A stretch of DNA of 64,000 nt from Heptranchias perlo (lineage: Eukaryota): NCBI RefSeq assembly GCF_035084215.1, contig NC_090326.1, forward strand, positions 98,580,001 through 98,644,000, in the 5' to 3' direction. A program made the translations under genes and the position numbers. Below are positions 1 through 64,000 of the stretch, in pieces. Below the pieces are notes generated by a model. That model did not search any database. It worked only from the letters and a program-made list of their open reading frames with translations, and had not been told where the DNA came from. Positions within the stretch are counted from its first letter, which is position 1; every line of letters starts with the position of its first letter.

Positions 1-1089
1 CCTGAGATCTTTACTTTTGTTAAAACTGCATTCAGCCCAAAGTTCATTGTAGGACTTGCCACTAAATTTAAGCAAAGCTCTTTTACCACCAGTTTTGGAA
101 AATAGGAGCAGCTAATTCTGTAACTATTTGCAGTGGTGTCCTATCACGTATCCACCGAACAATTTTCCCCAATGCTTTCAAAGTTCAGCAAAGATTCTTA
201 TTATAACTGACCCTATGGTCAGATCTATCTATATTAGAAATGCTTGAATCAATCCTGTGGAGTTTTGACTCCCAAGATGCTTTTACAGGATAACTTACTT
301 ATGATTTTCAAAATGAAGAATATTTAAAAAAATAAACTAAAATCATCCATGACATCAGGATAAATATTTGAGTGCTACTTTCAGTTTGTACCACAACCTG
401 TGCAGTAATAATGTCCTAGAAGATCCATGTGCCAGGTATGCCCTCTGCTGACAGGATGTTATATATATATATTTTAAAAAGCTAACCATCACTTCACCAA
501 AGATGGAGGCCTGTATTTTCCTCTGAATTACCACCCATATTGGAGCGGACGACAGAGGAAGATGCCAATTAAAGGCTGCTACCTCAAATACACCACAAAA
601 AAATTACACCTGCATTCTCCTTCCAAAAAACCGCCACTTCCATTATAACTGGTCACAAGCCATTCCACCGCATTTAAATGGTATCAAGGGGGCGTGACTG
701 ACCCTTCCACACCATGTGACAATCACACTGATGGGGCTTTGTTTGAAACCTGTTTTATGATGAATAAATATAAATATGAAGCAATATGAATTAGAGCAGG
801 GAATGTTAAAACAGCTGTTTTCCTGCATTTGTACCTGAATTTAAATTTCAAAACCTTTTAAATCCACTTACAGATTAGAGCACTACTATTCATTTATTTT
901 TACGTTCTGCAGGAATCAAGATGATAAGTTATAATCATTGCCCAACTTGAATTTTTAAGCTGTTTCCTTTGGTGACGCTTTACTTCAGGAAGGACCTTGG
1001 GCAATATATTTGGATGAGCTGCAGATGCTGTTGCAAAACTTGTAATTTGGTGCATATCTACTAATTTTGTTTTTAATTATAAAACAGCA

Positions 1090-1370
1090 TCATGTTAAGG
1101 CATGATTTCAATGTTATACTGTATTGTTTCTTTGTGTCGAGATGATCATTCCTACAATTTACTCCCCCTTGCTCTTGAAATGCATGATTCCAGATGTTAT
1201 CTTACCCAAGTGGCTAGTCTTCGCTTGTGAGCACTACGTTTACGACTTCGCTTTCATAGGTCAAAATCTAGTTCACTATTTTGATGAAGGATCCGTACCC
1301 ACAACATTAACTCCTTTCATCTATCCACAAATGTTGCCAGACCTGTTGAGTGTTTCCAGCATTTAATGTT
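1090..1370 (+). mobile_element. Degenerate Penelope-like element terminal fragment
   Basis: Ends in tgatgaaggatcc...acattaactcc...ccagacctgttgagtgtttccagcattt, the same terminus seen at 16500-16600 and (reverse) at 18475-18570 next to Penelope-like sequence. Confidence 0.5.
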
Positions 1371-2032
1371 ACTTACAACAACAGTCAGAATATTTACGTG
1401 GTCCTTTAGGGAATCATTGCGATGTGCTCAGTTGTCCTATGCATTATGCACTTTCCACTGCAATGGCTTAGAAAAAGGTAAATGTTAATATTTTGAAAAA
1501 GAGAATTTTCTTAAGAATATGTAATTAAAAATACTGAAAAGTAGCCCAAAGTACCAGGATACAGTTTGGGGTAAGGTGCATTGGAACTATCTCTATGAAT
1601 GCTTGCAGGGCACAACTAACGTAGACACAGGCTAGTTGAGTATGGTGTCTTAGGCTCACTGCAGATGGTAACATTATTTAATCTGTTTGCCTCCAATCTA
1701 AAAATGTGATCTTGAGGAACACTTCAGTGGACCTATGAGTCATGGGATAGAGATGTAAAAATACAGGGGGTTAAATTGGTGCGAGATTAACCAGCGCCCG
1801 GTCGTTGAGATGCAGGCAGCACATAACATTCGTGCTGCTTGATAATCTACATGATTGCTGCGTGCAGCCAGCACTACCTGCGCTATGAGTGGCTGCAGGC
1901 ACCAGCAGGGGGCCCTAATATCGGGAGTGGCTAGCACTACTTAAAGACAGCCTGCACCTCTTAAAGGGGAGGTGCACTGCGGGTGCAGGAAGTGGTGTGA
2001 GAAGTGATTCCTGGACTGGAAGATATTGAAGA

Positions 2033-4120
2033 ATGGCTACACCCGGGTGACAGCGCGCACCAAGATTCTCAGATGGTGCACTAGAGGCCTTGGTGGAAGA
2101 GGTGGACAGACGGAGAGCCAGCCTATATCCACAGGGAGGCAGGAGCCCCTTCAGACATATGTTCAAGAGGCAGTGGGAGGCTGTGGCGAATGAGGTAAAT
2201 GCCAGGAGCATCGCACCACGCACATGGATGCAGTGGAGGAAGAAGTTCAATGATTTGACACAAGTGGTCAAGGTGAGTGCGTTCAACTGTCACGTGGCAT
2301 AAACTACAAACTGCACCATTGGCCTCACCCACAGTTCCATGCGCTACACCCCCCATCACTCACCTCCCCCCGTCATCTACCTACCAACAAACTCTCACAA
2401 CCCTGTGAATCAGATGCTTTATCTCACCCTCACACATTACTGCTGTTGCAAGCCGCACACCCACAACTCACAGGTCACACACGCTGGCAGCTATTCAACC
2501 ATGACAGCCACATCACCCAAACATCTTGCAGGACACTCACTGACATACTTCTCTCTTTCTTGCAGAAGAAGATGGTGCACAACATTAGGCAACAGAAAAG
2601 ACCTGGGGGAGGATAGGCACGCCTACACGTCCTCACTCCCATAGAGGACACCGTGCTGGCCATCATTGGGCGGTCCGTTGCTGCAGCCGTGGCCACTGGC
2701 GGTGCTGGAAGGATCAATGATGAAGGTCTCTGCATACCTATTCCTCCATCTCACTTCCCATTTCTCCCTCATCCCACAATCTTTTCCGACTCAGGTGTTG
2801 CAGATGGTGTCAGCACGCGCATCTTACTTTCTCCTCTCCCCGCACTACAACTCAACCCATGTCCCTTTATCATTTCAGATACCCAAGAACTGGAACCTGC
2901 CCAGTCAGAGGAGGCAGAGGAAGAAGACAGTGATGATGAAGAGACACCGTCACTCGATCTTACACTCGCAGCCACCAGCTCAGATACTGACACTGCGCGG
3001 TGTAGAGGATAGAGGAGGGATCTGCACATGGTGAGACAACAGGCACAAGTGCGCAGGACTGGGGCGGGGGGAACAGATACCGCAGGTACCAGCTCACCAG
3101 AGGGCGAGGTCACACACTAGTTCTGCTGCAGAGGAGTCAGATGAGGACTTCGATGGGCCAGGGTACAGAAGGCGGCTGATGAGCGTACACAACCAAACGC
3201 TTGGTGCACTGGAAAGTCTGCCAGAAAACCTGCGCAAAATGTCAAGGGGCATGGAGGAGTCCAGCTCCAACTTGGCACAGGACTTTGCGCAGAGCTTGGA
3301 GCCCATCCTTTCCCACATGGAACGGGTGGTTAACTCCATCAGCACACCTGTGGAACTCACCATGATGCAGCATCTGATGACCGATGTCTCAGTTTCCATT
3401 GCAGCATAAACAACTTCCACTGCAGCATAAACAGCTGCCATCCAAGGTCTGCATGCTACATTTGGAGCTCTGACTGCTAATTTGGAAGCTCAAATTTCTC
3501 CATTACAGGCTCAGACTGCTGCTATCGTGGCTCTGGGTACCACTGTGGAACAGAGCTTCCAGGGCATCACAGCACTCCAGCAATCTGTTCTCCAGCAGAT
3601 CACCAGAAGTGATCCTAACAGCAATGTGAGAGAACCTTCACCACACGGACTGCAGCAGTTCAAGAAGGTGGCTCATCACCACCTTCTCAAGGGCAATTAG
3701 GGAAGGGCAATAAATGCTGGCCTCGCCAGCGACGCCCACATCCCATGAACGAATAAAAAAAAAAGGAGTGATGAGGTGCTGCCCCGGGAGAGTGGCAGTT
3801 GGGAGATGAACCTGCTGTCCTCTCTCAAGATGACAGCATTCCTGTTCCCACCCCTGCCACTCCGCCAGTGCCCTTGCTGTTGCCTGTCAACCAGCCAGGC
3901 CAGACTGCTGCAGGCCCGGCTGAGATGGTGCAGTCTGTAGCCGGGCCCTTTTGGCCCAGAGCTGCTCGTGGTCGTCCTCCAAGGCTATCTGCAGTCACCT
4001 CCAGTGAAGGTCAGCAGCCTTCCACTACCCATGCTCCAGCACTGGGGATGCACTTCGCAGGAGCTATAGGATAGATAAAGGTGAACAACAGGCACTAAGG
4101 GAATGCATAAGGGTGAATAG
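2033..4120 (+). pseudogene. Harbinger Myb/SANT-like DNA-binding protein gene, 3 exons, disrupted
   Basis: Exon 1 2033-2272 MATPG*QRAPRFSDGALEALVEEV...WEAVANEVN...RTWMQWRKKFNDL, donor GTGAGT; exon 2 2566-2725 KKMVHN...GGG*...LTPIEDTVLAIIG; exon 3 from 2879; in-frame stops and a LINE insertion. Confidence 0.85.
3614..3763 (+). mobile_element. 5'-truncated non-LTR retrotransposon 3' end inserted in the Harbinger
   Basis: Encodes an RT C-terminus-like PSPHGLQQFKKVAHHHLLKGN*, ends AATAAA plus poly(A), flanked by AGAAGTGAT (3605-3613) and AGGAGTGAT (3764-3772). Confidence 0.8.
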
Positions 4121-4317
4121 TCTCATTTTGTTTGCTTTATTACATATGTTAATTGATAAATTTGGGTTTGGATTTTCATTTGATGTTGGCTTTCATTTCT
4201 GGGATGAGCTGAGGGAGGAAACAATGTGTAATCATAAGGAGGACGATTTGATGGTCATGTGAGAGAGGAAAGGTAAGGAGTGTGGGATTGTTGGTGAATG
4301 GGGAGTTGTCATTGAGG

Positions 4318-5515
4318 TTACTGGTTTCGCTCATTAATAATCTGATCATGCAAAGCTCTGGCAGATAGGGCCTGTCTACCTTGTTGCCTCCCTGCCTCTT
4401 CCTCCACTTCCTGTTGCACTTCCTCCTCCTCCTCCACTTCCTCCTCCATCTCTTCCTCCTCCTCCCCCTCCTCCGCCTCTTCCTCCTCTTCCTCTAACTC
4501 AGGTTCTCGCTGGATAGGCGGTAGTAAGAGCTGTTCCCTCACAATGGCAAGGTTGTGCAGCATGCAGCATACAACGATAAATCTTGATACCCGCTCAGCT
4601 AAGTACTGCAGGGCTCAGAGCGGTCCAGGCAGCAGAAGAGTTGTTTGAGGACGCCTATGGTGTGCTCGATGATGTTCCGTGAGGCAACATGGCTCTCGTT
4701 GTATGCCTGCTGTGCATGTGTGTGTGCGCTCCAGACCGGAATCATGAGCCCTTCATGAAGGGATAACCTTTGGCGCCCAGTAGCCAGCCTTTGATTTGCC
4801 GTGCTGGTTGAAGTATAGGTGGCACGTCGAACTGCCACAGAATGAAGGAGTCATGACTGCTGCCAGGATAGCGGGCATTCACCTGCATGATGTGCTGCGT
4901 GTGGTCGCACACCAGCTGCATGTTGAGGAAGTGGAATTCCTTTCTGTTCATGAACATGGCCAACTTCTGATGTGGAGCACACATGTGTGCAGTCAATGGC
5001 ACCCTGCACCATGGGGATGACGGCAATGCGAGCAAACCCTCGTGCTCATTCATGCTGCTTGTCTCTGTCAAGAGGGAACGTGATGAATCTGTTTCTGAGT
5101 GCGTACAGAGCCTCCGTGACCTCCCTTATACAGCAGTGCACTGCAAACTGCGAGATTGCTTATATCGCCAGCAGCATCCTGAAAGGAACCAAGGCCGTAA
5201 AAATTAAGTGCCACGGTTACCTTGACAGCCACAGGCAAAGTTCTTGCCCTGCTTTGAGGCTGCAGTTGTGCCTGCAGCAGTTGACAATCTCAGTCACGAC
5301 CTCTTTCGTGAACCGCAGCCATCAGATGCACTAGTCGCCGCTGAAATTGAGGTAGGAGAATTGGTCCCTGAAGGCCCTCATTGGATATGGCCTGCTGCTG
5401 AGTGCCCTGTACCTCCTCCTCCTCCCTCTTCTCGCAGCTTGTCCTGCTCTGCGTGGTCACCCTGCATGCTCCCAGTCATGTTCAATTCCCAGAGGAAGCC
5501 CTAGCAGGCCCCCAT
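4318..5515 (-). pseudogene. Harbinger (HARBI1-like, DDE_Tnp_4) transposase, frameshifted
   Basis: Motifs spread across frames: LPVAVKVTVALNFY..GSFQ, VQGAIDCTH, NRKEFHFLNMQLVCDH, ARYPGSSHDSFIL, GWLLGAKGYP, YNESHVASRNIIEHTIGVLK, CCMLHNLAI, then an acidic tail. Confidence 0.9.
4392..4497 (-). repeat. (GAG/GAA)n-rich tract encoding the poly-Glu transposase tail
   Basis: CTC/TTC-rich run on the + strand; ORF 4318-4563 contains EEEEEEAEEGEEEEE. Confidence 0.8.
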
Positions 5516-7039
5516 GTCTGGAAGCAAAGTTGTTCAGCACACTATTTTAAAGGCCATTAACAGTACTGCAAGACCACACAGATCACGTTTTATATAATAT
5601 TACAACTTTCTCCAAGTATAGAAAACTTCCAAAAACACGTACAATTGTACCAGCAGCCAAGATAACTAATCCAGCAACTAACCTATAACTTCTGCATGCT
5701 CCCTTTAAATAGCGCTGGTGGGAGGTGCTTCATGCCCTTTAACTCCTGTTCAGCTGTGCGAGGTTAGGACAGTGCGTTGGCTGGAGCGGGGAGTTCAAAA
5801 ATGCCGCCGACTGCTTCTAATCAGCGTTGCACGTTGATTTACGTCATAATCTCCCTACTCTACCTGCTGCCACTGTTCATTAGGTGCCACCACCTTTACC
5901 AAGATGGCGTCCAGCCTGCGTCACACCGGAAGTGTGCACACGCATCTCGGGCACCATTGTTGGGGCTTAGGAGTCCGCGTAGTGTCTACACAACGGGCGC
6001 TACATGGCCCAGTTTAACCCCCATACTATTGATCCAGTAGCATCCATAGCCACTGCTGTAAAGTCTTCTGCCAAATATATTTGGTGAATCAGTTTTTAAA
6101 AATCTTAACAGTATGTTTACAATTTCAGATTTAGGGATCCCAACTGAGCATTTTGCTTTACATTTTTATTCTTATAGACATATATCAGGTCCTCTAGAAT
6201 TATTATTTCTTATATGTAACAATAACTTTTCAAACCATGAAATGATGGTATGAGGTAGACAAAGGGTCAACGAATACAATTTACGCAAAGTAACCATGAA
6301 TCAAAACTGCAATCCCAATTCAAAAGATTAACAATAAAATATTCAATAAATCAAGAACAGAACTTGTGACAAAAAATTTAATTGCTGTACATCCTTCAAA
6401 CTCAATAAAGTTAGACACCAGATGCAGTTAAAGGATTTTTCAATCAAGAGGTGGAGAAATTTTGGCAAAAATATCACTGACGCTGTTTCTCCCTGCAATA
6501 TAATTTTTAAAGTTACCACTTTAGTTTTAAAACAGTCATTACCCAGTTAGTTTTATTTCTGATTAAACTTAAATTGGATTAAATTTTTTAATTGTCCATT
6601 TCTTAACTAACAGCTAAGTTCCTGAGGCCAGCCCGCTGAATTTTTATCTTTCCTGGTGGTAGAGAAGGGAGTTACTGTTGAGGTAAGCTTGGTGAGTTGC
6701 ATACTGCAGCCAGAGTGCACTGATGGTGGTGGAATTAAATATTGAGACCAGTGGCAGGGGTGACAATCAAGCAGAATAACTAATTAAATATTGCATTAGG
6801 GCATCCTATAGCTGTTGTCTGCCTTGAAAGGAACACCTCCACCATCCCACATTTTCCATTTAATATTAAATTATTGATCTATATTATTAAAAAATGGTCT
6901 CAATAATGGTGTAGAATTCCTCCAGCAAATTGATTAGTCCATAATTGCCATTTGATTATATAGTCACCATGGAATAATCAAATTGAACAATCAATTCCAT
7001 AAGAACACACTAATCAACCATGTAAAAAAAAGCATATGA

Positions 7040-7680
7040 CAGATCATGTTCCACCATTTCTGCTACCTCCAACATAATCCTACCACCAAACATATCTCCT
7101 TCCAACATAATCCTACCACCAAACATATCTCCTTCCACACCCCTGCCCACCCCCCACCCCCAATCCACCTTGCTCTCTGCTTTCCGAAGGGACTGTTCTC
7201 TCAACAACAACCTGGTTCACTCTTCCACCACCTCTACCACCTGCTCCCCTTCCCCTGGGACCTTCCCATGCAAGCTCATAACATGCAGCACCTGATCATA
7301 ACCTCCTTCCACACCACTGTCCAGGGAGCCAAACACTCCTCCTGGGTGAGACAGCAATTTATGTGTACTTCCTCCAACCTGGCATATCATATTCGCTGCT
7401 CACTACGCTGTTTCCCCATACATCAGGCAGACCAAACACAGGTTAGGTGACCATATTGCTGAACACCTCTGATCTGCCTGCAAGTTTAAACCCTGAGCCC
7501 TAGTCATTTGGCCCTTCAATTCCCTGCCCCACTCCTACCTTGCTCTCGCTTGTCTTTTGCTTTCTACACAGTTCCAATTGAAGCTGAATGCAAGGTCAAG
7601 ATCAAGAACAGCACCTTAATCTGTCTACAAGGCTTTAATATTATCTTCAGACCTTAACTATAGCTCTCACTTTCTCTTTG
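7040..7680 (+). mobile_element. Penelope-like element fragment (GIY-YIG endonuclease region)
   Basis: VRQQFMCTSSNLAYHIRCS followed, after a frameshift, by YIRQTKHRLGDHIAEHL, a GIY-YIG signature; includes a 33-bp tandem duplication at 7068-7133. Confidence 0.75.
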
Positions 7681-7999
7681 GCAGGAAGTGCTAGCAATGT
7701 GAGATGGGGGAGCGAAAAGGAGAAGGTTGGTGCTGGGGATAGGACCCTCCGTCAGAGCACCATGCTGGCGAGGCGATCTGTACCCTTGGTGTCAACCTCC
7801 TCTTTTCTTCTCCCAGGCACCTGAGCTGCTGGAGTTTGCTCTGCTTTGCCAGTTTATTTTGCTTCCCTTTTAATCTGCCTATATCCCCACCTCTTTAAGC
7901 TATTCACATGTTCTCTGTGTCTCATATTTGACTTTTATTTCTCTCATTATGCCTCCTTTTGTCTCATGCTAATATCACTTCTCCCATTTATCCAACTCA

Positions 8000-8960
8000 T
8001 AGTATTATATCATAGTGTGGTACAGCACAGGAGGAGGCCATTCAGCCCATTGTGCCTGTGCCGGCTCTGAAAGAGCTATCCAATTAGTCCAATTCCCACG
8101 CTCTTTCCCCATTGTCATGTAAATTTTTTCCCTTCAAGTATTTATCCAATTCCCTTTTGAAAGTTATTATTGAATCTGCTTCCACCACCCTTTCAGGCAA
8201 TGCATTTCAGATCATAACTACTCTCTGTGTAAAAAAGTGTTTCCTCATGTCTCCTCTGCCTCTTTTGCCAATCACCTTAAATCTGTGTCCTCTGGTTACC
8301 GAACTTTCTGCCACTGGAACCAGTTTCTCCTTATTTACTCTACCAAAACCACTCATGATTTTGGACACCTCCATCAAATCTCCCCTTAACCTTCTCTGAT
8401 CTAAGGAGAACAACCCCAGCTTCTCCAGTCTCTTCTCATAACTGAAGTCCCTCATACCTGGTACCATTCTAGTAAATCTCTACTGCACCCTATCTAAGGC
8501 CTTGACATCCTTCCTAAAACGTGGTGCCCAGAATTGAACACAATACACCAAATGAGGCCTAACCAGTGTTTTATAAAGGTTTACCATAACTTCCTTGCTT
8601 TTGTACTCTATGCCTCTATTAATAAAGCCCAGGATCCCATATGGTATTTTAACAGCCTTCTCAACTTCTCCTGCCACCTTCAAAGATTTGTGTACATACA
8701 TCCCCAGGTCTCACAGTTTCTACACTCCCTTTAAAATTATACCATTTAGTTTATATTGCCTCTCCTCATTCTTCCTACCAAAATGTGCATTAAATTTCAT
8801 CCGCCATGTGTCCGTTTCACCAGTCTGTCTACGTCCTCCTGAGATCTGCTACTATCATCCACATTGTTTACTACATTTCTGAGTTTCATGTCATCTGCAA
8901 AAACTTTGAAATTATACCCTGTATACCCAAGACCAAGTCATTAATATATATCAATATGTA
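8000..8960 (-). mobile_element. CR1 LINE 3' fragment
   Basis: ORFs 8480-8701 and 8207-8467: LYKTLVRPHL..CVQFW, YEKRLEKLGLFSLDQRRLRGD, HFFTQRVV. Confidence 0.9.
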
Positions 8961-9012
8961 TCAGTATTAAATATATCAGAAATCTGGTTCTGTACTTAAG
9001 CATATTATAGGT

Positions 9013-11381
9013 CATTCATAGAATCACAGAACGTTATGGCACAGAAGGAGGCCATTCGGCCCATCGTGTCCATGCCAGCCGTAAAAGAGCTATCCAGCTT
9101 AATCCCACTTTCCAGCACTTGGTCCATAGCCCTGTAGGTTACGACACTTCAAGTGCACATCCAAGTACTTTTTAAATGAGTTGAGGGTTTCTGCCTCTAC
9201 CACCCTTTCAGGCAGTGAGTTCCGACCCCCACTACCCTCTGGGTGAAAGAAATTCTCCTCAACTCCCTTCTAATCCTTCTACCAATTACTTTAAGTCTAT
9301 GCCCCCTGGTCACTAACCCCTCTGCTAAGGGAAATAGGTCCTCCCTAGGCCCCTCATAATTTTATATGCCTCAATTAAAGCTCCTCTCAGCCTCCTTTGT
9401 TCCAAAGAAAACAACCCCAGCCTATCCAATCTTTTCTCATAGCTAAAATTCTCCAGCCCTGACAACATCCTCATAAATCTCCTCTGTACCCTCTCTTGTG
9501 CAATCACGTCTTCCCCGTAGTGTGGTAACCAGAACTGTACACAGTACTCTAGCTGTGGTCTAACTAGTGATTTATACAGTTCTAGCATAACCTCCCTGCT
9601 CTTATATTCTATGCCTTGGCTAATAAAGGAAAGTATCCCGTATGCCTTCTTAACCACCTTATCTACCTGTCCTGCTACCTTAAGGGATCTGTGTTCATGA
9701 ACTCCAAGGTCCCTCTGTTCCTCTACACTTCTCAGTATCCTCCCATTTATTGTGTATTCCCTTGCCTTGTTTGCCCTCCCCAAATGCATTGCCTCGCACT
9801 TCTCCGGATTGAATTCCATTTGCCACTTTTCTGCTCACCTGACCAGTCCATTGATATTTTCCTGCAGTCTATAGCTTTCCTCCTCACTCTCAACCACATG
9901 GCCAATTTTTGTATCATCTGCAAACTCCTTAATCATGCCCCCTACATTCAAGTCCTAATCATTAATATATATTACAAATAGCAAGGGACCTAGTACTGAG
10001 CCTTGCGGAACCCCACTGGAAACAGCCTTCCAGTCACAAAAACATCTGTCTACCATTACCCTTTGCTTCCTGCCACTGAGCCAATTTTGGATCCAACTTG
10101 CCACTTTCCCTTGGATCCCATGGGCTTTTACATTTTTTACCAGTCTGCCATGTGGGACCTTGTCAAAAGCCTTGCTAAAATCCATGTAGACTACATCAAA
10201 CACGATCCTCCTTGTCACCTCCTCAAAAAATTCAATCAATTTAGTCAGACACGACCTTCCCGAAACAAATCCATGCTGACTGTCTTTGATTAACCCATAC
10301 CTTTCTAAATGACGATTTCTGCTGTCCCTCAGAATTGATTCCAATAATTTGCCCACCACCGAGGTTAGACTGACTGGCCTATAATTACACAGTCTATCCT
10401 TTTTTCCCTTTTTAAGCAACGGTACAACATTAGCAGTCCTCCAATCCTCCGGCACCATGCCTGTATCCAGTGAGGATTGGAAAATGATGGTCAGAGCCTC
10501 TGTTATTTCCTCCCTTGCTTCTCTTAACAGCCTAGGATACATTTCATCCGGGCCTGGCGATTTATCTACTTTCAAAGATGCTAAACCCCTTAATACTTCC
10601 TCTCTGACTATATTTATCCCCTCCAATATTTCACACTCCTCCTCTTTAACTACAATCTCTGCATCGTCCCCCTCTTTTGTGAAGACAGGCGTAAAGTATT
10701 CATTAAGAACCATACCCACATCTTCCGCCGCCACACATAGGTTACCTTTTTGTTTTCTATTAGGCCCTGCTCTTTCCTTAGTTATTCTCTTGCTCTTTAT
10801 GTATTTATAAAACATCTTTGGGTTTTCCTTGATTTTACTTGCCAGTATTTTTTCATGCTCTCTCTTTGCTTTCCGAATTTCCTTTTTAATTTCACCCCTA
10901 CACTTTCTATACTCCTCTAGGCTTTCTGCAGTATTGAGCTCTCGGTATCTGACATAAGTTTCCCTTTTTTGGCGTATCTTACCCTGTATCCTCCTTGACA
11001 TCCAGTGGGCTCTGAATTTGGGAATCACACCCTTTTTCTTTGTGGGAACGTGTTTGTTCTGAACCTTCACTATCCCTCCCTCGAATTCCTCCCACTGCTC
11101 TGACACTAATTTACCTTCAGGTAGCTGTTTCCAGTCCACTTTTGCTAAATCACTTCTCAGCTTAATAAAATTGGCCTTTCCCCAATTAAGAACTTTTACT
11201 TCTGTTCTATCTTTGTCCTTTTCCATAATTATGCTAATCTAACTGAATTATAATCACTACCACCAAAATGCTCTCCCATTGATACTCCTTCCACCTGCCC
11301 AGCTTCATTCCCTAAAACTAAGTCCAGAACTGCCCCCTCTCTTGTTGAGCTTGCTACGTACTGGCTAAAAAAGTTCTCCTG
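9013..11381 (-). mobile_element. CR1 LINE ORF2 fragment (~2.4 kb, RT domain)
   Basis: 423-aa ORF 9955-11226 with KSPGPDE, NYRPVSLTS, QHGF, DFSKAFD, GVPQGSVLGP, YIND; continues in 9325-9819 to the 3' tail. Confidence 0.95.
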
Positions 11382-12535
11382 ATAAATTCTATTTATTTTC
11401 ATGTGTGTGTTCTTCCCTCCCCTTCTCTTTGTTCTGTTCCATTTTAAATGCTGTTCATCTGAAATATCTTATAATTTTTACAATGGGTCCCAGCTGAAAC
11501 AATAACTTGTCTGTTCTCTCAATTCATGCCCCGTGGCCTGCTGAGTGTTTACAGTATCAGCATTATTTTGCTTTGTTTTTGAAAAGAACCTTTCTGTCCA
11601 CATTTTGAATTAATTTTACTCTCCTCTATTTTTTATTGATTTATTTCACATTTATTTTGTTCTTAATTAATGTCCTGTAGGGCAAAGCTCAGCCCAACTT
11701 AACTCTCTCCCCACAAACTGTGGCTGGATGCCAAAAAACTGGTCTGCTCAGCCTCTTTCCTGTAACCCAAATCTCCCCTTCCCTAATGAATTCTTCATCT
11801 ACTCAACCTCTCTGCTCTATCAGACTTGACATTTCTAATCCTCCCTCACTGTGGCTGTGGAGCTGGATCTGGGAAAATAAGCATAATGAGTACATTTAAA
11901 TGGTAAAAATAAAATTTAAATATATGAGAAGAAATGGATTTACAAAAAAAGAGAGTGAAAGGAGGAAAAGATCAGAAAGCAAAAAGTTAATTCAAAAGGT
12001 ATAATAAAACAAAATGAGAGATGAATGAAGAAAGTGTGTGACTGGAAGGCTTACATAAAAAAGACACAACTGTAAAACATACAGACACAAAAATGGAAGA
12101 CAAATAATATACATTGGGAGACAGGCACACGAAAAGAGACAAATTTTATTTTTCCTTTTGTCAGCCAGTTATGCTACAGAAAACCAACCAGTCTCCAACA
12201 TGAATAGCAAATGTTGAAAATGCATGGCAGGTCAATCACATGAAAAGAAGAAAGAAAACTTAATGCTTTAGATGGAGCTGCTTTGTCAAAACGTCAGTTC
12301 TGGCACAGGCTCTCCCCGAAACATAGAATCACAGAATCATAGAATGGCTACAGCACAGAAGGAAGCCATTCGGCCCATCGAACCTGTGCCATTAAACTGT
12401 CTTTTCTCTTTCCAGACACGAAATTAACTGTTATGTATTTCCAGCATTTTGCTGAAGATGTCCAACCCCTGGTCTAGATGGATTGCATCCGCACATATTA
12501 AAAGAAGTTAGGGAAGAGCTAGCAGAGGCACTATT

Positions 12536-12995
12536 AGAAACATGGAAACATAGAAAATAGGAGCAGGAGTAGGCCATTCGGCCCTTTGAGCCTGCTCCAC
12601 CATTCAATATGATCATGGCTGATCCTCTATCTCAATACCATATTCCTGCTCTCTCCCCATACCCCATGATGCCTTTTGTGTCTAGAAATCTATCTAGCTC
12701 TTTCTTAAATATATTCAGTGATTTGGCCTCCACAGCCTTCCGCGGTAGAGAATTCCACAGGTTCACCAGCCTCTGAGTGAAGAACTTTCTCCTCATCTCA
12801 GTCCTAAATGTCCTACCCCGTATCTTGAGACTGTGACCCCTTGTTCTGGACCCCCCCCCAGCCAGGGGAAACATCCTCCCTGCATCCAGTCTGTCTAGCC
12901 CTGTCAGAATTTTATATGTTTCAATGAGATCCCCTCTCATTCTTCTAAACTCAAGTGAATACAGGCCTAGTCGATCCAATCTCTCCTCATACGAC
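12536..12995 (-). mobile_element. Nested CR1 3' fragment
   Basis: ORF 12632-13021 (YEERLDRLGLYSLEFRRMRGD...); flanks CACTATTA/CATTATTA resemble a TSD. Confidence 0.85.
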
Positions 12996-13572
12996 ATTAT
13001 TACATATATATAAAATTTCATTAGAAAAGGGACTGGCGGACAGCTAATGTGATTCCTATATTTAAAAAGGGAGATAGAACCAGTCCAGGGAACTATAGAC
13101 CAGTTAGCTTAATGTCAGTGGTAGGAAAGATAATGGAAAAACATCTAAAAATCGAAAATATAATAAAGAATAGTCAGCACGGATTTCAGAAGGGAAAGTC
13201 ATGTTTGGCCAACCTTATTGAATTCTTTGAAGAAGTAACAGAAAGAGCAGACAACGGTAATGCAATAGATGTAATATATTTGGATTTTCAAAAGGCCTTC
13301 GATAAGGTATCCCATAGTAGACTCATGCCGGAGGTCACAGCATGTGGAGTCAGGGGACAAGTAGCAGAATGGATAGCAAGCTGGCTACAAAACAGAGAAC
13401 AGAGAGTAGGGTTTAAAGGTAGTTACTCAGACTGGCAAAAGATGGGAAGTGCTGTTCCACAAGATCAGTGCTGGAATCACTGTTGTTCACAATTTACATA
13501 AACAAATTGGACTCGGGAATCGGAAGTACAATTTCAAGATTTGCAGACAATACCAAATTAGGAAGTATAGTT

Positions 13573-14913
13573 GGTGGTGTGCAAATTATTGGAAAAATTC
13601 TGAGGGACAGTATTAATTGTCATTTAGAAAGGCACAGATTAATCAAGGACAGTCAGCAAGGATTTGTTAAGGGAAGGTCGTGTCTGACTAACTTCACTGA
13701 ATTTTTTGAGGAGGTCGATGAGGGTAGCGCGTCTGATATAGTCTACATAGATTTTAGCAAGGCTTTTGGCACGGTCCCACATGACAGACTGGTCAGAAAA
13801 GTAAAAGTCCATGGGATCCAAGGAAAAGTGGTAACTTGGATCCAAAATTGGCTCAGTGGGAGGAAGCAAAGGATAATGGTCGACGGGTGTTTTTGTGACT
13901 GAAAGGCTGATTCCAGTGGGGTGCTGCAGGGCTCAGTACTAGGTCCCTTGCTTTTTGTGGAATATATCAATTATTTAGACTTAAATGTAGGGGGCATGAT
14001 TAAGAAGTTTGCAGATGATACAAAAATTGGCTCTGTGGTTGATAGTGAGGAAGAAAGCTGTAGACTGCAGGAAGATATCAATGGACTGGTCAGGTGGGCA
14101 GAAAAGTGGTGAAAGGAATTCAATCCGGAGAAGTGTGAGGTAATGTATTTGGGGAGGGCAAACAAGGCAAGGAATACACGATAAATAGTAGGATACTGAG
14201 AAGTGTAGAGGAACAGAAGAACCTTGGAGGGCATGTTCACAGATCCCTGAAGGTAGTAGGACAGGTCGATAAGGTGATTAAGAAGGCATACGAGATACTT
14301 TCCTTTATTAGCCAAGGCATAGAATATAAGAGCAGGGAGGTTATGCCAGAACTGTATAAAACACTGGTTAGACCACAGCTAGATGACTGTGTACAGTTCT
14401 GGTCACCACATTATAGGAAAGATGTGATTGCACTAGAGAGGGTACAGAGGAGATTTACAAAGATGTTGACAGGACTGGAGAATTTTAGCTATGAGGAAAG
14501 ATAGGATAGGCTGGGTTTGTTTTCTTTGGAACTGAGGAGGCTGAGGGAAGATTTAATTGTGATGTATAAAATTATGATAGAGTGGATAGGAAAGACCTAT
14601 TTCCCTTAGCAGAGAGGTCAATAACCAGGAAGCATAGATTTAAAGTAATTGGTAGACGGATTAGAGGGGAGTGAGAAGAAATTTTTTCACCCAGAGGGTG
14701 ATGGGGGTCTGCAACTCACTGCCTGAAAGGGTGGTAGAGGCAGAAACCCTCAACGCATTTAGACAGTACCTAGATATGCACTTGAAGTGTGGTATCCTAC
14801 AAGGCTACGGACCAAGAGCTGGAAAGTGGGATTAGGCTGGATAGCTCTTTTGCAGCTGGCATAGGCACAAGGGGCTGAATAGTCTCCTTCTGTGCCGTAA
14901 ATTTCTATGATTC
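13573..14913 (+). mobile_element. Nested CR1 fragment with a 7-bp TSD
   Basis: TATAGTT at 13566-13572 and 14914-14920; RT motifs QGSVLGPLLF and FADD; very similar to 9013-11381. Confidence 0.9.
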
Positions 14914-15719
14914 TATAGTTAATACTGAGGAGGACTGCGACAAAATACAGGAAGATATTAATAAACTTGCAGAATGTACGTGTAATTGGCAAATGAATTT
15001 CAGTATCGATAAGAGTGAGGTATTACATTTTGGTGGGGAAAATAAGGGGCCAAATACCGCTTGGATAATAAGAGTCTAAATGGGGTGGAGGAGCAGAGGG
15101 ATCTGGGGGTACAGATACACAAATCACTAAAAGTAGCAACACAGGTTAATAAGGCCATAAAAAAAGCAAACCAAACACTGGGATTCATTCCCAGAGGGGT
15201 AGAATTGAAAAGCATATGTAATGTTGAACTTGTACAGAACCTTGGTTAGACCACACTTGGAGTATTGTGAACAGTTCTGGTGTCCATATTATAAAAAGGA
15301 TATAGAGGCACTAGAGAATATTCAAAAAAGATTTACTAAGATGATACCAGAACTGAAAGGTTATTCCTATCAGGAAACATTGAGCAGGCTGGGGCTCTTT
15401 TCTCTAGAAAAGAAAAGACTGAGGGGTAACCTGATAGAGGTATTTAAGATTATCAAAGGGTTTGATAGGGTAGATGTTGAGAAGATGTTTTCACTTATGG
15501 GAGAGACCAGAACCAGAGCCATAAATATAAGGTAGTTACTAAGAAATCCAATAGGGAATTCAGGCAAAACTTCTTTACCAAGAGAGTGGTTAGAATGTGA
15601 TACTTGCTACCACAAGGAGTAGTTGATGCGACTAGCATGGATGCATTTAAGGGGAAGCTAGATAAACACATGAGGGAGAAAGGAATTGAAGGATATGCTG
15701 ATACGGTTAGATGAAGTAT

Positions 15720-16092
15720 AACAACATAAGAACATAAGAAATAGGAGCACGAGTAGGCCATACGGCCCCTAGAGCCTGCTCCGCCATTCAATCAGATCAT
15801 GACTGATCTTCAACCTCAACTCCACTTTCCTGCCTGATCCTCATATCCCTTGATCCCTCTAGAATCCAAAAATCTATCTCAGCCTTGAATATACTCAATG
15901 ACTCAGCATCCATAGCCCTCTGGAGTACAGAATTCCAAAGATTCGCAACCCTCTGAGTGAAGAAATTCCTCCTCATCTCAATCTTAAATGGCCGACCAAC
16001 CCCTTATCCTGCGACTATGCCCCCTAGTTCTAGATTCTCCAGCCAGGGGAAACAACCTCTCAGCGTCTCCCCTGTCAAGCCCTCTCAGAATC
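15720..16092 (-). mobile_element. Nested CR1 3' end
   Basis: Starts with the reverse tail repeat aacataagaacataagaaataggagc and interrupts the host 3' UTR. Confidence 0.8.
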
Positions 16093-16192
16093 TAGGGAGG
16101 GAGCAGGCTCGTGTGGAGCATAAACACTGGCATGGACCTGTTGGGCCGAACGGCCTGTTTCTGTGCTATACATTCTATGTAATTCTATTTAA

Positions 16193-16428
16193 GGGCAGGA
16201 GCGTTCTCCCGGTGTGCTGGCCACTATTTTATCCCTCAACCAACAGCACTAACATAAGATCTAGTCATTTATCACATTGCTGTTTGTGGGACCTTCCTTT
16301 GTGCAATTTGGCTGCCACGTTTGCCAACACTACAACAATGACTACACTTCAAAAAGGATTTCATTGGTTGTTAAGTGCTTTGGGGCATCCCGAGGTCGTG
16401 AAAGGTGCAAGTTCTTTCTTTCTTCTTT
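16193..16428 (+). mobile_element. DeuSINE (SacSINE1/AmnSINE1-like) 3' part
   Basis: gttctcccggtgtgctggcca..tttatccctcaaccaac...gactacacttcaaaa...gaggtcgtgaaaggtg; matches the copies at 42165-42592 and 63575-64000. Confidence 0.8.
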
Positions 16429-17131
16429 GCTGTCATTGGACTAATTCCTCCCACCCGCCGTGGCTTGACAACGACCAACACCAACTTCCACTCTCGGCTT
16501 CCCCAATTCTTCATCCACAGAAGCTGCCTGACTTGCTGAGTATTTCCAGCATTCTGTTTTTATGTCAATTTCCAGCATCCGCAGTATTTTGCTTTCAATA
16601 ACATTATGACTTGGTTTAATAAGTGTTCCTTTTGTTTCGTTGAAATGAGACTTTATGTTCATAAATTATTTTATTCATCATAAATTATTTTATTAATTGT
16701 GCCTAATTAAAACAAATTAGCAACCCAGAGTCATCAATTAAAAAAAGGAATGTGTGGAGACAGGAAGGTGCGTTAACGTCGCAGGTCGATGACGTTTCAT
16801 CAGAACCTCGGCTCCCCTGTAATCTCACGACAACCAGCACGATCAAACCATTATGATTTCCTCCACACACCCCCCTCCCCAACCCCGAGTGATATTTAAG
16901 TGAAAAAAAATTTTGGATCCTTAGATATTAAATGTACAATACAAATATTGATTTTTTTTTTATCGTTGATATGGAAATAGACGGCGTTTGAAGCTGGCTG
17001 TATTTGACCGTACGTCATGGTACCCCCCCGGTGGGTGGTGCGGTCTGTTGGACGGTTCCAGAAGCCCGAGCCCGAGCCCCGCCCTCCGCCGAGTGACGGA
17101 GGATCGATCGTGAGGCTGAGGTCCGTCCAAC

Positions 17132-35315
<18,184 letters not shown>

Positions 35316-35438
35316 GCATCTAGTACTCCACTGACAGGAGAGTGCTAGGATATGTCACAATTTGTGTACTCCATTTTCTGTTCAGTTATTTATTTTTGCA
35401 TAACACTGTAAGCTATATGTATTTGTTTAGAAGAACTG

Positions 35439-35444
35439 AATAAA
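35439..35444 (+). terminator. CCT5 polyadenylation signal
   Basis: AATAAA 124 nt after the stop codon, followed by T-rich sequence. Confidence 0.7.
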
Positions 35445-35656
35445 AGCTTACTTGTACCATTTCATGGCTTATTTTTCACTTAATACACTTCTTCCTTGAA
35501 TGCAGTGGTTTGACATTCCACTGGTCTAAGATAGCAGCAAATATTTCAGCGGGCCAAAATTAAATGTGAATTGAGTTCTGCAGTTGTCGATACATTTAAC
35601 AGGTCACTCTAATGCACTTACCATAAGAGCACATAAGTAGCTGAATGGATTTAGAA

Positions 35657-35763
35657 GCTGGGGTTTTCTACTTCTGCACTTGCCAGCCTGCAATTTTCTG
35701 CTCATTAATGTGAAAGGGTGTAAAATTGCGACTGGCAAGTAAAAGAAGCAGAAAACTTTGGCC
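35657..35763. repeat. Palindromic MITE-like hairpin
   Basis: GTTTTCTACTTCTGCACTTGCCAGCCTGCAATTTT ... AAAATTGCGACTGGCAAGTAAAAGAAGCAGAAAAC, an imperfect inverted repeat. Confidence 0.6.
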
Positions 35764-35889
35764 ATCAACTTTTATGTGCCATAATAAACTGAAGACTTAT
35801 AGTAGAATAAATTGTAACGTCCCACATCAAGAAATTTAATAGAAAGAAAAATAAAGACTTGCATTTATATAGTGCTTTGATGTCCCTTA

Positions 35890-38800
35890 CATACAAACAT
35901 ATGAAAAAGGACAGACCAGCTGGTTCATCAAATCTGTCCCATCCCAACATGGCGTAACTTGCATGCACTATCAATCTCACAATCTCCTGTAAGAAGAAAA
36001 AAACGTAAGACTAATTTAACTGGACAATTCCTCCCTGACTGCCAAAGACAAGCTGCAGGAAATCATGCTAACTGACACTACATCACTGTTAACCAACCAA
36101 CCTTTTACAACTTGAGATGTTTTTCACTCCCAGGAACTTCACCAGCACTTTTTTGAATGCCTGCAGCGAAACTACACTTTGCATGTACTGGCAACCTATT
36201 CCAGAGGTCAATGATTCTACGAAGAGAAATACTTACAAATATCTAATCTAATTCAATGCTTTCATAAATTGCAGGGACGCATCTTCGGGCTCCCCTGACT
36301 AGCTCAAATATCCTCATCTACTTGGAATTTTATTATTTTGAAGACCTCTATCATCAACGTCTACACATTTCTAAAATAAAAATTTCCAGTTCTCTAACCC
36401 TGTCCCAATAACTAACCTCTTAAACTAGGTCGGACTAATCTTCCTCTGAACCTTTTCCAGTGCCTCAATATCCCCATTATGTGAGGGAACCAAAACTCGA
36501 CACCATATTGTAGATTTAGCTGGACACAAAGGGTTGTACAGGTTTTATATTTAATTATCTCAGCTATGCATCCTAACGCCCTATTTGTTTCCGCAACAAT
36601 CTCGTGAAACCGGTCTTCAATGATTCATGAACTAAAACCCTCAGACTTGCTCAGCAGCCTTGAGTACACAATCGTACATGCTTGCAACTTCCCCTGCCCA
36701 AATGCATCATACTGTGCTTGTCGATATTGAAAGACATCTACCTGTCTGTGCCCCCCAATTGTGACTCGATCTGCTTGCAAACTATTATTTCATCCAAGGT
36801 CTTAACTCCAGCACATATTTTCATCTCATCTGCAAAATTGGGGATTGCTCCCTTGATTCCTTCCTTCAGATCATTAATAATGATTGTGAAGAGCAATGGC
36901 CTTTATACTTATCTCACTAGTAACTGCCCCCCTCACAGCCACTACCATTAATAACTTCCCTCTGTTTACATGAATGCAACCAATTCTCTATCCGACCTAA
37001 GAACTACTCTTAAGATACAACCTTACTTAGCCACCTTTTGTTTATCAAAGGCTTTTTGAAAATTTAGATACGCTCAGCAGTATTTTCCACAGGATTTCTC
37101 CTGATCTTCTGCCATAATTTTGATGGAAGATCGGTGGAAACCCAGAGAAAGCATAAGCAGCACTCTGCTGTTGCAGTAGTTTGTAACTACATTATAGTTC
37201 CTCAACGAGATAGAAAGGCTAATAGAGGGTGTCTTAAATGTAAAATTTAGCAATTATATAGATTACAAAATCCCTAAGTGATTCGTCTTGTGAGTTGGAG
37301 TAATTCACTAGCCAGCCATTCCCATACTTGAAGAGGCAGACATGGCATTGTTGCATTGGGAAGCTGCAAACAAAACATTTGCTTTCAGGCTGCTTCTAAT
37401 TAGTGTTAGAATATAAAGTATGGTGACAGAGTAGCAAATACCTCTAGATGTACTCATATTTGACTTTGTAATGTTAAATCAAGTAAGCGAGCGTAAGATT
37501 CAACTATAAAGAAAAAAAACTGCAGGTGAGATTTTGAGAGAGCTAATGGGTAAACACTACGGTCAGCGTGAATTCACAAATAGGGAGTGTAACTAAAATT
37601 AAACTGTTCGGTTTTGTTTTAGTCTGATAGCAGAACTTTTAATTCAGTCCCAATACATTAGAGTTTAAACACCAGTTATCTGAGGTAATTTTGACTTTGT
37701 GTGATAGTGTAAAATGGGCAAAATCAATTCAGCTGACCTGTTACACGTCTCTTCTAAGTCGATTCAGCTACTTATATGCTCTTATGATAAGTGAAAGGGG
37801 ATCTAATTACAAGTATGACAAATCCTGAAGCATATCAACAAGTTGAACTCTGAGAACGGTGTCAACGGGGCATGAGATGAAAGTCAGAAGAGGGAAGATG
37901 AATGGACAGATCAGATATAACTACTTCATACGGAGGGGGGGTGAATGCTTGGAATGGACTGCCCAAGGTTGTGATCAAACTCATAACATTTGTAATTTTA
38001 AGAGGGAGTTGTTCAGGCATTTAACTAGAAAATTAATTGAGCGATATAATTATTGAACTGTTATATTGTAATGGGGCTGGCCAGAGGGATCGAAATTGTG
38101 TTTTCTTGGAATGTACACTCCTATGTTAACTGCTGATACTGCGTGCTACTCCAAAGTTAAAATTCAATGAACATTTAATTCACTCAGACAGTATTTTCCT
38201 GAGCTTCCTAATCCATGCAAGTTACAATAGTAGTACTGTCTTACTATATGGCCACAATACATATGTGGGTAGCATAAAGAAGATTATTGAACCAAAGATT
38301 ATTGATCATTGGATCCAAAGGATCCATTAGGAGTGTGAGTCAGAAATCCATTAGGAGTGTGAGTCAGAAAGATTGATTGCTGGGATGAGAGGGTTGTCGT
38401 ATGAGCAGAGATTAAGTAGAATGGGCCTATATTCTCTGGAGTTTAGAAAAATGAGAGGTGATCTCATTGAAAGATATGATATAAGGGGGCTTGACTGGTT
38501 AGATGCTGAGAGCTTGTTTCCCCTGGCTGGTGAGTCTAGAACTGGGAGGCATAGTCTCAGGATAGGGGGTCGGCCATTTAAGACTGAGAGGGTTGTAAAT
38601 ATTTGGAATTCTCTACCCCAGGGTCTGTGGATGCTCAGTCGTTGACAATATTCAAGACTGAGATCGATAGATGTTTGGACACTAAAGGAATCAAGGGATA
38701 TGGGGATAGGCAGGAAAGTGGAGTTGAGGTAGAAGATCAGCCATGATCTTATTGAATGATGGAGCAGGCTCGAGGGGCCGTATGGCCTACTCCTGCTCCT

Positions 38801-41800
38801 ATTTCTTATGTTATAAAATTGCATAAATGATTGGCACTCATTTAAATGAAAACTACTTAACTGCAAAGAAACCGCCACTCTAAAAGTTTAAAAAGTACTT
38901 CTACATAAGAACATCTAAGTCATTGATATATATTGTAAACAGCTGAGGCCCAAGCACTGATCCTTGCAGCGCTAGTTACAAACTGCCAAACCTAAAATGA
39001 CCTGTTTATTCCTACTCTCTGTTTTCTGTCCCTTAACCAATCCTCAATCCAAGCTAATATATTACCCCCAATCCCATGAGCCCTAGTCTAGTATAACAAC
39101 TTTATATGTGGCACCTTATCGAATGCCTTTTGAAAATCCAAATTTACAACATTCACTGGTTCCCCCTTATCTACCTTGCTAGTTACACCCTCAAAAAACT
39201 CTAATAGATTTGTCAAACACGATTTCTCTTCCATAAAATTGTGTTGACTCTACCTAATCATATTATGAGTTTCTAAGTGCTCTGTTACTACATCCTTAAT
39301 AATAGATTCTAGCATTTTCCCTACTACTGATGTCAGGCTAACCGGCTTGTAGTTCCCTGTTATCTCTCTCCTTCCTTTCTTGAATAGCGGGGTTATAAAT
39401 GTAGGCATAGAACCATTAACAAAAGGTTTGACAAGATGATACCAGAAAGTAAGATTCTGTAGACAGGAAGAGCATGCAGATACAGGATTTTTAATACATT
39501 ACAGATAGCAGTACAGAATTGTACTGGTACTTTGTGTAACAGTGTTTGAATTGGTAATGAAACTCTTTAGCAGTGCTGTATTATTTTGATACAATGTAAT
39601 AATACTAAATTAGTACTGGTACTCTGTAATAGCACTGAATTAGTACTGAGTTACATTGGTACGCTGTATAATAGTACTGAATTAGTAGTGCATTAAACTG
39701 GTATTGTGCAATATAATTGACCAAATATTGAGTTATTCTGGTATTCAATACCACTTTCTGATCTGAGAAACATCCATTTATTCCTACTCTCAACCCTTCA
39801 GCCATCCCTCTATCCATGTCTTTAACTTTATCTTCAATACCATGTGCCTTAATTTTTGCACAAGTCTGTTGTGTGGCATTTTATCAAATGTTTTTAAAAG
39901 TCCAAATATATTATAGTCACAAATCCTTTGTGTATCTGTTCACTAATTTACTTGAAGACTTTATTAAATTAGTCAAGCATGAGCTATCCTTTCTAAATCC
40001 ATGTTAATTCCCTGATGGTAGATTGTGAACTTCATGACAATATTTTGAGTGCTATTCAATGCATTTAGTTTGGCAAGATGGATCTTTGCCTGTGCTGAAT
40101 TTTAACTTATATTTTTTGTATTGCTAGACCCTAAGGTCACATAAAATATTCTTTTCAATGGAAAGCCATCAGCTTGAGCTATAGAATTTGTCTACTAGAT
40201 TATCCTCAAGATGTAAATTTGTTTTGGTCTACACAATGGTGTCCTGAAGTGTTAATTGGTTAATCAACCCTGGGGACATTATTTGCAAGCCCATTTTATG
40301 CTATTGTCAAAAGCTGGCCCATATTGTTACTCATGAGTAGCTGGGGACATATTAGCGCTTAAGATTTCATTCTGTTCAATTCATCCAGCGTGGCATACAG
40401 CCACTCAGACTACAAAAAGCACTCTAGTTCCACATCAGAACCCAACCTCTGGTAGTGACTTTGATTTGACAGCTGTTTCTGAGACAATTGAGGAGAAGCA
40501 GGCCCTTTGATTGGTTGGAACCCTCTGATTGATAGCCACTTACAGATTTACATGTGCAGGATACAGCCTGAGTGTAGTCAGTGTGTGTGCAGCTCCTAGA
40601 TAAGAGTTGCAAGGCTATTAGATTTTAAACCTGGTTAGAGAGGTAGATCAGTGAGTTTACAGTAAGTGGACTTCTATTTAAAGATTCAAGTTTAAAGGGG
40701 AAATGAGTTGCACATTTGGTGTTTTATACATGAAGAGTGTAAGAAAATAAATATATCACTGTGTTAAACTATGTACTGTTCATTCATCTGTTGTAAATGG
40801 GACACTTATTGTTTCAATGCCTGTGTCTCAATTTGGTAAGAGCCTATGCAGTCTGCAGTTTGGAGTGAGAGCTCAGATCACATGGCAGCACATTATACAT
40901 TCCTCTAGCCTCTGTACAGAATATGGGTTATTTGTTAGGACCCCAGGGTCATGCTTTGATTTACCTAATATTGGGCAGAAAAAGGTGCACTACAGATCAT
41001 AGGGGACATGAGGTATTCTTATTGGAGTTCTGGTGATGCTAAACCCATTATAACCTCTAATGTGATAACTCAACATTCAGGTAAACATTAAATTAATCTT
41101 TATTATGGTCTCCAGCAATCTTCCTAATACCATTGTGAGGCTAATTGGGCTATAGTTACCTGGCTTATTCCTTTCCCCTTCTTTGAATGGGGTCTAACAT
41201 TTGCATTCCCTTTGGTGCATTTTCTGTTTCCAAGTAAAATTATGGTTAGTGTCTCTACTATATCTTTACAAATCATCTTCAGTATTCTGAGGGTAGGCCT
41301 GATTAGGTGACTTATCCACTTTCAGTCTCATTTAATCTTTTTATAATATTTATATCAGTTATTCTGCATTCTCACCTGCTACTCTTGTAGTCCTTCCTTC
41401 AAACTCCTTTGTAAATACAGAGGAAAAGTACTTGTTAAGCGTCTCTGTGGTTCTTTTATTCTCTACCATCAGATTGGCATCATTGTGCCTTAGTGGTTCC
41501 ACTCTTTGACTATCCTCTTCATTTTCATATGCTTAGGAAAGTTGTTATTATCTTTATTATTACCCTTTTATGTTGACTGCCAGTTCTTTTTCATAGTTTC
41601 CCTTAGCCCTTGCAATCCCTCTTTTTACTTTGCTTTTGGTATTGCTCCTACCTTTCTTCAGTATTTCTGGACTTAATTTTATTGTATGCCTTTTAGATTT
41701 TATATTTACCCTAATGTCCTGCTTCATCAATGGAATACTGGATTTTAATCCTAGTTATGATATATTTATTATGTGCCCTATCTATCTCACACGTAAATTT

Positions 41801-42080
41801 ATTTTCCACTAGTGGTCTGCTGTTTTATCTAACAAAATTTTCCATCCAATTAATCTAGAATATTCCTCCTTTCATCCATGTAAAACTAGCTGTTTTCCAG
41901 GCCAAAACCTTTGTTTTTGACTCTGTTTATCCTTCATCAATTCTGACTGTAAACCTACTTACGTTATGATCACTGGCCACTAAATGTTCTTCTACCTTCA
42001 GGTTACTTGCTTATCCTGGTTCATTACCCACAGTCAGGTCTACTATACATCTTTCCTTGTAGGACCTATGTCCTTGGAAC
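35890..42080. mobile_element. Intergenic field of decayed CR1 fragments
   Basis: Old minus-strand pieces at 35890-37070, 38915-39400, 39760-40010 and 41050-42080; plus-strand pieces at 37790-38130 and 38370-38812 (YEQRLSRMGLYSLEFRKMRGD). Confidence 0.7.
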
Positions 42081-42164
42081 TAAACTGGTACTTTGTATAA
42101 AAGTACATAATTATATCTGTATTCTGTGGAGTAATACTAAGTTATACTGATTTAATCTGAGTGA

Positions 42165-42592
42165 AGTGTTAGTGTTGGTTCAGTGATAGCACTTTAGCCT
42201 CTGAGTCAGAAGGTCAAGTCCCACTCCAGAGACTTGGGCACATAATCTAGGCCAATCCTTCAGTGCAGTACTGAGGGAGTGCTGTAGTTTCGGAGGTGCT
42301 GTCTTTCAGGTGAGATGTCAAACTGATATCCTCTTTGTCCTCTTAGATGGATGTAAAAGATCCCGTGGCACTATTTGAAGAAGAGCAGGGGAGTTCTCCA
42401 TCAAATAACACCATTAAAATTGATTATCTGGTCATTGCTGTATGTGGGGCCAAGCTGTGTGCAAATTGGCTGCCACATTTGTCTACATTACAAGAGTGAC
42501 TACACTTTGAAAGTACTTCATTGACTGTGAAGCACTTTGGGATGTCTTGAGGATGTGAAAGATGCTATATAAATTAAAGTTTTTTCTTTCTT
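42165..42592 (+). mobile_element. Near full-length DeuSINE (SacSINE1-like)
   Basis: tRNA-like head (ggttcagtgatagcac...gtcaagtccc), Deu core (ggaggtgctgtctttcagg...aaaagatcccgtggcactatttgaagaagagcagggg), L2-type tail. Confidence 0.85.
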
Positions 42593-43514
42593 ATTCTGAT
42601 ACTTTATAAAATACTAAATTAGTACTGACTCATACCAGTGTTCCCTAAAATTACCAAATTGTACTGATACACTGTAAAATACTGAGTTATGGAGGTACTC
42701 TGTGATAATACTGTGCTAAAATTTCAATGATTCTTAGTACTATGAATTTTGCCAAATTGTTTTTGGCACAACGATGGGCACTGCACTGAGACTTTAGTAG
42801 TTATGGCAGACTTTTCCTATTACATTCTACTAAAAATTGTGTGATCCTTTCAGCTGAATTATCCACATACAAATAATTCATCACCATCTTCAAGGCTGTT
42901 TCGAGGGGTTCCTTGAGCCTCTAATGCCAGCTACAGGGTGTATGGTTTGAAGTGAATCCCTCTGTTATCACATCGACGTGTTCACAAAATAGTATTTTGT
43001 TCAAATATTCCCATAGGTAAATGCTCTTCATGCTTAAGAGAATTAAGTTTTGTAATATTCTGCATTATTTTACCATATGCTTTCTAAATTTTTACCTTAT
43101 GTTTTAAAAAAAAATTAGACCAAAAGACGCTTTCCAACTTACAAATGATTTTACTCCACAAAAGTTTAATGTAAAAAAAATAATTTCTTTCACTTGTTGC
43201 CTTGATTTCTTGGAAACATAGCAAAGTCCTGGCCAGATATTCCATTTTGTGTGACAGCTTGCACACATAAACATCATGATTGTTTGCCTTCATCATTTTA
43301 ACTGGTGTTAGGTAACTGGGCAGTTCATTTGCTCTGGAGCCAGAGCTGAATGAAAACCTACAATGGTATTTCATTATTGCAGTCCTCCATAATTTTACTT
43401 CTGTGAATTGAATGTGATTTTGAGCGCATATGCAATGGAAAGGCTAGAAAGAAGAGTTATAAGACTAGTCTCAAGTATAAGGGGGATAAGCTATGGACAA
43501 AGATTATGGAAACT

Positions 43515-44005
43515 TAAGCCCCGATTTTAACCTAACTCACCCAGTGGGAAAGAGCAGGTTTGAACCAGATGCCTCTTTTATAGCCTGCTCGACTTGACTT
43601 CATTGGAGAGCAAAATCGGACTGGTCACCCAGCGCCCATCAGAAGGGAAAAGGACCTCCTTTGACTCTTTGAGAACCTTCATGGCACCATCAGAAAATCT
43701 GGGGGCCTTGGATGAAGTCATTTCGGCAGCAGATTCAGAAAATTGATTGCCACTAATCAGCATTGAAAAGTATACCTACCCTCTCAGAGGTGTAGCCTGC
43801 CTTTAGGTAGCCACAGCCTTGCTGAATATCCTGCCCTACTAATTGCGAGCTCTCTATAGGGAGCACGATTAGGACCGACAGCATGCCGATTGCATTTAAG
43901 TGAGGCCCAACCATGAAAATGGATCGGGCCTCCTGCTGATGTCATCAGGCAGGCAGAGTGGACAACCCGCCCGTTTTGTACTCCACACCAAAACTAATGC
44001 CATTG
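43515..44005 (-). mobile_element. Non-autonomous Harbinger-derived element
   Basis: KAPRFSDGAMKVL...EVLFPSDGR matches Myb exon 1 of the 1766-6022 element (RAPRFSDGALEAL...SLYPQGGR); GCCCCGATTTTAAC end. Confidence 0.6.
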
Positions 44006-44559
44006 AGTTGGCTGCTGTGTGTTTTACTGTTTAAAAAAAAACCTGGTGATACTGCAATCCTTTGTCAGAAATCCAAAAATCCTTTCCATCTGGTGTTACA
44101 TAAAATCAATAATATTTCTATCCTCTGTCACACAGTATTACTTCCATCTTTCGAAGGCAACAGAAATGTAGGAAAGGAATTAAATAATGAACCTCACATC
44201 CAACACATTAAAAAAAAATTACTCAGAAACACCACTATCCAGATCAGAAGTTTTAAACAAATAAACGTCCTCACTCCTCGTGTGCAATGCAATTGGAGAT
44301 TGACTAATTCTAATTATTTGCAATCAGGATTTTTTTTACTTGAAGGACACAATTTATTTTTCCTCTTCACACTACAAATATGTCATCATCTACAAACCTT
44401 CCTTTGTGCACATCATCTCATGCAACTCCCATTCCTGCCACTTCATCAAAATTACTTCTAAACCTTGTCTGCATGCACCACAACTTTAATGCTACCGTAA
44501 TTTTATTTACACCCATACTGTGTGTGTATGTGCCTAGTGCTTCTTAACACTGTGCTTCT

Positions 44560-45730
44560 CCTTGGTGTCAAGTGTGTGATGTTTGAACTCTTAAATCTAA
44601 TCTAGTGGTTCTCCTAAGTGCTGCCCGAGGGGTAGGAGTATGTGAGATAGTCGGCTGCTGTGTCTCACAAGGAGCCTCTTGGTTCTGAGGTGGTCCTTGC
44701 TCATGGCAGCTAAGTCCTGGGATGTACCTGCTGCAGGCTGCATCTCTTGTGCTGCTGCAATGGACAACATGGCATTGGCTCCTTTCTGCATATTTGCAGG
44801 CATTAAAGAGGCTGGCAGGAGGACATTTATATGTTGCTATTCTGAGAAATAGCACTATTATCTGTCATGTCAGTAATACTGGGCACTCAATCTGTGTGGC
44901 TTCTGATCTGCAGGAAAGCAAATCTAATGGTTCCAATAAGATTAATGAAGCCCTGTAAGATGTTTATCTGCAATCAGTTGCCAATCCTGTCCAACCCAAA
45001 AGATACAGCCTTCTCCAATCTAACAATCTAAGCATCCATACAAGAAGCAAAGGCTATCCTTAAGGGCTCTGTCATGCTGCATGTTGGACTGTGGTGATGT
45101 TAAATGGTTCTCCAATATACTACAAATGTTGCTGGTGGATTCCTCCACCTGAGCTGCTATCTCCAGCATACTGTCCAATCTGGTCCCCAATGCCTGCACC
45201 AATTCTTGATGCTCTGTGAGCAACATTGTTTTAAATGCTGAGCCCATGAGTTGCAGACCCTCAAGCTCTTCAGATACCACCTCCTGACCCTTTGGCCAGT
45301 AATGTCTTCCTTCTCACAACATACTGCAGTCTCCTCCTTCCACTATCTAACTCCTCCATGTGGATGCATCTGGACTGGTGCTTCAGGTGGAGTGAGGATG
45401 CATGTTGCAAGTGCTGGCATCACCAGATACTGAGGGGCCTGTGTCTTCCTCAAGCTACGGCAGATCTAGAGAGAAAAGAGGAGGAAAGGTTAAAATCGTT
45501 CCTGAAGAGAGGAGCGTACGTGTCACTTTCAGTCGAAGGAATGACATGAGGGTTTCATGATATGGTTAACTAACAATTAATGAAGGGTACAATAGGAGAG
45601 GCAGGATGACCTGACAAATCCCTTCTTACATGTCCATCATTCTTGATGGCCTCTCTTCCCAGGATATGTAAAGCTTTATCCTCATAGGACATAAGAGATC
45701 TAGGTTTCCTCATCTGTAAATATCTTGTGA
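44560..45730 (-). pseudogene. Decayed Harbinger Myb/SANT gene, exons 2-3
   Basis: LMSYEDKALHILG resembles LTPIEDTVLAIIG; acceptor TAG|AT at 45465 in the same phase; MLLTEHQELVQAL...VEESTSNI resembles LMSVHNQTLGAL...MEESSSNL. Confidence 0.6.
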
Positions 45731-46550
45731 TATTGTGATACGTTTCAGTCAATATTTTGAGGGTTGTTGTCTACACTTTAAAAAAATCATTACCACAACT
45801 GGCTCCGTTCCTCAGTCCTGCTCCTACTTGGTGTTCTGGGGAACAGGATGCTGTTGCTCACAAGAATTCTCACAATAGTTTTCTGAGATCAGGAATTTCT
45901 GCCCATAGAAGAGTTCGATCCCTGGAACAGCAGTAGCAGCATCACATAGAAGTCATCAGTGGGACTGATTTCACAGTAGATAAGTTCCTGGTTGCAGATT
46001 ACAGGAAATATGAAGTGTACACAAGACAGTTTACCCGGGGAGATAGGTGTATGAATGGAGGGGGAAAAAAATCAGCAAGCAGGTTGACATACATTTTTCC
46101 TCACATAGTGGTTATGAGGGAGGTGGGTGGGATGAAGGCTGCCAATGTGAACTGGAAGGAGAGTGTCAGTGTGAATTGAGGGGTGAGGTGGAGAGGAAGG
46201 ATGTTTTGGTGAACTGGAGGGACAAGTGACTCTGTGTTGCTTGTTCATATAAACAATTTATGATCAGATTTAGCAACAGGGAATACCAATGCATACCCAC
46301 CATTGTCCACAATTTCTCTGCATTAAGGGAAAATTCCCAACATTTTTGCCACAATCATCTGATATATCTGCAGCTTAAGTCATTACTACATTATGTGCCC
46401 ATTGCACCTTCAGTGTAACTGTACAACAGGAGCCTATATTTAGAGCTCCTTTCAGTTATCAGTTTTTTAAAAAACTGTTATCGAGATTTTGCTAATTTTC
46501 TAGATGGCGGTTGAGGATTGCTGGACTATATGCTGCCAGGTTCTTTTGTA

Positions 46551-46791
46551 ATGATGTGGAGATGCCGGTGATGGACTGGGGTGGGCAAATGTAAGGAATC
46601 TTACAACACCAGGTTATAGTCCAACAGTTTTATTTGAAAATCACAAGCTTTTGGAGGCTTTCTCCTTCGTCAGGTGAGTGTGACGAAGGAGAAAGCCTTC
46701 CTCACCTGACGAAGGAGAAAGCCTCCGAAAGCTTGTGATTTTCAAATAAAACTGTTGGACTATAACCTGGTGTTGTAAGATTCCTTACATT
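46551..46791. mobile_element. Palindromic Penelope-terminus insertion with a 12-bp TSD
   Basis: GGTTCTTTTGTA at 46539-46550 and 46792-46803; inverted arms 46588-46678 and 46701-46791 with 1 mismatch. Confidence 0.85.
46702..46738 (+). ncRNA. Minimal type I hammerhead ribozyme motif
   Basis: TCAC-CTGACGA-A-GGAG-aaagc-CTCC-GAAA-GC-TT-GTGA; predicted cleavage after 46734. Confidence 0.75.
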
Positions 46792-46889
46792 GGTTCTTTT
46801 GTATAAAGGGGATATTATCAACGTTTCTAACTGATGCGGTAAGAGCTTCAAGATTGGAAATAATTAATTAAAATGAACTGCTTTAAAAC

Positions 46890-47420
46890 ACTCCGACTGT
46901 TTTTACTTTGCACCGTGCGGTGTTTAGGGCAAGTATTTGGAATGCTGTGTTGGCGGGAAAGATTTTCGCGCAGTTTACCGCGAGCAGGAAGCGCGCGGCG
47001 CCCCGCGCCGGTAACGAGGAAGTGACGTTCAGAGCGTGACGGAAGTAGATTGCTGCTATCACGAACTGACCGTTTGAGGAATTTGTGCGTATCGGCTCGG
47101 AGCTCGGAGCCGGGAGCCCGGAGCCGGGTAACCGCGGGGCTTCTCTCCATATATGTCCCGACAGCTTGTAATGAAACGCGGTTAAACATTAGTGTTAACG
47201 GGCGACAGAGATCAGGTGGTTTTGGGGGAAGGGAAGGGAGGTGCAGCTGGACCCGTGTTGCGAGGCGCTGATTTTCGGGTCGCTCGTTAACACGTTTCGA
47301 TCCGCGATCGTCCCTGTTTTTATGGTGCTCCTTGAGTCCCGCTTTTACTCCTGTGCATTTTAAACAGCATCTTCCGGGTGGAAGTTGCAACCAATGAGTA
47401 ATGAGTGAGTGCCGCTGACT
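46890..47420 (+). promoter_or_regulatory. CpG-island promoter and probable non-coding exon 1 of the zinc-finger gene
   Basis: CpG-rich; E2F-like TTGGCGGGAAA (46950-46960) and TTTTCGCGC (46963-46971); ETS-CRE GGAAGTGACGT (47018-47028); candidate donor G|GTAACC after 47127. Confidence 0.7.
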
Positions 47421-47584
47421 AGGCCTCTTTTCCCCTCCCCCCAAGAATAGTGTTGGACCATCACATATTTTCATGTTTAGCTGTTTGAAACGTACCTGAG
47501 TGAGATTCAGCTCTATTTTAAATGACTCCAAAACGAAAACATTTGATGTGTATTTTTAATTTGTTGTAGATTTCGTATTGAAAC

Positions 47585-49654
47585 ATGAGTGATGCAGATG
47601 AAGTTGTCCAAGCTAACAAGGATGGAAAAGACGCAGCTAAGAGTGATGCAGACCAAGCACAAGCTAATGGTGATGGAAAAGAGTTTGCAAAGAAAGATTC
47701 AGGCGAAGTTAAATCTCACCATATCAGTAGTGAAAAAGACATAGCTAAGAATCCTGAAGGCCAAGTCCAAGCTCAAGCTAATAGTGGACAAGATGAAGTG
47801 AAGGATCACACAGGCCAAGACCAAGCTCAAGATAACAGTAGTAGACAGGAGGAAGGTGAGAGTGACACAGATGAAGTCCAACCTGAAGATAACAATGCTG
47901 AAAAAGACATAGCTGAGGTTGCTGTGGACCAGATCCATATGCAAGAGAACAGTGGTGTACAAGACACAGCTGGGAATAACATAGGTGAAATTCAACCTCA
48001 AATTAACAGTGGTGAAAAAGATGAAGCTAAGAGTGAGACAGGACAAGTCCAAATTAATACTAATAATCGTGGACAAGATGAAGCTCAGAGTGAGTCGGGC
48101 CAAGTCCAAGATCAAGCTAACATTGGTGGACAAGATGAAGCTCAAAGTGAGTCGGGCCAAGTCCAAGATCAAGCCAACAGTAGTGAACAAGATGAAGCCC
48201 TGAGTGAGTCGGGCCGTGGACAAGATGAAGCTCGCGGTGAGTCGGGCCGTGGACAAGATGAAGCTCGCGGTGAGTCGGGCCGTGGACAAGATGAAGCTCG
48301 CGGTGAGTCGGGCCGTGGACAAGATGAAGCTCGCGGTGAGTCGGGCCGTGGACAAGATGAAGCTCGCGGTGAGTCGGGCCGTGGACAAGATGAAGCTCGG
48401 AGTGAGTCGGGCCGTGGACAAGATGAAGCTCGGGGTGAGACGGGCGGTGGACAAGATGAAGCTCAGGGTGAGTCGGGCCGTGGACAAGATGAAGCTCGGA
48501 GTGAGTCGGGCCGTGGACAAGATGAAGCTCGGAGTGAGTCGGGCCGTGGACAAGATGAAGCTCAGGGTGAGACAGGCCGTGGACAAGATGAAGCTCAGGG
48601 TGAGTCGGGCCGTGGACAAGATGAAGCTCAGGGTGAGTCGGGCCGTGGACAAGATGAAGCTCGGAGTGAGTCGGGCCGTGGACAAGATGAAGCTCGGAAT
48701 GAGTCGGGCCGTGGACAAGATGAAGCTCAGGGTGAGTCGGGCCGTGGACAAGATGAAGCTCAGGGTGAGTCGGGCCGTGGACAAGATGAAGCTCAGGGTG
48801 AGTCGGGCCGTGGACAAGATGAAGCTCAGGGTGAGTCGGGCGGTGGACAAGGTGAAGCTCAGGGTGAGTCGGGCCGTGGACAAAATGAAGCTCAGAGTGA
48901 GTTGGGCCGTGGACAAGGTGAAACTCAGGGTAAGTCGGGCTGTGGACAAGATGAAGCTCAGAGTGAGTTGGGCCAAGTTCAAGATCAACCTACCAGTGGT
49001 GGACAAGATGAAGCTCAGAGTGAGTCAGGACGAGATCAAGCTAACAATGCTGAAAAATATGAAGCTAAGAGTGGCACAAGCCAAGTGCAACCTCAGGCCA
49101 ATGGTGGTAGAAAAGTAGTTGCCAAGAGTGCTGTGGGCAAAGTTAAACCTCAGATAACTGGTGGAAGAGCTGGAGTGCTTACTGGAAAAACTGGTGTGCT
49201 AACTGGGAAGAGATTCCCAATTTATATTGGAAAAAAGAGCAAATTTGCTGCAAAAAGATACTCCAGAAAAACAGGTAAAGCCAGCAGTGACCTATGGCAA
49301 GCTAAGAGTGCCCCAGGCCAAGCTCAAGCTAAGACTGTACTTGCCAAGCCTAAATCCCAAGTAAAGAGTGGTGAAAAAGAAAAGTTAAATGTTCTGGTGG
49401 CAGACAAAGTTCAACCTCAGCTGACTGGTGAAAAAAAACTTCCTTTGAGTGCTGGAAAGATAAACAATGCAAGTGACACTAAAAAAACAGCAAATATGAT
49501 GACAAGTGTGACCAATAAAGACCTATTCCAAGCTAACAGAGATGCAACTGGGCCTCCTGCGAGTGTTGGACCTCCTGCGAGTGTTGGACCTCCTGCGAGT
49601 GTTGGGCCTTTGGCTAGTAAAGATGGCAAATCTATGACGATGTTTTGGTGTGAT
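47585..49654 (+). CDS. First coding exon (690 codons) of an uncharacterised repeat-rich matrin-type zinc-finger protein
   Basis: Acceptor ttgttgtag at 47569, AAACATGA start context, open frame ending ..MFWCD with donor GTAAGT at 49655 (phase 0). Confidence 0.85.
48185..48976 (+). repeat. Coding minisatellite, 24 x 33 bp (GQDEA[R/Q][G/S]ESGR)
   Basis: Unit GGACAAGATGAAGCTCAGGGTGAGTCGGGCCGT; copies counted from the translation. Confidence 0.95.
49550..49609 (+). repeat. Coding 18-bp repeat x3.3 (GPPASV)
   Basis: GG(A/G)CCTCCTGCGAGTGTT three times, then GGGCCT. Confidence 0.9.
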
Positions 49655-52029
49655 GTAAGTATTTAAGCTCCTGCAGAGAGGCTTTTTGACATTTTGTTTT
49701 ATACATTATTTAATGTTTTTGATCTGCTAAATCTGAGCCACCACATGTTAGATATTAATATTACACATCAGTGTTATCACTAGACTTATTTATCAATTGA
49801 AATGGACAAGGTAAACAATTATTAACTGAATTATTTCACTTTTCTAAAAAAAAAGTTAATCTGAGATTATGGCCATATGCTTTGCTGTGCAATTTCGAAG
49901 TGGTTGCAGTATCCTTTCCATACCATGGCTGGCTAACGTTCAGATTCATTTGCTTATATAATGATACTGGGGCTAAATACAGAAATTGGCTTCTTACCTT
50001 CCAGTTTAAAAGTTGTGCGTTTAGCAGTGAGGTTCTTTAAATGTTATACTTCTACCTGCTTTGAGGGATTAGTGGATAAGAAGTATAGTTTAGGAATTAA
50101 TGTTAATCATTAAAGTTGTTTTGGGTGGGATGGGGGAGATAATCTCATATGTAAATTATTTCAAGTGGACAAACTTTTATAGTTATCAGGTCTTTTTATA
50201 AAGTAAGCTCTTACTTTTCCCATTCCCCTGCCTGCCACTTGAATTTTTTTGTTTATATACAGGTCTCGTAAGTGTGAAGATATAAAAATATAGATTGCAT
50301 TTTTACTAAGATTCTATAAAATTATAAAGCTGTGGGGCATTACAACTTTTTTTTTGCATTTCTCATTGTGCACAGCTGAAGCCTTTCACTTCTCCCTCCT
50401 GCTCCTAACCTTCTGGCAAGTGCAGTGCTTGGATATAGCTTGATCTGAAATACATCTTGTTTCAGTAATGAGTCATGGATTTAGTGTAATTTTTTCTTTG
50501 TGATTAAATTTTGAAGACATTTCCAACTTTTTGCAGCAGAAATTGATATTGCTACCTTGAGGTTTTGCATTTCCAAGGCGAACCCTTCTTTTGCAGTTCT
50601 TGCTCTGTGATTTCCAGGAATGAGAAATGAAGAGCAGTGACCAGCAGTATAAGTATATTATTGCATGTTACTGAAACATATGTTGTACGCCTCAAAATGG
50701 ATGGTACAAGGCATATAAAGTAATCAAATAGGTCGTTGTATCATAAAACATTTAAACATGTGGACTTGGCCATATAATTAATTAGCAATGAAGTCAAGTG
50801 GATTGGATTTAATCAGTACCATTCATTGGCTGAACAAATCACATTGAGACATTCTGTTTCAACAATGACTAATATCAAAAAATTCAAAGCACTGATGTAA
50901 ATAAAAGAATATGAATCAAAAGTTCTTGTTTTTATGCTCAGTGTTGTGGAATAATCCCATAGTTGCATGCGTTGATCCAGTTTACACTGCAAGGGTTGGT
51001 GCAGGTTTGTAGATGCTATAGAGGCTGTGGAGAAGTGTAACTTGATGTTAAAAAAATTCTGGAAGTGTAAAATTATAAAGTGGATATGTGTTATTTTTAG
51101 TTCAATTTTGGTAGCTTTTTCTTTAAACTGACATCTGAATAAAGAATGAAACCAGACCATTACATCTTGGGCACAGTGCATGATGCAGAGTTAGTAGGGG
51201 AAGGGTGTTGAAACATGTGATAGATGTAGCTTGAGAATTTGTTTTTCATGGATTGCAACTGGACAGAGGTTTTTTGGGTACAAAGTGATGTGTAAGTATC
51301 TTTTTAGACAGAATGTAATTGGGGCCAAATTTTTTGTATAATATGGTTTGTGAATAAACTTGAAGTTGTTTAGAACTTTGGCAAAGTTGAACATTGCCCT
51401 CGCTAAGACCTGTTAACTACGTACACCAGGCCTCTGTGACTCAGTACAAACAATCAAAAATGGAAGACAGGAAAAGACCTGTCCCATACTACCACAGTAA
51501 GTGATGTATTTACCTGCTGAGTCATGGTGAAATTTCCATTTAGCATTTATCTTAAAATAAACCTCCAGAGCATTTGTAAACTTAATTTTTAAAAAAATGA
51601 TTCCGTCTAAATGAGTGCTGACCCCCACTATCTAACCACTTTGTTGAGGAATTCCTGTTGCCTCTGTGGAATTGCAACCAGTATGAGTCAGTGCTGTTTT
51701 TTCTTTGTTTCCCTGTATTTTTTCCCGTTCTTAGTTTAACTTTCAGTTTATTTTCATTTAAAATAAACTAATTGATATGTTTAGTACTTTTGTCCCTTTT
51801 AGCTAAATAATTTTTTAAACACAGAATGCTCAAGAGAAAAGTTCAATCATCCACTTTGGTGGTGCAAGCAATATTTAATATTTTTTATCCCAAAGATGGT
51901 AATAGTTAACCTTCACTTATAGAAACTTTTACTATAATCTAGTGAAATTTTTCATGCCTAAAGATTTAAATTCTATATTTTTAATATTTTTAATTTTAAC
52001 ATTTGATATTTAAAATATTTTTATTCTAG

Positions 52030-52098
52030 ATTTGCAAAGTAGTTTGCACATCTGCTCTGAATCTCCAGATGCATTTCCTTGGCTTTAAACACAAAAAG
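52030..52098 (+). CDS. Exon completing the matrin/U1C-type zinc finger
   Basis: ttattctag|ICKVVCTSALNLQMHFLGFKHKK|gtaaga; joined to WCD it gives C-x2-C-x12-H-x5-H. Confidence 0.88.
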
Positions 52099-54829
52099 GT
52101 AAGAACAGTTTTAGTTACTGTATAATTACACACTTGGCACTGTCAAAGTATGCTGATAACTTTACTCCTAAATGCTCTTAGAAAATAATGCAGTGTATCA
52201 ATACTGTTATACACTTTCAAATACAGTGGAACCTTGATTATCCACATAGTCACTATCTGCTTTCTTGATTATTAGTAAAAATGTTCATGGGTGTTAATGT
52301 TGGGAGAAGAAAATAAATCATTAATGTAATTTCTAAGTGGCTTTATATCTCAAACCTGCATATGAGCTTACAGCCTGTACACACATAATCTGCAGTCTTC
52401 GTGACATTAGTTGTATGTTCAGCTGCTTAGCAACTCAGGATCAATAAAATAGCTTTTGAAAGTAATTATTTTGGGCTGTGCTGGGCTTGGGTGTGTATTG
52501 AAGTTGAGAAGAGTTTTTTTAAGAATAGAACATTGATCACTTGGAAGCCTCAGGTTTGAGAATTTAGTCTCCCCATTCTATAGAACTGCTTGATTGATGA
52601 CTCACAGCTCTGTATGATATAAGTTTAATGGGTGTACAGCCTCAAACCTTAAATAAATCCCTCTAGCTGATAAATTTAGAATAATGGCACAACACTTTAC
52701 TGAGATTTCTTTGATGTAGATGAGGTTGTTCTTATTGCTTACAACAGTAATGTAACAAAATGTTGGAAGCATTATATGTTGTAAGTATGTGCATGCCTGT
52801 GGCTGTGCACCTTTTTTATGACTCATTACAGCAAAACACAAATCTCAGAATGCAATAGAACCTACATTCATCCCCTAAATCAAATGAGTCATGTTATTAG
52901 AATTTCAGATTGCCTGCAGTTAAATCACTGTGATGGGGCTAAGATTTTGCCACAATTTGGCTGTCAATAGCTTTACATTTTTAAATTGGTGTTTCTCCTA
53001 GCTCCATTGGCTGTTTAACTCAAAGCAACCTGTGACTCTACAAAAGATGCAAAAGAACTGTTTTAGACAGGGTTGTATTAATATATAGGCTACAATTTTA
53101 TTTCTCAGTAATCTACCAAAGCAATCACCGATGGATTTTTCACTCAACACTGCATTCAGACACTGGAATTGTTTTGATAATTTGCACAAAACTTAAATTT
53201 CATTGAATTATTCCATTCCACAATGGATTTCTTGGGAGTATGTTTCACGACTGTAATCTAACCTTAATATTTAGATGATTGTAAATCATTCCTTTTTTTC
53301 TACATTCACTAACCTTACAATAAATGACAGCTTTGCAATGTGTTCTATTTTGGCCATCAAAATATCTTTAGGTGCATATGATTGACCATGGAAAATGGTC
53401 ATGCCATTGAAATGTGGACTGGTAGCCATATAATCTATTTCACTTGTTAAGTTTAGAGGTTTGAAGGAATTGCACCTTGGTTGCCAAAAAACAACAGGGA
53501 CACCCAAATTTAAATCCCATCTTGACAGATACACTCACTCAGGCAACTCATACACATCAGATTTGCCAGTCTTCGTTGAATTGTCAGCGGAAGGAGTAAG
53601 AACCTGCTGAGATTGTTATCTGCCTGCATCCTTGATATGCCTTTTAGTCGGTTGATCAAGGAGCAGTGGTAAGAGCATCTGTGAGATCTTCATGGGTAGA
53701 CCATCCAGCCTTTCCAACAGAGGAGGACGTTATGGACTTGTAGGAAGGGGGAAAAGAAGAGGAGCTACCTGACTCTTCACTGAATAGAAGGCTGGATTTT
53801 CCTTGATGTGCATCAGCTACCTGTCTCAGCAACCCTAATTATTAATGACCATATGAGGAGGTGACCTGGGTTGTTGAGCTACATAAAATACTTTGCTGAG
53901 CTCTGAATTTTGTGCATCTAAAATCTCATTCTGGAGGCTGGACAAAATGATGTGCAAGACTATTAAATTGCTGAATCTCGTACATCTTGACAGAGCAATG
54001 ACCTGAGGCTTTCCTGTGGAAAATCAGTTTATTGGGGCATACAAATCAGCACGCACGGTCTAAATTTTTAATTGTTGCATTGGTAATTACCATTGCTTTT
54101 ACATGTAAAATTTGTTAATGTTACTATAGAAAACTATTACTGTGTTTTTTAAAGGCTTAAACCAGTTTCACACCAGCATGAAATCCATAGCACAAGCAGA
54201 ACTGAGTTTTATTTTAAATTTTTAAAAACTAATCAGAGTTCTAACTCCACTTTTATTCTAAAACAACTGTGAACATGGGCTTATTTTTCTCATCAAATTG
54301 GTTGTATCCTATAGAACTCTAAACCCCTCTTGCAAACGGGACACCTCTTTGAATTCAACATTAGTACTTTGGCTTTAATTTGCAGTGCAGTACAATGATT
54401 TTAAGGAACAAAGAGGTTGATGGTTTTTCCCTCTGAGGGTTACAATGTTCTCAAAGAAAAAAAATCGGCATGCTGTTAAAATTAGTATGAAAACTAAATC
54501 TACAGTCTACAAAATAAAATGCAATCGATGCCTTGGTGGCACAATGCTTTTTCGGTGAGTTGCCCTTCAGATAGTAATATCTCTATATAGATTAGCTCAG
54601 TTTGAAGCAGTATGAATTCATCCAGTTCAGGGTCAGTTGGGATTTAACTCACTTTGTGGACCTATTCAGGACAAGTACCCGAAGGAACAGTCCACACCTT
54701 ATGGCATACCAAAACCAATATTTTTGAGCATGTGAAGTTGAAACTGAAAAGTGAAACTGATGTGGGAGCATTACTTTATAAGAGATTTAGTATTAACTCT
54801 TTCTGACCCTAAATTATCCAACAGCGAAT

Positions 54830-55070
54830 TACTATTTAAAAACAGAGGGAATCATAAGCTACTGAGTGCGAAAAGGTTAAATGTAAAAGGAACCCAGTAA
54901 GCCTGGCATCGTATATTGACTTATAATTCTTTTAATATTTTAAGCATTCCGATCAGATCACCCCTCAATCTTCTATACTCAAGGGAATAGAGGCAAGGTT
55001 TATACAATCTGTCCTCATAATTTAACCCTCTAAGCCCCTGTGTCATTCTGGTGACTCTGTGCTGCACCCA
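54830..55070 (-). mobile_element. Decayed CR1 3' fragment
   Basis: Reverse strand gggttaaattatgaggacagattgtataaac...gattgaggggtgatctgatc. Confidence 0.65.
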
Positions 55071-56182
55071 GAAGTATATTCTTTGTGGTGTCCTTCAATA
55101 TGGTTAATGTCCACTGGCTTAGTAAGAGGGAACCAGGCTTTTTCAGTGGGAGAAGTATTTGTGTTGTCTGTGGGATATAGTCATAATGGGAATTTGGTGG
55201 AACTAGCAAGAATTACATTTGTTGGCTGAAAGGTTCAAATTGACAAAACTCAAGAAAGTGAAATTAAATTCTGACAACTTAATCAACTTTTCAATGAAAC
55301 CATAAGTAATGTTAAAGTATCTTATTTTTCTTTATGGAAGCACTATATATGATTATCCTGGCAGAAATGTTGAAAGTTTTTTTGTAAGATTTGTTCCTAT
55401 GGGGAAGTAGAGGTTATGTAATTGTGCAGACCAATGTGTAAGTAATGCACATTCAATAATTTATTAAAAATTCTATACACTAAAAGAAACTGAGATTGCC
55501 ATGAAAATTTCAACTAAGTACGTTTAAGTTTGTTTCCTTTAAGAAGAACATTGGATCATGGAAAGCACTAGAATTTTTAAATACAATGATGTAAAGGAAG
55601 AATCTTATGATCAAGTAGTCAGCAATTTGTCATAAAATAATCTCTCAAATCTGTAGAATCACTCAATAATTTCAAATAGTACTGGTTGAAATTTTACTGA
55701 AGTTCTGAAATAAAAGATCTTTCTTCTGAAATGGTGATGAGGCCATGTTTTCTGCACGGTCAGAAAATTCCAAGCTTTGCCAGGGGTTGACGCAACTTTT
55801 TAATTGTATGCTTTCTAAGTAACCGATCCAAAATATTCACTTCCATAGAATAGTACAGATGCTTGTCCAGTTATTGTATAAACGTTGCAGAGATTGGGTT
55901 TGCCAGTTTGGAGCTGAATCTAGCAGCCTTCCATGCACAGAGCCTCTAGATCCACTTGCTTTATGTAACTGGCTGTGTGTTCGTGTTGACCCCTGTTTGC
56001 ATTCTTGCAGAACAGCCATGAGGTTTCCTTAATTTAAGCAAGTAGTGAAAAGCCGTCAGAGCAAAATTTGCAAAAGGCACATTTTAATGAAATGTTTCAG
56101 TTTTATGTCCCAACAGAAACAATCTCGCTAATATTTTCTGTTCCCTTTCCTGGTTGATTCTCTCCAAACATCATTATGGCAG

Positions 56183-56207
56183 ATTGAAGCAGCCTTAAAA
56201 TGGAATG
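56183..56207 (+). CDS. Probable 25-nt micro-exon of the zinc-finger gene
   Basis: Pyrimidine tract then GCAG|ATT GAA GCA GCC TTA AAA TGG AAT G|GTAAGT; in phase after HKK (IEAALKWN). Confidence 0.6.
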
Positions 56208-56719
56208 GTAAGTATTGCAGGATTCCTTGTGGATCCTGTTCCCATCTCTACAGATGTTACACGTGTAAAATCTTCATGATGTTTCGAGATTTCATTTCAA
56301 CTGTTAATGTTTACTAAAACTAATGAACATCTATAACTTTTGTTTTAATAGTTCTGAGAATACCTTTTCATAAGATGGTTAACAATGAAAAATACAATAA
56401 TTAGGGCATCTGATTTTGTTGCATGTGTCTGAAAGAACATAACATTTAATTTTCAAAAAATTATTGCTTGGTCAACCTTTGAGAACTGCTAAACTAAATG
56501 GGATGCTATATAATACAATTCTCCACTTTTATTGGCCTATTGCCTCTAACAACACAACTTTTCTAGGGAGTCTCAATTTTGAGTTGCACTTCACCCTTGC
56601 TGAGTGACAACAGGCAGTATTCGTTGGATATGTCCGCTTGTCCATCCTTTAAGCCAGAATACATAGTGGGATATGCTATGACCCAGGAAAAGAGAAAAAG
56701 TACGAATGCAAATTGATGT

Positions 56720-57125
56720 TAGACTATGTTCCAGATGGCCTTCCCAATATTTTTCTCTTTCTCCCAGAGACGATGACTACTGCTGGGGTATAGTTGGTGC
56801 CATAAGCTTTCTGTTGCCTCATTCAAGTGTCTATACTTCATGTTTGAGTCTAGATAGTGAGTGTTGGCAGACTATTCTACCATGGAAGACATCACAGCCA
56901 AGTCCAATCCTGTTCTCACCCAATGTCCACACACGGCATGTTCAGTATGGGTGCATGTATGCATCTGGAGTGGGAGTCCTGACTAACTTCTGATTTCTTT
57001 TCTTCCCTATCTGAGGCCAATTGAAATGCCCTGATTGAGATCATTGAATTAAGCACAGACTAGGAATCAAATTTATGACCTTCAGGGCAAAGCCTTTACC
57101 CATCAAGACATTGGGAGACCTTACC
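56720..57125 (-). mobile_element. SINE-like repeat
   Basis: Reverse complement aligns by eye with 62150-62430 (gaaggtc...gtctgtgct...ggacttggctgtgat). Confidence 0.55.
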
Positions 57126-58399
57126 ACAGATAGTGTTAATGGGCATTTGGAGAGCTTGGATTACTTGAACAATGGAATAATTTTTTTTGTAACATGAACT
57201 TCAAATGTACCCAATTCTGCCTAGCTTGCTGCATGCATTGGTGCGCCTCTTTTAGTTCAGTGATGGTGCTGAAATTCAATGCTTTTGTAAGCGAAATAAA
57301 ACAAAGGAGTGGTATTGAAGGTATAAGTGAAAAGGTTCTATCGTCACTCGTTAATTGAGCCTGTTATCTCACTTTATGAAAGCTGGTTTAATATTCCTTT
57401 GCTTTCTTGCTGGGAGAGGTGTTGCATTCCAGCATCAATATCAGGCAATTGTGCAAAGCCACCTAATGGAGATTTTACAGATGGGGTAGATGTGTTTGTG
57501 AAGAATAATAATTCTGTCTATAACATGGGCTATTTTTAATTTTCCCAATAACAAAAAATTCAAGAGTTAAACGTGATCACTGTCACCTTGAAGAAAGTAC
57601 ACTACAGTTGTGCAAAGAATAAAAACCCAGCATTAAATCTGGTATCTCAAATTTCTAGAAAAATAAACTGTAATCTGTCACCAGCAATGTATTTTAATTT
57701 GGGCAGTTGTGCCTGGTGGAGTTTCAGTATCAGTGCACCATTAGATAGCACTGTAATGGGCCCTATCTATGCTTTAATAAATTGAGGGAAGAAAATAAGA
57801 TAGTGGTGTTGACTTCTTTATTCAGGTAGATAAGGCAGGTATTTTAGGAAAGTGCCCAGAAAAGTTAATATTGACATGCATTTATTAAAAAAAAATGCAG
57901 ATTTTTAAACATTTCTCAAATGTGATTTCTGTTTGTGGGCAGCTTTTTAATGTATTTAATTTGGGATTTCAGTTTATAAAATTTTAATGCTCAATATTGT
58001 TTCATTTACCGAGATGTATCTAAACAATACTGATCAATTGTTTAACAATATAACTGTAATTGATATTACATTGCTGAAATGTTATTGCTGGTTTCAAAGT
58101 TAATACAATTTTCAGCGTGATCAGAATGCCTTGTGATAAACTGAATGACTAGCTTTACAAAATACGAGTTATTTTACATAGGCCATGGTTTAACTCTGAC
58201 AAATGAAGCTTAATAGAATGTGATGTATTATTATTTCTGAATGGAACCCCTATTGCAGCATAAAAGGTCTGATGCGAAGCAAAATGGATTTTTTCAAGAT
58301 GGAGCTACTCTGATGACCAGCCTCCTTGGTGGGTGGGTGGGTGGGGTGGGGGGTGCTGGGTAGTGGGGTGGCTCCAGATGACATGCCTAACAAAATTTC

Positions 58400-59300
58400 T
58401 CATTATGACCTGAAACAAAATCCAGAATATCTCATCTACCTTCACACACATTATACAACCTGATGCACCAAAGGTAATCAAGCAAATGCCAAAATATCAA
58501 TCAGTAACTCCCTGTGTTATTTGGAACTTGGGTTTTGATAGCTCAGTCCATCTCGTCTTATTCGTCAATCATTTTAGCTAAAGGAACTGCACTGGCACCG
58601 GAGCTGAAGAACTAGGTATTGTGTAAATGAAGGCATAAGGGTCAGCACTTTGGTCTTTGGCTTCATGTGGTTAAAGCTAAACTTATTTGGGTTTCTGATG
58701 TTCAGAAAGTTGTCTACGGTGAACTGAAACACTCAAGAAACCTAAAGTATCAGCTCAGATGGTCTAGGTTTCACTGAAGCTGAATTCCTGGTGTTCGTCC
58801 CCTTGAGATGCTTTGTTGTCCTGAGGAGTTTTAGATGCAATGTCGTATTTGGTATAGCTTAGAACTGTCTAAGCTGTTACCACTGCTATTGCATCCACAG
58901 CATTCCTTCAAAGATCACAGAGCACGAGGGAGTAAGTTGGTGCTGTATAATGAAAGATGACCACTTCTATTCAACTTCTGCAGCAAAACGTTTTGCAAGC
59001 ATAAACATCATCATCTGACACCATCTTTGTTCTTACTGGGCACAGCTTCCAATACCTTAATGAATTGGTTTGATGAGGTATTGTGCCTGAAGAAGGTAGC
59101 AATGAACTCGTACAACTTGTGGTGAATTGTGCTGCTCACTTGCTCGGGAGGAGTTCCTGGTACCTGCTATCCATCTAACAAGGTTCTCAATCCCTTGCTT
59201 ATCAGTAGTTTAATGACCATCTAATGAGGGAGGGGAAAGGAGGAGGTAAACATGATCTTTTTGAGGTTGAGTTGGTTCAGGATAACATGCCTGGTGATGG
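58400..59300 (-). mobile_element. Possible highly decayed hAT transposase remnant
   Basis: Reverse strand FIYTIPSSSAPV (near 58596-58631) followed by NKTR, resembling the hAT dimerisation motif; upstream KLYEFIATFFRHN. Confidence 0.35.
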
Positions 59301-62109
59301 GAGATTGGAACCTAGTCAATCCTCTGTGGTAGACTAAGTATCTGATCCTTGAGCCAGGCAGGTCCACAGCACAATAGATGATTTACCAGCCAGCCTGGCT
59401 CATTGAAGAGTCTTAAAGGAGTAAACCTGGCTGCTGTGACTCTTCCCATTCGTTTCCAGATAACGCTGCAAGCCAGTGCCCTAATGGGTTGGGCGTTATC
59501 TGAGTTGGACAACCAACGGGATGCTTACCTGTGTTTTGTGCTGGTAGACTGTGCCGTTTTAGCCACTTTCATATAAGCAATACCCTATGAACATTTGGCA
59601 GGCTCTAAGCTTGGTTCTACCAACCCGTGCCTACGTCCTCTGGCTCAGGTAGGTGGTGTGTGTCCCTTTGGAGAGAGTTGTGCTCCATATCAGGCAAAAG
59701 GAATTTCTACTTGTACAAATTTCTCAGTTTGGTTTGGAAACTTACAAGCATGGTGACAGATCTCTGCACATATCCAACAACGAGCTGAGCAAAAATTAAA
59801 TAAACAAATGAATTCTCGGAGTAACGTGAGACCTGATGACAGCCTCATGTCAGGATCTTTACAAAACTCAATGCTGGCTTAAACATTATTAATGTTTGTA
59901 AAGATTTTTCTTTTACTCTCACCTCCCAGCCCCAACCACCTTTTCCTGGTTTCTTTTTGGGGTAATTTTTTACTCCAAAATAATTTTACACTTATTTCAG
60001 AGGACTATAAATATTTAACTTTGGTTGCTAAAGATCTTTGCAATCTGAAAAATTACACTCTGCAAAATAACAAGCGTTTTGCCCACTTTGTCCAGTGTTT
60101 AAAATTGGAACTGCTAGACATAATTAGAAATTTACCAAACCAGCTTAAATTTTTTAAAGAAGAAAAGCATCAAAAGATGGAAATTTTGGAAGACAAGAAA
60201 TGAAGGTCATAAATTGCTGCAGCTGTTAAATCTCTGTTGAGGAATTGGGTTAGTTTTTATGCTAAACTCTTGTTATGATCACATTAAACTTTAGGGATGA
60301 AGGATTTGAATTCTGCAGCAGTTTTATTTGAAAAAAATATTTTGAAATTGCCCTCCTAATCTGATGGAGGCAAATATTTTATAACTAATCCAGCAATACT
60401 CTGGTGGGTTGAATCTTTTCCTTTTTTATTTTTCCTTATTTGAAAAATCATAATAGATTTCGGATTGATATAAATACAGAAGTGGTAATGTCTAAATATA
60501 ACAGCAAATCAGTATTTATAAATTTATCTTCCAGAGTCAGTTTATCATACAAGGGCATGGGTATGTTGTTACACAAGTCAGAACAAGCTAGTAGGATGTA
60601 ATCCCAAAGAACAATTTTACCATCAGCATCTTGCATTCAACCGAACAGCCAATATTCAATTATAGTTTGAGTCTTCATGTCACAGTACTAGTTTAGGACA
60701 GTCCCACTGTTAAAAACATTTAATGGATACAATTAAATTCATAGGATTTTTTTTTAAAGGCCGCAATTATAAAGCTGTATGCTCCCCCACCCATGTTTTT
60801 ATTGTATTCTCTTCCACGTCACATGGCTGTTAGGCAGTTTGTGAATAGCGACCTTTTTGATGCTACCCTCCCTGTAGAAAAAATTCTAGCCTTCTCCTGT
60901 AGCCTTACTCCCCAGCAAAGATCAAGAACTTGCCTGTATTAGGAATCATGTTCTGTGACTAACATAACATACAAGAGGAAGGCCAAATTTAGTTAAATGT
61001 CACTTAGGGGAAAAAATAAAATTCTGAACAAGATATTGAGAAGATGCTAAATACTGCAAATCAAGATAAGATACCTGATGATTTACCTAGTGTTTCCCTT
61101 ATAATAACTGCAAATGCATTCTTTTGGTTGTACTTGTGCAACAACGTGGCCAAAGTCCTGCTTACAGGATCAGATTAAACTGATCAGATTTAAAATAACT
61201 CATACTCTTGCTGTTATGTGTAGTGGTGTACCAGAGAAGACACATGTGTATGCGTTGAGAGGAACTAAAAGTTAATGGAGAATATTGTAAAATGGTGTGT
61301 ACTCACCCTATCATAAATGTTGTATAATCTTTTTTCTATCATCTGTTCACAGTTCCAGGGAAACATCTTTTTTCTTTGCAAAAACAGATCTGTAGAGATT
61401 ATTAAAATGAAATCTATTCTCGGTGGGATGGTTGGGGTTGTATAGATTTTCTCAGAATTTTATATTGATTTGCATAGTTTTCAGCTTTAAAATACTTATA
61501 GCATTATTGCAGCAGGATACATGGATATAATAGGTCTAGTATAAATGCATATAGTGGTGTTAGATGCTTTAGAAAACACATAGTAATTTGATTAGAATCC
61601 CTTGTTAAAGAGATAGATACCCAAATATACTTTCTGAAGCTGCTAAAGAATAATGCTTTGTATAGAAGGGTATAATGCAGCAGAAAGCACCATTAAATTG
61701 TGGACCAATATATACAGTTTGGGCACCAAGGATTACCAAACATTAGTACAGATCTAAGAATACTATCTTGATAATGTACCAAGCGGAAAAATGCACAATT
61801 ATATTTCTCCTTGCCGCTTCAAGACTCTACAGATGTTACTTCTAAGAGTTATTGTGTTGTAAAACAACCTTTGCAGTTTTAGAAAATATGTGCAAAAATG
61901 CCATGGTTACAAGTAGCTGCGTATTGTGGTCGCTTTTTTAGTCATCCTGTGGTCTGTTGTGTTGTCACCAGTTAATGATGTACAGTGATAGTGTAGGTAG
62001 TGCATCTCCTGAAATAATTATATTGATGTAATCATATTTTTGTATTTACTCCTGACTCATTGTTAAATGCTCTGAGGTGTGTACATGTCCAGCAATCTAA
62101 ATGCAACTA

Positions 62110-62430
62110 CTCCAACAACTCAGTAAGTTTACCTGGTGAGTAGCTAAACCATACAGACTAGGAAGGTCCCAGATGCTATCTCTGGTCTGTGCTGAGTTGG
62201 CTGATTTCTTCTGTAGTAATAACAGGGCGCTACAATCAGTTTTGGTGCTTCTGGGTCAGGGAGGGGAAAATTAGCCAGGGCGGGGAAAATTAGCCAGGGC
62301 TTCCACTCCTGATTGCTATCTAGCGACTGCTGCTACAAGTGGGCATTTTGGGCTTTGGGTGAAAACTGGGTTGGGCTTGGCTGTGATACCTCCTGTGGTT
62401 AGAAAAGCCTACCGGCGTTTACTGTTGAAT
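62110..62430 (+). mobile_element. SINE-like repeat
   Basis: Same family as 20915-21230 and 56720-57125; internal 19-bp duplication ggggaaaattagccaggg. Confidence 0.55.
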
Positions 62431-63560
62431 AACAACAACTTGCATTTGTACAGCACCTTTAATGTAAAAAAACAAATGCCCTAAAGTGCTTCAGAGATGT
62501 AAGAGGAAAAATGAGCCAAAGAAAGAGATATTGGGGTTGGTCAGAGGTGGGTTTTAAGGAGAGTCTTAAAGGTGGAGGGATTTAGGAGGGGAATTCAAGT
62601 GTGAGGCCGAGGCACTGAAGGCACTCTGCTAATGGTGGGTGCACAAGAGGCTGGACTTAGGAATGAAGAGTTTTGGAGAGGGGGTTCTTTAATGTTGGAG
62701 GAGGTTACAGAGGAGGGGAAGGGAGAGGTAATGGATTTAAATACAAAAATGAGAATTTGAAATTTGTGGTGTTGGGGGACTGGGAAGCCAGTAAGTCGTT
62801 GAGGACAAGAGTGATGGGTGATTGGGACTTCTTGTGGAATTGCAGCAGGATTTTAGATGAGCTGATATTTATGGAGGATGAAGGATGAGGAGTTGGTCGG
62901 GAGAGCATTGGACTAGCTGAGTCTGGAGGTGACAGACTTGGATGAGGGTTTCAGCAGCAGAGGAAAGGGAGGTTGATAATGAGGTGCTAGTTCGCAAGAA
63001 CGGTGGGGAGGAAGGTAGGTTTTTTGAGGAGGAGTTGATGGCAGTTTTGAAAGAGCAGGAGACAGTATCTGAGGCGAGGGAACCCTTTCCTGTTTTGCCT
63101 AGCATAGAGGCCAGCAAGGGAAGTTGGTAGGGGAGTAGTTTAGTGGAAATGAGGCTGCAGGTGGAGGAGGTTGGGCTATTGGACAAGATGAGCTTGGAGA
63201 GCACATGGTGGAGATAATGGAGAAAATAAGCCTGAGATTATCTTTGCTCTCCAGCTTGATCCTAGGGTAGTGGTTTTGGCAAAGGAGAGTGAAACCTGGT
63301 AGAACTTGATGTGTTCCAGACGGATCTGGTGATGGATGGCTAAACCAGTTGTATGTGATATGCCCCATGGACTTGAGGGAATAATGATGGAAGCTATATC
63401 ATATGGAATGACTGGGATGGGAGATGGTCAAGTTTTTGCTGGGGAAAGGGCATCAAAAGTAGAGGTGAGAAAGTGGTTGAGCAAATCAGCTGCACAGGTA
63501 TAGCAAATGTAGAGTTAAAGGCTAAGTAGTTGTAAGTGACTTGGGAGAATCTTTTATTCC
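62431..63560 (-). mobile_element. Decayed L2 LINE
   Basis: Collinear with 31300-32860 (cttgcattt...aaagtgcttca...gtctggaggtgacag...gagggtttcagcagcag). Confidence 0.7.
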
Positions 63561-63574
63561 ATGTGGCAAATGGA

Positions 63575-64000
63575 AGAAAATAAAAGGACTTGCATTTGTA
63601 TAGTGCCTTTCACAACCTCAAGGTGTCCCAAAGTGCTTTATAGCCACTGAAGTACTTTTGAACTGTAGTCATTGTTGTAATGTAGGAAAACATGGCAGCC
63701 AATTTGCAGCAAGGTCCACAAACAGCAATGAGATACATGACCAGGTCATTACTTTTAGTGATATTGGTTGTGGGATAAATATTGGCCAGGACACCGGGAG
63801 AATTCCCCAGCTCTTCTTCGAATAGTGCCATGGGTTCCTTTGCACCCACCTGAGAGGGCAGATGGGGCTTTGATGTACCCTCTTATCTGAAAGTGCAGCA
63901 TTCCCTCAGTACTGAACTTGGGTGTCAGCCGTGGATTATGTGCTCAAGTCTCTGGAGTGGGGCTTGAACCCACGACTTAACTCAGGGGTAAGCATGTTAC
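63575..64000 (-). mobile_element. Near full-length DeuSINE
   Basis: Reverse complement of 42165-42592, including the head (ggttcaagccccactccagagacttgagcac). Confidence 0.85.

Follow-up and report, generated by a model that had tools for sequence, protein, structure and literature searches.

The palindrome at positions 46539..46803 of the window (the whole 64-kb stretch of DNA that was analysed, G000:C2:98580001-98644000 in a 3.25-Gb genome) is a stub, flanked by a target duplication, of a Penelope/Poseidon-type retroelement that bears an endonuclease; it likely formed when both nicked ends of the target primed reverse transcription on the element RNA in one event, and it is likely neutral where it lies. 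The stub has a 12-bp target-site duplication (TSD), one tailed and one tail-less end, a parent element elsewhere in the genome and thousands of like copies. Its layout has already been published and is common in this genome; the locus is ordinary and the family is useful.

Anatomy of the insert and its parent element

The direct repeat GGTTCTTTTGTA frames the insert in two identical copies, 46539..46550 and 46792..46803 (both + strand), at the modal length of the family. Inside it are two inverted arms of 91 nt each (46588-46678 and 46701-46791), which have a single mismatch between them (46652 versus 46727) and a gap of 22 nt. The preliminary description had placed the perfect duplication, the arms and the mismatch at these coordinates, and they stand as described. 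It had missed that the 37 nt at 46551..46587 (- strand) are not unique sequence and extend the left arm as the tail of the element. Element coordinates were set by reading the - strand from 46678 to 46551 as a 128-nt unit (q1-q128), in which the tail of the pLTR is q92-q128 and, in the full element, reaches as far as the AT with which the ORF start codon opens. By sequence comparison, the tailed arm (46588..46682, - strand) consists of q1-q91 of the pLTR and, upstream, 4 nt more of the element, with which it extends into the spacer. The right, tail-less arm (46701..46791, + strand) is pLTR q1-q91. Tail-less arms of the family stop mostly at q88-q93 (45/64), at the 3' foot of a 6-bp hairpin formed by q74-q89 (46774..46789, + strand), in which one G-C pair is replaced by A-T in a sibling subfamily according to the variant list.

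The spacer also holds a junction filler (46681..46700, + strand), an extra copy of q7-q26 with one mismatch (46699) and 2 nt in common with the tailed arm; similar fillers are found in the copies L039 and L110. The third partial hammerhead core reported in the spacer corresponds to the 18-nt copy at 46681-46698, and the filler is predicted not to be a ribozyme because C3 and GAAA are absent from it. The RNA of the insert had been expected to form a long hairpin, and the predicted fold is indeed a single long hairpin of -183 kcal/mol (z -25), with none of 200 shuffles as good. In the 5' leader (46774-46791 and 46551-46587, - strand), a branch-point-like pentamer at the tail-less start site is followed by a pyrimidine run and CAG, and the element ATG has a good Kozak context; none of the contig joints listed is a splice joint that fits this branch-point/CAG. 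Elsewhere in the window, a tailed pLTR stub of the sibling subfamily lies without an inverted arm at 31676..31800 (- strand; 89% identical over 125 nt), and RVT_1 fragments at 9955-11238 (-), 21724-22434 (+) and 32141-32701 (-) are probably decayed LINEs. Rfam at gathering thresholds gave zero matches in the 64-kb window.

The near-complete parent copy, L097 (G000:C1:19671295-19675822), has a pLTR, an ORF of ~900 codons and a second pLTR. The ORF contains one in-frame stop between RVT_1 (E 2.2e-10) and GIY-YIG (E 8.7e-4; 20 bits, below the Pfam cut-off of 22.6). Past the point where the tail of the insert ends, L097 continues into this RT/GIY-YIG ORF, and the AT of its ATG is formed by the final two letters of the tail. 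The pLTRs flank the ORF in direct order, one ahead of the ATG and the other past the stop. The 5' pLTR begins ~30 nt ahead of q1 and is preceded by an inverted piece from q-100 to q31; a target duplication around L097 was looked for and none was found. The parent has the canonical layout of an EN+ Penelope-like element (PLE), and we presume from its domain order that it belongs to the Penelope/Poseidon clade. The insert shows the one-end tail of 30-40 bp (37 nt here), the inverted 5'-truncated copy and the TSD of such elements. With L097 as parent and 64 of 65 inverted arms in the family tail-less, the earlier assignment to Penelope-type inverted terminal-repeat insertions with minimal hammerheads is borne out.

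Inverted pLTRs, a TSD and a tail on one inverted pLTR have been described as the typical Penelope structure (PMC3846280, PMC8557442). As set out in these sources, the insertion unit of EN+ PLEs (Pen2a_Av in PMC3846280) has head-to-head inverted pLTRs, a 30-40 bp tail at one end, a duplication, and TATA-like and initiator-like pLTR motifs in common with the present copy, which differs in carrying no ORF and in its 12-bp duplication, those of the rotifer examples being 8-10 bp long. Poseidon of Anolis carolinensis (PAc; PMC11167929) likewise has an ORF with RT plus GIY-YIG at the C terminus, a pLTR hammerhead and two preferred 3' ends bracketing the tail, but the PAc ORF starts in helix II whereas the ATG here is at the tail end. 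Two other classes were rejected. Units of non-LTR retrozymes are head-to-tail tandems, each with a complete hammerhead (10.64898/2026.07.22.740005), while the arms here face each other head to head and each strand has a single motif. A MITE or other DNA transposon does not match ends that differ by a tail, or centres and lengths that vary among copies.

Hammerhead motifs and the neighbouring gene

Each arm carries a minimal type-I hammerhead motif, one on each strand, and a motif check agrees with the earlier statement that the + copy is intact and that GAAA has become AAAA in the - copy. The + motif (46702..46738) is composed of CTGACGA, a bulged A, a 4-bp helix II, GAAA, GCTT and a TCAC/GTGA helix I; its predicted cut is after 46734 and would need a same-strand partner, which the insert lacks. 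The core, helices I and II, the 9/10.1 bulge, the palindromic helix III stub and an NUH site are all present. In the - motif (46641..46677), G12 is replaced by A through a C>T change at a CpG (46652). Over 170 arms the motif is well maintained, with TCAC/GTGA in 128, a helix II of 4-5 bp in 164 and GCTT in 168, the fifth helix II pair being A-T or G-C depending on subfamily. Core boxes, a bulged base before helix II, the G10.1-C11.1 pair, the palindromic 15.2-16.2 and a short helix I are all common to the metazoan PLE hammerheads of PMC4209133, which also describes pairs of minimal hammerheads on opposite strands with 100-700 bp between them. The Schistosoma motifs of that source have a helix II of 7-8 bp, compared with 4-5 bp here, and the motif here is known from sequence.

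The loss of the - motif had been offered as either selection or simple CpG decay. Exact copies of the subfamily 36-mer at the mismatch site number 7,182 with CG, 402 with CA and 393 with TG genome-wide; the same G>A change is thus present in 402 of 7,977 arms, and each CpG change in ~5%. Since CA and TG changes are about equally frequent, at ~5% each way, the dead - hammerhead fits neutral CpG deamination and its loss is likely chance, and these counts speak against selection. At the same site in the 90-locus sample described below, tailed arms have CG in 72 and TG in 3, and inverted arms have CG in 49, TG in 3 and CA in 1. In a few fold-backs both arms carry one and the same CpG change, with two close pairs in the first 100 CA matches listed; this is roughly the chance level, and template variants or conversion are possible.

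Single minimal hammerheads showed no cleavage and dimers showed low cleavage in the experiments of Cervera and De la Pena 2014 (PMC4209133). Because a lone minimal hammerhead did not cleave there, there was probably little to select against in the loss of the - ribozyme. In vitro, hammerhead cleavage required protein and was dispensable for insertion (PMC11167929). Neither hammerhead of the insert is likely to cut in cis, because there is one copy per strand and the 91-bp hairpin would mask it; by inference the "intact" + hammerhead is probably non-cutting as well. Contigs of run X5, which is guessed to be RNA, include two joints from 46584 and 46591 to exactly 46735, directly past the predicted hammerhead cut. 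Either joint is found in one contig, and other joints occur elsewhere; genomic copies or the ends of cleaved RNA could account for the two.

The CpG-island promoter proposed next to the insert proved to be the start of a spliced gene on the + strand, with high CpG at its transcribed 5' end. The island covers approximately 46800..47500, with a CpG observed/expected ratio of 1.1-1.4 in 500-nt windows starting at 46600-47000 versus 0.33 in the whole window. As far as the contigs reach, the first exon is 47040..47127 (+), followed by a GT-AG intron (47128-47569); exon starts at 47040 and 47060, both spliced to 47570, are seen in two presumed RNA runs from a single sample and study, whose contigs have no coverage over 46801-47031 and the upstream flank. 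The insert ends ~240 nt before the first exonic base observed. Because the gene runs on the + strand, any upstream antisense RNA would be -, as had been suggested. The gene ATG is at 47585, and further GT-AG joints are 49654/52030 and 52096/56181. A zinc finger of the zf-met type is encoded by the exons that follow (52030-52096 and from ~56181), the third exon matching zf-met with E 2.7e-4. The 2.1-kb coding exon 47585-49654 contains acidic repeats of 19 and 11 residues (units of 57 and 33 nt) and ends in the first half of the zf-met finger; a 694-aa stretch of the neighbouring ORF gave zero Pfam matches. In window-extended coordinates, further finger-like frames lie ~66.2 kb and 94.4 kb on.

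The neighbourhood of a gene start does not make the site special, given thousands of such fold-backs. By a crude test, CpG-rich DNA lies within 500 bp of 3 of 44 other inserts of up to 400 bp, from which a few hundred inserts with such a neighbour would be expected over the genome. The position of the insert is likely chance, and the insert is likely neutral at this site.

Paired arms across the family

Exact matches to a 28-mer that spans the arm/tail border number 9,024 in the genome, and 0 for its reversed control. The tail sample consists of 90 loci (L031-L120), covering the first 91 matches listed, one of which falls inside another locus. The hammerhead sample consists of 60 further loci picked on the 36-mer regardless of tail, as the first new ones in the match list; both samples come from a single contig, within its first 42 Mb. 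A 128-nt DNA search was biased, with 28 of its 30 loci carrying the AAAA change, and L002-L030 were excluded from all counts; this search skips common words, and an intact 91-mer query returned nothing. Two of the excluded loci, L019 and L020 (on C10, 11 kb apart), have identical flanks and a sibling-subfamily arm in direct order with a tailed arm, likely a local segmental duplication.

An inverted arm lies upstream in at least 65 of the 90 tailed copies, a lower bound since 30 loci spanned 1.4 kb only and the others up to 3.9 kb. Direct repeats of at least 9 nt frame 56 of these 65 pairs. Inserts form a continuum from ~70 to 3,900 bp, reaching into the ORF, with many copies at ~200-250 bp; those of up to 300 bp make up 39 of 65 pairs (39 of 90 sampled copies), which, scaled to 9,024, would correspond to roughly 3,900 short fold-backs genome-wide. 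The present insert is thus estimated to be one of several thousand near-identical stubs. It had been called young from its perfect TSD and single mismatch, which holds only relative to the family, in which the arms of a sampled pair show 0-5 differences over up to 84 positions.

The two arms of a pair differ at their outer ends in a consistent manner. In the hammerhead sample, 32 of 53 candidate head-to-head pairs have a direct repeat, and all 32 combine one tailed with one tail-less arm. The tail is on one side in 17 and on the other in 15 (L170 is complex). Tails are present on 52 of 117 arms, and independent tail choice would give 32/32 mixed pairs with a probability of ~1e-10. The 5' reach is more than 10 nt further in the tail-less arm in 23 of 64 pairs and in the tailed arm in 16, and within 10 nt in 25, although local alignment may over-extend a few bases. 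Each arm has sequence absent from its partner in 23 of the 64 pairs. At 12 diagnostic sites the arms mismatch at 6% versus 29 +/- 2% when permuted (46 of 64 pairs with enough overlap), and 2 of these 46 pairs have arms of different subfamilies. Arm lengths are correlated (rho 0.54, p 4e-6, n=64): the partner exceeds 200 nt for 15 of 19 tailed arms longer than 200 nt versus 5 of 45 shorter ones. In L038 and L039, the arms of one duplication-flanked insertion come from different subfamilies; therefore two templates can be used.

Over 86 sites, the repeat is 9-11 nt long in 16, 12 nt in 32, 13 nt in 18, 14 nt in 12 and 15 nt in 8, a distribution which would fit cuts staggered by 12 nt, with some repeats lengthened by chance and others decaying afterwards. 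Where the repeat is 12 nt long (32 sites), the target consensus has two-fold symmetry about the 12-nt stagger, and a matrix built on one flank scored against the reverse complement of the other beats 20,000 of 20,000 background draws, both ways. The repeat and the element end overlap by at least 2 nt in 39 of the 70 tail-less ends and in 23 of the 70 tailed ones, versus ~16% in simulation; the insert at 46539..46803 itself has zero overlap.

Of the 90 tailed arms 33, and of the 64 tail-less arms 25, have their 5' end between q-19 and q+7. A TATA-like motif is located ~30-37 nt ahead of q1 in each subfamily shown, and 5' ends near q1 may be read as run-off at the RNA 5' end. Hammerhead cleavage was considered as a cause of truncation and rejected, as 0 of 154 arm 5' ends lie at q33-q37. 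Because 25 of 90 tailed copies have no inverted arm within 1.4-3.9 kb, several of them with a plain direct duplication, two primings do not appear to be obligatory.

Proposed priming of both target ends and its alternatives

The structure may be explained as follows. The endonuclease, probably dimeric, would nick both strands 12 nt apart. One 3' end would prime at the start codon (q127-128) and yield the tail, while the other would prime ~37 nt upstream, at the foot of the small hairpin (q89-92), both usually on the same RNA or on RNAs of one source. In this insert, the cDNAs would extend to about q-3 and q1, probably the RNA 5' end, ~30 nt behind the TATA-like motif. Their 3' ends would then be joined via a 2-nt microhomology with the 20-nt templated filler, and methyl-CpG would later be deaminated at 46652. 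Double priming is known from LINE-1 twin priming, where both target ends prime cDNA and the inversion is joined by microhomology. There each cDNA covers a part of the RNA of its own; here the same pLTR stretch is covered twice, from two fixed start sites.

In vitro work on PAc found that two RT start sites bracket the tail and that both strands are cut and extended (PMC11167929). Against the double-priming reading, the start site did not differ between strands in that system, and primer homology was absent there, in contrast to the overlaps of 2 nt or more at the element ends of this family; PMC11167929 does not tie the two start sites to opposite ends of one insertion. The mechanism is inferred from genomic scars, with no intermediate seen, and the shared subfamily and correlated lengths would also fit a snap-back. 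As a rule for PLEs in general, asymmetric double priming (a dimer on a symmetric target with a 12-nt stagger and one RNA, starting at the start codon and 37 nt upstream, leaving one tail per two-ended insertion, with short palindromes marking the RNA 5' end) has in our judgment about an even chance of being right.

In the snap-back alternative, one cDNA folds back and copies itself into a mirror arm; a version in which an antisense RNA primes itself has been proposed in PMC3846280, whose account of the junctions, as given there, is a poor fit to the copies of this genome. The usual agreement of the arms in subfamily, the exact-palindrome centres of L034, L054, L072, L083, L108 and L116, and the 25 of 64 pairs with 5' ends at most 10 nt apart are all as self-copying would leave them. 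It does not account for the 23 of 64 pairs in which the tail-less arm has extra 5' sequence and its partner a tail, so that neither copies the other, nor for the mixed subfamilies of L038 and L039, and both outer junctions read as sense-RNA-templated cDNA from the duplicated target; we therefore consider it unlikely. The abundance of copies at ~200-250 bp might instead point to palindromes that spread as whole units, as miniature non-autonomous elements resembling MITEs or retrozymes. Centres and arm lengths that differ from copy to copy, in a continuum reaching into the ORF, make this hardly plausible.

Long palindromes trouble assemblers, and an artefact has to be weighed since zero contigs span the whole insert and the junction contigs enter it by 20 and 24 nt, below the 31-nt bridging rule. 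The perfect duplication of family-typical length, the family-typical ends and the private arm mismatch argue otherwise, as do both outer junctions in short-read contigs at a depth of 16-17 from a run that may be the assembly's own sample. These contigs fit a real, homozygous insertion (those of run X8, a second organism, cover the repeat only and show no empty orthologous site), and an artefact is extremely improbable. A regulatory role, in which the insert was kept or tuned as part of the promoter, selection removed the - ribozyme and the gene is influenced by the hairpin RNA or a cruciform, draws on the closeness of the first exonic base, on the strand that upstream antisense RNA would have, on the very stable hairpin and on same-sample DNA contigs that cross both duplications without branching and as deep as in the flanks, which suggests that this individual has no empty allele. 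Set against the similar frequency of the mirror change (393 arms versus 402), the absence of cleavage by a lone minimal hammerhead in PMC4209133, and the 3 of 44 other short fold-backs near CpG-rich DNA, this role is very unlikely.

Priming from both nicked ends thus stays the preferred reading. The origin of the tandem and inverted structures of PLEs has been called undefined (PMC8557442, PMC11167929), and no published double-priming account of PLE inversions was found by title and abstract opening in a library that lacks most subscription papers. If true, asymmetric double priming would join the two start sites seen in vitro to the long-unexplained inverted-repeat-plus-tail structure. The CG, CA and TG counts provide a neutral baseline for any claim of a dead ribozyme near a gene. 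With thousands of recent copies in one genome, the family gives exact predictions for the existing in vitro system: nicks 12 nt apart, a single tail in each event, one template in most cases, cDNA lengths that are coupled and a short homology at the primer.
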